64,000 nt of DNA from Streptosporangiaceae bacterium (GCA_050698755.1 JBOHCK010000001.1:140-64139); one strand, 5' to 3'; counted from the first letter of the stretch, positions 1 through 64,000 are shown. Program-made: numbers and translations. Notes: a model not told the origin generated them from the letters alone.

Positions 1-164
1 CCTCGGTGGAGCCCGCCCCGGGCGGCTTCCTCATCAAAGGCACGCTCCCCGAGTGGCAGCACTCCGTGTCCCGTGACGACCTAGACCGCCTCCTGGCCAC
101 CATCCGCGGTGGCAAGGACCGGGACCAGGGCCGGGACCAGGGCCGGGACCGCCCGGAGACCTAA
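1..164 (+). CDS. 3' end of an unidentified CDS (partial, begins left of window)
   Basis: Frame 3 is open from the window edge to TAA at 162-164 (...DDLDRLLATIRGGKDRDQGRDQGRDRPET*). No family recognised. Confidence 0.35.
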   Translation, partial: SVEPAPGGFLIKGTLPEWQHSVSRDDLDRLLATIRGGKDRDQGRDQGRDRPET

Positions 165-180
165 AGGCCAGGCCGCGCCC

Positions 181-945
181 CTAGCGCGGGGCCATGCGGA
201 TGGCGCCGTCGAGGCGGATGGTCTCGCCGTTGAGCATGGGGTTCTCCACGATGTGCGCGGCGAGGGCCGCGTACTCGGTGGGCTGGCCGAGCCGGGAGGG
301 GTGCGGTATCTGGTCGCCCAGCGACTTGCGGGCTTCCTCGGGCAGGCCGGCCAGCAGCGGGGTGTCGAACAGGCCCGGTGCGATGGTCACCACCCGGATC
401 TTCAGCCGGGCCAGGTCGCGGGCGATGGGCAGCGTCATGCCGACGATGCCGCCCTTGGAGGCGGAGTAGGCCGCCTGGCCGATCTGCCCGTCGAACGCCG
501 CCACCGAGGCGGTGTTGACGATCACGCCCCGCTCTTCGTCTTCCTCGGGCACCTGGCTGATGCGGGTCGCGGCCAGCCTGATGACGTTGAACGTCCCGAT
601 CAGGTTGACCTGGACCACCCGGGTGAACGCGTCCAGCGGGAACGGGCCGTCCTTGGTCGTGGTCCGGTGCGCGTTGCCGATGCCCGCGCAGTTGACCACG
701 ATCCGGAGCACGCCGGGCAACCCGCCCGCCGCGTCCAGCGCGCCCTCGACGTCGTCCGGGTTCGTGACGTCGCCGGCGGCGAATGCGGCTCGCGAGCCCA
801 GCTCCTCCACCACCGCCTTACCGTTCGAGCGCGGCAGGTCCAGGATGACCACCGACGCGCCCGCCCCGTGCAGCCTCCTGACCGTCGCCAGTCCCAGACC
901 GGACGCCCCGCCGGTAACCAGGGCGATGTTTCCCGCGATCTTCAT
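181..945 (-). CDS. SDR-family 3-hydroxyacyl-CoA dehydrogenase (type-2/HSD10-like)
   Basis: ORF 181-981. Likely start is the internal Met ([18 protein letters not shown], a TGxxxGxG Rossmann motif). YSASK catalytic Tyr/Lys present. Divergent from mcr, as in M. tuberculosis Rv1143/Rv1144. Confidence 0.85.
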
Positions 946-1080
946 CCACGCCTCCTGTGCCCGTCGAAATCCGAGTCTCAAGTTACCTCTCGGTACGCAG
1001 CAGCGTTGCGCGGGGCAGGCACCACCGTTCGTTCGGCATATAGGTTTTCACCAAATACGGCGACGACGGAGGTAGCGACG

Positions 1081-2226
1081 ATGAGCCACCCTGCCGGCCC
1101 GCTGGCCGGGCTGCGCGTGCTTGAGCTCGCCGGCATCGGGCCCGGGCCGTTCTGCGCCATGATGCTGGCCGACGCCGGCGCGACCGTGCTGCGCATCGAC
1201 CGCCCCGGAGCCAGGCCACGCCAGCCCGAGCGCGACCTGCTGAACCGCGGGCGGCAGTCCGCCGTGCTGGACCTGAAGCACTCGCGCGGGATCGATGCGC
1301 TGCTGCGGCTGGTCGAAACGGCGGACGTCCTGCTCGAGGGGTTCCGGCCAGGGGTGACCGAGCGCATGGGCGTCGGACCCGACGCGTGCCTGGCGCGCAA
1401 TCCCCGGCTGGTCTACGCGCGGATGACGGGGTGGGGGCAGGAGGGGCCCGCCTCGGCCACGGCCGGGCACGACATCGGGTACATCGCGCGCACCGGCGCG
1501 CTGCACGCCCTGGGCCGGGCGGGCGGGCCGCCCCAGTTCCCCATCAACCTGCTCGGGGACTTCGGCGGCGGCGGGATGCTCATGGCCTTCGGCATCTGCG
1601 CGGCCCTGGTGGAGCGGGGCACCTCCGGCCGCGGGCAGGTCGTCGACGCGGCCATCGTCGACGGGGTGGCGTCCATCCTGGCCATGCCGTACATGCTGAT
1701 GGCGCAGGGTTTCTGGCGCGACGAGCGGGGCGTGAACCTGCTCGACGGCGGGGCGCCGTGGTACGACGTCTACTCCACGGCCGACGGGAAGTGGATGGCC
1801 GTCGGAGCCCTGGAGCCGCAGTTTTACGCCGCGCTGCTGGCCGGGCTGGGCCTGGACGAGGACAAGGATCTGCCCGACCGGGGTGACCCGCGGAACTGGC
1901 CCGAGCTGCGCGCGCGGCTGGCCGCCCGGTTCGCCGAGCGGACCAGGGACGAGTGGACCGCCGCCTTCGCCGGGGGTGAGGCCTGCACCGAGCCGGTCCT
2001 GTCGCTGACCGAGGCCGCCGCCGACCCGCACCTGGTCGCGCGGGAAACCTACGTGACCGCGGACGGCGTGACCCAGCCCGCCCCGTCACCCCGCTTCTCC
2101 CGGACGCCCGGCGCGCTGTCGCAGCCTCCGCCCGCGCCCGGGCAGCACACGACGCAGGCGCTCACCGAGTGGGGCCTGCCTGACGCGCAGGACCTGGTCG
2201 CCTGCGGGGCCGCCGTCCAGGCGTGA
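1081..2226 (+). CDS. mcr: alpha-methylacyl-CoA racemase / family III (CaiB/BaiF) CoA-transferase
   Basis: In-frame ATG at 1081 gives MSHPAGPLAGLRVLELAGIGPGPFCAMMLADAGATVLRIDRPG, the characteristic family III N-terminus. The upstream 109-1080 part of the ORF is antisense to the SDR gene and R/G-rich. Confidence 0.85.
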   Translation: MSHPAGPLAGLRVLELAGIGPGPFCAMMLADAGATVLRIDRPGARPRQPERDLLNRGRQSAVLDLKHSRGIDALLRLVETADVLLEGFRPGVTERMGVGPDACLARNPRLVYARMTGWGQEGPASATAGHDIGYIARTGALHALGRAGGPPQFPINLLGDFGGGGMLMAFGICAALVERGTSGRGQVVDAAIVDGVASILAMPYMLMAQGFWRDERGVNLLDGGAPWYDVYSTADGKWMAVGALEPQFYAALLAGLGLDEDKDLPDRGDPRNWPELRARLAARFAERTRDEWTAAFAGGEACTEPVLSLTEAAADPHLVARETYVTADGVTQPAPSPRFSRTPGALSQPPPAPGQHTTQALTEWGLPDAQDLVACGAAVQA

Positions 2227-2235
2227 CGGCGCGCC

Positions 2236-4605
2236 TCATTCGCCGAGCTGGGCGATGGCCGCGTCCCTGATGTACCGCCGGATCGCCAGATCCTCGATCC
2301 GATCCAGCCGGCGGAGCAGATCCCGGAGTTCATTCAGGAATGCCGAACGCCGTTTGCAGAGGTCCTCGCCTGGCTCGAAGAGTCCCCGATTCCTCGCTAG
2401 CTGCAGGGCCGTGGCGAACAGCAGCACCGAGACCGACTCCGAACTGCGCAGCCGCCCCTGGGCCACGTACTGATGGCCCAGCCCCAGCGCCCGCTTGACC
2501 ACCTCCGCCTCATCGGCCTGCTCGCCGACCGCCAGCGCGTCATCGCTGGCCAGGACGTCGGCGACCAGCCGGTAGGCCTGGACGAAGGGCCGCACGATGA
2601 CCTGGGACACCAGCGGGCGCATCTCCGCCAGCAAGGCGTCCGCCTCGTCCGGGCCCGACCTGAGCCGTTCCTCCCACGCCGGATCATGCCGGTCCATCTC
2701 CTGGTGTACGCCACGGCGGAACTCGTCACGGTCCTTGAAGTAGAACTCGAACTTCAGCAGGTCACGGAGCCAGGCGATCTCGGCCCAGAAGGCGCCGACC
2801 GGGTCGGTGCTGTCGTGGTTGGCCCGGAGCACGGCCAGCTCGCACAGGGCCGTGTCGAGCATGAAGTGGATTACCGAGTTCCGGTAGAAGGTGGCGGCCA
2901 GCTGGTGGTCAGGCCCGATCTGCCAGACCGGCTCGCGCCCGTCCGCGGTGACGGTGACGAGCCCGCCCGCGACCAGCGCGTCCAGCGTCGCCCGGACGGG
3001 TTCGGCGGCGGACAGCGCCCGCGCGCTCGCCGTCCTCGGGATCCCGCGGTGCTCGAGGTAGTCGAGCCCGTCGGCCAGCCCGAGCCGGATCTGCCCGAAC
3101 GTCAGCGCGGTTCCGTGCATGGCCAGCAGGATCGTGGTGACCAGGGCGGTGGCCGTGACCGGCATGCCCTGGTTGATCCGCCAGGCCACCTCGAACGCCG
3201 TCTTCTGCAGCGCCAGCCGGCGAGCCGCTCCGGTTTCCGGGTTGGTCGCCGGCTCGCCAGATGGCATTCCCAGGAACGAACTCAGCAGGACCGGCTCGCC
3301 GAAGCGCACGTAGACCTTGCCGTAGTGGCGGGCGCCCTGCGCCTTGATGAAGCCGTACAGCCAGCCGAAGCCCTCCGGCTTCTTCTGCGCCCCGCGCGCG
3401 TAGTCGGCGTACTCGGCGATCTCGTGCAGCTGGTCGAAGGTGATCGAGACCGGCAGCAGCGCGATGTCGTCGACCCGGCCCTGCAGGTAGGCGTCGGCGG
3501 CGTAGGACAGCAGGCCCAGCCGCGGCGGGAGCATCTTCCCGGTGCGCGACCGGGTGCCCTCGATCGACCAGCTGAGGTTGAACCGCTTCTCCAGGACGTA
3601 GCCCACGTACTCCCGCAGCACGTACTTGTAGAGCGGGTCGTCTTGCGTGGAGCGCCTGATGAAGATGACGCCCGCCCGCCGCATGATGGCCCCCATCGGG
3701 CCGAACGCCATATTGATGCCCCCGAAGACGTGCGCGGGCGGCAGGTGATGCTCCTGGATCGCGGCGGTCAGCACGAGGTTGTCCAGGTTCGACCGGTGCG
3801 ACCACAGCAGGATCCCCGGGTGGCGCTGCATCGCCGCGCGGAGCCGCTCGACCTGGGCCTCGTCGTAGTCGATCTGCGGGTCGAAGCCTCGCTGGAAGAT
3901 CAGCCGCCCGACGGTGGGGATGACGTCGATGAGCCGGCGGCTCCACCCCGCGGCGAGTTCCTCGAGAATCTCGCCCGCCTCCTCCAGCGAAGGCGGCGCG
4001 CCGTCCGGGTCGCGCTGTACCCCTTCTAGCCCCTCGCGGAACCGGCGCGAGGCGAGGATCTCCTCCTTGACCAGGCTGGGCGTCTTGTACCGCGGGCCGC
4101 GCAGCCGGTACTCCGCCCGGTCGAGCGCGAGCGTGGCCCGCCGGGCCACGTAGCCCCCGAAGTCGTCCGGGTCTTCCCCGCCGGTGGCCTGCGCCCAGCG
4201 CGCGCGCAGCGAGCCGATCGTGGCGGGCTCGCCGGCGAGCACCACGGCCCGGCCGGGGTGGCGGGCCAGGATCCGCTGCTGCTGCCGTTCGTTCGGGCGG
4301 TACGGGTCGCGGCCCGGCATCATGTCGGCCAGCCGGGCCGCGCGCCGGCCCGAGTGCTCCTCGGGCAGCCAGGCGACCCGGACCGGCACCAAGGCGGTGT
4401 CGTCGGCCCGGTCCAGGAGCCCGGCGGGCGGGCGCGCTCCCGGGCTGCCCGCAGGCGGCAGGCTGACCACGGCCTGAACCAACCCGCCGGCCGCGGCCAC
4501 GTGCTTACGGATGAGCCGCTCTTCCGTCGGCGTGGCCGCCTGGATCAGCACCACCGCTCCCGGGTGCTGCGCCAGGAGTTCGGCCGGCCCTCCCGGCCCG
4601 CTCAC
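2236..4605 (-). CDS. plsB: glycerol-3-phosphate acyltransferase (PlsB type)
   Basis: 789 aa. Acyltransferase H(X)4D motif in WSHRSNLDNLVL, then GGINMAFGP and IEGTRSRTGK blocks. GTG start overlaps the upstream stop (GTGA at 4602-4605). Confidence 0.85.
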   Translation of the reverse strand: MSGPGGPAELLAQHPGAVVLIQAATPTEERLIRKHVAAAGGLVQAVVSLPPAGSPGARPPAGLLDRADDTALVPVRVAWLPEEHSGRRAARLADMMPGRDPYRPNERQQQRILARHPGRAVVLAGEPATIGSLRARWAQATGGEDPDDFGGYVARRATLALDRAEYRLRGPRYKTPSLVKEEILASRRFREGLEGVQRDPDGAPPSLEEAGEILEELAAGWSRRLIDVIPTVGRLIFQRGFDPQIDYDEAQVERLRAAMQRHPGILLWSHRSNLDNLVLTAAIQEHHLPPAHVFGGINMAFGPMGAIMRRAGVIFIRRSTQDDPLYKYVLREYVGYVLEKRFNLSWSIEGTRSRTGKMLPPRLGLLSYAADAYLQGRVDDIALLPVSITFDQLHEIAEYADYARGAQKKPEGFGWLYGFIKAQGARHYGKVYVRFGEPVLLSSFLGMPSGEPATNPETGAARRLALQKTAFEVAWRINQGMPVTATALVTTILLAMHGTALTFGQIRLGLADGLDYLEHRGIPRTASARALSAAEPVRATLDALVAGGLVTVTADGREPVWQIGPDHQLAATFYRNSVIHFMLDTALCELAVLRANHDSTDPVGAFWAEIAWLRDLLKFEFYFKDRDEFRRGVHQEMDRHDPAWEERLRSGPDEADALLAEMRPLVSQVIVRPFVQAYRLVADVLASDDALAVGEQADEAEVVKRALGLGHQYVAQGRLRSSESVSVLLFATALQLARNRGLFEPGEDLCKRRSAFLNELRDLLRRLDRIEDLAIRRYIRDAAIAQLGE

Positions 4606-6095
4606 GACGGCCTCCCGTCCCGCCCGGCCAGCGTGACGGGCCAGTCGGCCAGCAGGTCCAGGTACTCGGCTCGGATCTCCTCGATCTTGTCCCGCAGGTT
4701 GGCCGCGGTCCAGTCCTCGACGCTGGCCGGCGGGAGCACCGCGACGTCGACCATCCCCGGGCTGAGCGTGGTGGAGTTGCGGCCGGCGACCGAGTCGGCG
4801 TTCCTGATCACGATCGGCACGATCGGCAGGCCGGTCGCCATGGCGATCCGGAACGCCCCCTTCTTGAACGGGCCCACCCCCGGGCCTTCGATCGTGTCCA
4901 CCCGGGTCCCCTCCGGGGCGATCACGATCGACAGGCCCTTACGGGCGGCCTCCTCGAGCGGCTTGAGCGCGGCGATCGCCGATGCGGCGTCCGCGCGGTC
5001 GATGAACGCGGCGTCCATGAGCCTCCCGAGCGGGCCGATCAGCGGGTGGTTCTGGAGTTCCTTCTTGGCCACGCCGGTCCAGTTGTCCTTGACCAGCGCG
5101 GCCACGATGAACACGTCGAAGTTGTTGCGGTGGTTGAACAGGAAGACCGCGGGCCGCTGCGCGGTCAGGTTCTCCTCGCCGAGCACGTGCAGCGTCACGC
5201 CGTTCAGCGTGAGCAGCGTCTCCGGCCAGAACCGGCTCAGGAAATTGATGCCGTTCCGCTTGTTCTGGGTCAGCACGCCGACGCTCAGCGCGCCCGCGGC
5301 CACGGGGCCGAGCGAGCCGATCGAGGCCAGGGTGCGGACCCGGCCGAGCGGGCCGCCGCCGCCTCGGCTGCCGAACCGCAGGATGGGCCAGCCGCGGCGG
5401 GCGGCCACCTTGGCCAGCGCGGGCCCTGGGTTGGTCGGCCGCGGGTTGCCGACCAGGTGCATGAGGGCGAGATCCTCGTCGCCGTCGGCGTAGAAGTAGG
5501 CAGACCGCAGGTCGATCTGGTGCTCGGCGGCGAACCGCTGCACGCTGCTGGCCTTGGTGGGCCCCCAGATCACCGGGTGCACGATGTCGCCGGTCAGCAC
5601 GCCGTGCTCGTCGACCACGAACCGGTTGCACACCACGTGGTCGATCCCGAGGTAGCGCGCCACGGGCTCGGCCTGCATGGACAGGGCCGATGAGCTCAGC
5701 ACGACCGTGTGGCCGCGGCGCTGGTGGGCCCGGACCAGTTCGCGCATCTCCGGATAGATCAGGTCCGCGATGGACTGCCGGAAGACCCGCTCGCCCATCT
5801 CCTCGACATCCTCGGCCAGCCGTCCCCGGGCCGCGCGGGCGCCCTCCGTGATTACGGTCTCGAACTCCCGCCGCCCGAGCTTGTACTCCAGCGCGAGCTG
5901 CGTCATCCGCAGGAACTCCCCGGCGCCGACCTGCCGCCGGCGCAGCCGGTCCATGGTGTGCGCCGCCACGGTGTACCCGGCGACCAGCGTCCCGTCCAGG
6001 TCGAAGAACGCGCCGATCTCCGGGCCTTTCTGGCTGGCGTCGACCTCGGCCACGGACCCGGGGAGCCTCATCTGCCTGTCCGTTTCGCTGGTCAT
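4602..6095 (-). CDS. plsC: bifunctional HAD-IB hydrolase / 1-acylglycerol-3-phosphate acyltransferase (PlsC type)
   Basis: In-frame ATG at 6095 (MTSETDRQ...). HAD motif I is FFDLDGTL. The C-terminal half has NHRNNFD (HX4D) and APEGTR. The 6096-7166 ORF extension is R/P/G-rich and overlaps the WS/DGAT gene. Architecture resembles Mtb Rv2483c. Confidence 0.8.
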   Translation of the reverse strand: MTSETDRQMRLPGSVAEVDASQKGPEIGAFFDLDGTLVAGYTVAAHTMDRLRRRQVGAGEFLRMTQLALEYKLGRREFETVITEGARAARGRLAEDVEEMGERVFRQSIADLIYPEMRELVRAHQRRGHTVVLSSSALSMQAEPVARYLGIDHVVCNRFVVDEHGVLTGDIVHPVIWGPTKASSVQRFAAEHQIDLRSAYFYADGDEDLALMHLVGNPRPTNPGPALAKVAARRGWPILRFGSRGGGGPLGRVRTLASIGSLGPVAAGALSVGVLTQNKRNGINFLSRFWPETLLTLNGVTLHVLGEENLTAQRPAVFLFNHRNNFDVFIVAALVKDNWTGVAKKELQNHPLIGPLGRLMDAAFIDRADAASAIAALKPLEEAARKGLSIVIAPEGTRVDTIEGPGVGPFKKGAFRIAMATGLPIVPIVIRNADSVAGRNSTTLSPGMVDVAVLPPASVEDWTAANLRDKIEEIRAEYLDLLADWPVTLAGRDGRPS

Positions 6096-6100
6096 CGCGC

Positions 6101-7597
6101 TCAGCCCTCCGTCCCCTCCGGTGCCGAATGCCGCGGCCGTCCGAGGTCGACTACCTCGTCGAGGCCGAGTTGCAGGGCCTTCTCGAGCTGGTCGCTGTCG
6201 GTGAACGACGCGGTGTCGTAGCGGACGGTCAGCGTGCAGATGCCCGCCCGGGACATGAGCACCGCCATCATGGCCACCCGGGGCATCGGGCCCATCCCGT
6301 ACTGCCGGTCGATCCTGGCCCCGGCCAGGAACGTCTCCTGCCAGTACCCGGGCACGTTGCTGGCCTGGATGTCGGGCGGGGTGATCCTGTTGGTGACCGA
6401 CTCGAGTGCCGCGTCGGGGAGCAGGGCCAGCACCGGGGCGACCCGGTCGAGCACGCCGATCGCCGACTCGCCCCGCCGCGCGATCACCTGCTCGCGGACC
6501 AGCCTGATCCGCTCGGCCGGATCGGGTTCGCCGACGGGCGCGGCGATCGTGACGCCCGCGAACCTGTTCCCCGCCGCCGGGTCGTCCGCGGTGCGCAGGC
6601 TGACGGGCAGCGCCAGCGGCAGCTCGTCGACCGGCAGGCCCAGGGCCTCGTGGTACCGGCCGAGGCCGCCGGACAGGGCGGCCAGGTACGCGTCGTTGAC
6701 CGAGCCGCCGACGGTCTTGGCGGCCGCGCGCAGGTCGGCCAGGGGTACCTCCAGGACGTGCGTGCGGGTCACCAGGCTGCGCCGGCGCAGCAGCGGCGAC
6801 TGCGGGGCCGGCTGCGGGCCGAGCACGCGGCGCGCCGAGCCAGCGAAGCCGATCGCCTCCGCGACCGTGGGCCCCGGCGCCCCGAGCACGCGGTCGGCGG
6901 CGCGCGCCGCGCCGCCGAGCAGCCTCCACCCCGCCGAGAAAGTCGCCTCGGGCAGCCGGCGCAGGCCGGCGCGCAGCAGGTCGTTGCCGGTCACGTCGCG
7001 CGGTATGGGCACCGGCGCCAGCGGGCGCGGCCCGCTTTCCCGCTCGGTGTCGTAGACCTGCTCGAACAGGGCGATCCCGCCGAGCCCGTCGGTGATCGCG
7101 TGGCTGTACTTGCTGAGCAGCGCGCTCCGGTCCCCCTCCAGGCCCTCGACGTACACCGCCTCCCACAGCGGGCGCGAGGTGTCAAGCGGCGACTGGAGCG
7201 TGACCTCGGCCAGGTCGAGCAGCTGGCGCAGCGTGCCGGGGCCAGGCAGCCCGACCCACCGCACGTGATAGTCCAGGTCGAAGTCGGGATCGACGACCCA
7301 CCGCGGCGCGGTGACCGGGAGGGGCGGGACCACCACCTTCTGCCGCATCCTGATGACCACCCGGCTGGCCCGGTCCAGCGCCTCGCGCAGCTGGTTCCAG
7401 TCGGCCGGGCGATCGAGGATCTCCACGCCGAGGAACGCCGATCGCGTCGCCGGGTACGCCTCGCCCCGGTGCAGCAGGTAATCCAGCGGGCTGAGCTCGT
7501 CGGACGGTCCGGCGGGCGGTGGCGACGAGTCGGCCATGATGCCCCTCAGGGTCGCGGATGATACATCCGCCATTATCGTCTCAAGCAGGGAGCTCAA
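6101..7597 (-). CDS. wax ester synthase/diacylglycerol acyltransferase (WS/DGAT) family
   Basis: 498-aa ORF. N-terminal LSPLDYLL..., active-site block KYSHAITDGLGG (variant of HHxxxDG), C-terminal NVPG. Start uncertain (7597, 7573 or 7537). Stop lies 5 nt before the plsC start. Confidence 0.8.
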   Translation of the reverse strand: MSSLLETIMADVSSATLRGIMADSSPPPAGPSDELSPLDYLLHRGEAYPATRSAFLGVEILDRPADWNQLREALDRASRVVIRMRQKVVVPPLPVTAPRWVVDPDFDLDYHVRWVGLPGPGTLRQLLDLAEVTLQSPLDTSRPLWEAVYVEGLEGDRSALLSKYSHAITDGLGGIALFEQVYDTERESGPRPLAPVPIPRDVTGNDLLRAGLRRLPEATFSAGWRLLGGAARAADRVLGAPGPTVAEAIGFAGSARRVLGPQPAPQSPLLRRRSLVTRTHVLEVPLADLRAAAKTVGGSVNDAYLAALSGGLGRYHEALGLPVDELPLALPVSLRTADDPAAGNRFAGVTIAAPVGEPDPAERIRLVREQVIARRGESAIGVLDRVAPVLALLPDAALESVTNRITPPDIQASNVPGYWQETFLAGARIDRQYGMGPMPRVAMMAVLMSRAGICTLTVRYDTASFTDSDQLEKALQLGLDEVVDLGRPRHSAPEGTEG

Positions 7598-7611
7598 CAG
7601 GTGGAGGCGGG

Positions 7612-8376
7612 ATGAGCGACGAGGTACTGGTCGAGCGCCGCGGCGCGGTGCAGGTCATCACCATCAACCGGCCGGAGGCCCGCAACGCCCTGAACGGTGC
7701 GGTGGCGGCCGGCATCAGGGACGCGGCCGATGAGCTTGACGGTGATGACGACCTGCGGGTCGGGGTGCTCACCGGAGCGGGCGGGACCTTCTCCTCCGGG
7801 ATGGACCTCAAGGCCTTCCTGAAGGGGGAGATGCCCTCCTTCCCCGGCCGCGGCCTGTGCGGCATCACCCAGACCCCGCCGCGCAAGCCGCTCGTCGGCG
7901 CGGCGGAGGGCTGGGCGCTGGCCGGCGGCTTCGAGCTCCTCCTGGCCTGCGACCTGGTCGTGGCCGGAGCCTCGGCGCGGTTCGGCGTTCCCGAGGTCAC
8001 GCGCGCGCTGGTCGCGGGCGCCGGAGGGGCGCTGGTGCTGGCCCAGCGGGTGCCGCGGGCGCTGGCGCTCGAGCTGCTGCTGACCGGAGACCCGATCGAC
8101 GCCGGGCGGGCCGCCGCGATCGGCCTGGTCAACCGGGTCGTGGACGACGGCCTGGCGCTGGCGGAGGCGATCGGACTCGCCGAGCGCATCGCCGTCAACG
8201 GTCCCCTGGCGGTGATGGCGACCAAGCAGATCGCGCTGTCCGCGGGCGACTGGGCCGCCGGGCAGCGGTGGGACGAGGCAGCCAGGGTGATGGGGCCGGT
8301 GTTCGCCTCGCAGGACGCCAGGGAGGGGGCCAGGGCGTTCGCCGAGCGGCGCCCCCCGGTCTGGCAGGGGCGCTGA
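7612..8376 (+). CDS. echA: enoyl-CoA hydratase (crotonase family)
   Basis: ATG at 7612 is preceded by GGAGG. MSDEVLVERRGAVQVITINRPEARNAL, LTGAGGTFSSGMDL and AEGWALAGGFELLLACD are typical crotonase blocks. Confidence 0.85.
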   Translation: MSDEVLVERRGAVQVITINRPEARNALNGAVAAGIRDAADELDGDDDLRVGVLTGAGGTFSSGMDLKAFLKGEMPSFPGRGLCGITQTPPRKPLVGAAEGWALAGGFELLLACDLVVAGASARFGVPEVTRALVAGAGGALVLAQRVPRALALELLLTGDPIDAGRAAAIGLVNRVVDDGLALAEAIGLAERIAVNGPLAVMATKQIALSAGDWAAGQRWDEAARVMGPVFASQDAREGARAFAERRPPVWQGR

Positions 8377-8391
8377 GGAGGAGGGCGCCAG

Positions 8392-10596
8392 GTGGTATTC
8401 GAGTTCAGCGCCGAGCAGCAGGCCCTCAGGGAGTCCGTGCGGGCCTTCGCTCGCGCGGTCTCACCCGAACCGGAGGTCCGCCGGGCGATGACCCTCCCGG
8501 ACGGCTACGACCGCGCGGTGTGGGCGCGGATGGCCGGCGAACTCGGTCTGCCGGGCCTTGCGGTGCCGGAGCGGTACGGCGGCGCGGGCGCCGGCCTCGT
8601 GGAGGCGGCCATCGTCTTGGAGGAGACCGGCCGGTTCCTGCTGCCCGGGCCGTTGCTCTCCACCCTGCTGGCGGCGGCCGCCATCGTCCGCGTGGCCGAT
8701 GAGAGCGTGGCAGGCTCGCTGCTGCCCGGCCTCTGCGCCGGTGACACGATCGCCACGCTGGCCGTGGCCGAGGCCGGGGGTAGCTGGGACACCGGCGGCG
8801 TCCGCTGCACGGCCACGCAGGTCGCGGGCGGCGGCTGGCGGCTGGACGGCCGCAAGCGCTACGTGCCCGACGCGTTGGCCGCAGGGCTCCTCGTGACGGC
8901 GGCCCGCACCGTCCCGGACGGGGCGGTGGCGCTGTTCGCGGTCGACCGGGGCGCAGACGGCGTGACGGTCGAGCCCCTGACGGCCTTCGACCTGACCCGC
9001 CGGCTGTGCGACGTCACCCTCGACGCGGCCGCCGCCGTCCCGCTGGCCGGCCCAGGGGTGCAGCCGGTGGAGGACGTGCTGGACCTGGTCCGCGTCCTGG
9101 TCGCCGCTGAGCAGGTCGGCACGGCTCAGGCCGCACTGGACCTGGCGGTCGGCTACGCCAGGGAGCGCGTCCAGTTCGGCCGGGCCATCGGCAGCTTCCA
9201 GGCCATCAAGCACATGTGCGCCGACGTGCTGCTCGACGTCGAGTCGGCCCGGTCGGCGGCCTACTTCGCGGCCTGGGCCGCAGACAGCGGTTCGGGCGAC
9301 CTGGCCGTCGCCGCGCCGCTGGCCCGGGCCTTCTGCTCCGACGCGGCACTGGCCGCGGCCGCGCTGAACATGCAGGTCCACGGCGGGCTCTGCTTCACCT
9401 GGGAGCACCCGGCGCACCTGTTCTTCCGCCGCGCGAAGGCCGGCACCCTGCTGTGGGGCGACGCTCAGCAGCACCGGGAACTGCTCGTTACCCGGCTCGG
9501 CGGCCGGCCGCGGGCCTGGGCCATCTGGGCCGCCCCCGCGCCCACGGCCGCGGCAGCTGCGATCGACCCGCAGGCGGGCGTGGCGATGAACCTGTACGCG
9601 AACGTGATCCTCGCCCACGGCACCGAAGACCAGAAGCGCAGCTTCGTCGAGCCGCTGGCCCTGGGCGAGCACCGCGGCTGCCTGCTCTACAGCGAGCCGG
9701 GCGCGGGCTCCGACCTGGCCGCGGTCCAGACCCGCGCCGACCGCGACGGCGACGACTGGGTGATCACCGGCCAGAAGGTGTGGACCTCGGGAGCCGCGCA
9801 GGCCACCCACGGGCTCTTGGTGGCGCGTTCGGACTGGGACGTCCCCAAGCACCAGGGGCTCACGTTCTTCTGGTTCCCCATGCGCCAGCCCAGTGTCGAG
9901 GTCCGGCCGATCAGGCAGGTGACCGGGGGAGCCGAGTTCAACGAGGTCTTCCTGGACGGCGCGCGGGTGCCCGACGCCAACCGCCTGGGCGAGCCGGGCG
10001 GCGGCTGGCGCGTCCTGCTGACCGCGCTGGGCTTCGAGCGCCTGCTCATGGGCGCCGACCTCCCCCTCGGCGCCGCCGGGGACGAGCGCGCCAGGACGCC
10101 CGCCGAGATCACCGCGGACCGCCAGTCCCCGTGGACCCGCCAGGTCGGCGGCGCTGATTACTTCGCGCTGGCCCGCATCACCGGCCGCGATACCGACCAG
10201 GTGATCCGCCAGGAGATCGCCCGGCTGTACACGCTCGAGCAGGTCAACGCCTGGAACGCGATGCGCGCTCGCCACGAATCCGGACCCGGCGCGGCCTCTC
10301 CGCTGGCCTCGCTGGGCAAGCTCGCCTTCTCGCGCATCGTGCACAGCGGCGTCGCGCTCACCACCCGCCTGCTGGGCGCCGAGGCCCTGCTCGACGGGGA
10401 CTCCTCGCCGGCCGCCGCCGAGGTGAACCGGTCGGCGTTCGCCGCCTTCGTGACCTCGGTCGGCGGCGGCACCGACCAGATCCAGCGGAACATCATCGGC
10501 GAGCGGCTCCTCGGACTGCCCAAGGAACCGGAGGCCGACCGAGACGTGCCGTTCCGCGACGTCCGCAAGGCCCCAGCCGTCCGGCGCCTGTCCTAG
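8392..10596 (+). CDS. two-module acyl-CoA dehydrogenase (complete ACAD fused to an N-terminally shortened ACAD)
   Basis: 734 aa. The first ~360 aa form a full ACAD (EFSAEQQALRESVRAF ... ERVQFGRAIGSFQAIKH). The second module starts just before HGTEDQKRSF and ends GGGTDQIQRNIIGERLLGLP. Confidence 0.75.
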   Translation: MVFEFSAEQQALRESVRAFARAVSPEPEVRRAMTLPDGYDRAVWARMAGELGLPGLAVPERYGGAGAGLVEAAIVLEETGRFLLPGPLLSTLLAAAAIVRVADESVAGSLLPGLCAGDTIATLAVAEAGGSWDTGGVRCTATQVAGGGWRLDGRKRYVPDALAAGLLVTAARTVPDGAVALFAVDRGADGVTVEPLTAFDLTRRLCDVTLDAAAAVPLAGPGVQPVEDVLDLVRVLVAAEQVGTAQAALDLAVGYARERVQFGRAIGSFQAIKHMCADVLLDVESARSAAYFAAWAADSGSGDLAVAAPLARAFCSDAALAAAALNMQVHGGLCFTWEHPAHLFFRRAKAGTLLWGDAQQHRELLVTRLGGRPRAWAIWAAPAPTAAAAAIDPQAGVAMNLYANVILAHGTEDQKRSFVEPLALGEHRGCLLYSEPGAGSDLAAVQTRADRDGDDWVITGQKVWTSGAAQATHGLLVARSDWDVPKHQGLTFFWFPMRQPSVEVRPIRQVTGGAEFNEVFLDGARVPDANRLGEPGGGWRVLLTALGFERLLMGADLPLGAAGDERARTPAEITADRQSPWTRQVGGADYFALARITGRDTDQVIRQEIARLYTLEQVNAWNAMRARHESGPGAASPLASLGKLAFSRIVHSGVALTTRLLGAEALLDGDSSPAAAEVNRSAFAAFVTSVGGGTDQIQRNIIGERLLGLPKEPEADRDVPFRDVRKAPAVRRLS

Positions 10597-10608
10597 GAGG
10601 GATCCGCC

Positions 10609-11715
10609 ATGCACACCGAAGTCTGCGACCGACTCGGGATCGAGTTCCCCATCTTCGCCTTCAGCCACTGCCGCGACGTCGTGGCGGCCGTCACCAACGC
10701 GGGCGGCCTCGGAGTGCTCGGCGCCGTCGCGCACACCCCGGAATCGCTCGACATCGACCTCACCTGGATCGACGAGCAGACCAGGGGCAAGCCCTACGGA
10801 GTGGACCTGCTGCTGCCAGTCAACTTCGCCGACACCCGTGCTCAGCAGGAAACCTTGTTCCCCGCCGCGCACGTCGCCTTCGTCGAGGATGTCCTCACCC
10901 GCTACGGCGTGCCCGAACTCCCCGAGCACCTCCGGGCCACGGCCGGCCCCCTGAGTGTCTCCCCGCAGGCCGCGGGCACCCTGCTCGACGTTGCGCTCGG
11001 CCATCCGATCGCTCTGTTCGCGAGCGCGCTGGGCCCGCCGCCCCCAGACCTGATCCGCCAGGTCAAGGACCGGAGCATCGTGGTCGCCGCGCTGGTCGGC
11101 ACGGCCGAGCACGCCCGCCGCCAGCAGGCCGCGGGGGTCGACCTCATCGTCGCCCAGGGCACCGAGGCGGGCGGGCACACCGGCACCATCTCGACGATGG
11201 TCCTCGTCCCCGAGGTGGTCAGGGCCGTCTCCCCGATCCCGGTCCTGGCCGCCGGGGGGATCGTAACCGGCGCCCAGGTGGCGGCGGCGCTGGCGCTGGG
11301 CGCCCAGGGAGTGTGGTGCGGTTCGGTCTGGCTGACCACCGAGGAAGCGGAAACCGACCCGACCGTACAGCGGAAGATGCTGGCCGCGACCTCAAGTGAC
11401 ACCATCCGCTCCCGGTCCCTGACCGGCAAGCCGGCCAGGATGCTGCGCAGCGCGTGGACCGACGAGTGGGACAGCCAGGCGGCGCCCGCACCGCTGCCTA
11501 TGCCGCTGCAGACCATGCTCACCGCGCCCGCCCAGCAGCGCATCAACCGCCACGCAGGCGCCGAGGGCAGCGGCGCCTACGAGCTGGCCACCTACTACGT
11601 CGGCCAGGGCGTGGGGCTGATGGACCGGATCAGGCCCGCCCGCCAGGTGGTGGAGCAGATGGTCACCGAGTACCTGGCCGTCGCCGAGCGCTTCGCCGCG
11701 CAACTGGAAAGTTGA
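10609..11715 (+). CDS. nitronate monooxygenase (NMO/2-nitropropane dioxygenase family)
   Basis: 368 aa. MHTEVCDRLGIEFPIFAFSH...AGGLGVLGA and QGTEAGGHTG are typical of FMN-dependent NMO. Confidence 0.85.
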   Translation: MHTEVCDRLGIEFPIFAFSHCRDVVAAVTNAGGLGVLGAVAHTPESLDIDLTWIDEQTRGKPYGVDLLLPVNFADTRAQQETLFPAAHVAFVEDVLTRYGVPELPEHLRATAGPLSVSPQAAGTLLDVALGHPIALFASALGPPPPDLIRQVKDRSIVVAALVGTAEHARRQQAAGVDLIVAQGTEAGGHTGTISTMVLVPEVVRAVSPIPVLAAGGIVTGAQVAAALALGAQGVWCGSVWLTTEEAETDPTVQRKMLAATSSDTIRSRSLTGKPARMLRSAWTDEWDSQAAPAPLPMPLQTMLTAPAQQRINRHAGAEGSGAYELATYYVGQGVGLMDRIRPARQVVEQMVTEYLAVAERFAAQLES

Positions 11716-11721
11716 CCCGGT

Positions 11722-14280
11722 TCACCGGTTGCGCCACCGCGGCGCGCGCTGCTCGCTGAGGGCCTTCATCCCCTCCGCCGCGTCGTCGGTCAGCATCGCC
11801 TGTTCGAGCGCGTCCCCGGTGCTGTTCACCGCCGCGACGGTATCGGCGATGCCCCGGGTGTCGGCCATGATCTGCAGCGCCGAGCGCACCGCGCTCGGGG
11901 ATCCGGCCAGGATCTCGCCGGCCAGTTCCCGCGCTCCGGCGAGCGCGGCGCCCGCCTCGGTGACCCGGTTGACCAGGCCCCACCGGTGCGCCTCGGCCGC
12001 GCCCATCCGCCGCCCGGTCACGATCAGCTCGGTCGCGATCTTCTCCGGTACCGCGCGCGGCAGCCGGACCAGCCCGCCGGCGCCCGGCACCTGGCCGGCC
12101 CGGACCTCGCCCAGCCTGAACGAGGCGGCGGCGTCGGCGACCACCAGGTGGCACGCGAGCGCGATCTCGCACCCGGCGCCTTCGGCCAGGCCGTTCACCG
12201 CGGCGATCACCGGTTTGGGCATCGATGCGCGGCTGGTCAGGCCGGCCTGCCCGTTCAGCGGCACCCAGGCCCGCTGTCCGGTGGCCGCGTAGGCCAGATC
12301 CTGGCCCGCGCAGAACGACTGCTCCCCGGCCCCGGTCAGCGTCGCGCCGGTCAGCGTCGCGCCGGTCAGCGTCGCGCCGGTCAGCGTCGCGCCGGTCAGC
12401 GTCGCACCGGTCAGCGTCGCGCCGGTCAGGACCGCGCCGGTCAGGATCGCGACCCACAGGTCGGGATCGGCGAAGTACGCGTCGAAGATCTCGTCGAGCT
12501 CGTCGTTGGCCGGCGGGTGCAGGGCGTTGCGCACCTCCGGGCGGCTGATCGTGACCTCGAGCAGGTGGCCGTCGCGGCCGACCGTGACGTGCTCGTACTC
12601 CTCGCGCAGCCCGGACCGGCGGGCGGGGAACAGGCTGTCCATCCGCGCCCGGGTGCGGGTGACGTGATTACCGGCGGCGAAGGCCCGCGCGTACACGGCG
12701 GCGCCGAACGGGTCGCCCTCGCCGAGCAGGTCGAGCAGCTCCTCATCGCCGGAGGGAACCGTGGCGACGAAACGCCGGCCACTGCCGTCCAGGTGGCCGC
12801 TGCCCAGGTGGCCGCTGCCCAGGTGGCCGCTGCCCAGGTGGCCGCTGCCCAGGTGGCCGCTGCCGTCCAGGCGGCCGATGACGATGCCGCGGCGGTGGCC
12901 GTCCCGGCCGTGCCTGACGGTGAACGTCTCGATGACCGCCGGCCCGCGCGGGCGGCGGTCGACCTCCACGCGCGGCCGCTCGTCCAGGCTCGCCTGCAGG
13001 GCACCGCTGCGCCCCGGCTGCCACGGCGTCGGCCGGGTGGTGTAGACGCCCGCCGAGTACTTGCCCATGATGCCGCCGTTGGCGCCGACGAAGCCGAAGC
13101 TCCCCGGAGCCTGCCGCGCCCGGTGCAGGGTCTCGACGATGGCGTGCATCGAGTAGTTGTTCCCCGCCCCGCCGAAGTACGGCAGGCCGCCCGTCAGCGT
13201 GAGCCCCCGCGGGTCATCCGCGGCCAGGCCGAACGCGTCGCAGATGTTGAACACCGGGATCGGGAAGCAGCTGTACAAGTCGATGGTGGCGACCTCGGCC
13301 ATGGTGATGCCCGCCAGCTCGAGCGCCAGCTCGCTGGCCCGGGCCGCCGCGGGGCTGCGAGACAGGTCGGGCCGGGTCAACAGCAGCTGCTCGCGCGCGT
13401 CCGCGTGCCCGGCCAGGAACACCCACCGTTCCTCGGGCACGCCGAGCCGCCGGGCGGCCGCGATCGAGGCGAGCACGACCGCCGCGCCCTGGTTGACCTG
13501 ATCGCGGGCCACCAGGTAGCGCGGATAAGGCTCGGCGATGAGGCGGTTAGCCTCGCTCAACGTCACCAGCTCGGCGGCGTCCCTCCTGACCGGCGAGGCG
13601 GCGAACGGGTTGGCCGCCGCGACCTCGGTGAACGGGGCGAACAAGGCGCCCATCCGGGCCGCGTACGCCTCCCGGCTCAGCCCCTCCCGGGCGCGCCGGG
13701 CGTTCTCGAGCAGCGCGTACTGGCTGGGCGCGTCGGTCAGCCCGTGCGCGGCCAGGTGCCGTGAGCCGAGCCCGGCTAGCCCGTAGCCCCGGTCCTCGAG
13801 GCTGCCGCCCACCGTCTCGGTGAAGTCGGGGCGGTCGGCGGCGCCGGCGAAGTGACGCGCGGTCGAGATCGCCTCGGACCCGACGATCAGCGCGACCTGC
13901 GTCTGGCCGGCCGCGATCGACCCGGCCAGCTCGGTGACCAGGTGCTGCGGAGCCTGGCCCCCGCTGACCTCCAGGATGGCCCGGCCGGGCCGGGCTCCGA
14001 TCCGGGCGGCGACGGCTCGCGGGTAGTTGTCGGCGCGGCCCAGGGGAGCCCGGGCGAACGGCGTGGTCGTCTCGAACTGCCGTACCCCGGCGATCGTGTC
14101 CACCGCGGCCGTCAAGGCGGCCAGGTCGGTGCCGCAGTCGGCCAGGGCCGCGTGCGCGGCCTTCGCCGCGAGCCCGACCGCGGACAGCCGCGCATAGTCG
14201 GCCGCGCCCAGCCGGTCGATGGTCTGGCCCCCGCCGATCAGGACGGGAGTCCGCGGGTCAAGCCCGGCCCAGTCGCTCAT
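11722..14280 (-). CDS. thiolase-fold domain fused to a crotonase/enoyl-CoA hydratase domain, with two internal pentapeptide repeat tracts
   Basis: 852 aa. The N-terminal ~440 aa is thiolase-like (DLYSCFPIP..., LTGGLPYFGGAGNNYS). The C-terminal ~300 aa is crotonase (ISRPEVRNAL, FCAGQDL, VNGLAEGAGCEIALACH). (GSGHL)x5 lies in the linker and (LTGAx)x8 in the hydratase domain. Confidence 0.75.
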   Translation of the reverse strand: MSDWAGLDPRTPVLIGGGQTIDRLGAADYARLSAVGLAAKAAHAALADCGTDLAALTAAVDTIAGVRQFETTTPFARAPLGRADNYPRAVAARIGARPGRAILEVSGGQAPQHLVTELAGSIAAGQTQVALIVGSEAISTARHFAGAADRPDFTETVGGSLEDRGYGLAGLGSRHLAAHGLTDAPSQYALLENARRAREGLSREAYAARMGALFAPFTEVAAANPFAASPVRRDAAELVTLSEANRLIAEPYPRYLVARDQVNQGAAVVLASIAAARRLGVPEERWVFLAGHADAREQLLLTRPDLSRSPAAARASELALELAGITMAEVATIDLYSCFPIPVFNICDAFGLAADDPRGLTLTGGLPYFGGAGNNYSMHAIVETLHRARQAPGSFGFVGANGGIMGKYSAGVYTTRPTPWQPGRSGALQASLDERPRVEVDRRPRGPAVIETFTVRHGRDGHRRGIVIGRLDGSGHLGSGHLGSGHLGSGHLGSGHLDGSGRRFVATVPSGDEELLDLLGEGDPFGAAVYARAFAAGNHVTRTRARMDSLFPARRSGLREEYEHVTVGRDGHLLEVTISRPEVRNALHPPANDELDEIFDAYFADPDLWVAILTGAVLTGATLTGATLTGATLTGATLTGATLTGATLTGAGEQSFCAGQDLAYAATGQRAWVPLNGQAGLTSRASMPKPVIAAVNGLAEGAGCEIALACHLVVADAAASFRLGEVRAGQVPGAGGLVRLPRAVPEKIATELIVTGRRMGAAEAHRWGLVNRVTEAGAALAGARELAGEILAGSPSAVRSALQIMADTRGIADTVAAVNSTGDALEQAMLTDDAAEGMKALSEQRAPRWRNR
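12332..12451 (-). repeat. 15-bp in-frame tandem repeat, about 8 copies (ccggtcagcgtcgcg)
   Basis: Six near-identical units plus two diverged units. Encodes LTGAV/LTGAT x8 ending in LTGAG. One unit carries a single G-to-A change. Confidence 0.95.
12789..12863 (-). repeat. 15-bp in-frame tandem repeat, 5 copies (ccaggtggccgctgc)
   Basis: Five perfect copies encoding (GSGHL)x5 between the thiolase-like and hydratase domains. Confidence 0.95.
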
Positions 14281-14441
14281 CCCTCACCTCACCGCCCGGC
14301 CGTCCGGGTCGCCCCTGTTGTAACCAGCCACTGCAGTAACTAGCCAATAGCCACTGCCGTTATTAATAGTGTCCGTCCCATGTAGAGACACATGTGTCCG
14401 GTGATCTGAGGTACGATGCGCCGCGTGAGGGGAACCGGCTG

Positions 14442-15245
14442 ATGTCCGACGGCGACTGGCGGACGACCTTCCGGCCCGACATCCCCAGCGCGGCGCGCGT
14501 GTACGACTACCTGCTGGGCGGCAAGGACAACTACCCGGCCGACCGGGCGGTCGCCGAGTCGATGATCGCCCAGTTGCCGAACGTCCGGCTTGCGGTCCAG
14601 TGGAACCGGGCCTTCCTGCACCGGTTGGTCCGCTATCTGGTCGGGGAGGTCGGCATCCGGCAGATCGTCGACATCGGTGCCGGGCTGCCCACCGTCGGCA
14701 ACACCCACGAGATCGCCCGGCTGGCCCACGCGGACACGAAGGTGGTCTACGTCGACCATGACCCAGTGGTCCTGGCGCACGCCAGGAACATGCTGCAGGG
14801 CATCGCCAACACGGCGATCATCGAGCAGGACCTGCTCGAGCCCGATGCGATCCTGGCCGACCCGGTGCTGCTGGACCAGATCGACTTCACCGAGCCCGTC
14901 GCGTTCCTGTACCTGTCGATCCTGCACTTCGTCTCCGACGAGGCCGACCCGGCCGGGATCATCGCCAGGCTCCTCGACCCGTTCCCCTCCGGGAGCTACG
15001 TCGCGATCTCGCACGCGACCCCCGATACCGTCCCCGAGGTCAACGACGTCGAGCGGGTCTTCGACGAGGCGACCGAGCAGGCCCACGTCCGCACCAGGGC
15101 CGGCGTCGCCAAGCTCGTCAGCGGGATGGATATCGTCGAGCCCGGCCTGGCCTGGCCACCCGAATGGCGGCCGGACCCGGGCGACGAGATCCCCGCCAAC
15201 GTCGCCGAATCGTATTACTGCGTGGTCGTCGCCAGGAAGCCGTGA
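14442..15245 (+). CDS. SAM-dependent methyltransferase (actinobacterial DUF574/Methyltransf_19 type)
   Basis: In-frame ATG at 14442. PSAARVYDYLLGGKDNYPADR and IRQIVDIGAGLPT are signature blocks of this family. Confidence 0.8.
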   Translation: MSDGDWRTTFRPDIPSAARVYDYLLGGKDNYPADRAVAESMIAQLPNVRLAVQWNRAFLHRLVRYLVGEVGIRQIVDIGAGLPTVGNTHEIARLAHADTKVVYVDHDPVVLAHARNMLQGIANTAIIEQDLLEPDAILADPVLLDQIDFTEPVAFLYLSILHFVSDEADPAGIIARLLDPFPSGSYVAISHATPDTVPEVNDVERVFDEATEQAHVRTRAGVAKLVSGMDIVEPGLAWPPEWRPDPGDEIPANVAESYYCVVVARKP

Positions 15246-15251
15246 CCGGGC

Positions 15252-16616
15252 CTAACCGTCCAGCTGGCCTTCGTCCCAGTAGCCGGGCACCCACCGCAGG
15301 ACCTCGGCCCGGAACTCGCCCTCGCACTCGAGCTGGCAGAGCACGCCGATGCCTGCCGTAGACACGCGGTGGATGAGCACGTAGGAGGGCGGCAGGTTGA
15401 ACTTGCGCGTGATGTTGCTCGCGCGCATGTCGGTGACCCGGGCGGCCTCCCCGCGCAGCCATTCGCGGTTGAACTTGAAGCAGTCGACCTTGGACGGCTC
15501 GGCCATCGGCGCGAGGAAGGCCTGCAGCACGTCCAGGTCCACGTCGATGCCGGGGCGCAGGAACCCGTTGGCGCGTAGTTCTCGCTCGACTGACTCGATG
15601 TCCGGGTCGTCCTCGTGCATGATCCGCAGCAGTCGGCCGAAGAACGGCGGCAGCCCGCCCGGCAGGTGATCGACCGCGCCGAAATCCAGCACACCTAGCC
15701 GGCCGTCCTCGAGCAGCCGGAAGTTACCTGGGTGCGGATCGGCGTGCAGCAGCCCGGCCCTGGCCGGCCCGGAGAACAGGAACCGGACGAGCAGGATACC
15801 GGCCCGGTCGCGCTCTTCCCTGGTGCCGTCGCTGATGATCGCCGACAGCGGCGTGCCGTCCATCCACTCGGTGACCAGGACGTGCTTGGTACCCGCCACG
15901 ACGTCGGGCACGTAGATGTCGGGGTCGTCCGCGTAGGCCACGGCGAAGGCGTGCTGCGAGGCCGCCTCGAGCTCGTAGTCGAGTTCCTCGGTCACCCGGT
16001 CGCGCAGCTCGTCGAGCAGGGGCTTGACCTCTAGCCCGGGCATCAGCATGCCGAACAGCCGGCCGGCCCGGCTGAGCTGGTTAAAGTCGCTGATCAGCGC
16101 GCGCCCTGCCCCCGGGTACTGGATCTTCACCGCGACCCGCCGGCCGTCGTGCCAGACCGCCTGGTGCACCTGGCCGATGGACGCCGCCGCCGCCGGCGAT
16201 TCGTTGAACTCGGCGAAGTTCTCCCGCCAGGCCTCGCCCAGGTCACCGACCAGGACCTGGCGCACGCTGCGGGCGGGCAGCGGCGGGGCGGATTCCTGCA
16301 GCTTGGTCAGCGTGGCGCGGTACGGCCCGGCGATCTCGGGCGGCAGCGCCGCCTCGAAGATCGACAGCGCCTGGCCCAGCTTCATGGCGCCGCCCTTGAG
16401 TTCGCCCAGGACGCGGAAGATCTGGTCGGCCGTGCGCTGCTGGATCTCCTGGGCGACGATCTCGGCCGGCCGCCCTCCGATCCGCTTGCCGACCCCGATC
16501 GCCGTGCGCCCCGCGAGCCCGATCGGCAGCCTGGCCAGCTTCGCGGCCCGGCCTACCGTGGTCCGTGGCACCTCACTCGCGCGGGCATTGTCCCGCGTCG
16601 CTGACGTCTCGTTCAT
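15252..16616 (-). CDS. ABC1/UbiB-family atypical protein kinase
   Basis: 454 aa. GGAMKLGQALS, ASIGQVHQAV, VAVKIQYPG and HADPHPGNF are ABC1/AarF kinase motifs. Confidence 0.85.
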   Translation of the reverse strand: MNETSATRDNARASEVPRTTVGRAAKLARLPIGLAGRTAIGVGKRIGGRPAEIVAQEIQQRTADQIFRVLGELKGGAMKLGQALSIFEAALPPEIAGPYRATLTKLQESAPPLPARSVRQVLVGDLGEAWRENFAEFNESPAAAASIGQVHQAVWHDGRRVAVKIQYPGAGRALISDFNQLSRAGRLFGMLMPGLEVKPLLDELRDRVTEELDYELEAASQHAFAVAYADDPDIYVPDVVAGTKHVLVTEWMDGTPLSAIISDGTREERDRAGILLVRFLFSGPARAGLLHADPHPGNFRLLEDGRLGVLDFGAVDHLPGGLPPFFGRLLRIMHEDDPDIESVERELRANGFLRPGIDVDLDVLQAFLAPMAEPSKVDCFKFNREWLRGEAARVTDMRASNITRKFNLPPSYVLIHRVSTAGIGVLCQLECEGEFRAEVLRWVPGYWDEGQLDG

Positions 16617-16666
16617 GGCCCCTCCTCGGACCCCGTGTCCCTAGAACACACGCTAACGAGCATCCG

Positions 16667-17752
16667 TTACCGCGTCGTTACGGCACGGGGGCCAACGCGA
16701 ACCCGAACCGCGCCGCAGGCACACGACGGATGCGGTGGCCAGGTCCGGCGCCGCCACTGCCAGTCCGGGAGAACCACTTCGAGGGTCCCGTTCACGGTAG
16801 CCGGGACCGCGGTCGCGGGGATCAGCGGGGCCGACCCGGCCTGGTCGATGAACGCCAGGGCCTGCGCGGAGGCCATCGTGGCCGTCATGGCGGCCAGCAC
16901 GGTATCGCAGGCCTGCGGCTGGGCCGGGGCGAAGGTGGCCTGGGCCAGGATCTTAGGCCAGGCCGGATCCCCGTCGGCCTTGCGCATGTCCACGCAGCGC
17001 AGACAGGCCGACCGCCCCGGCCGGACCAGCGGCCCGACCACGCCGATCGCCTCGCTGGCCCAGACGGCCAGATGGGGCACGCGGTCACGCAGGAGGCCCT
17101 CGGTCAGGTCCGGCAGCGCCGGGGCGGTGAGGATCACCAGGTCGGGTACCGCGCCGTCGTCCAGGGTCCTGACGTCGGGGGCTGCCCGCCCGACCGCCCG
17201 GGCGGCGCCCTCCTGCCTCGGCTCGCCCAGGTCCGCCCGGATCAGCCCGGCGGGCGCGAGATCGGCAGGCCGGGCCGCTCCCGAATCGGTGCACGTGACG
17301 TGCCCCACGCCGGAGGCGGCCAGGAAGGTCGCGACGCACGCGCCGGTCCGGCCCGCCCCGTGGATCCTGACGAAGGCGGCCCGGCGGCGCGCCAGGGTGC
17401 GGGCCCCGCCGTCCCCGTCCGCGTACGCCAGCGAGGCGGTCGCGAGTTCCGGGGCCAGGCGCGCCCGCAGTTCGTCGGGGAGGCTGGCGTGCAGCCGGGC
17501 CGGGTAGTCATCGAGCACGCCCGCCGCCGCCAGCACCGCGAGCACGTCGCTGGCCGCCTGCTCGCAAACGCCGTACGTCCCGGCCGTGGCGATGACCGCC
17601 GCGCGATCCCGGCTCCCGTCCAGCAGGCTGATGACGGCCGCGGTCCGGCCGAGCCCGCCAATCGCGACCGCCCGCCGCGGATCCACGCCCACCTGCAGCG
17701 TGTCGCGGTCCCGCCACACCGGCAGCAGCCCCGCCTTCAATGCTGGCCTCAT
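16667..17752 (-). CDS. ThiF/MoeB/E1-like adenylyltransferase-fold protein
   Basis: Likely start is the internal Met at 17752 (MRPALKAGLLPVW...). Rossmann-like VRIHGAGRTGACVATFLAASGVGHVTCTD. CLRC and CAC Cys pairs lie near the C-terminus. Start uncertain (17752, 17776 or 17833). Confidence 0.6.
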   Translation of the reverse strand: MRPALKAGLLPVWRDRDTLQVGVDPRRAVAIGGLGRTAAVISLLDGSRDRAAVIATAGTYGVCEQAASDVLAVLAAAGVLDDYPARLHASLPDELRARLAPELATASLAYADGDGGARTLARRRAAFVRIHGAGRTGACVATFLAASGVGHVTCTDSGAARPADLAPAGLIRADLGEPRQEGAARAVGRAAPDVRTLDDGAVPDLVILTAPALPDLTEGLLRDRVPHLAVWASEAIGVVGPLVRPGRSACLRCVDMRKADGDPAWPKILAQATFAPAQPQACDTVLAAMTATMASAQALAFIDQAGSAPLIPATAVPATVNGTLEVVLPDWQWRRRTWPPHPSCACGAVRVRVGPRAVTTR

Positions 17753-17829
17753 AGCCACATGCTGACACCAAGCCATGACATTCCCGAACGGTGCCCTTCC
17801 GGGAAAGGCCGCGCACACCCCTTGACGAC

Positions 17830-17863
17830 GCATCTATCAAAGTGATATCACTTTGATAGATGC
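17830..17863. promoter_or_regulatory. perfect 34-bp AT-rich palindrome, probable operator
   Basis: GCATCTATCAAAGTGATATCACTTTGATAGATGC equals its own reverse complement. It lies between the divergent ThiF-like gene and a small membrane-protein gene, with TTGACG immediately upstream at about 17822. Confidence 0.7.
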
Positions 17864-17901
17864 TCGGACGGCCGGGCACCACAAGTACAGAGGAGAATCC
17901 G

Positions 17902-18144
17902 ATGCGAAACATGTATGCGCACCCCACTTACGCGCCCCCTGGGATCATGAAGGTCATCCCGTTCTGGGAGTACCGCTACCCGAGGACCTTCATCGGCATG
18001 GGCGCGACCGGTGCTGCCTTGTGCGTCATCGCGGGCGCCATTCTGATGGCCGTGGGGTACTACCCCTGGGGAGTCGCGCTGTTCGCGGCGGCGGCACTGC
18101 GCAGCTGGATCGCGTACCAGCTCGTGCAGTTCGTCCACAGCTAG
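17902..18144 (+). CDS. small membrane protein (two predicted TM helices)
   Basis: ATG at 17902 is preceded by GAGGAG. 80 aa with two hydrophobic stretches (FIGMGATGAALCVIAGAILMAV, WGVALFAAAAL). No family recognised. Confidence 0.5.
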   Translation: MRNMYAHPTYAPPGIMKVIPFWEYRYPRTFIGMGATGAALCVIAGAILMAVGYYPWGVALFAAAALRSWIAYQLVQFVHS

Positions 18145-18372
18145 CCTTCGGACGGGCCGCCAGGCCACCAGTCGATCCGGGGTCCGGCCGTCTCTAACAA
18201 GTCCCCCGACGGCCCCGCCCGATCGCAACCTCTAGCCCGCCGGCCTACGCCGGCGGGCTTTCGGCGGCCAGGGGCACTCCCAAGTCCCGGCGACCACCGG
18301 GTAACACGCGGGCGGTCCGAGAACACTGACAGGTGGAACCCATTACCGCGCCTGACGCTTCCGGAGGACCCC

Positions 18373-18837
18373 ATGACCACCGTCCGCATCGCGCACGCCG
18401 AGCCCAGGCCAGGAAAGCTGAGCACCGGGGGATTCTCGACCAAGGGTTTCCTGGTCGTGCTCGCCGACGACGTCGGCCACCGGGCGGTGCCGATCTGGAT
18501 GACCAGCGAGCCAGGAGGAGGCGACCTGTCGGAGCTCCTCGGGTCCGCCCACGAGATCGTGACGGCCAGCGCTCCGCAGGAACTCACCGCCCGGCTGCTG
18601 CACGCGGTCAACGCCACCGTGACCGGCGTGGACATCGACATGACCACCGCGGACGCGACGGAGTTGACCCCGCAAGCCACCGTCGCGCGGATCGGGCTCA
18701 GCGGTCCCGCGGGAACCCGGCAGGTCACGGCGGCCCTCGGCCTGGGCCTCGCCATGGCGGCCGCCGCGGATGCCCCGGTCCGGCTGCCCGACGCAGTGCT
18801 GGATCGCCTGGCCGCGCGCCGTGCTCGCCGACCCTGA
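18373..18837 (+). CDS. bifunctional-nuclease (BFN/DUF151) domain protein, possibly frameshifted at the 3' end
   Basis: 154 aa. FLVVLADDVGHRAVPIWMTSEPGG resembles the BFN core (LLL.E..g.R.LPIWIG). The downstream +1-frame ORF 18770-18994 overlaps its 3' end. Confidence 0.5.
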   Translation: MTTVRIAHAEPRPGKLSTGGFSTKGFLVVLADDVGHRAVPIWMTSEPGGGDLSELLGSAHEIVTASAPQELTARLLHAVNATVTGVDIDMTTADATELTPQATVARIGLSGPAGTRQVTAALGLGLAMAAAADAPVRLPDAVLDRLAARRARRP

Positions 18838-18998
18838 CAACCACATCGTCACCGTCGCCGGCCAGCCCGACTGGACCGGGCATGAGGTCACCGCGAGCGT
18901 TCCCGGCGACACCTACACCGTTATGTTCGGGGTCTTCCTGGCCGGCCCCGGCCGCATCGAGCTACGCGACCCGGAACTGACCCGGCCCGCCTAACCGG

Positions 18999-19379
18999 CT
19001 ATCGCTCCGACTGCGCGGTTGGCGAACCACCGTCCCGCTGCTGGCCGGCGGCAATCCTGATGGCGGCGTCGATGGACTCGACCGAGTATTTCGGCCCCAT
19101 GTCCCGCAGGGCCCGGCCCAGATCCATCATCCAGCTCGTTTCCGCCAGTACGGACTGACCGTCGAATACGGCCGCGCCGTCGGGATCCGAGGTATCGATC
19201 ACGGGCAGGCGATCAACGCTGGCCGCGATTCGCACCGCCGCCAGCCGGCCGGTGGCCAGCTCGGCCTGGAGCGCCTTGATCCGCCTTCTCCTGGAGTGTC
19301 CCTCGCCAGCCTGGACCGCCAGCTCGCGCAGCCCCTGCAGGACGTCGACGAGCTGCGCCAGCCGTTCCTGATCGATCAT
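18999..19379 (-). CDS. hypothetical protein
   Basis: In-frame ATG at 19379 (MIDQERLAQLVDVLQG...) overlaps the stop of the upstream YoaK-like gene (ATGA). The rest of the 276-aa ORF is antisense-like R/G-rich sequence. Confidence 0.45.
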   Translation of the reverse strand: MIDQERLAQLVDVLQGLRELAVQAGEGHSRRRRIKALQAELATGRLAAVRIAASVDRLPVIDTSDPDGAAVFDGQSVLAETSWMMDLGRALRDMGPKYSVESIDAAIRIAAGQQRDGGSPTAQSER

Positions 19380-20239
19380 CTGGTCCCTCTCCTCCCATCT
19401 GCGCGGGCCTGCCCGGCCGTCCGGGCCCGAGGCCAGGTGGCCAGCACGACGCAGGTGATCAGCGCGGCCAGCGGAAGGGCCGGGACACCGTCCGGCGCGG
19501 TCGCCACGAGCAGGCCAGTCAGGCTGGCGCCCGCCGCGAGCCCGAGCAGGACCCCGAGGCGCCGCCAGCGGTCCGGAGCGCGCGGCCCCGGGCTGACCAG
19601 CGAGCTGACCAGCCCGGTCAAGGTCCCGGTGAGGTAGGTGGTCGACACCTCGGTCAAACCCATGTTCTTGACCGCCGATGACTGTACCCCCATCCCAGCC
19701 GCCGCCATCGCGAGCAAGCAGAACTGCACCCACCCGCCCGGCCGGGCCCCGGTGACCTCCCACCCAACGGCGAACCCGCCGAGCAGGGCCAGCTCGGCCA
19801 GCAGCGCCCAGGTGATGTGAACCGGCCACGCCCCCGCCCGTCCCTCGCCCGCCTGCGCGTCACCCTCCTTGCCCTCTGCGTCCTTGCCGCCCCCGCCCCC
19901 GTCCTTCCCGATCCCGATCCCGCCCGCGTCCTTCCCGGCCCCGACCCCGCCTCCGCCCACGTCAGCCGCGGTCCGGCCGCTCGTCCCCCGGGCACCCACG
20001 GCGATGCGGCTGCCGCAGACCACGCCGGCGATGTACCCGAGGATGGCGAGGGCCGTGTGACTGGCCAGCGTCAGCGACCCGCGGGCCGCGGCGAGCCCCC
20101 ACAGCACGATGTTCCCCGTCATGACGCTGGTGAAGACGGTCCCGAGCCTGGTGAAGCTGGCCACGTCCATCGCCCCCGACGCGAACGTCAGCGCGACCGC
20201 GATCACCGTCAAGACCTGCCCACTCGGCCTATGGTCCAT
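19376..20239 (-). CDS. YoaK/DUF1275-family membrane protein with a Gly/Lys/Asp-rich loop insertion
   Basis: Start at the internal Met (MDHRPSGQVLTVIAVALTFASGAMDVASF...TGN), typical of the DUF1275 N-terminus. Multiple TM segments. Confidence 0.7.
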   Translation of the reverse strand: MDHRPSGQVLTVIAVALTFASGAMDVASFTRLGTVFTSVMTGNIVLWGLAAARGSLTLASHTALAILGYIAGVVCGSRIAVGARGTSGRTAADVGGGGVGAGKDAGGIGIGKDGGGGGKDAEGKEGDAQAGEGRAGAWPVHITWALLAELALLGGFAVGWEVTGARPGGWVQFCLLAMAAAGMGVQSSAVKNMGLTEVSTTYLTGTLTGLVSSLVSPGPRAPDRWRRLGVLLGLAAGASLTGLLVATAPDGVPALPLAALITCVVLATWPRARTAGQARADGRRGTR

Positions 20240-20553
20240 GGCCCGCAAGGAGATCACCTCAGGACCCCGCCAGGCAAGCCGGACCCCTTGCCGCCGAACC
20301 ACAACGCTCCTGCCTGGGGGTCGCCGACCCATGCCTGAGACCCCATGAGTCACGAGTGAGTGGTGGATCCAGTGAGTTTGGTGTTGCGTATAGCCCTGGA
20401 ATTATCCTCCCGGTAAAGATGCCGGACCCTCGTACCCCTGAGCGAATAGATGCAGCTGTGGTCAGCGGGACAACTGAGGCACCGGGAAAGCGTAGGCCAG
20501 ACCGCCCGGCGCTACCGAAGCCGGCGCCAGGTCGAGTCGGGCAAAGACCGAGG

Positions 20554-21810
20554 TCACTCCGGCTCGACCCGGACGGCCCGGGCCCAGACCGGCGCGTCGG
20601 GCGCGCCGGGGCCGAGCAGCCCGACGACGACCCGCATCCCCTTGGGCGGCGCCGACGGCCAGGGCGTGTACCCGTCGGTCAGCACGACCGTGACGGCGGG
20701 CCTGGGCCGCAGCGCGGCCGCGGCCTCGATGCCCGCGCCCATGTTGGTGCCGCCGCCGCCGACGAGCTGCACCTGGCGGGCCGAACTCACCCGCTGCGCG
20801 GGCGCGACCGCGTAGTCGCAGGCCAGCACCCGGACCTGCCGGGCCAGCCCGAGGGCCTGCAGCAGCCCCTCGACCTCGGATAGCGCCATGGACAGCAGCG
20901 ACTCGGTCATGCTGCCCGAGGTGTCGCAGACCACGGCGACCTCGGGCACCGGCCGGCGCAGCGCCGGGAGCACGACGTCACCCGCGACGGCGGACCGGCG
21001 CGAGGGCCGCCGGTAGGAGTAGTCGACGGCCCCGGACACCTCGAAGACCGCCCGGCGCAACTCGGCGGCGAGCACCTTGCGCCAGTTGACCCGCGGGCTG
21101 AGGACCTGTTCCGCCCAGCGCAGCATCCCGGCCGGGACGTCCCCGGCCAGCTTGGCGTGCGAGATGACGTCCTGCGCGACCTGGCGCCGCAGCAGGTCCG
21201 CCTGCCAGTCAGGCAGCCCGCCCGGCTCCTGGCCCGGCCGCGGCACCCCGTCCGCGCCGCTCCCGCAGTCAAGCCAGCCGGCCTCCGCATCCCCGGCTTT
21301 TTCCTGACCCGAACGGCCCGTGGTTTCTCCCCCGATCCCGCCCTCGAGTCCCTGAACCGAACGCCGCCCGTCCCGGATCACCGCGTAATACTGCTCGGCC
21401 AGCAGCCCGTCCTGCGCGCCCAGGTCCCGGGGGAGGACCGGGCTGCCGGGCAGGTCAAGCCCGGCCGGCACCAGGTCGTCGTTGATCTCCGCGTCCGCCG
21501 CCCTGATCCAGTCGCGCGCGTCGCGCCCCCGGTCCTCGCCCGCGCCGACCCCCGAAGCCTGGGCCCGCTCCGCGTGGGTCCGCAGCAGATGGCACACGTG
21601 GTGGACCAGCACGCTGCCGAGCTGCGCCGGGGTCCACTCGGCGGTGAGCTCGGGATCGACGCGCATCCGCCAGTTCTCGTCCACCGACACGGTCCCGCTC
21701 CCCGGGTCGGCGATCACCTGCGCCCCGAACACCCCGGTGGCCAGGTAGGGGAACCGGGTCGCCGCCCACAGCCGGGCCGCCGCCAGTCCCTCGATCCTGC
21801 CGCCGGACAT
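20554..21810 (-). CDS. VWA-domain protein with DUF2201-type putative metallopeptidase N-domain
   Basis: 418 aa. The N-domain has HHVCHLLRTH where the family normally has HExxH. The C-terminal VWA domain has a complete MIDAS (DTSGSM ... GGGTNM ... LTDG). Start is 12 nt after the AAA+ stop. Confidence 0.75.
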   Translation of the reverse strand: MSGGRIEGLAAARLWAATRFPYLATGVFGAQVIADPGSGTVSVDENWRMRVDPELTAEWTPAQLGSVLVHHVCHLLRTHAERAQASGVGAGEDRGRDARDWIRAADAEINDDLVPAGLDLPGSPVLPRDLGAQDGLLAEQYYAVIRDGRRSVQGLEGGIGGETTGRSGQEKAGDAEAGWLDCGSGADGVPRPGQEPGGLPDWQADLLRRQVAQDVISHAKLAGDVPAGMLRWAEQVLSPRVNWRKVLAAELRRAVFEVSGAVDYSYRRPSRRSAVAGDVVLPALRRPVPEVAVVCDTSGSMTESLLSMALSEVEGLLQALGLARQVRVLACDYAVAPAQRVSSARQVQLVGGGGTNMGAGIEAAAALRPRPAVTVVLTDGYTPWPSAPPKGMRVVVGLLGPGAPDAPVWARAVRVEPE

Positions 21811-21822
21811 CGCCCGCCGGGC

Positions 21823-22923
21823 CTACATCAGGCCCGCGTCGCGCAGGACCGGGGCGAACAGCTTGATCTCGGCGGGCATCTGCACGACGCCCGCGGGGCG
21901 GCACTTGGCGAGCACCCGCGCGGCCGTGGCCCCGACGTCGGGTGCGGTCTCGGCGGCGAGGCCGAGGACCTGCCAGCCGGCGGCCCAGCGCTCCGGGGTC
22001 GGGTTGGCCGCGACCGCGGCCGCGATCGCGGCCAGCGCGGCGTACGCGCGGTCGCCTCGTTCCGGCAGCCGGAACGAGGCCGGGTCGGCCAGGACCTGCT
22101 CCGGGTCGGGCAGGTCCATCTGGACCAGCCAGGCCAGGAACTCCACGCCCGCGCCGTCGCCGACGGCCCCGGCGATCAGGGCCGACCGCGCCTCATCCGA
22201 CGCGCCGGCCGCGCCCGCGGCGGCCATCAGGCGCGCCGCCATGTCCCAGGTCCGAGGCGACGGCCAGCCGCGCCCCGCCGTCGCCGGGTCGGACGGAACC
22301 GCGCACGCCAAAGCGGGCCTGACGTGCAGGAACGCGGCGACCAGGCCGCGGGCCATGATCTGTTCGGCCTCCCAGCCGTCGGGCAGCAGCGGGACCACGG
22401 GGGCCGCCCAGCCGCCGGCGAGCCCGTCGGCCACCGCCCGCGGGTCGGTCCGCCAGGCCAGGTGGCAGAGCCGGTTGGCCAGCGGCGCGGACAGGTCCCA
22501 GCCGTCGGCGGCCTGCTCGGGCGGGTTGGCCGCGGCCACGACCGCGACCTCGTCCGGCAGGACCAGGTCGCCCACGGCCCGCTCGAGCACGACCCGCAGC
22601 AGGGCGGCCTGGACGGCGGGCGGCGCGGTGGACAGCTCGTCGAGGAACAGCAGGCCGCGCCCGGCCTCGGCCAGCCGGCGCGCCCACGCCGGGGGAGCGA
22701 ACCGGACGCCGTCGCCGACCACGATGGGCAGCCCGGCGAAGTCGGAAGGCTCCCTGATCGAGGCGATGACCGTCTCGCAAGGCAGGCCCATCGTCAAAGC
22801 CATGGCCCGGATCGCGGAGGTCTTCCCGGTGCCAGGCGCGCCCCACAGCAGCACGGGCACCCGGGCCGCGACCGCGACCCCGAGCGCCTCGGCCGCCGGG
22901 TTCGAGCCAGGGGTAACGCTCAC
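21823..22923 (-). CDS. MoxR/AAA_5-type AAA+ ATPase
   Basis: Walker A is LLWGAPGTGKTS and Walker B is LLFLDELS. VVAAANP sensor region present. GTG start overlaps the upstream stop (GTGA at 22920-22923). The 5' extension to 23235 is R/A/G-rich and overlaps the upstream gene. Confidence 0.8.
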   Translation of the reverse strand: MSVTPGSNPAAEALGVAVAARVPVLLWGAPGTGKTSAIRAMALTMGLPCETVIASIREPSDFAGLPIVVGDGVRFAPPAWARRLAEAGRGLLFLDELSTAPPAVQAALLRVVLERAVGDLVLPDEVAVVAAANPPEQAADGWDLSAPLANRLCHLAWRTDPRAVADGLAGGWAAPVVPLLPDGWEAEQIMARGLVAAFLHVRPALACAVPSDPATAGRGWPSPRTWDMAARLMAAAGAAGASDEARSALIAGAVGDGAGVEFLAWLVQMDLPDPEQVLADPASFRLPERGDRAYAALAAIAAAVAANPTPERWAAGWQVLGLAAETAPDVGATAARVLAKCRPAGVVQMPAEIKLFAPVLRDAGLM

Positions 22924-23876
22924 ACCTCCCAGTGTGGCGCATGGCCGGCACCGTCGCCGCCATCGTGCACGTCGAGCGGCTCGGGCTCCGCGCCGGGGGC
23001 GCGCATCCCGAGCACCCGGGCGTCGGGCCATCCCGCCCGCTCCACCGCCACCACGAGGTGCCGGTCCACCAGCGCCAGCCCGGCCGCCCAGACCCGGGCC
23101 AGCCACGAGGGCGACAGGGCGACCCGCAGCCTGCGCTGCTCGCCCCGCCCGGTCAGCTCGACCGACCCCCAGCCCAAGGCCCCGGGCCCGGCGTGCAGTG
23201 ACACGACGACCTGGTCCGGGTCGAGCCCGAGCCACTCTTCCGCGATGGGCCCGAGCCGGCCGGCCATCGCGGCCACCAGAGCGGGCCGGGCCCGCTCCTC
23301 GGCCAGCTCGCCGGAACCGGCACCCGCGTCCGCGTGCGCCGCGGCGACGTGCCCGGCCAGCCTGACCTGGAACCCGTACCCGAGCGCGAGCAGCGACAGC
23401 ATGTCGGTCCTGCGCCGCCGGACCAGCTCAAGCTCCTCCTGGGCGCGCCGCCGCCTGCGCTGCACGCCTGCGGGCACCGACGGGTGCAGCCCCGCCGTCT
23501 GCCGCGCCGCCACCTGCATGGCCGGGGTGGTCCCGGTGAAGGCAAACGCGCCGGGCGCGCCCGGCATCGCGGCGGCTACGTCGTCCCAGCCGATGGCGAT
23601 CTCGTCGCCGGGGCCGCGCGGGCCGATGGCGAGCACCGACAGGTCCTCGGCGTGCCGCGCCCACGCCTGCGCCACCTCTACGCACCGGGCCTTCTCCCCG
23701 CCCAGGGCGGCCAGCACGAGCTCGGCCTCGGCGTCGGGGTGCTCGGGCAGCCGCAGCGATCCCGCCTCCCAGCGGACGGCGTGCGTGCCCTGGCCGCACG
23801 GCACCCTGGCCTCGCAGCTGGGCAGGCAGGCATACCACTCGTCGTTCGGGATCACGGTCACGCAGGGTACCCCCAC
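22920..23876 (-). CDS. hypothetical protein (MoxR/VWA operon partner 2)
   Basis: 318-aa ORF (GTG at 23876, or GTG at 23861 overlapping the upstream stop as GTGA). N-terminal Cys/His cluster CLPSCEARVPCGQGTH. No family recognised. Confidence 0.55.
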   Translation of the reverse strand: MGVPCVTVIPNDEWYACLPSCEARVPCGQGTHAVRWEAGSLRLPEHPDAEAELVLAALGGEKARCVEVAQAWARHAEDLSVLAIGPRGPGDEIAIGWDDVAAAMPGAPGAFAFTGTTPAMQVAARQTAGLHPSVPAGVQRRRRRAQEELELVRRRRTDMLSLLALGYGFQVRLAGHVAAAHADAGAGSGELAEERARPALVAAMAGRLGPIAEEWLGLDPDQVVVSLHAGPGALGWGSVELTGRGEQRRLRVALSPSWLARVWAAGLALVDRHLVVAVERAGWPDARVLGMRAPGAEPEPLDVHDGGDGAGHAPHWEV

Positions 23877-25363
23877 TGCAGCGGTAGCGTGGCGCAGACC
23901 TCAGCCGAACGCCCGGCCACGCGCACCTCGATCCAGGCCGTGGAGCGAGCCAGCCCCGGCCTCAGCTTCATCCGCAGCCAGTACTCGCCGTCAGAGAACT
24001 GCACGCCGTCCACCCCGGCGACGTGCCACCGCCCGCCGCTGTCGCGCACCCACACCGACACCGGCAGGTTGTCCACGATGGGCGGGCCGGTCCCGTCGTC
24101 CTCCGGCAGGCCTCTCACCAGCACGTGCAGGATGGTCTGGCCGTCGGTGTTGTGCAGGCCGAGCAGGGCCAGCCTCATCCCGTCGAACTCGGGGAGGGCG
24201 ACGGCCAGGGGGGCGTGGCCCTCGCGGGCGGGCGCCATGTCCGGCTTCCTGCGCTGGTAGTGCGAGAGCAGGCTGAGCCACCGCTCGGGCAGCTCGGGCC
24301 CGGGCGGCGCAGTCAGGCCGTGCCCGGTGACGCTCAGGCTGGCGCACAGCGCGGCGAGCTGGCCGGGCACCTGGCTATGCGGCGGCAGGACCTCGGCGGC
24401 CTCCAGCGCCGCCACGACGTCGCCGAGTCCCGCGGTCATGGCGTGGAGCGGCGCCCGGGCGTACGAGGTCCGCCGCAGGTCGGGCCCGTGCTCGCTGACC
24501 GCCATGAGCAGCCGGTCCGCGAACACGCTGAGCATCTGCTCGCCGAGGGACAGATCGGTCGGCGTGACCTGCGGCCCGGCGCCGTCCGGCCGAACTGGGC
24601 CCGGCTCACCCAAGGTGATGCGCACGGGCTTCTGGCCGGGCGCGGCAAGCTCCAGCCAGCGCAGGCCGTCCGGCGGGTCGGGATCCAGCCTGATCTCGCC
24701 GGCCCAGTCGGTGAAGCTGAAGTTCACCTGGTACGAGTTGCCCCGGTCGTCCGACACCGTGAACAGCCGGGGGAGAATCGGGCTCCCGAAATGCCGCCCC
24801 ATCAGCGCCTGACCGAGCGGGCTCCGGGTCCGCCAGGTGACGGTGAACCGCGCCCCGGCCGACGTGTGCGCGTAGGAGAGCAGGTTCACCTCGCCGCTGA
24901 CGTCCTCGTGGCGGAACGGGACGCTCAGCCCGAGCGGGACGTAGCAGTCCGGCCCGCCCGCGCCGACCGCGACCGCGCCCAGGCCGGCCGCGCCCGGGTC
25001 GGGCGCCCCCCACCAGGCCCGCGCGTACAGCCTGCCCCGGGTCAGCGCGGGCCTGGTCAGCAGCAGCGGACCTGGGTCCGAATGCTGCCGAACGCCGACC
25101 GCGATCGCAAAGTCGGCCAGGACGTCCTGCGCGGCCGTCACGTCGATGGCGCGTACCGCGGCCAGTGCCTGCGCCACCCGCGCCAGTCGCGGGAAGCTGG
25201 TGGCGGGGCTGTCGCCCGACCACGGCGCGCCGGAGATGAACGTCGCCCCTTCGCGGGCAGCGCGCAGCTCAGTCTCGGCCATCAGCCGCAGGAACGTCTC
25301 CGCGCGCTCGCGGTTCATATTGTCCAGTGTCGCCCCGTCCAACCACCCAGGCGTCCACTCCAA
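23858..25363 (-). CDS. hypothetical protein (MoxR/VWA operon partner 1), apparent internal duplication
   Basis: 501-aa ORF (TTG at 25363, alternative ATG at 25318). It contains two similar helical-plus-beta-rich modules. No family recognised. It starts 36 nt downstream of the CBS gene. Confidence 0.55.
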   Translation of the reverse strand: MEWTPGWLDGATLDNMNRERAETFLRLMAETELRAAREGATFISGAPWSGDSPATSFPRLARVAQALAAVRAIDVTAAQDVLADFAIAVGVRQHSDPGPLLLTRPALTRGRLYARAWWGAPDPGAAGLGAVAVGAGGPDCYVPLGLSVPFRHEDVSGEVNLLSYAHTSAGARFTVTWRTRSPLGQALMGRHFGSPILPRLFTVSDDRGNSYQVNFSFTDWAGEIRLDPDPPDGLRWLELAAPGQKPVRITLGEPGPVRPDGAGPQVTPTDLSLGEQMLSVFADRLLMAVSEHGPDLRRTSYARAPLHAMTAGLGDVVAALEAAEVLPPHSQVPGQLAALCASLSVTGHGLTAPPGPELPERWLSLLSHYQRRKPDMAPAREGHAPLAVALPEFDGMRLALLGLHNTDGQTILHVLVRGLPEDDGTGPPIVDNLPVSVWVRDSGGRWHVAGVDGVQFSDGEYWLRMKLRPGLARSTAWIEVRVAGRSAEVCATLPLQWGYPA

Positions 25364-25399
25364 ACGCCCCGCCCGTCACGCCATGAAAGTTAGCGACCT

Positions 25400-25804
25400 T
25401 CAGGCGGAGGTGGTCACCGGCTGCGGTGCCTCGGCGGAGGTCCAGACGCGGACGATGTCGCGCATGGAGAGCAGTCCGGCCACGTCGTGGCCCTCGATCA
25501 CGACCAGGTGCCGGAACCCGCCGTTGATCATCGCCGCGGCGGCCTCCTCCAGGGTCCACTCGGGCGAGGCGTACACGAGGTCTTCTGTCCGGTGCTGGGC
25601 GACGAGCTCGGCGTCAGGGTCTTCGCCCAGGGCGATCGAGTCGAGGAGGTCACGTTCGGTGAGGATGCCGATGCCCGCGTGCTCGGTGTCGATGACGACC
25701 GCGGCGCCGATGCGCCGCTTGGACATCATCTGCGCTGCCTGCCGCAGCGTGTGCGCTGGCCCGATGGTGAGCACAAGGTGGGACATGCCGTCTCGTACCT
25801 TCAC
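25400..25804 (-). CDS. CBS-pair domain protein
   Basis: 134 aa. Two CBS motifs (RRIGAAVVID...GILTERDLL and FRHLVVIEGHDVAGLLSMRDIV). Confidence 0.85.
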   Translation of the reverse strand: MKVRDGMSHLVLTIGPAHTLRQAAQMMSKRRIGAAVVIDTEHAGIGILTERDLLDSIALGEDPDAELVAQHRTEDLVYASPEWTLEEAAAAMINGGFRHLVVIEGHDVAGLLSMRDIVRVWTSAEAPQPVTTSA

Positions 25805-25873
25805 GGTTACTGCACCCCCTGGGTTCAGCTGCTTGTGAATTTGTGACAGACCACCAGCATCCGTGATATCCCC

Positions 25874-26662
25874 CTAGAGAGCAAGACCCAGGTGAGCAAG
25901 CACCTCCCCGTGCAGGTGACCGTTGGTGGAGACCGCGCTGCCGCCGTCGGGCCTGGCCTCGCCCTCCAGCGAGGTGAACTGTCCCCCCGCCTCGGTGACG
26001 ATGATCTGCAGCGCCGCCAGGTCCCACAACGACACCTCGGGCTCGGCGGCGATGTCGCAGGCGCCCTCGGCGACGAGCATGTGCGACCAGAAATCGCCGA
26101 ACGCCCGCGTCCGCCAGACCGACTTGGCCAGCCCCATGAAGTTGTCGAGCAGCCCGCGCTTCGCCCACCCGCCCAGACCCGAGTACGACATCGAGGCGTC
26201 GTCCAGCTTGGTCACCCCGGACACCCGGCAGGGCGACGCCTTGGTCAGGCTGCGCCCGGTCCACGCGCCGCCGCCCAGCGCTCCCCACCAGCGCCGGCCG
26301 AGGGCGGGCGCCGACACCACGCCGACCACCACGTCCGGCCCGTCCATGAGCCCGATCAGCGTGGCCCAGACCGGCACGCCACGGACGTAGTTCTTGGTCC
26401 CGTCGATGGGGTCGAGCACCCAGCACCGCGGTCCGTAGCCGGCCCGGCCGAATTCCTCGCCGAGCACCGCGTCGCGCGGCCGCGCCCGGCGCAGCACGTT
26501 ACGCAGCGAATCCTCGGCCGCCCGGTCGGCATCGGAGACCGGCGTGAGGTCGGGCTTGGTCTCGACCCGCAGGTCGAGCGCCCGGAACCGCCTGGTCGTG
26601 ATGTCGTCGGCGGCGTCCGCGAGGACGTGCGCGAAGCGCAGGTCGTCGTCGTAACGTGCCAC
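25874..26662 (-). CDS. hisN: histidinol-phosphatase (inositol monophosphatase family)
   Basis: 262 aa, GTG start. [28 protein letters not shown] and the WDLAAL blocks are typical of IMPase-fold actinobacterial HisN. Confidence 0.8.
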
Positions 26663-26714
26663 CCGCGAACGGTACCGCCTCGCACATCACGCTGGCCAGC
26701 CAGGACCCCGCCGG

Positions 26715-27026
26715 GTGATAATGGCCCTGATGGACTTTTCCGCCGAGGGGCTCCTCGCCGACCCGCCCGAGTTGCTGCGGCCCTTCATCCGCGATGGCCG
26801 GATCACGGCCCTCCCGGCTAAGCGCACCCGCCGCCGCCTGCTGCTTGACCAGGTGGCGCAGGCGTTCGAGCCGGGCCGCAAGTACCCGGAGAAGGCCGTC
26901 GACGAGATCCTCAAGGCGGTCGTGGACGATCACTGCACGCTGCGCAGGTACCTTGTAGATGAGGCGTTCTTGTCCAGGACGGCCGCGGGCATCTACTGGC
27001 GCGTAGGGGGCACCGTCGATGCGTAA
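26715..27026 (+). CDS. DUF2087-domain protein
   Basis: 103 aa. RITALPAKRTRRRLLLDQVAQAFEPGRKYPEKAVDEIL...DHCTLRRYLVDEAFL matches my recollection of DUF2087. Exact Met uncertain. Confidence 0.55.
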   Translation: MIMALMDFSAEGLLADPPELLRPFIRDGRITALPAKRTRRRLLLDQVAQAFEPGRKYPEKAVDEILKAVVDDHCTLRRYLVDEAFLSRTAAGIYWRVGGTVDA

Positions 27027-27281
27027 CAAACCCTTTATCCCGAACGAGCGGTGGTGCTTCCCCGAGAAGCCACCGAGTTCCCGGTTGCCGGAGCAGGACA
27101 GGCCCTGATGCTACCCCGAGCGTCCGCCGGGCGATCCCGACGACGAGGGTTGCTTCCCGGAGAGCCCGTCGCGCCGCCGCCGTCGCGCCGTCAGCCTCGA
27201 AGACCTAGCCCGCCTGCTCTAAGCCCGCTGGTCGGCCTGGCCCGCCTGCTTCAGCCGCTCGCCGACCTGGCCCCGCCTGCG

Positions 27282-28271
27282 TTACTCGGGCGCGCCCTCC
27301 CGGCTGCGCAGCACCCGGCGCAGCGAGTCAAGCCGCGCCTCCGCGTGGTGCTCGCGCGCCCACTCGTCCAGCGCGCACCCGGAGAGGTGATCGCACCCCG
27401 GCGGGCACCCGGCGGTGCCCTCGGCCAGGTCCCCGAACGCCTCGATCACCTGCTCCTCGCTCACGTGCCCCAGCCCGAACCCGCGCAGCCCCGGCGTGTC
27501 GATGAGCCACCCGTCGCCCAGTGGCAGCGCCACCACCGACGACGACGTGTGCCGGCCCCGGCCGGTGACCGCGTTCACCCTCCCCACGGTCCGGGCCGCC
27601 TCCGGGACCAGGGTGTTCACCAGCGTGGACTTGCCGACGCCGGACTGCCCGATGAGCACGCTGATCCGGCCGGTCAGCACGTTCCGCACCCGGGCCAGGG
27701 TCCGCGGCGACAGCGGTCGCCTGGTGGTCAGCATGGGCAGCCCGAGCGGGGTGTAGAACGCGCGGACCTTCCGCGGTGACGCCAGGTCGGCCTTGGTCAG
27801 CAGGAGCAGCGGGTCGATCCCCGCGTCGTAGGCCGCGACCAGGCAGCGGTCCACGAAGCGGAGCCTGGGCGGCGGCTGGGCCAGCGCGCAGACGACGACG
27901 AGCTGGTCGGCGTTGGCGACGATGATCCGCTCCAGCGGGTCCGTGTCGTCCGCCGAACGCCGCAGCACGCTGGTCCGCGGCTCCACCCGGACGATCCTGG
28001 CCAGCGACCCCTGCTCGCCCGAGGTGTCCCCGGCCAGCGCGACCCGGTCGCCCACCACGACCGAGCCCTTGCCCAGTTCGCGCGCCTTCATGGCGATGAC
28101 CAGGCGGTCGTCCGCCATGCACCCGTACCGCCCGCGGTCCACGCTGGTCACGAAGCCCTCGACGGCACTGTCGTGCGCGGGGCGCCGCCTGGTCCGCGGG
28201 CGGGAGCCCCGTCCGGGCCGGACCCGGACGTCGTCCTCGTCAAGCCGCGCGTAGCCGGGCCGCGGGCTCAG
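27282..28271 (-). CDS. rsgA: ribosome small-subunit-dependent GTPase A
   Basis: LLLLTKADL (G4), GQSGVGKSTL (G1), DTPG (G3) and a C-terminal Cys cluster. The conserved N-terminal segment (YARLDEDDVRVRPGRGSRPRT...) lies upstream of the track start at 28151. The only candidate start is CTG at 28271, overlapping the aroA stop. Confidence 0.75.
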   Translation of the reverse strand: MSPRPGYARLDEDDVRVRPGRGSRPRTRRRPAHDSAVEGFVTSVDRGRYGCMADDRLVIAMKARELGKGSVVVGDRVALAGDTSGEQGSLARIVRVEPRTSVLRRSADDTDPLERIIVANADQLVVVCALAQPPPRLRFVDRCLVAAYDAGIDPLLLLTKADLASPRKVRAFYTPLGLPMLTTRRPLSPRTLARVRNVLTGRISVLIGQSGVGKSTLVNTLVPEAARTVGRVNAVTGRGRHTSSSVVALPLGDGWLIDTPGLRGFGLGHVSEEQVIEAFGDLAEGTAGCPPGCDHLSGCALDEWAREHHAEARLDSLRRVLRSREGAPE

Positions 28272-29614
28272 GGTTTCTGTCCCAACATTGCCGTCCAGAC
28301 CTGCGAGAAAGCGGGGAACGTCTTGCCCACGGTCTCCGCGCCGGCCACCCGGAGGCCTGGGACGGCCAGGCCGAGCACGGCCGCGGCCATCACCATCCGG
28401 TGGTCGTCGTAGCTGCCGAACGGCTCGCCGCCCGCGCGCAGCGGCCGCGGGTTGATGGCCAGCCCGTCGGGCAGTTCGGTGACGTCGCCGCCGAGGGCGT
28501 TGATCTCCTTGGCCAGCGCGGCCAGCCGGTCGGTCTCGTGCCCGCGGGTGTGCGCCAGCCCGGTGAAGACTGAAGGGCCGTCGGCCAGCGCCGCCACCGC
28601 GGTCAGCACCTGTGCGAGCTCGGGGACGTCCCGCAGGTCCGCGGTGATGCCGCGGACGGCGCCCGTCCCGGACAGGGTCAGCCCCTGCTCGCCGACCTCG
28701 CCCTGCGCGCCCATCCGGGCCAGCACATCCAGGATCAGCCCGGCCGCCTGCAGGCTGTCGGTCGGCCAGCCGGGCACGGTGATCGTCCCGCCGGTAATCA
28801 GCGCCGCGGCCAGGAACGGGCCCGCGTTGGACAGGTCGGGCTCCACGGTGATGGCCCCGAGCTCGAGCCGCCCGGGCCGGACCCGCCAGGCGTCGGGGCG
28901 CGGGCCCCCCGCCGCCGATTCGGCGCTCACGTCGGCCCCCGCGGCCGCGAGCATGCGGACGGTCATCGCGATGTGCGGGGCCGAGGGCACGGGCGGGCCC
29001 TCGTGCCTGATCTCGACGCCCTCGCCGAACCGCGGCGCCGCCAGCAGCAGGCCCGAGACGAGCTGCGACGACGCCGAGGCGTCCAGGGTGACGGTGCCGC
29101 CGCGGACCGCGCCGCGCCCCTGCACGGTGAACGGGACCGCCTCGCGGCCGTCGTCGTCGATGTCCGCACCTAGCCGGCGCAGCGCCGCGAGAATCGCGCC
29201 GACCGGGCGCAGCGGCGCCCGCGCGTCCCCGGCGAACCGGACCGTGGCCCGCGTCAGCGCCGCCACCGCGGGCAGGAAGCGCATGACCGTGCCTGCGTTG
29301 CCCACGTCCACGCTGACCATCGAGCCCTCCGGCGGCTGCCCGGGGGTAACACGCCAGGTCGTTCGGCTATCAGGGTTTTGCTCTTGTCCTTCCCCAGCGA
29401 TCTGCGCGCCCAGGGCGCACAGCCCGCTGACGGCGAGCGCGGTGTCCCTGGCCTGCAGGGGGTTGGCGATCAGGGCGGGGGAGTCGCTCAGGGCCGCTAG
29501 GACCAGCGCGCGGTTGGTGATCGACTTGGACGCGGGCAGCCGGATCCGCGCGCTGACCGGGCCGGAAGCGGTCGGCGCAGTCCAGGTCAGGTCCGCCTCG
29601 TCATCCCCATGCAT
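28268..29614 (-). CDS. aroA: 3-phosphoshikimate 1-carboxyvinyltransferase (EPSP synthase)
   Basis: In-frame ATG at 29614 gives 448 aa. LPASKSITNRALVLAAL, DVGNAGTVMRFL and HRMVMAAAVLGL are EPSPS signatures. The longer ORF extension covers an intergenic repeat. Confidence 0.9.
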   Translation of the reverse strand: MHGDDEADLTWTAPTASGPVSARIRLPASKSITNRALVLAALSDSPALIANPLQARDTALAVSGLCALGAQIAGEGQEQNPDSRTTWRVTPGQPPEGSMVSVDVGNAGTVMRFLPAVAALTRATVRFAGDARAPLRPVGAILAALRRLGADIDDDGREAVPFTVQGRGAVRGGTVTLDASASSQLVSGLLLAAPRFGEGVEIRHEGPPVPSAPHIAMTVRMLAAAGADVSAESAAGGPRPDAWRVRPGRLELGAITVEPDLSNAGPFLAAALITGGTITVPGWPTDSLQAAGLILDVLARMGAQGEVGEQGLTLSGTGAVRGITADLRDVPELAQVLTAVAALADGPSVFTGLAHTRGHETDRLAALAKEINALGGDVTELPDGLAINPRPLRAGGEPFGSYDDHRMVMAAAVLGLAVPGLRVAGAETVGKTFPAFSQVWTAMLGQKP

Positions 29615-29653
29615 ACGCCTGAGCGTATCGGTGCCCGCCCCGATCCGCGCCTC

Positions 29654-29768
29654 GCGCTGGCCCTCCCAGGGTTTGGCGGACCCAGCCCGCGCCCCCGGCG
29701 CTGGCCCTCCCGGTTTGGGCGGACCCAACCGCGCCCCCGGCGCTGGCCCTCCCAGGGTTTGGCGGACC
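29654..29768. repeat. direct repeat of about 43 bp, about 2.7 copies, in the aroA/SRAP divergent intergenic region
   Basis: gcgctggccctccc(a)gg(g)tttggcggaccca(g/a)cc(c)gcgcccccg recurs at about 29654, 29698 and 29740 (periods 44 and 42). It is followed by an 8-bp inverted repeat CCTGGATT-N16-AATCCAGG (29767-29798). Confidence 0.85.
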
Positions 29769-29843
29769 TGGATTATGGTTATGAAATGCCAATCCAGGCT
29801 TAACGGGACGTGTCCGGATTCTTTCACCCTGAGGAAGAGTTTC

Positions 29844-30617
29844 ATGTGCGGTCGGTTCGTGTCGGCGCGTAAGCGCCTCGAGCTCCTCGAGGAGTTCAGC
29901 ATCGAACGGGACCGCGTACCCGACGGACCCGAATCGGAGCCTGCGCCGGACTACAACGTGGCGCCGACCAAACGGATCTTCGCGGTCATCGAACGCCCCG
30001 CCCGCGAAGACGAGCCACAGGCCCGTGAGCTGCGCGTGGTCCGCTGGGGCCTGGTTCCCTTCTGGGCCAAGGACGCCTCGGGCGGCGGCCGGCTGATCAA
30101 CGCCCGCGCCGAGACCGTGGCGACCAAGCCGGCGTTCCGCCGTGCGTTCGCCAAGCGCCGCTGCCTCATTCCTGCCGAAGGCTATTTCGAGTGGCAGCCG
30201 GTCGAGCAGGACGGCAAGACGCGCAAGCAGCCTTACTACATCTTCAGGAAGGACGGTGGTGAGCTGGCCTTCGCCGGGATCTACGATCTCTGGCGAGACG
30301 AGGCACTCCCTGACGATCACGAGCGCGCGTGGCTGTGGACGGCCGCGATCATCACGACCCAGGCGTCCGACGACGTCGGCCAGATTCACGATCGCATGCC
30401 CATGACCATCGCGCCGCAGGCCTGGGCCGACTGGCTGGATCCGGCGACCAGCGACCTTGGCCAGCTACAAGCGACGATGGTGCCTGCCATGTCCGGCGGC
30501 CTGACGTCATTCCCCGTATCTATGGCTGTCAACTCAGTGCGGAACAACGGACCCGAGCTCATAAGGCCGCTGCCTGATTCCGCCGAGGGGGAGCGGCCGC
30601 CCAGCGAGTTGTTCTGA
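29844..30617 (+). CDS. SOS-response-associated peptidase (SRAP/YedK, abasic-site processing protein)
   Basis: ATG at 29844 after GAGGAAG. The N-terminal MCGRF (catalytic Cys2), VVRWGLVPFWAKD and IPAEGYFEW are SRAP hallmarks. Confidence 0.9.
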   Translation: MCGRFVSARKRLELLEEFSIERDRVPDGPESEPAPDYNVAPTKRIFAVIERPAREDEPQARELRVVRWGLVPFWAKDASGGGRLINARAETVATKPAFRRAFAKRRCLIPAEGYFEWQPVEQDGKTRKQPYYIFRKDGGELAFAGIYDLWRDEALPDDHERAWLWTAAIITTQASDDVGQIHDRMPMTIAPQAWADWLDPATSDLGQLQATMVPAMSGGLTSFPVSMAVNSVRNNGPELIRPLPDSAEGERPPSELF

Positions 30618-30688
30618 GTCCGCGGCGCGGCCGCGGCTCTACCGAGCCTGGGCTGCCCATCGCACGCGGACGGGAGGCGAGGACACCA

Positions 30689-31036
30689 GTGGAACTTACC
30701 GTCGCCCGTAAGCGCCTCGAGGAGATGCGCGACGACCTTGACCGGTCGATATCGATCCTGCAGGGTGAGCGCCCGGCGCCGACGGCCGGGTCGGGGTACC
30801 CGCAGGACCAGGCCGACGCGGGTTCCAGCCTGTCCGAAGCCGACCGCACCGAGGCGGTCCTGCACTCGGCCCGTGCCCAGCGCACCGAGGTGGAGGCCGC
30901 GCTCACCCGCATCGACGAGAACAGCTACGGCGAGTGCGTCGCCTGCGGGCATGAAATTCCCGAGGGCCGCCTCGACGCGCGCCCCGACGCGGCCCGCTGC
31001 GTCGGCTGCCAGGCCAAGTACGCCCGCCGCCGCTAG
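30689..31036 (+). CDS. DksA/TraR-family C4 zinc-finger protein
   Basis: 115 aa. C-terminal YGECVACGHEIPEGRLDARPDAARCVGCQ (CxxC-N17-CxxC). Confidence 0.8.
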   Translation: MELTVARKRLEEMRDDLDRSISILQGERPAPTAGSGYPQDQADAGSSLSEADRTEAVLHSARAQRTEVEAALTRIDENSYGECVACGHEIPEGRLDARPDAARCVGCQAKYARRR

Positions 31037-31070
31037 TCCGACGTAACGTCGCTAGTCCGGCTCAACGCCG

Positions 31071-32021
31071 CTAGTCCGGCTTACACGCCGAGATCACGAG
31101 CTGCGCGCCGAGTGACTCATCGCTGGCGGCGGCGAGTTCGGCGCGGACCAGCCGGGCCAGGCTCGCCGGGTCTTCGGCCAGCGCGTGCGTCACCATCGAC
31201 TCGGAGAACACGGTCCGCGGCCTGATCCAGTTCACCAGCAGGCCCGCCCCGCCGAACAACTCGCGCGCCTGCTCCGGTCCGTAGCACCGGGTGATCGCCC
31301 CGTCCGGCCAGGGCACCAGCACGACCTCGGCGTGCGGCAGGTCGACCAGGTGCGGCCAGTGACGCTGCCCCGCGAGCACCGCCATGCCGAGCACGAGCGA
31401 GTCCACGCACGCCAGTACCCGCCCTCCCGGGCGGAGTACCCGGGCGACGTCGGCGATCAGCGTTTCGGCGCCCAGGTGCGTGGACAGCGCCCGGTCCTCG
31501 GCGATGACGCCATCCGCGCAGTTGTCGGCCAGGAAGGACAGCCGCGAGAGGTCGGCGATCAGCGGGAAGATCCTGCCCCGCCCACCCGACCCCATTCCCC
31601 TAGGGCCCATTCCCCTAGGGCCCATTCCCCTAGGGCCCATTCCCTCAGGGCCCGTTTCCCCCGGGCCCGGCGCCGTGCCCGTCCCCCCAGTGCCGGTCGC
31701 CCCGGTGCCCGTCCCCCCGGTGCCGGTCGCCCCGGTGCCCGTCGCCGCAGTACCGGTCGCCTCAGTGCCGCCGGCCCCGATGCCGCCGACCCGGGTCCGG
31801 CTGGGCTCCAGGGCGGCCTCCAGCACGCGCAGGACGGTATGCCCACCCCGTGCGGCCAGTTCCGCGCTCGCCGCGCGCGGTCCCGAGACGTCCACCAGGA
31901 CCCGCCGTCCCGGCGGAAGCCAGGCCGCGAGCTGCGCCCGCGCCACCGCCTCGCAGAAATGCCTGTACGTAGGCGGACGTTCGGTATCCGGCCTAGTGAT
32001 CTCGTTGGCCGCAGGCTGCAC
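31071..32021 (-). CDS. class I SAM-dependent methyltransferase-like protein with an inserted repeat tract
   Basis: VLVDVSGPRA... and ARVLRPGGRVL blocks are separated by about 70 aa of GTG(A/G)T and MGPRG repeats. Start uncertain. GTG at 32021 is preferred because the ORF start at 32144 would overlap the sigH promoter. Confidence 0.55.
   Translation of the reverse strand: MQPAANEITRPDTERPPTYRHFCEAVARAQLAAWLPPGRRVLVDVSGPRAASAELAARGGHTVLRVLEAALEPSRTRVGGIGAGGTEATGTAATGTGATGTGGTGTGATGTGGTGTAPGPGETGPEGMGPRGMGPRGMGPRGMGSGGRGRIFPLIADLSRLSFLADNCADGVIAEDRALSTHLGAETLIADVARVLRPGGRVLACVDSLVLGMAVLAGQRHWPHLVDLPHAEVVLVPWPDGAITRCYGPEQARELFGGAGLLVNWIRPRTVFSESMVTHALAEDPASLARLVRAELAAASDESLGAQLVISACKPD
31591..31790 (-). 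repeat. two adjacent in-frame minisatellites (15-bp unit about x5, then 30-bp unit about x3.5)
   Basis: cccattcccctaggg occurs x3 perfectly plus 2 diverged copies (31591-31665, MGPRG repeats). gtgcccgtccccccRgtgccggtcgccccg occurs x2 near-perfectly plus diverged copies (31675-31790, GTGATGTGGT repeats). Confidence 0.9.
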
Positions 32022-32124
32022 GGGGCCCTGAGCTCCTGACTGCGCGCCTGCGCATACAGACGCGCACCTGTCAGCCTTCCCATTCAGGTGCCCTTCGTCA
32101 CCTGTTCGCGCGGACCCATCCCGT

Positions 32125-32150
32125 GGAATGACAGCCTGCATCAACGTGTT
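32125..32150 (+). promoter_or_regulatory. SigR/SigH-type autoregulatory promoter (GGAAT-N18-GTT)
   Basis: GGAAT at 32125-32129, an exact 18-nt spacer, and GTT at 32148-32150, about 10 nt upstream of an in-frame ATG (32160) of the sigma gene. Confidence 0.75.
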
Positions 32151-32159
32151 GAACGCGGC

Positions 32160-32900
32160 ATGGCAGTCGCAGTCGCCTCGCCACCTCCGGGCACGCTGAA
32201 GCTAGCTCCGTTCCCCGGCACGGTATCCTCCCGCACATACGGTCTGTACCCCAGCAGCCCGACCTCTGTTCACCCAAAGGGGGTGGGTCCCGTTCCGGAG
32301 ACTCTCGAACAGCGCGGTGAGCGCTTCGAGCAGGAGGTGCTGCCCTACCTGGATCAGCTGTACTCCGCAGGGCTTCGGATGACCCGCAACCCGGCGGACG
32401 CCGAAGACCTGGTCCAGGAGACGTTCGCGAAGGCCTACGCGTCCTTCCACCAGTTCCAGCAGGGCACGAACCTGAAGGCGTGGCTGTTCCGGATCCTGAC
32501 CAACACCTTCATCAACAGTTACAGGAAACGGCAGCGCGAACCGCAGCGATCGGGCGCGGAAGACGTCGAGGACTGGCAGCTTGCGCGCGCCGCGTCGCAC
32601 ACCTCCGGGGGGTTGAAGTCGGCCGAAGCCGAAGCGCTAGAACGGCTGCCGGATTCTGACATAAAGGAGGCGCTCCAGGCGCTTCCCGAGGAATTCAGGA
32701 TCGCGGTCTACCTCGCCGACGTCGAGGGGTTCGCGTACAAGGAGATCGCCGACATCATGGATACCCCGATTGGTACCGTGATGTCACGTTTGCACCGCGG
32801 CCGTCGCCAGCTACGCGAACTGCTCCAGGATTACGCTTCGGAACGCGGCCTGGTCAACGCGGGTTCCGAAGCCTCCCTGCCCGGAGAGGAAGGGCGATGA
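32160..32900 (+). CDS. sigH: ECF sigma factor SigH/SigR (thiol-oxidative stress)
   Basis: [49 protein letters not shown] and [19 protein letters not shown] are near-identical to Mtb SigH as I recall it. Long form starts at ATG 32160 and a possible short form at GTG 32283. Confidence 0.9.
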
Positions 32901-33169
32901 GCTGCGGAAAACCGCACGAGACTCCGTGCACCGAGGTTCTCGACCGGGTCTACGGCTACCTCGACGGCGAGCTTGACCACCTGGACTGCGCGAAGATCCG
33001 CCAGCACCTGGACGAATGCGGTCCCTGCCTGCGCGAGTACGGCCTGGAAGAGGCGGTCAAGCGCATCGTCGCCAAGCATTGCGGCTGCGACCCGGCCCCC
33101 GCCGAGTTGCGCGCGAAGATTCTCGTCAGGATCAGGGAAGTACGGGCGTCCATCGAGTTCGCCGAGTAG
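32897..33169 (+). CDS. rshA: ZAS-family anti-sigma factor RshA/RsrA
   Basis: 90 aa. The ATG overlaps the sigH stop (ATGA). HxxxCxxC zinc motif (HLDECGPC) plus upstream Cys residues. Confidence 0.9.
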
Positions 33170-33508
33170 CATCGCGCCCCGGGATTTGCCGGGAGTGTGC
33201 AAATTGCGCCGCAAGTGCCTTACTTGATTGCCTATTGTGACAGACGCTCTCACGATTTGTTCACGATGGGATTTTGGGCCTGCGAGATGCGATGTGGCCA
33301 CGTTATCCTTGACTCAGGGCGATATCTACTGAGCTGTAGGTAGTTGCACGTTAGGGAGGTCAGCTCCATGCGTCCCTCCGGCGGAATCACACCTGCCACA
33401 GATGAGGTACCGGCAGGCTCGGCCTACCCGGCCGCCTTCTCCAGGATTACGTGGGGGTAGGAGTCTTGAAGCCTAGCCCGCGTTCTGCGCTCCCTTCCTG
33501 GGGGAAGC

Positions 33509-34954
33509 GTGGCTAGGCTGTCGTGGCCCGCGCGGCTGTACATCGGCGCGATCGTTGCCGCCGCCGCGGTGCTGCTCGTCCGCGGCCCGTTTGGCGGGGT
33601 CACCTGGTGGCACGAGGTCGCCGTGCTCGGCGTTCTGCTGGTGGTTTTCGAGTCGACGGCGACACTGCTGCGCCCGAGGGAGCTGGCGTGGTCGCCGGCC
33701 CCGATCGCGACCCTGGCCGCCGTGGTCCTGGTCGGACCGGTCGGCGCTGCGCTGGTCGGCGCCTGCACCGCGCTGGGGCTGCGGCGCGGTCCCTCGCTGG
33801 TCCAGCGCGTGTTCAACGCCGGCATGCTCGCCCTGTCCGCGTACCTGGCCGGACGAGTCTTCATCGCCGCGCACGGCCACGTCGGGATGCCGGGGTCGGG
33901 CTCGTTCCCCGGGATCATCGGGCCCTTCGCGGTCGCGGCCGTGGTACACGCGGTCGCGAACCACGGGCTGCTCGGTGGCGTGCTCTGGCTGACCAGCGGG
34001 CCGTACAAGCGGGGACGCCGCACCTCCGCGCCCGGCATGAGCCTGGAGCTGATCGTCTCCGATCTCGGCTACGGCGCGTTCGGGCTGCTCATCGCCGCGC
34101 TCTGGAGCGTGACCGGGCTGTTCGCGCCGGTCCTCGTGCTGATCCCCGTCGCCGTCGCCCGCTGGGCCGTGGCGCAGATCGTGGAACAGCAGCGCGCGTA
34201 CGAGGCCGCGGTCGGCGCGCTGTGCCAGGCGGTCGAGACCAAGGACCTCTACACCCGCGGTCACAGCGACCGGGTCTCGCGCGGTTCGGTCATGATCGCG
34301 CGGGAGATCGGCATGCGCGGCGAGCGGGTAGAGGCGCTGCGATACGCGGGCATGCTGCACGATGTGGGCAAGCTCGGCGTGGCGACCAGGGTCCTGCAGA
34401 AGACGGGGAAGCTGACCGAGGAGGAGTACGCGGCGATCCAGCTTCACCCGATGCGCGGGCTCGACATCGTCAGGGAGATCGGGTTCCTGGACGAGGCCCT
34501 GGCCGGGATCATGCACCATCACGAGCGGATCGACGGCCGCGGCTACCCGATGGGCCTGGCCGGCGACGAGATCCCCGAGTTCGCCAGGATCCTCGCGGTG
34601 GCCGACGCGTTCGACTCGATGACGTCCACCCGGTCCTATCGCGGCGCGCGCCCCATCGAGGAGGCGATCTTCGAGCTGAGGCGGTGGGCGGGCACGCAGT
34701 TCGACCCGGCGTTCGTCGACGCCTTCGTGGCCGCGGTCCTGAAGGAGGGCTGGCAGCGCCCCGAGCCCGAACCCATCACCGGTGACCTGCCCGTGATCCC
34801 GTCCCAGGACCACGACGATCCCGCTTCGCCGCTGCGGGTGATCGCCAGCGAGCGGTACCCGGGACCGATCATCGAGCGCGGTCCGCAGGTGCCAGGGAGC
34901 CGCCGCCCGGACCTCCCCGACCGCGGCCCGAACCTGAATAACGCGAACTATTGA
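33509..34954 (+). CDS. membrane-anchored HD-GYP domain phosphodiesterase
   Basis: 481 aa, GTG start. N-terminal polytopic region. HD domain (GHSDRV, LHDVGK) with an intact HHHERIDGRGYP motif. Confidence 0.85.
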   Translation: MARLSWPARLYIGAIVAAAAVLLVRGPFGGVTWWHEVAVLGVLLVVFESTATLLRPRELAWSPAPIATLAAVVLVGPVGAALVGACTALGLRRGPSLVQRVFNAGMLALSAYLAGRVFIAAHGHVGMPGSGSFPGIIGPFAVAAVVHAVANHGLLGGVLWLTSGPYKRGRRTSAPGMSLELIVSDLGYGAFGLLIAALWSVTGLFAPVLVLIPVAVARWAVAQIVEQQRAYEAAVGALCQAVETKDLYTRGHSDRVSRGSVMIAREIGMRGERVEALRYAGMLHDVGKLGVATRVLQKTGKLTEEEYAAIQLHPMRGLDIVREIGFLDEALAGIMHHHERIDGRGYPMGLAGDEIPEFARILAVADAFDSMTSTRSYRGARPIEEAIFELRRWAGTQFDPAFVDAFVAAVLKEGWQRPEPEPITGDLPVIPSQDHDDPASPLRVIASERYPGPIIERGPQVPGSRRPDLPDRGPNLNNANY

Positions 34955-34979
34955 GTACGACGCAGGCGGACGGGCCGCG

Positions 34980-36314
34980 ATGAGCGAACGACGACACGAG
35001 CCGCGCAGGCGCCCCTGGCCGGTGCGCAACTCCGGGCAGCTCCTGCTCATCGCGGCGGCCGGGGTGGTCCTGGTGGCCTCGGTCGCGCAGACCGCCGTGG
35101 CGGGCGTGCGAGACACCCGGATCGCGTTCGCGTTCGGCGCGCTGATCGCGTTCGGCGAGGTCCTGCGGATCAACCTGCCGGGCGACCGCGAATCGGCGCC
35201 GATCGGGATCGCGGGAGCGCTCGCCTACGCCCTGCTCATCCGCGTAGGCGGGTACCAGGTCATGCACAGCGCCGAGCAGGTGGTCACCGTCACTGCGATC
35301 GGGATGATCATCGGCGCGCTCCCGCACCTGGCCGTCGGCCGGCCGGCCAAGGTGAGCAGCATGGCCACGCGGCTGCTCTGCGTCGCGGCCGTCGCGTTCA
35401 TCTTCCGCTCGCTCGCGGACAGCGACGCCATCTCCGGCCACTGGGGCCTGGCGTTCTCGCTGATGACGTCCCTGGTCCTGCTCGCCTTGCTGCTCGAGGC
35501 GCTGCTCACCGCCCTGATGCGGGTGGAAGAGCAGCGTGCCAGGTTCAAGGTGGCGCTGGTGGACGAGATGCGCGTTCAGCTGCCGCTGGGCGCGGCGGTC
35601 GGGGCCTCGGCCCTGCTCATCGCGTTCGCGGCCGAGACGATGGGGCTGGCCGCGGTGGCCGTGTTCACCGCCCCGCTGCTCCTCACGCAGGTGGCCTTCC
35701 GCCGTTATGCGGGGATCCGGGCCACCTATCTGCAGACCGTGCGAGCGCTGGCCAAGGTCACCGAGATCGGCGGGTACGTGGAACCAGGCCACTCCGAACG
35801 GGTGAGCCAGCTCGCCGTCGCCGTCGGCCGCGAGCTAGGCATCCACGAGCCGGAACTGCTCGAGCTTGAGTACGCCGCGCTCATGCACGACATCGGCCAG
35901 CTCTCGCTGACCGATCCCATCCCCGGCGGCGCCACGGTCCTGGCCGCCCCGCACGAGCAGCGCCGCATCGCCGAGCTCGGCGCCGATGTGATCCAGCAGG
36001 CCCAGGTCCTTGGCTCGGTGGCCGAGATCGTCCGCAGGCAGAACGAGCCGTACCGAGGCATCGAGGTGGCGCACGAGGGCCGTGGCCGCCACGCGGCCGT
36101 ATCCCATTCGGCGAGCCCCTCCGGGCCCCCGCTGAGCAGCCGGATCATCAAGGCCGCCAACGCCTTCGACGACCTGGTGGGCAGCTCGATGGACCCCGAC
36201 CGCGCGGCCGCGGCCGTGCAGCAGCTCCGGCTGGACACGGTCAGCGAGTTCGACCCGGACACGGTCGAGGCCCTCAGCCGCGTAGTGCACCGCCGCTCGG
36301 TCATCCAGCTGTAG
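34980..36314 (+). CDS. membrane-anchored HD-domain protein (degenerate, no GYP motif)
   Basis: 444 aa. Polytopic N-terminus. GHSERV and LMHDIGQ are present, but no HHExxDGxGYP block was seen. Confidence 0.7.
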   Translation: MSERRHEPRRRPWPVRNSGQLLLIAAAGVVLVASVAQTAVAGVRDTRIAFAFGALIAFGEVLRINLPGDRESAPIGIAGALAYALLIRVGGYQVMHSAEQVVTVTAIGMIIGALPHLAVGRPAKVSSMATRLLCVAAVAFIFRSLADSDAISGHWGLAFSLMTSLVLLALLLEALLTALMRVEEQRARFKVALVDEMRVQLPLGAAVGASALLIAFAAETMGLAAVAVFTAPLLLTQVAFRRYAGIRATYLQTVRALAKVTEIGGYVEPGHSERVSQLAVAVGRELGIHEPELLELEYAALMHDIGQLSLTDPIPGGATVLAAPHEQRRIAELGADVIQQAQVLGSVAEIVRRQNEPYRGIEVAHEGRGRHAAVSHSASPSGPPLSSRIIKAANAFDDLVGSSMDPDRAAAAVQQLRLDTVSEFDPDTVEALSRVVHRRSVIQL

Positions 36315-36402
36315 CCCATCTCCCGGGGGCCGCCACCCTTCTCGACCCAGTGGCGCCACCACCCCACGGCCCCCACCTGTCCGACCCCAGTAGGCTGGCT
36401 GG

Positions 36403-37746
36403 ATGCTCGAATCGGTGCTCGTCGCCAACCGGGGTGAGATCGCCAGGCGCGTGATCCGCACGGCCCGGCGGCTGGGGGTAACGGCGGTCGCCGTGTACTC
36501 CGACGCGGACGCGGAACTGCCCTACGTCCGCGAGGCCGACCAGGCGGTGCACATCGGCCCGGCCCAGCCCGCCCTTAGCTATCTGAACGCCGCGGCGATC
36601 ATCGACGCGGCGCGCAAGACCGGGGCGGCCTCGGTGCACCCGGGGTACGGCTTCCTCGCCGAGAACGCGGACTTCGCCGGCCAGGTCATCGCGGCCGGCC
36701 TGACCTGGGTGGGCCCGGATCCGGCCGCGATCGAGCAGATGGGCGACAAGATCCGGGCCAGGAACCTGATGGAGCGGGCCGGGGTCCCGGTCTCGCCGGG
36801 CAGCCGCGAGCCGGTCACCGACGAGGCGGCGGCCGTCGCCGAGGCGGACCGGATCGGCTACCCCGTCATGGTCAAGGCCGCCGCGGGCGGCGGCGGGATC
36901 GGCATGGGCGTGGCCTCAGGCGAGGCCGAACTCCGCGCCGCCTTCGCCACGGCCCGCTCGCGCGCCGAGCGTTTCTTCGGCTCGCCGGAGATCCTGATCG
37001 AGCTCTACGTCGAGCGCGCCAGGCACGTCGAGGTGCAGATCCTCGGCCTGGCCGACGGGAGCGTCCTGGCGCTCGGCGAGCGCGACTGCTCGGTCCAGCG
37101 GCGCCATCAGAAAGTCGCCGAGGAGACCCCGTCCCCCGGCGTCTCGCCCGCGCTGCGCGCACAGATGCTGGCCGCCGCCGTCCGGGCCGGCCAGGCCGTC
37201 GGATACCGGGGCGCGGGGACCGTCGAGTGCCTGGTGGACACCGGCGCCGGCTCGTTCGTCTTCCTGGAGATGAACACCCGCCTACAGGTCGAGCACCCCG
37301 TCACCGAGCTCGTCACGGGCCTCGACCTGGTGGAGCAGCAGTTCCTCATCGCGGCGGGGGAGCCGCCCTCGTTTGACCCGGCCGCCGTCCGCCCCGCGGG
37401 GCACGCCCTCGAGCTGCGCGTCTACGCGGAGGATCCGGTCCGGTTCCTGCCGGCGCCGGGCACGATCACCCGATGGGAGGAGCCCGCGGGCGATGGCGTC
37501 AGGGTGGACGCCGGCTACCAGGTCGGCAACACGGTCACCCCGTACTACGACCCGCTGCTGGCCAAGCTGTGCGTCCACGGCGCCGACCGTGCCCAGGCGC
37601 TGGCCCGGGCGCGGGATGCGGTGGCCGCGTTCGCCGTCGAGGGCCCGAAGACGAACCTGGCGTTCCACGCGGAGCTTCTCGCCAGCCCCGACTTCGTCAG
37701 CGGGGACTACGATACGTCCCTGGTAAGCAAGCTGCGTCCCAGGTAG
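36403..37746 (+). CDS. accC: biotin carboxylase subunit of an acyl-CoA carboxylase
   Basis: 447 aa. MLESVLVANRGEIARRVIRT, HPGYGFLAEN, an ATP-grasp region and EMNTRLQVEHPVTE. Confidence 0.9.
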   Translation: MLESVLVANRGEIARRVIRTARRLGVTAVAVYSDADAELPYVREADQAVHIGPAQPALSYLNAAAIIDAARKTGAASVHPGYGFLAENADFAGQVIAAGLTWVGPDPAAIEQMGDKIRARNLMERAGVPVSPGSREPVTDEAAAVAEADRIGYPVMVKAAAGGGGIGMGVASGEAELRAAFATARSRAERFFGSPEILIELYVERARHVEVQILGLADGSVLALGERDCSVQRRHQKVAEETPSPGVSPALRAQMLAAAVRAGQAVGYRGAGTVECLVDTGAGSFVFLEMNTRLQVEHPVTELVTGLDLVEQQFLIAAGEPPSFDPAAVRPAGHALELRVYAEDPVRFLPAPGTITRWEEPAGDGVRVDAGYQVGNTVTPYYDPLLAKLCVHGADRAQALARARDAVAAFAVEGPKTNLAFHAELLASPDFVSGDYDTSLVSKLRPR

Positions 37747-37784
37747 GACAATGTACGCCTGGGTCAATCAGACAGGAGTCGCCG

Positions 37785-37997
37785 GTGGCTGAGATCCGCG
37801 CCGAGATGGTCGCGAACGTGTGGAAGGTTGTCGCAGCAGAAGGTGATCATGTCGATGACGGCGACACCCTGGTGATCCTCGAGTCGATGAAGATGGAAAT
37901 CCCGGTCCTGGCCGAAGGCCCCGGCGTCCTCACTACCCTGCACGTCGCGGAAGGCGACGTCGTCCAGGAAGGCGACCTCATCGCCGTCATCAGCTGA
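37785..37997 (+). CDS. small biotin carboxyl-carrier (biotinyl domain) protein
   Basis: GTG at 37785 after CAGGAG. 70 aa with the biotinylation motif ESMKME. Confidence 0.8.
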   Translation: MAEIRAEMVANVWKVVAAEGDHVDDGDTLVILESMKMEIPVLAEGPGVLTTLHVAEGDVVQEGDLIAVIS

Positions 37998-38314
37998 CCG
38001 GCCCGCTCAAGGACGACGAACCGTGACCGTTCTCGCAGCGCCACGGCCGGACGTTTCCGCGGAGACCCCACGCAATTGCGCGAGGCGTTTCCGCGGAAAC
38101 GCGCCCCGTGAAGTTTCGCTGTATCTGATGCCTCGCTGCCTCCTCTGTCTGGGTGTGCGGCCGACTGCGGATTGTCGGCCGGAGACTCATGCAGGGCGGA
38201 GGAGCAATGCGAGGCCTGAGCGGTATCCGGGTCTGACGGCGAGGACCTGAGCGCCCCGCCGCCGACCGGGCCTGTTCCACCGGGCCCGGTCGGCCTCTGA
38301 CCGCCGGGCCCCGG

Positions 38315-39964
38315 CTATACGCCGGTGGTAGACCGGGGGTAGGCGATCTCGGGGTCGGTGACCACGTTCACGAGGTAGGGGCAGTTCGCGGCGAACGCGC
38401 GGCGCAGGGCCGGGGCGATCTCGCCGGGCGAGGTGACGATCTCGCCCGCGCCGCCCAGGGCCCGGACCACCTCGTCGTACCGGCAGCCCGGCTGCAGGTC
38501 GGCGAGGACGTCATACCCGTACAGGGCGCGCATCGGGTGTTTCTCCAGGCCCCACGCGCCGTTGTTCCCGCAGACGATGACGACAGGGAGCCGGTGCCGG
38601 ACCAGCGTGTCGGCGTCCATCAGCGAGAACCCGGCCGCCCCGTCGCCGAGCAACAGGACGACCTGCGCGGCCGGGCGCGCCAGCCTGGCCGCGATCGCGT
38701 AGCCGAGTCCGGTGCCGAGGCAGCCGAACGGCCCCGGGTCCAGCCACCCGCCGGGGCGGGCGGGCTCGATGTACTTGCCGGCGAACGACACGAAGTCGCC
38801 GCCGTCGCCGATGACCACCGCGTCGTCGTCGAGCACCTTGAGCAGCTCGCCGTAGACGCGGGCTGGGTGGACCGGCTCGGCGTCACTGGCCAGCAGCGGG
38901 GTATCCAGCGCGTGCGCGGCCTGGACCGCCCCGGTCAGCTGCGGCAGCCAGTCCTCGGTCGGCCCCTGCCCGGCCGCGCCGACCTGCGCGACAAGATCGG
39001 TAAAGAACCCGGCCAGGTCGCCCACGGCCGAGGCCGCCAGCGGGCGGTGGGTGGCAATCCCCCTAGGGGCGTCGGCCACGTGCACGACCTGCGCGGGGGC
39101 ATTTTCTGGCCCGAACGACCCATACCCGAGCCTGAAGTCGAGCGGCGTTCCGACCACGATGACCAGGTCGGCTTCGCGCAGGGCCATGGACCTGGCGCGG
39201 GTGGCCAGCAGATCGTGCCCGGCGGGCAGCACCCCGCGTGCCTGCCCGTTGGCGATGACCGGCAGGCGGAGTTCTTCGGCGGCCTGGCGCGCTGCGTATT
39301 CGGCGCCGCCGAGCCACACGTCCGATCCCAGCACCAGGACCGGCCGGCGCGCCGCGCGTAGCAGCGCCACGATCCGGGTGACATCCTCCGGATCCGGCGG
39401 CGCGGCCGGCGGGAGATCCGCCGCCGGCAGGTCTGCCTCGGCCTGCCCGTAGATCGCCTCGAGCGAGATGTCGAGGAACACCGGCCCGCGGTGCGGGGTC
39501 ATCGCCAGGCGGAACGCGTCATCGACCGACTGGGCCAGGTTCGCCGTGTCGTGCTCCGTCCAGGCCCGCTTGGTGACCGGGGCGAGGAGCGGCGGGTGAT
39601 CGATCTCCTGCAGGCTGCCCGCACCCCACCGGTAGTCCGGCGCGCGCCCGCCCAGGACCACCATCGGCGACCCGTTCAGCCAGGCGGTCGTGACCGCGCT
39701 GACCGAGTTGGTGACGCCCGGCCCAGCGGTGACCACGGCCAGCCCGGGGGTCCTGGTCAACCGCGCGGTCGCCTCGGCCGCGAAGACCGCGGTCTGCTCG
39801 TGCCTGACGTCCACCAGCCGCATCGGCTGCCCGCCCTTGACCGCCGCGTCGTACAGCGGGAACACGTGCCCGCCTGACAAGGTGAACATGGTCGGAACGC
39901 CGTACTCACGGGCCACCGCGAGGGCGTGCACTCCGCCGTGACCAGATATCCGCACCACGGGCAC
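38315..39964 (-). CDS. thiamine-diphosphate enzyme (acetolactate synthase-like large subunit family)
   Basis: About 549 aa from GTG 39964 (alternatives 39958 and 39955). GVPTMFTLSGGH, VRHEQTAVFAAEA, GPGVTN and the ThDP motif LLLGDGAAGF...NN. The ORF continues upstream into an unrelated symporter fragment. Confidence 0.8.
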   Translation of the reverse strand: MPVVRISGHGGVHALAVAREYGVPTMFTLSGGHVFPLYDAAVKGGQPMRLVDVRHEQTAVFAAEATARLTRTPGLAVVTAGPGVTNSVSAVTTAWLNGSPMVVLGGRAPDYRWGAGSLQEIDHPPLLAPVTKRAWTEHDTANLAQSVDDAFRLAMTPHRGPVFLDISLEAIYGQAEADLPAADLPPAAPPDPEDVTRIVALLRAARRPVLVLGSDVWLGGAEYAARQAAEELRLPVIANGQARGVLPAGHDLLATRARSMALREADLVIVVGTPLDFRLGYGSFGPENAPAQVVHVADAPRGIATHRPLAASAVGDLAGFFTDLVAQVGAAGQGPTEDWLPQLTGAVQAAHALDTPLLASDAEPVHPARVYGELLKVLDDDAVVIGDGGDFVSFAGKYIEPARPGGWLDPGPFGCLGTGLGYAIAARLARPAAQVVLLLGDGAAGFSLMDADTLVRHRLPVVIVCGNNGAWGLEKHPMRALYGYDVLADLQPGCRYDEVVRALGGAGEIVTSPGEIAPALRRAFAANCPYLVNVVTDPEIAYPRSTTGV

Positions 39965-39989
39965 GACGCTACCAGCCAGTAGCCGGTTA

Positions 39990-40426
39990 GGTCCCGGGGG
40001 CCGCCGGGACGGGGACCGGGGTCGGGGTCGGGTCGTCGGTGTACTGGTGCGGGAGGGTTTCGTCGGCGAGCCCGCCCAGTGCGACGTGGTCGGCGTCGCC
40101 ACCTTGTAGGCGGCGATCGTGCCGAACACCATGCCGCCCAGCCACCCGGCCAGCAGCGCCCACCGGTCGAGCCAGCGGGTGAACAGGCCGAAGACCAGGG
40201 CCGGGAACGTCTCCAGGATCCAGATGCCGCCTAGCAGCTGCAGGTTGATGGAGAACGTGTGCGGCAGCTCGATCGCGAACAGCAGCGCCCCGACCTTGAC
40301 CACCAGCGAGACCCACTGCGCGACCCGCGTCTGGAGCTGGGGGCTGGCGTCGGGCTTGAAGAACTCCCTCCCAATACCGCCGTTCGGCAATGCTTGGTGC
40401 GCATGAAAGGTATATTGCCGCCCCAT
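39990..40426 (-). pseudogene. 5'-truncated sodium:solute symporter (SSS family) remnant, in frame with the downstream ThDP enzyme gene
   Basis: VAQWVSLVVKVGALLFAIELP...NLQLLGGIWILETFPALVFGLFTRWLDRWALLAGWLGGMVFG resembles only the last 3-4 TM helices of SSS transporters. About 350 N-terminal residues are missing. Abutted by an AT-rich segment. Confidence 0.6.
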
Positions 40427-40570
40427 TTGCCAGTGACTGTGACTATCTATCTGCCCTGGTCAAGAGGGCGTATGTTAGCAATTATCACTTATTGATACTT
40501 AGTCGACAATCATGAGAGGTCCGCTAAAATGTCAGCGGGCGAGAATCAACTCCCCTAAGCGCCGCATTGG

Positions 40571-41332
40571 TTACTTGCGGAGCCTGGTGACGAACTTGTA
40601 CCGGTCGCCCCGGTACCACGATTGCGCCCACTCGACCGGCGCGCCCGTGATGTCGAAGGCGTGCCTGGACAGCAGCAGCAGGGGCAGCCCGGCGTCCACC
40701 CCGAGCAGCGCGGCGTCGTGCGGGTCGGCCAGCACGGTCTCGATCGTCTCCTCCGCCTCCGCGAGCTGGATGTCGTAGTCCACCCGCAGCGCTTCGTACA
40801 GCGACTTGTGCCGCTCCAGACTCCTGCGCAGGCCGGGGAAGCGCCGGGCGGGCAGGTGCGAGGTGTCGATCGACATGGGCTCGCCGTCTGCGAGCCTGAG
40901 CCGGTGGATGCGCAGCGCGCGCCCGCCGGTCCGGATGCCGAGCAGTACCGCGAGCGCCTCGTCTGCGGTGACGTACCCGATGTCAAGGATCTTGGTCTGC
41001 GGGTGCAGGCCGAACGCCCGCATGCCCTCGGTGTAGCTGGCCAGTTCGAGCAGCTGGGCGACCTTCGGCTTGGCTACGAACGTGCCCTTGCCCTGCATGC
41101 GCAGCAGCCGGCCTTCGATGACCAGCTCAGCCAGCGCCTGCCTGACCGTGGTACGCGAGGTTCCGTAGGCGCGCGCGAGTTCCCGCTCCGGCGGAACGGG
41201 GCTGCCCGCGTCCAGGCTGGAGGTCAGCTCGAGGAGCTGCCGTTTCACCTGGTAGTACTTGGGCAGCCGCAATGCCATCTCCACCGGAGGACTACGGACG
41301 GGTTCATCGGCCGGCAGGGGAGAAGCGGTCAT
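40571..41332 (-). CDS. GntR-family transcriptional regulator (HutC subfamily, UTRA domain)
   Basis: 253 aa. The wHTH region is [40 protein letters not shown], followed by a UTRA-like C-terminal domain. Confidence 0.85.
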
Positions 41333-41442
41333 CCGGCATCATTGCCTTAATGAAGGGTTAACGTCAACTCTGCCATGGTCCCGCACCTGAGTCAGTGCCC
41401 GCACCAGGGAATCCGGTCAGGCCGTGATGCGATGATGATGCT

Positions 41443-42951
41443 GTGCCCACGCTGGATGACCTGGTCAGGAACCGCACCAACCTCGGCGACCGCGATCTGG
41501 CCTGGCTGCACGCGCTGGTATCGGACTGGCAGCTCCTGGCCGACCTGTCCTTCGCCGACCTGATCTTGTGGGCGCCCGCCCGCGACGGCGGCGGCTGGCT
41601 GGCGGTCGCCCAGATGCGTCCGACCACCGGCCCTACGTCGCTGCAGGATGATGTGGTCGGGATGATAGCCGGGCCCGAGGACCAGCGCCTGCTCGAGGCC
41701 GCCAGGGACGAGCGGCGCATCTGGCGGGAAAGCGACCCGAACTGGACCACCGGCGTCCCCGTCCGCACCGAGGGCATCCCTGTGACCAGGGCCGACCGGG
41801 TCATCGCCGTCATCGAGCGGTGCACCAACCTGAACTCGGCTCGCACGCCCAGCCGACTGGAGCTCACCTACGTGCAGGGGGCCGATGACCTGGCCCGGAT
41901 GGTGGCGGAAGGTACGTTTCCCCTCCCCGACGAGGCCGAGCTGGTCAGGTCGCCGCGGGTCGGCGACGGGCTGCTCCGGCTCGGCAAGTCGGGCCGCGTC
42001 ACCTACGCCAGCCCGAACGCCGAGTCGGCGTACCGCCGCCTCGGGCTGGCCGCGGACCTCATAGGGGCGGAGCTGGGCGTGCTCACCGCCCGGCTGTGCG
42101 CCTCCGATGAGCCGATCGACGAGATCTTGATGGTGGTGGCCGCCGGGCGTGCGCCCCGGGCGGCCGAGGTATCGGGGAACGGCTCGGTCGTGCAGCTCCG
42201 GGCTATCCCGCTGATCGTGGGCGGGACCAGGACCGGCGCCCTGATCCTGGTCAGGGACGTCACCGAGCTGCGCAGCCGGGAACGCGAGCTGATGACCAAG
42301 GACGCCACGATCAGGGAAATCCATCACCGGGTCAAGAACAACCTGCAGACCGTGGCCGCGCTGCTGCGGTTGCAGGCCCGGCGGCTGCACGCGCCAGAGG
42401 CGCGCGCGGCGCTTGACGAGGCGGTCCGCCGGGTCGGCTCGATCGCCGTGGTGCACGAGACGCTGTCACACGCTCCGGAAGACACCGTGGACTTCGACGA
42501 CATCGCGGATCGGGTCGCGGTGATGACCGGCGAGGTGTCGGCCTCCGAGGTCCGGGTGACCCCGAAGATCACCGGGTCGTTCGGGCTGCTGCCGGCCGCA
42601 GTGGCGACACCGCTGGCCATGGTCCTGACCGAGCTGCTGCAGAACGCCCTCCAGCACGGCTTCCCGCACGCCAGCCGGGGTCCCGGGGTGCTGGAGGTTC
42701 ACGTGGTGCGCGAGCCGGAGCGCCTGACCGTCACGGTCACGGACAGCGGAGTAGGCCTGCCACCGGAGTTCGACCTGGATTCGGCGACCGGGCTGGGCCT
42801 GCAGATCGTCCGCACGCTGGCGGAGGGCGATCTCGGCGGGCGGCTGCGGATCACGCCGAGATCGGGCGGCGGCACGGAGGCGGTAGTGGAGTTTCCTATC
42901 GGGTACGAGTCCCTGCCGGACTCAGCGGACGATCCCTCGGCCCGCACCTGA
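41443..42951 (+). CDS. pdtaS: GAF/PAS sensor histidine kinase, PdtaS type
   Basis: 502 aa, GTG start. H-box IREIHHRVKNNLQTV (HisKA_2-type) and a C-terminal HATPase domain (DSGVGLP, GLGLQIV). Adjacent to whiB1, as Mtb Rv3220c/Rv3219. Confidence 0.8.
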   Translation: MPTLDDLVRNRTNLGDRDLAWLHALVSDWQLLADLSFADLILWAPARDGGGWLAVAQMRPTTGPTSLQDDVVGMIAGPEDQRLLEAARDERRIWRESDPNWTTGVPVRTEGIPVTRADRVIAVIERCTNLNSARTPSRLELTYVQGADDLARMVAEGTFPLPDEAELVRSPRVGDGLLRLGKSGRVTYASPNAESAYRRLGLAADLIGAELGVLTARLCASDEPIDEILMVVAAGRAPRAAEVSGNGSVVQLRAIPLIVGGTRTGALILVRDVTELRSRERELMTKDATIREIHHRVKNNLQTVAALLRLQARRLHAPEARAALDEAVRRVGSIAVVHETLSHAPEDTVDFDDIADRVAVMTGEVSASEVRVTPKITGSFGLLPAAVATPLAMVLTELLQNALQHGFPHASRGPGVLEVHVVREPERLTVTVTDSGVGLPPEFDLDSATGLGLQIVRTLAEGDLGGRLRITPRSGGGTEAVVEFPIGYESLPDSADDPSART

Positions 42952-42976
42952 CTCGCGGGCCACCTGCATCGAGCGG

Positions 42977-43231
42977 TCAGACGTGTGCGCGGGCGCGCAG
43001 CCGGATCGTGCGGCGCTTGAGCGCGCGCCGTTCATCCTCGCTCAGGCCTCCCCAGACACCGGCATCCTGGCCGCTGTCGATCGCCCAGCGCAGGCACTCG
43101 TCCATCACGGAGCAACGTCGGCAGACCTGCTTGGCCTCCTCGATCTGGAACAGCGCGGGACCGCTGTTCCCGATGGGGAAGAACAGCTCAGGGTCCACCT
43201 CACGACAGGCGGCTTCGTGGCGCCAGTCCAT
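42977..43231 (-). CDS. whiB1: WhiB-family [4Fe-4S] transcription factor, WhiB1/WblE type
   Basis: MDWRHEAACR...CRRCSVMDEC...GVWGG is near-identical in layout to Mtb WhiB1. The ORF start at 43240 adds MDI. Confidence 0.9.
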   Translation of the reverse strand: MDWRHEAACREVDPELFFPIGNSGPALFQIEEAKQVCRRCSVMDECLRWAIDSGQDAGVWGGLSEDERRALKRRTIRLRARAHV

Positions 43232-43421
43232 GATGTCCACTCCTTCTGGGCCACCGGGCGCGAGCGGGGTGCGTCCGGTTCCGTCGACATCTAGCTTGTG
43301 AAGGTTTTCACGAGCTTTGCCATACTGTCAGTGGTGTCCAAGTTTCCCGGGACCGTTCTGATGCCGAGCAGAAACCCGTGCGAATCGACATGCGACCCGA
43401 ACGTGCCCCCGAAGGCGACGT

Positions 43422-43447
43422 ACGTGTCATCAGAGCTGATGACACGT
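43422..43447. promoter_or_regulatory. 12-bp-arm inverted repeat upstream of whiB1
   Basis: ACGTGTCATCAG-AG-CTGATGACACGT has perfect 12-nt arms and no flanking U-run on either strand. Confidence 0.5.
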
Positions 43448-43538
43448 GTGAGGCGCCCCCGCGCCAGGCATCACGTCAAGCCTCTCAACGTCAGTTGGCA
43501 TGCGCAAGAGGGCGCAGCTGTCCGTCAGCTCAATTTAA

Positions 43539-43554
43539 TGTCAGATCGATCACA
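43539..43554. promoter_or_regulatory. candidate CRP-family binding site upstream of whiB1
   Basis: TGTCAGATCGATCACA versus the consensus TGTGA-N6-TCACA (1 mismatch), about 310 nt upstream of the whiB1 start in a low-GC intergenic region. Confidence 0.45.
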
Positions 43555-43587
43555 TTTTGCTCGCGCCGCCGCATGAGGCCAGGAATG

Positions 43588-44562
43588 TCACGCAACGACG
43601 CGAAGCGCGTCCGGGACAAACCGGAAGTCAACGGCCTTGATCTCACCCAGGTACTCCCCGTCGACCTGGAACGCGATCGGCCGCGTGGACCGGATGGTCA
43701 GCACTCCGAGGCCCGGCTCGGACAGCAGGTACCGCCCGCGCGGCGGTCGGCTCCTTACCCACATCAACTGCCCGACCGCGTGGAGCACCGTGCCGACGCG
43801 CAGCCTGCGCATCGCCAGCAGGTCAAGACCCGAGTTGAAATCGGGGTTCGGGACGGGAAGCAACGCGCGGGCGCCGACGTACGTCCAGGGCGAGCGGTTG
43901 GTGACGATGGCCAGGAACAGCTCGTCGGCCGGCGGCCGGCCGTCACGCTCTACGGTCAGGGCTGGCACTTGCCGGTCCGTGCTGCGGTAGTACTCCCGCA
44001 CGATGGTCCGCATGTAGAGCGATACGCTCTGGCGGCTGCCCTTCTCGCGCTGCCGATCCACTTCGCGCACCACCTCGGCGTCCCAGCCGAGGTCCGCACT
44101 GAACGTGAAGTACCGGTCGCCGGCCAGCCCGAGGCCTATGGTCCGGTATCGCTCGGCCTCGATGGCCTGCCGGATCCTGCTGACCGCCCCCGCCGTGTCG
44201 ACCGGCAGCCCCATCGCCCGCGCGAACACGTTACCTCCTCCGCCGGGAATGACCCCGATCAGCGGCGGCCTGGACCCCATCGCCCGGCTAGACCCCGTGG
44301 TCCTCCCCGCAGCACTCCCGGAGACCGGGGCCGAGGCGGCCATGACCCCGTTCACGGCCTCGTTGAGCGCACCGTCCCCGCCCAGCACCAGCACCAGATC
44401 CGCGGACGCCCCGGCCGCGGCCGCCAGGTCGCGCGCATGACCACGGTGCCGAGTGTGTTCGACATCGAGGTCGACCACTCCGGCGAGCGAGCGAGTCACG
44501 AGTTCTTCGGCTCCCTCGGCGGCTGTGGTCGCCCGCGGATTGACGATCAGGAGGCCGCGCAC
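43588..44562 (-). CDS. diacylglycerol-kinase-family lipid kinase
   Basis: 324 aa, GTG start. LIVNPRA..., VLVLGGDGALNEAVNG and IPGGGGNVFAR are DAGK catalytic-domain blocks. Confidence 0.8.
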   Translation of the reverse strand: MRGLLIVNPRATTAAEGAEELVTRSLAGVVDLDVEHTRHRGHARDLAAAAGASADLVLVLGGDGALNEAVNGVMAASAPVSGSAAGRTTGSSRAMGSRPPLIGVIPGGGGNVFARAMGLPVDTAGAVSRIRQAIEAERYRTIGLGLAGDRYFTFSADLGWDAEVVREVDRQREKGSRQSVSLYMRTIVREYYRSTDRQVPALTVERDGRPPADELFLAIVTNRSPWTYVGARALLPVPNPDFNSGLDLLAMRRLRVGTVLHAVGQLMWVRSRPPRGRYLLSEPGLGVLTIRSTRPIAFQVDGEYLGEIKAVDFRFVPDALRVVA

Positions 44563-44633
44563 TCGCCCAGGCTAGCCGCCACCTAAGCTGAGAACCTGTG
44601 CGGCCCCGGATCTGACTGGATGGTGAGAGGACG

Positions 44634-45389
44634 ATGGCAAGGCGACCGCCCGGGCCGAAAGCGACCCCGGCGGATGGGATAACCGCGGCGCCTAAGGTCC
44701 CCGCCAGATCCAAGGCGACTAAGCCGCCCCCTCAGCCCCAGCCCGCCCAGCCCAAACCGGCCCGAGCGACCCCGCCCGCCCGTGCGACCCCGCCCGCCCG
44801 CGCCGCCCAGCTCAAGTCCGCCCGCAGTGCCCGGTCCGAGTCCGCCCGCGTCGCCCAGCCCCAGCCCGCCCGCGCCGCCCGGCCGAAGCCCGCCCGCGGC
44901 GCCCAGCCCCAGCCCGAGCCCGCTCCCCGGCCCGGGCCCGCCCCGCGGCCCGAACCCGCCGCCCGGCCCGAGTCAGCCACCCGGCCCGCGCTTACCCCCC
45001 TGGTCGCCCTGCGCCTATCCGCCGCCGCGCTGGCGCTCGAGGCCGTCGGCCTCGCCGTGGCGGCCGTGTTCGCCGTCATCAACACGGTCGACGGGCACGC
45101 CTACCAGTTGGCCGGCGGCATCGCGGCGACTCTGATCGCCCTCGCCACCGCCTCCGGCCTCGGGGGCATCGCGGTGTGCCTGGCCACCGCCAGGCCGTGG
45201 ACCCGCATCCCGACCGCCCTGACGCAGCTGTTCATAGTCATCGCGGGGATCACCCTGCTCCAGGGGCACCGCCTCGAGTGGGGCGTGCCCGCCCTGGCGC
45301 TGGCGGCCACGTGCCTGGCCGGGCTCCTCACCCCCGCGAGCCTACGCGCGCTCAACCGCCCGCCCGTCGAGACCGCGAAGGACAAGTAG
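44634..45389 (+). CDS. membrane protein with a Pro/Ala/Arg-rich repetitive N-terminal region
   Basis: ATG after GAGAGGA. Residues about 31-118 are PxPAR-type low complexity. The C-terminal ~130 aa contain about 4 hydrophobic helices. Confidence 0.5.
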   Translation: MARRPPGPKATPADGITAAPKVPARSKATKPPPQPQPAQPKPARATPPARATPPARAAQLKSARSARSESARVAQPQPARAARPKPARGAQPQPEPAPRPGPAPRPEPAARPESATRPALTPLVALRLSAAALALEAVGLAVAAVFAVINTVDGHAYQLAGGIAATLIALATASGLGGIAVCLATARPWTRIPTALTQLFIVIAGITLLQGHRLEWGVPALALAATCLAGLLTPASLRALNRPPVETAKDK

Positions 45390-45393
45390 CGGC

Positions 45394-46239
45394 TCAGTCG
45401 TCGGTGGTCAGCCCTTCCCGCAGCTGGGTCAGCGTGCGGGCGAGCAGCCGGGACACGTGCATCTGGGAGATGCCGAGCTCCGAGGCGATCTGCGACTGGG
45501 TCATGTTTCCGAAGAACCGGAGCAGGAGGATCTTCTTCTCGCGCGGCGGCAGCTGCTCGAGCAGCGGCTTGAGCGACTCGCGGTACTCCACGCCTTCGAG
45601 CGCGTCGTCGACCATGCCAAGGGAATCCGACACCGCGGGCGCGTCCTCGTCGCCGGAGTCGGGCGCGTCGAGCGACACGGTGGAATAGGCGTTCGCCGAT
45701 TCCAGCCCCTCCAGGACGTCCTCCTCGCTCATCTGCAGGTGCGCGGCAAGCTCGCTCACCGTGGGCGCGCGCCCCTCGCGCTGGGCCAGCTCACCGATGG
45801 CCTTGGTGAGCGAGAGCTTGAGCTCCTGCAGCCGTCGCGGGACCCGCACGGCCCAGCCCTTGTCCCTGAAGTGCCGTTTGATCTCGCCCACGATGGTGGG
45901 GGTGGCGTAGGTGGAGAACTCCACGCCGCGCTCCAGATCGAACCGGTCGATGGACTTGATCAGCCCGATCGTCGCGACCTGGGTCAGGTCGTCGAGCCAC
46001 TCACCGCGGTTCCTGAACCGCCGGGCCAGGTATTCCACGAGCGGAAGGTGGAGCTCGACCAGGTGGCCCCTGATCCGCGCCCGTTCCGGGTCACCGACCG
46101 GAAGCACGGCGAGCCGCTGGAACAGCTCTCGCGCCCGAGCCCGATCAGGCGATCCGTGCTCGATCCTGACCGGTGGTGGTTCGGCGGCCTGGATTACCTC
46201 GAACTCGTCGGTCACCTGGAGTTCGTATTCGCTGCTCAC
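45394..46239 (-). CDS. group 3 sigma factor (SigF/SigB type)
   Basis: 281 aa. DLTQVATIGLIKSIDRFD (region 2.2), FSTYATPTIVGEIKRHFRD (2.3/2.4) and the region 4 HTH MTQSQIASELGISQMHVSRLL. Confidence 0.85.
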   Translation of the reverse strand: MSSEYELQVTDEFEVIQAAEPPPVRIEHGSPDRARARELFQRLAVLPVGDPERARIRGHLVELHLPLVEYLARRFRNRGEWLDDLTQVATIGLIKSIDRFDLERGVEFSTYATPTIVGEIKRHFRDKGWAVRVPRRLQELKLSLTKAIGELAQREGRAPTVSELAAHLQMSEEDVLEGLESANAYSTVSLDAPDSGDEDAPAVSDSLGMVDDALEGVEYRESLKPLLEQLPPREKKILLLRFFGNMTQSQIASELGISQMHVSRLLARTLTQLREGLTTDD

Positions 46240-46718
46240 CCGGACCTCGACCCGGATATCGCCCCGGACCTTGGTGTTTCCTTGCGCTTGCGCAGCACGA
46301 TGGCCACCTGGTCATCGGGCTCCAGCCTGGAGTCGACGGTGCCGGCCAGGGCGGACAGTACGGTCCAGGCGAAGGTGTCCCGGGCGGGCATGCGCGGTTC
46401 CGCGGCGGTCACGGCCACGGTAATCGTCATCTCGTCCGCGCCGAGGTCGAAGACACACTCCAGGTTGGTGCCCGGTATCGCCTGGGGGAGCAGCATTGCG
46501 CAGGCCTCGTCCACGGCGATGCGCAGGTCCTCGATCTCATCGAGGGTGAAGTCGAGCCTCGCCGCCAGGCCCGCGGTCGCGGTGCGGAGCACGGACAGGT
46601 ACGCGCCCTCGGCGGGCAGGCACACCTGTACCCGGTCCTTGGTTTCGCGATCCGCGTGCGTCGCGCCAGGATCCCGCTGCCCTGGCACGGCGGTCGTCGC
46701 GGCGGTGTCTTCGGTCAC
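46236..46718 (-). CDS. anti-sigma factor, RsbW/UsfX-type (HATPase_c-like)
   Basis: GTG at 46718 after GGAGGAG. About 160 aa. LSVLRTATAGLAARLDFTLDEIEDLRIAVDEAC resembles RsbW-type anti-sigma kinases. The stop overlaps the sigma factor start. Confidence 0.7.
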   Translation of the reverse strand: MTEDTAATTAVPGQRDPGATHADRETKDRVQVCLPAEGAYLSVLRTATAGLAARLDFTLDEIEDLRIAVDEACAMLLPQAIPGTNLECVFDLGADEMTITVAVTAAEPRMPARDTFAWTVLSALAGTVDSRLEPDDQVAIVLRKRKETPRSGAISGSRSG

Positions 46719-46839
46719 GTCTCTCCTCCGGGCGGGGTACTGGTCGCCGCCCCTTGCCTGCAACCTACCGCCCGCAGGCCTCGCCGAGAAACACGCCACT
46801 CCGTCACCCACAGTGACTGGCCGAGTAACCGGAAATTAT

Positions 46840-46881
46840 CGTGGGCCGTTACTACCCCCGTGACGGGTGTAACGACCCACG
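46840..46881 (-). terminator. probable sodN terminator hairpin
   Basis: 13-bp arms (CGTGGGCCGTTAC / GTAACGACCCACG, 1 mismatch) lie 23 nt after the sodN stop. On the minus strand they are followed by AUAAUUUCC. Confidence 0.55.
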
Positions 46882-46903
46882 ATGATGCGGGAGCAGGGGG
46901 TTG

Positions 46904-47311
46904 TCAGCCCTGCTTGGTCTCCAAGAAGATCTTGTTGATCTCCTCGATCTTGGCCAGCAGCTCATCGGCCTTGTCCACGTCGGTGCTGCCCTTGGTGCCG
47001 GCCGCGCCGGCCAGCTTGGTGGCCTCGTTGAACAGCTGGTGCAGGTGCGGGTACTTCTCGAAGTGCGGCGGCTTGAAGTAGTCGGTCCATAGCACCCACA
47101 GGTGGTGCTTGACCAGCTCGGAGCGCTGTTCCTTGATGATCAGCGCACGGGTCCGGAACTCCGGGTCCGCGTTCTGGTGGTATTTCTGCGTTATCGCCTT
47201 GACGGATTCCGCCTCGATCCTGGCCTGCGCCGGGTCATAGACTCCGCAGGGCAGGTCGCAGTGGGCGTGGGCGATGGCCTTCGGCTCGAGCAGGCGGGTG
47301 AGCAGCGTCAT
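46904..47311 (-). CDS. sodN: nickel superoxide dismutase
   Basis: A 14-15 aa propeptide is followed by the Ni-hook HCDLPCGVYDPAQARIEAESV, and the rest is collinear with Streptomyces SodN. Confidence 0.95.
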   Translation of the reverse strand: MTLLTRLLEPKAIAHAHCDLPCGVYDPAQARIEAESVKAITQKYHQNADPEFRTRALIIKEQRSELVKHHLWVLWTDYFKPPHFEKYPHLHQLFNEATKLAGAAGTKGSTDVDKADELLAKIEEINKIFLETKQG

Positions 47312-47374
47312 CGATTCCCTTTCTCCGACTCGTCAGCTTGTAGACCCGACACTAGCCCGTGCCCTGGAGGCGGC

Positions 47375-47683
47375 GTGCGCTGGCCCCTATTTCGCGTCAT
47401 GGTCGCCGAACCCTCGATGGTGCCCGCCCTGCGCCCCGGCGACTGGCTGCTGGTCCGCCGCACGCGCCGGATCCGCCCCGGCCAGATCGTGATTGCCCGC
47501 CACCCGGACCGGCAGGACTTCCTGCTCGTCAAGCGCGCCGCCCGCCGCCTGGCCAGCGGCTGGTGGCTCGAGTCGGACAACCCGGCCGCGGGCGCGACCG
47601 ACAGCCGCCGCTTCGGCCCGGTCCCCGCCTCGCTGATCGAGGGCCGCGTCCTGCTGCGCTACCGCCGCGCCCGCACCGGCTGA
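47375..47683 (+). CDS. sodX: Ni-SOD maturation protease (S26 signal-peptidase-like)
   Basis: GTG at 47375 after GGAGG (alternative ATG 47399). AEPSMVPALRPGDWLLV...LVKRA...GDN is S26-like. Divergent from sodN, the canonical arrangement. Confidence 0.8.
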   Translation: MRWPLFRVMVAEPSMVPALRPGDWLLVRRTRRIRPGQIVIARHPDRQDFLLVKRAARRLASGWWLESDNPAAGATDSRRFGPVPASLIEGRVLLRYRRARTG

Positions 47684-47787
47684 GCGCCGTGCCCGGCCGC
47701 CCGCCCGCGCCTTTCCATTTAACCCGAACGAAAGGCGGCTCCCGCCACCGCCGCCCGACCCGGTTCCGTGGGTAGGCCGACACAAGC

Positions 47788-47819
47788 GTTGAGGGCCCCG
47801 CAGCTGCGGGGCCCTCAAC
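47788..47819. terminator. bidirectional terminator hairpin between convergent sodX and permease genes
   Basis: GTTGAGGGCCCCGCAGCTGCGGGGCCCTCAAC is a perfect GC-rich palindrome. Confidence 0.7.
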
Positions 47820-47838
47820 GCCTTCAGCGTGCCTGGGC

Positions 47839-49767
47839 TCAGGCCGCTTGCTCCTCTCCGGGAACGGCGGCGGTGCCAGGAGGCGGCTTCGGGCCGACCG
47901 TCGCTTCGACGATCGCCTTGAGTTCGTCGGTGTAGAAACCGCTGAGAAGCGCGAGCCCGAAGGCGATCAGGCCGATGCCGAGCGCGATCAGGGTGCCCCA
48001 GGGGAACGCGAACGCCGGGACCTTCTCCGGGCCGAAGTAGCCGTAGTAGGACACCGGCAGCAGGCCCCACATGGCGGCGATGAACCACAGGCCGGCCCTG
48101 GTGTGCATGCGGCCGGTCTTGCCGGACAGCAGCCACAGGCACAGGCAGAAGAACGCGACGTCGCCGGCCTGGGCCCCGAAGTAGGTCGGGAATGACCAGG
48201 CGCTCGATGCGGGCGGAGTGACCCGCAGCAGCCAGCCGCCGCCCCACTGGATGTAGCACCAGGTACCGAGGTAGACCAGGTTCATGCCCTGGGCGAGCCA
48301 GTTCTTCACCGGGGTCTCGAACCAGCCGTGCTCCCTGGCGTAGTACCAGACGAAGATCGGCAGGCCGACGAAGACCGCGCCGTACACCTGGATCAGCGTC
48401 GAGTATCCGGACCAGTAGACCACCATCCAGGCGGCGCAGAACCCGACCGGCGCCATCACCCAGGCGAACGGGAGCCGGTACGGCCGGTACAGCTGCGGGG
48501 CGAACCGGCGGAACAAGAGCGTGCTGGTGCCGCCCATGATGTAGGTCAGCGCGGTGGCCGAGCTGATGAAGCCCACCAGCGTGTACCAGCTCGGCGTGGG
48601 GATGAAGAAGATGCACCCGATCACGAGCGCGACCACCAGGGAGAGCCACGGGATGTGCCAGCGGTTCGGCCGCTCGAGCGTCTTGGGCAGGGCGCCGTTC
48701 ACCGCCAGGCCGTAGTTGGTCCTGGCGCTGGTGCCGAGGTAGACCCAGCCGGTGGCCGACGGCGAGATGCCCGCATCCACGACCAGGATGGTGGCCCAGG
48801 TGCCGAGCCAGCCGATGCCGGCCGCCTTGAACGCGTCCACCAGCGGCGAGGCTGACCAGGGGCTGCTAAGCAGGCCCGCCCAATCGCCCGGGTGCACCCC
48901 GGCGTTGTGCCAGTTGACCGCGCCGGTGAAGCCGATCTGGATGGTCACGTAGACGGCGAACCCGATCACCACGGCCAGCACGGTGGCCAGCGGGACGTGC
49001 CGCTGCGGGTTCTTGGCCTCGCCCGCGTAGTCGAGGGCCTGCCGGAAACCGAGGTAGGAGAACAGGATGCCGCTGCTGGAGATCGCGCCGAAGATGGCCG
49101 CCGTGCCGTAGGGCGCGAAGCCCTTCGTGCCCCCGAAGGCCAGTGAGGTGTAGTTGTTCTTGACCGTGAAGATGAACAGGAAGATCGCGGTCAGGGAGGG
49201 AATGATGATCTTCCACCAGGTCAGCCAGCGGTTTACCTCAGAAAGCAGCCGGACGCCGAAGTAGTTCAGGCAGAAGAAGAGCAGCATCAGGCCGATGCCG
49301 AACAAGATGCCCTGGGGCCACCTCATCTCCGGGACGCCGGCTTGCGTGACGAGGATCCCGCTGCTGGGTTCCTGGCCGCCGACGTAGGTGACGACGGCCT
49401 CGGCCTCGATGGCGGGCACGGTGATCGCCGACAGCCAGTAGGCCCAGCCCAGCAACCATCCGGTCCAGGGGCCGTGGGTGAGGGCCGGGTAGCGGACGAT
49501 CGCGCCGCTGCGCGGCAGCATGCCGGCCGGCTCCATGTAGGTGAACGCGATGAAGATGATGAAGGCGCCGCCGATTGCCCAGGCCACGATCGCGGCCGGC
49601 CCGGCGAGCGCGGCGGACTTCAGCGCCGCGAACAGCCAGCCGGAGCCGATGATCGCCGTCACCGACAAGAACAGCAGGTGGTTGAAGCCCATGGTCTTCC
49701 TGAGGCCTCGGTCGGCGGCCTCGAACTCCGCTGTACCTGCGACGTTCGCCTCTTGACCTACAGCCAC
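47839..49767 (-). CDS. APC-superfamily amino acid/polyamine permease
   Basis: 642 aa and highly hydrophobic, with at least 12 TM segments. The N-terminal FLSVTAIIGSGWLF block is typical of APC transporters. Confidence 0.85.
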   Translation of the reverse strand: MAVGQEANVAGTAEFEAADRGLRKTMGFNHLLFLSVTAIIGSGWLFAALKSAALAGPAAIVAWAIGGAFIIFIAFTYMEPAGMLPRSGAIVRYPALTHGPWTGWLLGWAYWLSAITVPAIEAEAVVTYVGGQEPSSGILVTQAGVPEMRWPQGILFGIGLMLLFFCLNYFGVRLLSEVNRWLTWWKIIIPSLTAIFLFIFTVKNNYTSLAFGGTKGFAPYGTAAIFGAISSSGILFSYLGFRQALDYAGEAKNPQRHVPLATVLAVVIGFAVYVTIQIGFTGAVNWHNAGVHPGDWAGLLSSPWSASPLVDAFKAAGIGWLGTWATILVVDAGISPSATGWVYLGTSARTNYGLAVNGALPKTLERPNRWHIPWLSLVVALVIGCIFFIPTPSWYTLVGFISSATALTYIMGGTSTLLFRRFAPQLYRPYRLPFAWVMAPVGFCAAWMVVYWSGYSTLIQVYGAVFVGLPIFVWYYAREHGWFETPVKNWLAQGMNLVYLGTWCYIQWGGGWLLRVTPPASSAWSFPTYFGAQAGDVAFFCLCLWLLSGKTGRMHTRAGLWFIAAMWGLLPVSYYGYFGPEKVPAFAFPWGTLIALGIGLIAFGLALLSGFYTDELKAIVEATVGPKPPPGTAAVPGEEQAA

Positions 49768-50445
49768 GACGGGTCACCTCGTTCTGCTGGCAGATCCAGC
49801 TGGTCGTGTTTGGGTATCGAATATCGCACGTTAGCCCGCTTGGCCATCCTGGTCTCTTCTCGCCTGGATCACCGGGTCCTCCCGCCGAGGCGTCGCCGCC
49901 AGGCGTACGACGCTCGACGGCCCGGAATCCCTCCCCATCCGGCCCGGGCGGGCCGACATCTACCAACCTGGTGACCGGTACCGGGCAGTTTCAGTTGCGT
50001 GATGGATCTCGTTCCTGATCATGCCCCGCAGGGCTGGTTACCTACCGTGCGAAGCCTCCCCGGCACAGGTGAGCCTCTCGTATGCGCCGAGTGAGAACAT
50101 CGTAGAGATCATCTCGATTGCTGAGAAGTGTTCCCCCGGATTCGTTTTCATAACGCAGGTCACCTGGGTGTGTTGTCGCCCCTGGAGCCTGTTTGGGAGC
50201 CGCGTGCGGCTTGTGGCCTTGGCCACGATGCCGACGGCCCTGACCGATTGGGATTGCCCCGTGAAACGGCAGCGTTACATTAAATCGGGGCTGCGTTTAC
50301 GCGGCGCCCACCGACTTCCCCGGCTCCGCCGGGTCCATGGCGCCGATCGGCTCCGCGGGGGCTGCCTCGTGCCCGCCGCGGCTCCCGCTCGGCATCCTCG
50401 CCGGCCTGTGCCGCTACGCCCTCGCCAGCCGCCGCGGCGGTGGAT

Positions 50446-50886
50446 TCACCTGTCGTGCGGCACCACGACGACCGGGCAGTCCGCGTGGTGGGTCACCTGG
50501 GTGCTGACGGATCCCATCATCAGCCGGGCGAAGCCTCCGGTGCCGCGCGACCCGACCACCAGCATGTCCGCGTCCTGCGACGCGTCGATCAGCGCCTTGG
50601 CCGGTGAGTCGTTCACCACGCGCACCGTCACCGAGCCGGGCCGCTGCTCGCCAAGCTCGCTGGCGACCTTCTTCACAAGCTCCTTGGCCGAGGTGCGGGC
50701 CCGGTCCAGGCCCGAGGGATCCTCGCCGTAGTCTTCCCGGTTCCCGGTTGCCAGGCTTGGCACCGCCGGGAGCACGGTCAGCACGGTGAGCTCGGCATGC
50801 CGAACCGCCGCCTCTTTCATCGCCCAGCTAAGCGCGTGTTCCGAGTGGACGGAGCCATCTACTCCCACCACGATCCCGGTCATCAC
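50446..50886 (-). CDS. universal stress protein (UspA family)
   Basis: 146 aa. IVVGVDGS...AL.WA, VVGSRGTGGF and HADCPVVVV. Confidence 0.85.
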   Translation of the reverse strand: MMTGIVVGVDGSVHSEHALSWAMKEAAVRHAELTVLTVLPAVPSLATGNREDYGEDPSGLDRARTSAKELVKKVASELGEQRPGSVTVRVVNDSPAKALIDASQDADMLVVGSRGTGGFARLMMGSVSTQVTHHADCPVVVVPHDR

Positions 50887-51152
50887 CGTCTCCTCTCCCC
50901 GTGGCCACCGCCTGCGGTGGCCACAAAGCTCCTATTGCACATCATGCGCCCGCGACATCGCCGCACGCCATAAACAGCGGTCACGCCGGGGCTGGTGCCC
51001 ACCCGGGAACACGAACGTCCCGCCCTCGCTATACGCTGACGCGCTGGTCACGCCGTGCCGGCACTGGTGGCCGGCGCCGCCCGGCCCGCCGCGCCTGCGG
51101 AGTCCTCGCCGCCGTCACGCGCCGGGAACGCGGAGACGTTCGCCCGGTTCAT

Positions 51153-51361
51153 CTGGATGGTGATCTGTTCCGGGCCGATGAGGACGTCCTTGACAGCAGG
51201 CGCAGCACTCGCTGGCGTTCTTCGGTGGTGGCGGTGGCGGCGCTGTCCCGGAGCTGGGCGGGGAAGCCTTCCAGGTTGCCGGCGAGCTTGAGGTAGGCGT
51301 CGCGGTCGGCGGCCTGGGCGTCCAGGGCGGCGAGTTCGCAATAGCGCAGGTCAACCCACAT
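51153..51361 (-). pseudogene. C-terminal remnant of a large serine recombinase (frameshifted, N-terminally deleted)
   Basis: Two overlapping frames read ...YLKLAGNLEGFPAQLRDSAATATTEERQRVLRLL / VKDVLIGPEQITIQ. This matches my recollection of the conserved tail of large serine recombinases (..ERQRxxRLLVKEVLVG..ITIRH). No catalytic domain is present. Confidence 0.5.
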
Positions 51362-51400
51362 AACGCGCCTCAGGCGTGCCGGAGGCTGCCGGACGGTCCG

Positions 51401-52723
51401 CTACGTCGGGCTATCCGCTGGCGTGGCGGGCGCGCTGTCTGTATACGCCGATAGCCGGGCGGAGTAGATGGAGTATCCGTCGACGTGGAAGGCGACGAGC
51501 GTGGCGATCCCGGTCGCCGCCATCATGGGGACCATCAAAGCGAAGCCGCTATGGGTGAGCTCGAGCACGAGGGCGAGCCCGGACAGCGGCGCCTGCATGG
51601 CCGCGCCGATCATGGCGGCCGCGCCGATCATGGCGAACGCGCCGGACGGAGACCCGGGCCAGGCCAGGCTCCAGGCGATGCCCAGCCCGCCGCCGAGAAC
51701 GGCCCCGGTGCTCAGCGTCGGGGTGAACAAGCCGCCGGATGCCCCGCTGCCCAGGCACAGGGCCGTGACCAGCGGCTTGAGCGCGAACAAGGTCAGCAGC
51801 AGGCCCAGGCCGCCGATGCCGAGGAAGGCGTCACGGGCCATGTCCAGGCCGTTCCCGAACAGCTGCGGGTACCAGATCCCGATGACCCCGAGGACGCCGA
51901 AGGCGATCACCGGCGCGAACAGCGCGGTGGTTCCCCGGGCGCGGTGATACGACACCCAGCCGATGAGCCTGATGTACCCGGCCGAGATCAGCCCGATGAC
52001 CGGCCCGGCCAGCAGCGCCCAGGTCATCAGCGATCCGGTGAAGCGGTAGTCGGGGATGCCCTCGTAGACAGCGTGATCGGGCAGGTATATCCAGGCCGTG
52101 GCGGTCGCGATCCAGGAGCAGGCGAGGGCGGGCAGCATGACGGGCAGGGAGATGCTGCCGATGAGGATCTCGGCGGTGAACAGGGCGCCGGCGAGCGGGA
52201 CGTTGTAGACGGCGGCGAGCCCGGCACCGCCGCCGCACGCGACGAGCAACCGCCGCTGCTGCGCCGACAGGCCGCCCCAGTCAGCCAGGAGGCTGCCTGA
52301 TGCGCCGCCGAGCAGCTTGGGCGCGGACTCTCGGCCGATCGAGGCGCCCATCCCGATGACGATTTCGGAAATCACCGAGCTGCCCAGGCAGCGGCGGAAC
52401 GACAGCCGCCCGTCCCCGCTCCAGACCGCCTCGTCGATCTCGGACGGCTCGCCCTGGGTGTAACGGCGCAGCAGGAACCAGGCGACACCGCCGACCGCAC
52501 CCGCGATCAGCAAGGACCCGACCCGCCGCGCCGCGGATGCCTGCTCCACTCCGTGCTGCAGGCTGCCGGAGTGGTAGTCGAACGCCGCATACTGCACGTT
52601 GAACAAGATCAGCATCATCAGCGCGCCGAGCAGGCCGGCGGCGACGCCAGCCAGGATCACCATCAGCCAGAACCGGGGGGTGAGGACCCCGGCCCCGCCG
52701 CTGGTGATGTTCGGCTGCTCCAT
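51401..52723 (-). CDS. ClC-family voltage-gated chloride channel / antiporter
   Basis: In-frame ATG at 52723 (MEQPNITS...), 440 aa. GASIGRESAP, GLAAVYNVPLAGALFTAEIL and GASGGLFTP are ClC selectivity-filter blocks. The 5' ORF extension is R/P/G-rich. Confidence 0.85.
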   Translation of the reverse strand: MEQPNITSGGAGVLTPRFWLMVILAGVAAGLLGALMMLILFNVQYAAFDYHSGSLQHGVEQASAARRVGSLLIAGAVGGVAWFLLRRYTQGEPSEIDEAVWSGDGRLSFRRCLGSSVISEIVIGMGASIGRESAPKLLGGASGSLLADWGGLSAQQRRLLVACGGGAGLAAVYNVPLAGALFTAEILIGSISLPVMLPALACSWIATATAWIYLPDHAVYEGIPDYRFTGSLMTWALLAGPVIGLISAGYIRLIGWVSYHRARGTTALFAPVIAFGVLGVIGIWYPQLFGNGLDMARDAFLGIGGLGLLLTLFALKPLVTALCLGSGASGGLFTPTLSTGAVLGGGLGIAWSLAWPGSPSGAFAMIGAAAMIGAAMQAPLSGLALVLELTHSGFALMVPMMAATGIATLVAFHVDGYSIYSARLSAYTDSAPATPADSPT

Positions 52724-53024
52724 GGCTCCGCGGCCGGACGGCATGCGCTGCTTCAGCAGCGGCTGCGGGCGCCGCACGCGCTCGCTGACCCTGCCCGGCC
52801 GCCGGCCGCCGGAAGTGCTGAGCCAGCGCGGCAGGCCAGGACGGCGTTCCCGGCCGTCAGGACCGCTCATGCGAGTAGCTCCAGAGTGGCCAGGTAATCG
52901 GCTACCGAGTCCATGGCCGACAGCCGGAACACGTGCCAAGCCGGATCGTCCAGTTCGTCGGCAAGGATCGGTTCGGTGTTCTCGCTGCGGTCGCCGACAG
53001 CGACCGCAGCGGTCCGGTCCTTGG

Positions 53025-53345
53025 TCACTGAGCCACCCAGCCAGGGTAGTAGGCTGCCGTGCCGTCGTCAACCGAGATGCACGCCCCGGTGATCCCCGAC
53101 CCGGCGTCCGAAGCGAGCAGCACCGCGACGGCGGAGACCTCCTCGACGGTGACCGGCCGACCCAGCACGGCGTCCCGACTGCAGCGGGCGACCACCTCAT
53201 CAAGCCCTGACAGGCCGAGTCCCTTCCCGCCGCGTCGGCGGACCAGGCCGGTGACCACCAGTCCCGGGTAGATGACGTCCACGGTGATGCCGAGCGGCCC
53301 CGCCTCCTCCCTTGGCCACGGCCTTGGTCAGCCCGGCTCCTAACC
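53025..53345 (-). pseudogene. SDR-family oxidoreductase remnant (C-terminal third only, frameshifted)
   Basis: GLTKAVAKG / EEAGPLGITVDVIYPG ... GRPVTVEEVSAVAVLLASDAGSGITGACISVDDG reads across two frames. The Rossmann N-terminus is absent. Confidence 0.6.
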
Positions 53346-53349
53346 CGCT

Positions 53350-53928
53350 CTACGCGATGGCGCCCGGAGCCTTGGCGTCTGGTTCGTCTTCGCCGCGCTT
53401 GCGGGCGCGGAACGCGGAAACGTTCGCCCGGTTCATGCAGCGGTCAGAGCAGTACCGCCTGGTGTTGCTGGTGCTGACGTCGATGAACACGCCCCGGCAC
53501 CCCGCGGCCTGGCAGACGCCGAACCTGTCGATGCCCAGGTCCGTCAGCCTGACGGCCAGGCCCATGACCGCCCCGGCCGCGTACTTGTCCGCCACCGAAC
53601 CGCTCTCCGTGTAGTGCACGTGCCACCGCTGGCCGTCGTGCCCGGATAGCTGCGGGTGGACGGGATGCTGGATGAGCAGCGCGTTCAGGCGGGCCGCAGC
53701 GTCCTCCCCGTCGCCGTCGGCGCACGCGACGAAGAACGCGCGGAACTCCGCGCGCAGGCTCCGCAGCGCGTCCAGGTCGCCGCGAGTCACGCCCGTATTG
53801 AGATGCTCGCGGTCGGCGACGAGGGCACGCAGCCCGTCGAGGTTGGCCAGGCGGTCACCGTCCTCGCCCGCCCCACCGGCTGTATTCACGAGTCGAACCG
53901 CGAGTTCCGCGTAGGAGTTGAGATCCAC
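53350..53928 (-). CDS. CGNR zinc-finger (ABATE + zf-CGNR) domain protein
   Basis: GTG at 53928. C-terminal GVCQAAGCRGVFIDVSTSNTRRYCSDRCMNRANVSAFRAR is the zf-CGNR signature. Confidence 0.8.
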   Translation of the reverse strand: MDLNSYAELAVRLVNTAGGAGEDGDRLANLDGLRALVADREHLNTGVTRGDLDALRSLRAEFRAFFVACADGDGEDAAARLNALLIQHPVHPQLSGHDGQRWHVHYTESGSVADKYAAGAVMGLAVRLTDLGIDRFGVCQAAGCRGVFIDVSTSNTRRYCSDRCMNRANVSAFRARKRGEDEPDAKAPGAIA

Positions 53929-54162
53929 TCCCGTTCCTAGCTGCGGGAAGTTTGATGGTAATGGCCAGGTGCCGGTATCGAGTATTACACCATCGGCCGG
54001 GCGGATGCCAGACCGATGGTCACGTTCTGTGGCACAATGGTCCGACGGGACACCCCCGTGTCCGAAGTCTTCATCGCACGGCAACCTCACCCGCAGCCGG
54101 TAAACCCGAGGCTGACCCACCGTCGCCGTGCCCCTCAATGACGATGACCAGGGGGTATTCCC

Positions 54163-55401
54163 ATGTCTGCAGAACCGGCTTTCCCCGCGCCCGCCTACGG
54201 GCCGCCCGCCCTCCTCAAAGAAGCGGGCCGTATGTCCGCGCGTGCCAATCCGGACGATCCGGTATTCGCCATGCACCGCGGCGGCAAGATCGGCGTTTCC
54301 CCGACCGTGGACGTCACCGACCGCGCCGCCCTGGCCCTGGCCTACACCCCCGGGGTGGCCCGCGTCTGCACCGCGATCGCCGAGGACCCCGAACTCGCGG
54401 GCGAGTTCACCTGGGTCTCCAACACCGTCGCGGTGGTCACCGACGGCACGGCCGTCCTCGGCCTGGGCGACATCGGCCCGAACGCCGCCATGCCAGTCAT
54501 GGAGGGCAAGGCGTTGCTGTTCAAGCGGTTCGCCGGCGTCGACGCGGTGCCGATCTGCCTGGCCTGCACCGACCCGGACGAGATCGTGGCCACCGTGGCC
54601 GCGCTCGCGCCGAGCTTCGGCGGCATCAACCTGGAGGACATCTCGGCGCCACGCTGCTTCGAGATCGAGGACCGGCTGCGCGACCTGCTCGACATCCCGG
54701 TCTTCCACGACGATCAGCACGGCACCGCCATCGTGACGCTGGCCGCGCTGCGCAGCGCCGCCCGGGTCGCGGGCAAGGAACTCGGCGAACTCCGCGCCGT
54801 GGTCGCCGGGGCGGGAGCGTCCGGCGTGGCGGTGACCAAGATGCTGCTCCGAGCCGGGATCGGCGACATCGCGGTGTCGGACCGCCAGGGCCTGATCCAC
54901 CGGGGCCGCGTCGGCCTGAACCCGGTCAAGGCCGCGCTCGCCGCCCGTACCAATAAGGCAGGCCTGAAGGGCTCGACCGAGTCGGCCCTGACGGGCGCCG
55001 ACGTGTTCATCGGCCTGTCCAGCGGCACGGTGCCAGAGCCGGCCATCGCGGCGATGGCCCCCGACGCGATCGTCTTCGCGCTGTCCAACCCCGATCCCGA
55101 GGTCCACCCGGACGTCGCGGCCCGCCATGCCCTGGTCGTGGCCACCGGCCGCAGTGACTTCCCGAACCAGATCAACAACTCACTCGCCTTCCCCGGCGTC
55201 TTCCGCGGCGCCCTCGACGTGCGCGCCACCCGCATCACCGAGGGCATGAAGCTCGCCGCCGCCACGGCCATCACCCACCTGGTCGGCGCGGACGCCGCTC
55301 CCGGCTACGTCATCCCCAGCCAGTTCGACGACCGCGTCGCCCCCGCGGTGGCCGCCGCCGTAGCCGCCCAAGCCCGAGCCGAAGGCGTGGCCCGCCGCTA
55401 A
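54163..55401 (+). CDS. NAD(P)-dependent malic enzyme (short bacterial type)
   Basis: 412 aa. [52 protein letters not shown] and GAGASG. Alternative start ATG 54232. Confidence 0.9.
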
Positions 55402-55490
55402 CTTCTTCTTTTTCCTCCGAACGACGTTGGTGTCACCCCCGCAACAACACGAGCCTCTCGCGTCACAGGGCCGCGGCAGGAACTCCCCAT

Positions 55491-55534
55491 GGGTGTGGCA
55501 CCGTACCGATTCTTCCCTGTACGGTGCCACACCC
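55491..55534. terminator. perfect 16-bp-stem hairpin downstream of the malic enzyme gene
   Basis: GGGTGTGGCACCGTAC-N12-GTACGGTGCCACACCC lies 90 nt after the stop. No U-tract follows. Confidence 0.5.
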
Positions 55535-55600
55535 ACCGGTTCCGTACCGCCGCGGACCGGCCCGGCCCGACCCGCCCGCCCCGACCCGGCCGCCCCTGCC

Positions 55601-55654
55601 CGACCCGGACGCCCCGGCCTGACCCGCCGACCCGGACGCCCCGGCCTGACCCGC
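55601..55654. repeat. 27-bp perfect tandem duplication in the intergenic region
   Basis: cgacccggacgccccggcctgacccgc occurs x2. Confidence 0.9.
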
Positions 55655-55710
55655 CGCTGCCCGGGCCTCCGCTGGCCCCTTCACTCCCGCGTTGTGTCTA
55701 TCCCGATAGG

Positions 55711-56688
55711 GTGTCGCTCGTGTTTGCTGTGACTGCCGCGCGCCTCGACGCCGACGATCCGCTGTCCGCGATGGAACTGGGCGAGCGCCCCGATCCCATC
55801 ACGCCCGACGGGTGGGTGACAGTGACGGTCAAGGCGGCGTCGCTCAACCACCACGACGTGTGGACGCTCCGCGGGGTCGGCATCTCGGCCGAGCGGCTGC
55901 CGATCGTGCTGGGCTGCGACGCGGCCGGCCTGGACCCCGAAGGCAACGAGGTCATCGTCCACGCGGTGGTCGGCGACCCGGACGCGGGCGGCGGCAACGA
56001 GACCCTCGACCCGCGACGGTCCCTGCTGTCCGAGCGTTACGACGGCACGTTCGCCGACCTCGTCTGCGTCCCGCGGCGGAACCTCGTGCCCAAGCCCGCC
56101 GCGCTGTCGTTCGAGGAGGCCGCCTGCCTGCCGACGGCGTACCTGACCGCCTACAAGATGATGTTCGAGAAGTCCGGCGTCCAGCCCGGCTCGACCATCC
56201 TGGTCCAGGGCGCGGGCGGCGGGGTCGCCACCGCGCTGATCCTGCTCGGCCACGCGGCCGGCTACCGGATGTGGGCCACCAGCCGCACCGAGCACAAGCG
56301 CGAGCAAGCCGTCACGCTCGGCGCCGACCAGGCCTTTCCGCCCGGGGTCAGGCTCCCGGAGCGCGTCGACGCGGTCATGGAGACCGTCGGCCAGGCTACG
56401 TGGGCCCACTCGGTGCGCTCGCTCAAGCCCGGCGGCCGCATCGTGATCTCCGGCGCCACCACCGGCGACGCCTCGCCGGCCGAACTGACCAGGATCTTCT
56501 TCACCCAGTTGTCCGTGACCGGTTCCACCATGGGCACCCGCGAGCAGCTGGCCCGCCTGGCCACCTTCTGCGAGCAGACCGGCGTCCGCCCCTTGGTCGA
56601 CCGGGTGCTCCCCCTGGCCGAAGCCCGCGACGGCTTCGAGCGCATGATCACCGGCGACCTATTCGGCAAGGTCGTCTTCGTCCCCTAG
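55711..56688 (+). CDS. zinc-type alcohol dehydrogenase / NADPH:quinone oxidoreductase (MDR superfamily)
   Basis: GTG at 55711 (alternative 55720). [29 protein letters not shown] and LFGKVVF. The 5' part of the ORF (55489-55710) spans the hairpin and repeat. Confidence 0.8.
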
Positions 56689-57756
56689 GCCCAGCCGGGC
56701 CAGCGCGGCGACCCGCTCGAAGGAGTGCAGGCGGTCGGCGGGGTCGAAGACCATGGTGGTGAGCATCAGCTCGTCCGCGGCCGTCGCCTCGAGCAGGCTG
56801 GCTAGGCCGCGCCGCACGGTGTCGGGGGCGCCGATGATCTGCGTGGCCCGGCGGTCTTCGAGGAACGCACGCTCCATGTTGTTGTAGGGGTAGCTGGCCG
56901 CTTCCTCGGGCGAGGGCAGCGGACCGGGACGGCCCGAGCGCAGGCGCAGGAACGACAGGGCGCCGGACCCGGCCAGGAAGCTGGCCCGCTCGTCGGTGTC
57001 CGCGCAGACGACCGCGGCCGCGACCATGGCGTACGGGCTTGGCAGGGTCGGCGAAGGGCGGAAGTGCTGGCGGTACAAGGCCAGCGCCGGGAGTGTGTTG
57101 GCCGGGCTGAAGTGATGCGCGAAGGCAAAGGGGAGGCTGAGCAGGCCCGCCACCTGGGCGCTGTACCCGCTCGAGCCAAGCAGCCACATGGCGGGCTGGT
57201 GGCCCCGCCCCGGCACCGCGGTGATCTGGGCGAACGGATGGTTCTCCGGCCAGCGGCCGGTGAAGAACCCGAGCAGGTCCATGAGCTGGTCGGGGAAGTC
57301 ATCCGCCGACAGCGCCTCCACCGAGCGGCGCAGCGCAGCGGCCGTCACCTGGTCGGTGCCCGGCGCCCGGCCGATGCCCAGGTCGATCCGGCCGGGGTGC
57401 AGCGCCTCCAGCATCCCGAACTGTTCTGCGACCACCAGCGAGGCGTGATTGGGCAGCATGACGCCGCCTGAGCCCACCCGGATGGCCGTCGTCGCGTCGG
57501 CGATATGGCCGATCAGCACGGGCGGCGCCGAGCTGGCGATGCCTGGCATGTTGTGGTGCTCGGCGACCCAGAACCGCCTGAACCCGAGTCGCTCGACCTC
57601 CCGGGCCAGCTCGATAGTCGCGCGCAGCGCGTCCCCAGCGTTCCCGCCCTCCGGCACCGGGGCCAGGTCTAGCACCGAGAGCGGCACCTGCCGCGGGCCG
57701 AGAGTGAGGGCCGCAATGTCATCCACGCCTGACCGGAACAGCGCCCAGGGCCCCAT
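56659..57756 (-). CDS. LLM-class flavin-dependent oxidoreductase (luciferase-like)
   Basis: Internal Met at 57756. LSVLDLAPV..., [22 protein letters not shown] and [12 protein letters not shown]. The 3' end overlaps the convergent oxidoreductase gene by 30 nt. Confidence 0.85.
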
Positions 57757-57950
57757 TCTTCCGGCCAACCCCGAATGCCAATGCGACGCACAGCGGGCGC
57801 AGTTGCGGGAGGATCCGGGTTTCCGGGAGGATCCGGTGCATCCCAGTCCCCCCGATCCTCCCGCAGGCCCAGATCCTCCCGGCAAATCCCCGCTCTTACG
57901 TTACGAACGAGGCGGAAGGGGCCAGTGCGGTCACCGTCTGGCCTTCGGGG

Positions 57951-59438
57951 TTAGGCCGGGGCGGCCTCAGCCCCGCCGTCCGGTTGATCCGGGGTCTCCG
58001 GGGCTTCCGCGCTCTCGGCGCCCTCGGCGCCCGGCTGGTCTGCGGCATCGTGCGGACCCGGGGCATCTTGCGTGCCTGCAGCCGGCCGCCGACCTGGCTC
58101 GTGGGAGAAGCCGAAGATCTCGGTCTTGATGCGCTCCAGGGCCTCTTCCAGGATGGAACGCAGGTCGCTGATGACGTTCTCACCGGCCGAGGTGGACTGG
58201 GTGGCCAGCCTCCTGACGTCGGACGTGAACTGCACGGCCAGCCGTTCCAGGTCGCGGAGCGTGGCTAGGTCGAGCGGGCCGGGCCAGCCGCGACGTCCGC
58301 CGCGCCCTCGCGCCCAGTCTTCCCAGCCATGCCGACCTTGCCAGTCCGTGAAGCCCGACCAGCCCGGCGCCTCCCAATTTTGGTCGCCCGGATTGAACCG
58401 GGCCCCGGCTCCCTCGCGGATCCGGTCCCAGGCGCTCCAGTTGCCCGAGGACTCCTCGCGCACGCGCTGAGCTTCCTCACGCAACCGGCGCGCGCTTTCC
58501 CGCACGCGGCGGGCCGCGTCCTGCCCCAGCGACTCCGCACGACTCCGCGCCGACTCCCCGGCCGGGCCGCCCTGCTCTGCCGCTCCGCTGTCTTCGGCCT
58601 GGCCGCCGTGCTCTGCCGCTCCGCCAGCCGTCGCCTGACCGCTTTGCCCCGCCGGTCCGCCGACCCCGGCCTGGCCGCCGTGCTCTGCCGGTCCGCCGTC
58701 CCCCGCCTGGCTGCCATGCTCCGCGGGTCCACCGTCCCCCGCCGGGCCGCCGTGCTCCGCCGGTCCACCGTCCCCCGCCGGTCCGCTGGCACCCTCCCGG
58801 CCCAGGTCCTCCGCGTAGCCGGCCTGGCCCGGTTCGGCCGCTCGCCGCCATTCCCTCGTCTGTTCGCGGGCCCCCTTGGCCTGCTCGAGAGCTTCGTCAC
58901 GGGCCTGACGAGCCTGGTCGCGGGCTTCTTCCCAGTCCATCCGGGCCTGCTCGTAGGCCTCATCGCGGGCCTGGCGGGCCTGCTCGCGCGCTTCCTCGCG
59001 GGCCTGCCTGGCCTGCTCGCGCAGGTCGCCGCCCAGGTCCCGGCCCACCCGGCGGGATTCCCTGGCCGCCCAGGTCAGCTCCTCGCGGAGGCTACGCACG
59101 GTCTGCCTGACGTCCTCCCTGACCTCTCGGACGATGTCGCTGACGGACGCGGACAGCTCCTCTTCGAGCTCGTCGAGCTCGTCACTCCTGCTCCGCAACT
59201 CCTCGCGCCCGGCTTCCGTGATCCGGTAGACCTTGCGCCCGTCGGTCTCGTCGTGCGTGACCAGGCCCTCTTCCTCGAGCCGGGCCAGCCGCGGGTAGAT
59301 CGTCCCGGGGGAGGGCGAGTACACGCCCATGAACCGGTCGCGCAGCAGCCGGATAACCTCATAGCCGTGCCTGGGCTCCTCATCGAGGAGCCGCAGCAGG
59401 TACAGCCGGAGGCTGCCGTGGCGGAATACCGGACTCAA
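57951..59438 (-). CDS. PadR-family transcriptional regulator with a long repetitive/coiled C-terminal extension
   Basis: TTG start overlaps the upstream stop (TTGA). The N-terminal ~90 aa is a PadR wHTH (YLLRLLDEEPRHGYEVIRLL...GTIYPRLARLEEEGLV). An E/R/Q/A coiled region and GGPAEHG repeats follow. Confidence 0.8.
   Translation of the reverse strand: MSPVFRHGSLRLYLLRLLDEEPRHGYEVIRLLRDRFMGVYSPSPGTIYPRLARLEEEGLVTHDETDGRKVYRITEAGREELRSRSDELDELEEELSASVSDIVREVREDVRQTVRSLREELTWAARESRRVGRDLGGDLREQARQAREEAREQARQARDEAYEQARMDWEEARDQARQARDEALEQAKGAREQTREWRRAAEPGQAGYAEDLGREGASGPAGDGGPAEHGGPAGDGGPAEHGSQAGDGGPAEHGGQAGVGGPAGQSGQATAGGAAEHGGQAEDSGAAEQGGPAGESARSRAESLGQDAARRVRESARRLREEAQRVREESSGNWSAWDRIREGAGARFNPGDQNWEAPGWSGFTDWQGRHGWEDWARGRGGRRGWPGPLDLATLRDLERLAVQFTSDVRRLATQSTSAGENVISDLRSILEEALERIKTEIFGFSHEPGRRPAAGTQDAPGPHDAADQPGAEGAESAEAPETPDQPDGGAEAAPA
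58554..58787 (-). repeat. imperfect tandem repeat of about 36 bp, in frame (GGPAEHGGPAGD-type units, about 6 copies)
   Basis: Units like ggccgccgtgctc(t/c)gccggtcc(g/a)ccgtcccccgcc recur. They encode residues about 218-295 of the PadR protein. Confidence 0.8.
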
Positions 59439-60304
59439 CTGGCCTCGCCTTCCATCTCACTCTCATTATCGTGCCCCTCGTGACCATTCCGGGCGTCCTC
59501 GGGCGTAGTGCGGCGTTCGGCGCGCCGCAGCAGGATGACCCGCCCTGACATCGTGGTCACAGACACGTTTCCCGAGCCGGCGCCTAGGCTACCGCTCACC
59601 CGGTGAGACGCCGGCGCCGAGGCGTACGTCAGCTCGGCGAACTCGCTGCGGACCTCGCCCGACACCGAATGCAGGTGGACCCGCGCGTCCGCCTCCGCGG
59701 GGAGCCTGAGCGTGACCTCACCGGACACCGTGGTGACCTGCATGCCGCCCAGCGGGTCGAGGTCGATGTCCGCGGTCACGTCGCCGCTCACCGCGTTCGC
59801 GTCCAGGCGCTCCAGCCAGCCGTCGGCGAGCGTCAGGTCGCCGGAAACGCTGTTGAAGTTGAGCTTGCCGTTGATGCCCTGCGCCTCTAGCGCCCCGGAC
59901 ACCGTGTTGGCGTCAACGTCGCCGGTCACGCCGTCGAGTGTGATCGCGCCTGAGACGCTCTTGACCGACGCCTTCGCGTTGATCCCGGACATCACGGCCG
60001 TCGCGCTGACCACTCCCACCTGAGTCGGGCACTTCCGCGGGACGGTGATCGTCACCGTCGCAGCGTGCCGCTGCGGGCGCAGCCACTTCAGCAGCCCGTC
60101 CCAGCTCAGGTTCTCGTGCGCGATCGTCAGCACGCCGTCCTCGTGCGTCACGGTGAGCGGGTCGCCGGTGATGCTCGTGACGTCCACCGAGGGCTTCTCG
60201 TTGGTGGCTAGCACGGCGACCGACCCGGCAATGAGCCTGACCCGGAGCCCCGTCACGTCGTCAAAGTCCAGACTCGTCGGAGCCTCGATCGTCCACTGCG
60301 CCAT
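59435..60304 (-). CDS. DUF4097-family beta-repeat protein (putative adhesin fold), PadR operon partner
   Basis: Internal Met at 60304 (MAQWTIEAP...). Periodic SG(D/E/A)(V/I/L) repeats (VSGAITLD, VSGALEAQ, VSGDLTLA, VSGDVTAD, VSGEVTLR, VSGEVRSE). Confidence 0.7.
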   Translation of the reverse strand: MAQWTIEAPTSLDFDDVTGLRVRLIAGSVAVLATNEKPSVDVTSITGDPLTVTHEDGVLTIAHENLSWDGLLKWLRPQRHAATVTITVPRKCPTQVGVVSATAVMSGINAKASVKSVSGAITLDGVTGDVDANTVSGALEAQGINGKLNFNSVSGDLTLADGWLERLDANAVSGDVTADIDLDPLGGMQVTTVSGEVTLRLPAEADARVHLHSVSGEVRSEFAELTYASAPASHRVSGSLGAGSGNVSVTTMSGRVILLRRAERRTTPEDARNGHEGHDNESEMEGEAS

Positions 60305-60705
60305 CCGACCGTCCTTTCGCGCGCTCACACGTAACTCTAACGATATATCTCATCCTTCCAAAGTCAAGATGTATCGCGATTATCGCCACCCCAGGACCTT
60401 ATGCCGGACGCTCCATCCCACCGACCGCCCCACTCCCGCTCCGCACCGGCAACCCGCTCCCGCCCCGCTCCGGCTCTCGCCCCACCCCCTGCATCACCAG
60501 CACCTCACGCCGCAAACCGGAACAGGTGGTTGCGGCAACGTAGTGCCTCTTCCGGGTAGTAAGCCACAACCACTGGTTTAAGAAGCGGCGCGATGGTGCG
60601 GCAGCTCCGCCAGCAGCGGCGTCCTCAGGGCTGCCGCACGCTGAAGGCCCGGTGGGGTGCACGTCGCGAGGCTCCCACCACCGCTCGTTCGGGTCAAAGA
60701 GGGCT

Positions 60706-60885
60706 TTAGAGGTCTTCCTCGTCGTCGAGGCGGGCGAGGTAGCTGGCCAGGCGGTCGACGGCGGTCTCGAAGTCCGGAAACTCGTCGACGAAGTCGCGCA
60801 GCCGCGAGGCGAGCCAGGCCACGGAGACCTGCTCGTCGCCGCGCCGCACCTCCAGCTCCTCGATGCCGCGGTCGGTGAAGTACAT
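60706..60885 (-). CDS. small conserved actinobacterial protein (DUF6104-like)
   Basis: In-frame ATG at 60885. 59 aa, MYFTDRGIEELEVRRGDEQVSVAWLASRLRDFVDEF...DDEEDL, lying 17 nt downstream of kgd. Confidence 0.55.
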   Translation of the reverse strand: MYFTDRGIEELEVRRGDEQVSVAWLASRLRDFVDEFPDFETAVDRLASYLARLDDEEDL

Positions 60886-60901
60886 CGGTTCCCCCAAAGG
60901 T

Positions 60902-63900
60902 TCAGTGCGAGGGGATAGCCGTCTCGAGAATGCCCTGGTGGGACCGGGCGTGCTGGGCCGCGGAGCCCGTCGCGGGCGCGGAGCTCGGGGGCAGGGACAC
61001 CAGGCCGACCTCGCGGCCCAAGAGCCGGGGGAGCTTGAGCGCGAAGTTGGGCCAGGCGCCCATGTTGGCCGGCTCCTCCTGGACCCAGGTGACCGACGAA
61101 GCACCCGGGTAGTGGGCGAGCTCGGCGGTCAGCTCCGAGACGGGCAGCGGGTAGAGCCGCTCGACCCGGGCGATGGCTACATCGGAAGCAGCCATCTCCT
61201 GGCGGCGCGCGGCCAGGTCGTAGTACACCTTCCCAGTGCAAAGCAGCACCCGGCGCACGTCGGCATCCCCCCCGGCATGAGAAGACCCGATCAGCGGACG
61301 GAAGGAACCGCTAGTGAACTCGCTGACTGCGGAGGTGGCCGCCTTCAGCCTGAGCATGGACTTCGGGGTGAACACGATGAGCGGCTTGTGCCGGCCGGAC
61401 AGGCCCTGCCAGCGCAGCAGGTGGAAGTAGTTGCCCGGGGTGGTCGGCATCGCCACCGTCATGTTGTCCTGCGCGCACAGCGCGAGGAACCGCTCGATCC
61501 GGGCGGAGGAGTGATCGGGGCCCTGGCCGTCGTAGCCGTGCGGGAGTAGCAGGACCACCCCTGATCGCTGGCCCCACTTCTGCTCGCCGGAGCTGATGAA
61601 CTCGTCGATGATCGTCTGCGCCCCGTCGGCGAAGTCGCCGAACTGCGCCTCCCAGCAGACCAGGGCCTCGGGGCGGGCCACGGAGTACCCGTACTCGAAC
61701 CCCATCGCCGCGTACTCCGACAGCAGGGAGTCGTGCACGAAGAACTTCGCGGCGCCGGAGTCCAGCTGCTTCAGCGGCGTGTACTCCTGGCCGGTGTTCC
61801 TGTCCACCAGCACCGCGTGCCGTTGCCCGAACGTCCCTCGCCTGGAGTCCTGGCCCACCAGGCGCACCGGATACCCGTCGATGAGCAGCGCGCCGAACGC
61901 CAGCAGCTCGCCGGTCGCCCAGTCGATGGTGTCCTCGGCGGCCATCGCGGCCCGCCGGTCGAGGAGCGGCTTGAGCCGAGGATGCACGGTAAAGGAGGGC
62001 GGGAGGCTGACCTGCGTGTCGATGATCCGCTTGACCGTCTCGCCGGACACCGCGGTGGGCACCGACTGGTGGTCGACCGGGCGGTCCTCCGGCTCGGGCG
62101 GCCTGACGGTGCCCGGCTCGGCCGGACGTTCGGCGGCGTCCCTGGTCTCGGTGAAGGCGCGCTCGAGCTGCTGCTGGTAGTGGCGCAGCGCCGCCTCGGC
62201 CTCCTCCATGGTGATGTCGCCGCGGGCGATCAGCGACTCCGTGTAGACCTTACGAGTGGAGCGCCTCGCCTCCACCAGGTCGTACATGAGCGGCTGCGTG
62301 AACGAGGGGTTGTCGGTCTCGTTGTGCCCCCGCTTGCGGTAGCACAGCATGTCGACGACGACGTCCTTCTTGAACGCGTGCCGGTAGGCGAAGGCCAGCC
62401 GCGCAACGCGCACGACGGCCTCCGGGTCGTCCCCGTTGACGTGGAAGATCGGCGCCTGGATCATCCGGGCCACATCAGTCGCGTACACAGAAGACCGCGA
62501 GTACTGCGGGGCGGTGGTGAAGCCCACCTGGTTGTTCACGATGATGTGCACGGTGCCGCCGGTGCGGTACCCGCGCAGCAGCGAGAGGTTCAGCGTCTCG
62601 GCCACCACGCCCTGCCCGGCGAACGCGGCGTCGCCGTGGATGAGCACGGGCAGCACGGTGAACCCGGGCTCGCCCTTGTCGATCACGTCCTGCTTGGCCC
62701 GGACGACCCCCTCGAGGACCGGGTCGACCGCCTCCAGGTGGCTCGGGTTGGCCACCAGCGAGGTCTTGATCGCGCGACCGTCGGGCGCGCCGAAGGTCCC
62801 CTCCGCGCCGAGGTGGTACTTGACGTCGCCCGAGCCCTGCGCGCTGCTCGGGTCCAGGTTGCCCTCAAACTCCTTGAAGATCTGCGCGTAGGACTTGCCG
62901 ACGATGTTGGCCAGCACGTTCAGCCGGCCGCGGTGCGCCATGCCGATGACCGCCTCGTCCAGGCCGGTGTCGGCCGCCTCGGCGAGCACGGCGTCCAGGA
63001 GCGGGATCAGCGACTCGGCGCCTTCCAGGGAGAAGCGGCGCTGCCCCACGAACTTGGTCTGCAGGAACATCTCGAACGCCTCGGCCACGTTGAGCCGGGA
63101 CAGGATGCGGATCTGCTCGTCGTGTTCGGCGCGCGGGTGCGGGACCTCGATCCGGTCCTGCAGCCAGCGGCGCTCCTCCGGGTCCTGGATGTGCATGTAC
63201 TCGGTGCCGACCGTGCGGCAGTACGAGTCGCGCAGCACGCCGAGGATGTCCCGCAGCTTCATCCGCGGCTTCCCGCCGAACCCGCCGGTGGGGAACTCGC
63301 GCTCCAGGTCCCACAGCGTCAGCCCGTGCAGGTTGATGTCCAGGTCGGGGTGCTTGCGCTGGGTGACCTCCAGCGGGTTGGTGTCGGCCATCAGGTGGCC
63401 GCGCACCCGGTACGCGTGGATCAGCTCCTGCACCCGGGCGGACCTGGCGACGTCGTCCTCGTGGCCCTCGGCGAAGTCCCTGACCCAGCGGACCGGCTCG
63501 TACGGGATTCGCAGTGAGGCGAAGATCTCGTCGTAGAAGGCGTCCCCGCCGAGCAGCAGCCCGTGGATCTCGGCCAGGAACTCCCCGGACTGCGCGCCCT
63601 GGATGATCCGGTGGTCGTAGGTGGAGGTGAGCGTGACCGACTTGCTGATGGCCAGCCGGGATAGGGTCTCCTCCGACGCGCCTGCGTACTCGGCCGGGTA
63701 CTCCATCGCGCCGACGCCGACGATGACGCCCTGGCCGGGCATCAGCCTGGGCACCGAGTGGACGGTCCCGATCGTGCCCGGGTTCGTGATGGTCGCCGTG
63801 GTGCCGGCGAAGTCCTCGACCGCGAGCTTGCCCGTACGCGCGCGCCGCACGACGTCCTCGTAGCTCTGCCAGAACATGCGGAAGTCCATGTCCTCCGCCG

Positions 63901-64000
63901 TCTTGATGTTCGGCACCAGGAGCTGCCTGGATCCGTCGGCGGCCTGCACGTCGATGGCCAGCCCCAGGTTGACGTGCTCGGGCTTGGCGACGGCGGGCTT
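60902..64000 (-). CDS. kgd: multifunctional 2-oxoglutarate decarboxylase/dehydrogenase E1 (Kgd/SucA, with E2-like acyltransferase segment); 5' end outside the window
   Basis: The frame is open to the window edge. An E2-like catalytic segment (NLGLAID..., [17 protein letters not shown]) is followed by the E1o ThDP domain ([37 protein letters not shown]). Confidence 0.95.

Follow-up and report, generated by a model that had tools for sequence, protein, structure and literature searches.

[quoted passage not shown] 2017, PMC5361080; for rhs displacement that article cites Jackson et al. 2009). For the recombination process itself, the same article points to de Vries & Wackernagel 2002, Prudhomme et al. 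2002, and Meier & Wackernagel 2003, and for Campbell-type single crossovers and foreign DNA a comparison is offered by E. coli conjugation (PMC3240628).

We describe here a related arrangement at a regulator gene within a 64,000-nucleotide stretch of DNA from a Streptosporangiaceae bacterium (the window), which is an assembled contig. The 3' end of a CGNR zinc-finger gene is present twice, and the preliminary description proposed that a decayed element, integrated by its own serine recombinase, lies between the two copies. From comparison with about 80 related loci, all of them from metagenome-assembled genomes, we favor a different reading, to which we give a probability of about 0.6, in which the duplicated 3' end would be the scar of a 3'-end displacement in a hypervariable slot and not an att duplication. 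The features of the region are as follows, in the direction of transcription of the CGNR gene.

53350-53928, minus strand: CGNR zinc-finger/ABATE regulator gene, 192 aa (Pfam ABATE and zf-CGNR)
53420-53446: switch interval from backbone-type (Z) to L001-type (X) sequence, defined by mismatch columns
53409-53436, minus strand: proximal core copy, in the live CGNR gene (codons MNRANVSAF), with the extended repeat reaching 53375
53025-53332, minus strand: SDR pseudogene fragment, 5'-truncated and frameshifted (adh_short_C2 positions 183-235 of 236)
51401-52870, minus strand: intact ClC-family channel/antiporter gene, 489 aa (Voltage_CLC, E 2.5e-74, full-length alignment)
51153-51361, minus strand: large serine recombinase remnant, 63 codons (counterpart of residues 456-518 of 555), with one base missing at 51193/51194
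51152/51153: junction J, recombinase codon Q (CAG) joined to the ATG of the orphan CGNR core
51048-51152, minus strand: orphan, probably displaced CGNR 3' end of the L077 type, 34 codons and stop, colinear with L077 489-593, then USP
50446-50886, minus strand: universal stress protein (USP) gene (Pfam Usp, E 9.3e-33)
49768-50163, minus strand: conserved permease promoter and 5' leader, with a sharp upstream boundary at 50163
47839-49767, minus strand: amino-acid permease gene, 642 aa, last gene of the L077-type slot (AA_permease_2, E 3.2e-38)
47675-47683: right slot boundary, at the 3' end of the convergent sodX-like gene, where backbone sequence resumes
47102-47683, plus strand: sodX-like S24/S26 peptidase gene, convergent

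The repeat and the mosaic ancestry of the locus

The duplication of the CGNR 3' end reported in the preliminary description is real, and its 28-nt core (51125-51152 and 53409-53436) does differ at a single position, with 27 of 28 identical; the extended repeat spans 62 nt (51091-51152 and 53375-53436) at 77% identity, with a spacing of 2,284 nt. The core pattern occurs exactly twice in the window and, with up to three mismatches allowed, in none of 100 dinucleotide-preserving shuffles, and among all of the loci compared the window alone has two cores, with no second case of duplication. The core motif, CMNRANVSAFRARKRGED, is the most conserved stretch of the CGNR gene in dozens of species, which argues that it is a generally conserved gene motif and not an att core. 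The CGNR tails 3' of the core are hypervariable among orthologues, and blastn alignments to the window often end at 53384-53387.

The CGNR gene, whose product matches both ABATE (E 5.7e-16) and zf-CGNR (E 2.3e-14), is itself a mosaic, with backbone-type sequence resembling L005 and L033 from 53928 to 53446, and L001-like sequence from about 53445 to the stop codon. Identity to L005 is 95.4% in the 5' part, which has 67 mismatches to L001 in 483 nt, and the 3' part matches L001 at 97.3% identity. Compared column by column, the last L001-specific mismatch is at 53446 and the L005/L033-specific mismatches start at 53440-53427 (Fisher tests, p 0.002 and 1e-25). We infer a homologous crossover within 53420-53446, at the start of the conserved core, as crossover in the duplicated homology predicts exactly a Z-to-X switch at 53446-53420. 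The 97% identity of the right (proximal) tail to L001, with the rest of the gene 95% identical to L005, supports the view that this tail arrived together with the insert. A simpler proposal, that the right tail is native and the left copy is the remnant of an unrelated paralogue, was dropped, as the ancestry switch sits at the core.

The left copy has a different affinity. The preliminary description predicted that relatives without the 2.28-kb segment would have a single CGNR 3' end, and this is what is seen in L077, L078, and L079, in which that end is followed directly by the same USP gene, promoter, and 642-aa permease gene as in the window. L077 coordinates 3-541 align with window positions 53922-53384 and L077 489-1254 with 51152-50431, and both window copies match one and the same 53 nt in L077. 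The distal core (51125-51152) is the start of the orphan 3' end, which terminates in ...AAPATSAGTA and a stop codon, against ...AAPPTSTGTA and stop in L077, and its conserved residues have decayed (FRARKR to FPARDG, with loss of R, K, and R). Because L077-L079 have one CGNR end before the same neighbors, and because the orphan has an L077-type ending and decayed conserved residues, the left copy is most likely the displaced original tail. The USP gene, with 92% nucleotide identity to its counterparts in L077-79, where it lies 3' of a full-length CGNR gene, is the native downstream neighbor of the L077-type CGNR gene; a search of metagenomes with the USP protein gave only paralogues of about 50% identity and no further L077-type loci.

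Among 64 loci in which the flanks are conserved, the interval between the CGNR and sodX genes is between 11 nt and 4.9 kb long, and at 5.67 kb that of the window is the largest. Its content differs by lineage (empty, promoter and permease, USP and permease, or other genes), and the non-conserved C-terminal tail of CGNR co-travels with it. None of the 64 loci with both flanks has two CGNR genes or two cores. The permease promoter and leader are present in 54 loci and start at the same base every time; a conserved box, GTGACCTGCGTTATCAAAACGAATCCGG, is seen with the permease adjacent. RNAalifold predicts no pairs for the whole leader alignment, and for a sub-alignment a modest structure with few compensatory changes. 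Rfam searches of the region (E up to 1) and of the whole window (gathering score) gave no relevant match, and no tRNA genes were found as possible att sites.

Taken by nearest relative, the locus divides into three. L005/L033 (92-95%) are closest for ADH, malic, the 5' part of CGNR, and all sequence below 47675; L001 (92-97%) is closest for 53445-51153, and L077-79 (81-96%) for 51152-47839. By these alignments the locus is a three-way mosaic of an L005/L033-like backbone, an L001-like piece, and an L077-like piece that runs to about 47680. The permease gene has 96% nucleotide identity to L077/L078 versus 76.5% to L001. However, identity to the window is only 81-92% for the L077-type tail and USP and 96% for the permease, so more recombination events would be needed than the two that we propose. 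Sequences from L001 and L078 were recovered in one bin, and types X and Y (represented by L001 and L077, respectively) are possibly alleles of different strains or two loci in one genome. The recipient that we envisage is hypothetical, as none of the sampled genomes has an L077-type tail and slot together with a CGNR 5' part of the backbone type.

The inserted block and junction J

On its proximal side the imported block begins with the start of the SDR fragment, about 18 nt 3' of the CGNR stop codon, and homology to the insert-free relatives L002, L009, and L027 stops at about 53330. The fragment corresponds to the last third of the adh_short_C2 profile, and the frameshift recognized earlier is a 1-nt insertion near 53306; among the compared loci, L001 alone also has this fragment. 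The ClC gene is intact, as the preliminary description held. Its nucleotide identity is 87-89% to native loci (L082-L085), with a homology unit that begins exactly at 52930 and extends to about 51400 and that retains only 59 nt of the native upstream region, and we interpret it as a copy of a gene located elsewhere in relatives. The full-length Voltage_CLC domain, the open frame, and signs of purifying selection (dN/dS of 0.21 relative to L001 and 0.23-0.29 relative to the native copies) identify its product as a predicted channel/antiporter and support retention of the gene by selection. There is no GC step across the segment (0.70-0.72, the same as the flanks), and the GC profile, proposed earlier as a check, thus gives no sign of foreign composition.

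The recombinase remnant is also as first reported, in that it is frameshifted and lacks the catalytic domain. After frameshift correction, the translation of 51153-51361 is 76% identical (E 1e-27) to 555-aa plasmid 'recombinase family proteins' (L101 residues 456-518), whose full-length forms have Resolvase, Recombinase, and Zn_ribbon_recom domains. The remnant lacks the last 37 codons (residues 519-555) as well as residues 1-455, and with the latter the catalytic, recombinase, and zinc-ribbon domains; what remains is homologous to the C-terminal coiled-coil/tail region of large serine recombinases. No Pfam domain was found within it. A word-indexed database search gave 76 matches, several named site-specific DNA recombinase, but all were fragments of up to 128 aa; an exhaustive representative search again found mostly fragments, and full-length homologues were recovered by tblastn on plasmids. 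We note that the remnant ORF in the window is 70 aa long, that neither it nor the CGNR protein of the window has an exact match on record, and that the homologous recombinases reside on actinomycete plasmids amid IS elements and group II intron debris. A search for intact copies, as proposed in the preliminary description, found none in the window and none in 99 loci, and the segment contains no integrase besides the dead remnant.

L001 is informative about the origin of this block. The same truncated SDR, ClC, and recombinase sequences are present about 18 nt 3' of the CGNR stop codon, and CGNR is not duplicated; the other boundary is the permease promoter, and the boundaries of the block thus differ from those in the window. 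The remnant in L001 has a longer 3' end, with the recombinase ORF running beyond the position equivalent to J and followed by a group II intron reverse transcriptase (RT) fragment (a weak Pfam RVT_1 match, confirmed as group II intron RT by tblastn). The 5' truncation of the recombinase gene and its joint to ClC (ClC-linker-recombinase) are common to L001 and the window, so the gene was already dead when J formed.

At J, the left CGNR copy is fused directly and in frame to the C-terminal recombinase tail (...VKDVLIGPEQITIQ), as had been noticed. With a slash marking the joint, the window reads ATCACCATCCAG/ATGAACCGG, L001 reads ATCACCATCCAG/CACCGCATCCCG, and the CGNR gene reads GACCGCTGC/ATGAACCGG; there is no microhomology at J, and a nearby shared ACCGC is out of register by direct reading. 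J is probably an illegitimate joint. The preliminary description placed the recombinase gene at the edge of an element, but in L001 the frame crosses this point without interruption (ITIQ/HRIPIRDH...DTEGDHHPGYPLRWG), which argues that J is derived and is a break inside the recombinase gene rather than the end of an element or an att site. The remnant is thus most likely a passenger that did not insert the segment.

Displacement and its alternatives

The best model for these observations invokes one homologous crossover in the CGNR core and one illegitimate joint. The setting is a clade of Streptosporangiaceae/Trebonia-like actinomycetes in which CGNR and the convergent sodX gene flank a lineage-variable slot. 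As an initial step, which comparison with L001 shows, a patchwork block landed about 18 nt after the CGNR stop codon in the type X lineage; it consisted of a 5'-truncated SDR gene, ClC without its native upstream region, a large serine recombinase gene that had lost its 5' end, and a fragment of a group II intron RT. Type X DNA (core, right tail, SDR fragment, ClC, and the dead recombinase gene to codon Q518) would then have been added to a type-Y chromosome with a slot like that of L077 (core, left tail, USP, promoter, and permease) by a homologous crossover inside the 28-nt core and a homology-free joint of recombinase remnant to core. The resulting arrangement is visible in the window, and two routes to it seem equally possible, either homology-facilitated illegitimate recombination, or circularization of a fragment by end-joining and then a Campbell-type single crossover. 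By either route the incoming tail would complete the gene, and the resident tail and its neighbors would be shifted 2,284 bp downstream as an orphan, with ClC kept by selection and the recombinase remnant carried along. Weighing against displacement, 28 nt is a very short substrate for homologous recombination. In addition, illegitimate joints in the 2002-2003 work with Acinetobacter, Streptococcus, and Pseudomonas reportedly often have a few shared bases, and J has none.

There are several other configurations to consider. The window could derive from a tandem arrangement of an X-type locus and a second CGNR-USP-permease locus, arising by duplication or an earlier additive import, followed by a deletion from the recombinase remnant into the second CGNR gene that left its last 34 codons. 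J would then reflect a single illegitimate event with the blunt, homology-free joint that a deletion predicts, L001 demonstrates that sequence formerly extended beyond J, and the presence of L001 and L078 in the same MAG suggests that both locus types may coexist. We nonetheless consider it unlikely, both because a deletion endpoint that matches the Z-to-X switch within about 10 nt is left unexplained and because none of the 64 two-flank loci has the doubled gene or core that it calls for. An assembly chimera of co-occurring strains with different slot alleles could likewise account for a three-way mosaic with switch points at conserved sequence, and both slot boundaries are points at which the Y-type contigs (L077 and L078) end, as happens when strains share flanks, with X- and Y-type contigs in one bin. 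However, the parents of J share no k-mer (CCATCCAG/ATGAACC versus CAG/CACCGC and TGC/ATGAAC), so a graph-based assembler has no path to it; the conserved codons of the orphan tail have decayed as in a real pseudogene; and the window differs by 3-19% from each comparator and is therefore not a splice of sampled contigs. A chimera is thus very improbable.

Site-specific integration into the CGNR 3' end by a mobile element with a large serine recombinase at its edge, which supplied a replacement tail and then decayed to leave ClC as cargo, has part of the evidence on its side. Direct repeats surround the insert, an empty-site allele exists, and of the two tails the proximal one was brought in and the other is original. 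At the distal edge is the remnant of a recombinase whose homologues are found on actinomycete plasmids, in the company of IS elements and group II intron debris. The preliminary description was thus right that an insertion displaced the old tail and that the other copy completes the gene, as the empty allele of L077-L079 attests, but integration by the element's own recombinase and subsequent decay appear already contradicted by L001. There the recombinase ORF that J cuts continues, the shared 5' truncation is older than J, and the block follows the stop codon without duplication. Moreover, the proximal edge is a truncated SDR gene rather than an att arm, neither an intact recombinase (in the window or 99 loci) nor a second duplicated core was found, and there is no GC anomaly. 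Large serine recombinases usually leave only a very short shared core, unlike the repeat of 28-62 nt here. We regard this origin as having scarcely any likelihood. We give equally little credence to the idea that the CGNR core, which borders a slot with different content in almost every species sampled, is a dedicated site of unrecognized cassette exchange in these actinomycetes, by a trans-acting recombinase or by targeted break-and-join, although if true it would be an integron-like or shufflon-like system on the 3' end of a regulator gene, with cassettes swapped or stacked between CGNR and sodX, and two stacked cassettes in the window.

Under the favored displacement model the process is an ordinary one, with no bearing on long-standing open questions. 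The locus is nonetheless a well-resolved cautionary case in which a gene-end repeat and a recombinase remnant mimic an integrated element, and in annotation the label of pseudogene fragment best suits the orphan tail and what is left of the recombinase and SDR genes, while the locus is not to be called a prophage, ICE, or island. It also suggests that ordinary regulator genes of soil actinomycetes, and not only toxin loci, may be shaped by 3'-end displacement, and that a transporter gene (ClC) can move to a new place and persist there with no active mobile element involved.

Relationship to known systems

With islands at the 3' ends of tRNA or protein genes (tyrosine integrases) and with the prophages and ICEs of large serine recombinases, the locus shares a direct repeat of the target 3' end around the insert, a proximal copy that completes the gene, and a recombinase remnant that adjoins the distal repeat. 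As in a 3'-end island, the proximal repeat is imported, the distal repeat is original, and relatives have an empty site. However, the recombinase gene was truncated early, was later broken by J, and is not complete within the boundary; the segment contains no recently functional integrase and no autonomous foreign element, and the insert, 92-97% identical to a sister allele, would come from that allele. In addition, the identical block is present in L001 without the repeat and with different boundaries, and the 28-62-nt repeat includes a 'core' that is a conserved gene motif.

Homology-facilitated illegitimate recombination is similar in that one end of the acquired DNA relies on homology (in the CGNR core) and the other does without it (J), with a net gain of foreign DNA. 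The window case differs in that it comes from comparative sequence alone, the anchor tract is very short, the joint is without microhomology, and resident DNA is duplicated rather than deleted.

The locus also resembles displacement in Rhs/CDI/T6SS loci, with several differences. The CGNR gene encodes a putative ABATE/zf-CGNR transcription regulator rather than a polymorphic toxin, the cargo comprises transporters, a stress protein, and mobile-element debris rather than immunity genes, and there is one displaced copy rather than an array. The tail is a short unconstrained peptide and not a functional domain, so swapping it has no evident selective benefit. Because there is no polymorphic toxin and immunity module, but rather a CGNR regulator with the SDR fragment, ClC, USP, and permease as cargo, we do not consider the locus a member of that family. 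The parallels nonetheless extend to each element of the arrangement: a conserved 5' part with a variable 3' end that co-varies with the downstream genes; an incoming variant 3' end and cargo joined at the conserved part; a resident 3' end displaced downstream with its neighbors as an orphan that lacks the 5' part; and mosaic ancestry with a switch in the conserved region, for which an integrase is not needed. In our comparison, the window locus thus appears to work like the Rhs/CDI/T6SS displacement family.

The duplicated CGNR gene end and its neighbours

The 3' end of a CGNR/ABATE regulator gene (for the fold, see PMC2954205) occurs twice in the window; the proximal copy (tail R) completes the gene, and the distal copy (tail L) is joined at 51152/51153 (junction J) to a remnant of a large serine recombinase. 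The 28-nt cores of the two copies differ at a single position (27 of 28 identical). Identity over the 62-nt repeat is 77%, its copies are spaced 2,284 nt apart, and no shuffled sequence reproduced the pattern. The GC content is about 0.70, and every gene listed here is on the minus strand, in order from high to low coordinates.

53350-53928 (-), CGNR/ABATE regulator gene
53025-53332 (-), short-chain dehydrogenase (SDR) fragment, C-terminal third only, frameshifted
51401-52870 (-), ClC gene, intact
51153-51361 (-), recombinase remnant with 63 homologous codons, lacking one base at 51193/51194
51048-51152 (-), orphan CGNR gene end, last 34 codons, fused in frame to the recombinase remnant
50446-50886 (-), universal stress protein (USP) gene
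50164-50445, spacer, 282 nt
49768-50163 (-), conserved promoter/leader of the permease
47839-49767 (-), amino-acid permease, 642 aa

Long GC-rich tandem repeats at 58555-58786 and 44771-44988 (periods 36/108 nt and 24/48/72 nt) probably code for repetitive Pro/Ala-rich protein segments.

The recombinase remnant aligns to residues 456-518 of plasmid proteins of 555-579 aa (76% identity, E 1e-27) that carry Resolvase, Recombinase and Zn_ribbon_recom domains, and by this alignment the segment at 51153-51361 does derive from a large serine recombinase. The preliminary description of the duplicated gene end and the remnant is thus borne out in every detail, in the repeat itself and in the homology to large serine recombinases. 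The intact recombinase copies it proposed to look for are found neither in the window nor in 99 loci. Database members of the family (P0002-P0076 and P0317-P0457) are overwhelmingly short C-terminal-tail fragments; none of the 76 word-index matches to the remnant exceeds 128 aa, and the majority of the 150 best representatives are partial, so that decayed copies seem very common in actinomycete metagenomes. At the related locus L001 the recombinase tail is longer, and after it, on the opposite strand (L001:3342-3673), comes part of a group II intron reverse transcriptase that is 65% identical to ltrA (E 3e-19). Fragments of group II intron maturases also flank the plasmid homologues L100 and L101, which are preceded by a small CopG/HTH gene. 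The family may be a habitual group II intron target.

A hypervariable slot between CGNR and sodX

With the CGNR protein as query, a scan of a single genome for each species gave 76 loci from Streptosporangiaceae/Trebonia-like MAGs, and the block of SDR fragment, ClC gene and recombinase remnant is present in just one of them, L001; elsewhere CGNR is followed by something else. A convergent S24/S26 peptidase gene beside NiSOD, i.e. sodX/sodN (window 47102-47683 and 46904-47311), forms the right flank of the variable interval with its 3' end. Both flanks are present in 64 loci, where between 11 nt and 4.9 kb separate the CGNR stop from the sodX flank; the largest distance is that of the window, 5.67 kb (47675-53385). 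The commonest state, of about 2.1 kb, holds the promoter and a different permease, several of the 64 loci have 3.5-4.9 kb, and L005, L011, L024, L032, L033 and L036 are near-empty, with 11-97 nt. Between these two conserved genes, the CGNR-sodX interval forms a hypervariable slot.

The CGNR motif ...RRYCSDRCMNRANVSAFRARKRGED is kept in nearly all orthologues, the few residues past it differ almost everywhere, and nucleotide alignments of relatives to the window typically end at 53384-53387, so that the 28-nt core is the last conserved stretch and marks the slot's left edge. The CGNR C-terminal tail co-varies with slot content. In L006 (10463 onward) the tail has a tandem repeat, PGATVL x3, with no stop in the 70 residues examined, a further sign that the tail is unconstrained. 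Gene presence also varies on the opposite side of CGNR, as a second such polymorphism: the malic-enzyme gene between CGNR and an ADH-like gene (window 54163-55401) is present in the window, L033, L008, L011, L020 and the Trebonia-like loci, and absent from L001, L002, L005 and many further loci.

The permease is preceded, in the window (49975-50163, minus strand) and in 53 related loci (e.g. L003:10765-10953), by a strongly conserved block that begins at the same base (window 50163) in every locus. The first part of this block, GTGACCTGCGTTATCAAAACGAATCCGG...CTTCTCA-17 nt-TACGATG, resembles an operator and promoter, and a 5' leader of roughly 100 nt makes up the remainder. The block has no Rfam match; RNAalifold gave no pairs for the whole leader alignment and a modest structure (-27.7 kcal/mol, few compensatory changes) for a sub-alignment. 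Because the block always adjoins the CGNR regulator gene, it may be that regulator's target. In most relatives (L002-L076; alignment A2, columns 186-192) the leader ends ...GATCGATCATGGCAACTGAA, at the start codon of another permease. The corresponding stretch in the window (49985-49995), L001 and L077 reads ...TCACGCAACTGAA; the ATG is lost, and the start of the 642-aa permease lies about 220 nt beyond. It appears that the promoter/leader was retained while the permease behind it was swapped.

Mosaic ancestry of the locus

The nearest relative by nucleotide identity, taken segment by segment, changes along the window.

Table. Nearest relatives of window segments (segment; nearest loci; identity)
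ADH, malic enzyme, intergenic, CGNR 5' part (53928-53446); L005/L033; 92-95%
Core and tail R, SDR fragment, ClC, recombinase remnant (53445-51153); L001; 92-97%
Tail L, USP, leader, permease (51152-47839); L077-79; 81-96%
Everything below 47675; L005/L033; 93%

Compared column by column, the window changes from L005-like to L001-like sequence between 53446 and about 53420, where the repeated core starts. Mismatches to L001 number 67 in 483 nt upstream of the switch and 7 in 146 downstream (Fisher p 0.002), and those to L005 22 of 483 and 60 of 146 (Fisher p 1e-25). The tail that now completes the CGNR gene therefore arrived together with the block, as had been proposed, although its source is a sister allele of the same locus and not the att arm of an element.

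The predicted empty site with a single CGNR 3' end is found in L077, L078 and L079, which carry the closest USP homologue (86% amino-acid identity) between a full-length CGNR gene on one side and, on the other, the promoter/leader followed by the 642-aa permease also present in the window. Window 53922-53384 matches L077 3-541 and window 51152-50431 matches L077 489-1254, and since these alignments overlap, both repeat copies correspond to one 53-nt L077 stretch. The orphan tail end ...FPARDGGEDSAGAAGRAAPATSAGTA is of the L077 type (...FRARKRAEDDADTAGPAAPPTSTGTA) and has lost conserved R, K and R residues, as expected for a dead fragment. None of 101 loci matches the 282 nt that separate the USP stop from the permease promoter (50164-50445); L077 has an unrelated 409 nt there.

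In L001 the block starts about 18 nt past the CGNR stop, a point up to which the insert-free L002, L009 and L027 are still homologous, and there is no second CGNR core. At the position equivalent to J, L001 continues in the recombinase frame (ITIQ/HRIPIRDHNPASGHHTAEHDTEGDHHPGYPLRWG, matching the tails of intact homologues), so J is a window-specific break inside the recombinase gene; past the group II intron fragment, the permease promoter of L001 sets in at the base that corresponds to window 50163. The joint of ClC 3' end, 60-nt linker and 5'-truncated recombinase is identical in L001 and the window, and thus the catalytic domain was already lost before J arose. GC content is flat over the inserted segment. 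These findings, together with the lack of an intact recombinase copy in the window and in 99 loci, argue strongly against the decayed recombinase-driven element of the preliminary description, of which the empty site and the imported tail stand, and by the defining tests the locus is neither a serine-recombinase element nor an integrase-borne island.

The ClC gene is full length, and its dN/dS of 0.21 against L001 is similar to that of native copies among themselves (0.24-0.27), so selection maintains it at this site. It keeps only 59 nt of native upstream region, and homology with the native loci L082-L085 is confined to 52930 to about 51400. Its 87-89% identity to chromosomal ClC genes within the clade marks it as an intra-clade copy. 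To call it retained cargo, as had been suggested, is fair; its domestication from a mobile element finds no support here. Native orthologues (L082:7941-9479, L083:7941-9448, L085:7884-9415) lie in rearranged neighbourhoods with metallo-beta-lactamase-fold/rhodanese, TauE, Pyr_redox_2, PIG-L and heavy-metal ATPase genes, and share with each other about 150 nt upstream that the window's copy lacks.

Proposed formation of the duplication and comparison with known systems

The simplest history that we can read from these comparisons has two steps. In a lineage with an L001-like (X-type) slot, a patchwork of SDR fragment, ClC copy, recombinase remnant and group II intron fragment would have taken the place of the spacer that separates the CGNR stop from the permease promoter. 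A stretch of X-type DNA running from the core of CGNR to codon Q518 of the recombinase would then have been added to a chromosome with an L077-like (Y-type) slot, through one homologous crossover in the core and one homology-free joint, CCATCCAG/ATGAACCGG, at which there is no microhomology. The product could arise either by homology-facilitated illegitimate recombination or by circularisation of a fragment followed by a Campbell-type single crossover, and either route accounts for what is observed: the start of the repeat exactly at J, the ancestry switch inside the repeat, and a resident tail and neighbours that are intact but shifted. Two tandem loci with a later deletion would account for J as well, but leave the coincidence of the repeat start with J, and the ancestry switch inside the repeat, unexplained. 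An assembly chimera cannot have made J, judging from sequence comparison, because the two parents share no k-mer there. The variability of the slot could also suggest that the core is a dedicated cassette-exchange site, which we regard as very improbable.

Under the two-step history, the locus is a fresh instance of an already known type of recombination scar, and the hypervariable CGNR-sodX slot is newly described. Displacement of 3' (C-terminal) ends is known from rhs genes, CDI systems and the effector-immunity arrays of Vibrio T6SS. Orphan 3' ends pile up there downstream of the live gene, and homology-facilitated illegitimate recombination with its anchor in the conserved part upstream is the proposed cause (PMC5361080); such recombination has also been demonstrated in E. 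coli conjugation (PMC3240628). The outcome at the window locus matches 3'-end displacement, although the gene here is a putative regulator and the module is not a toxin-immunity pair; the locus works like these systems and is not a member of them.
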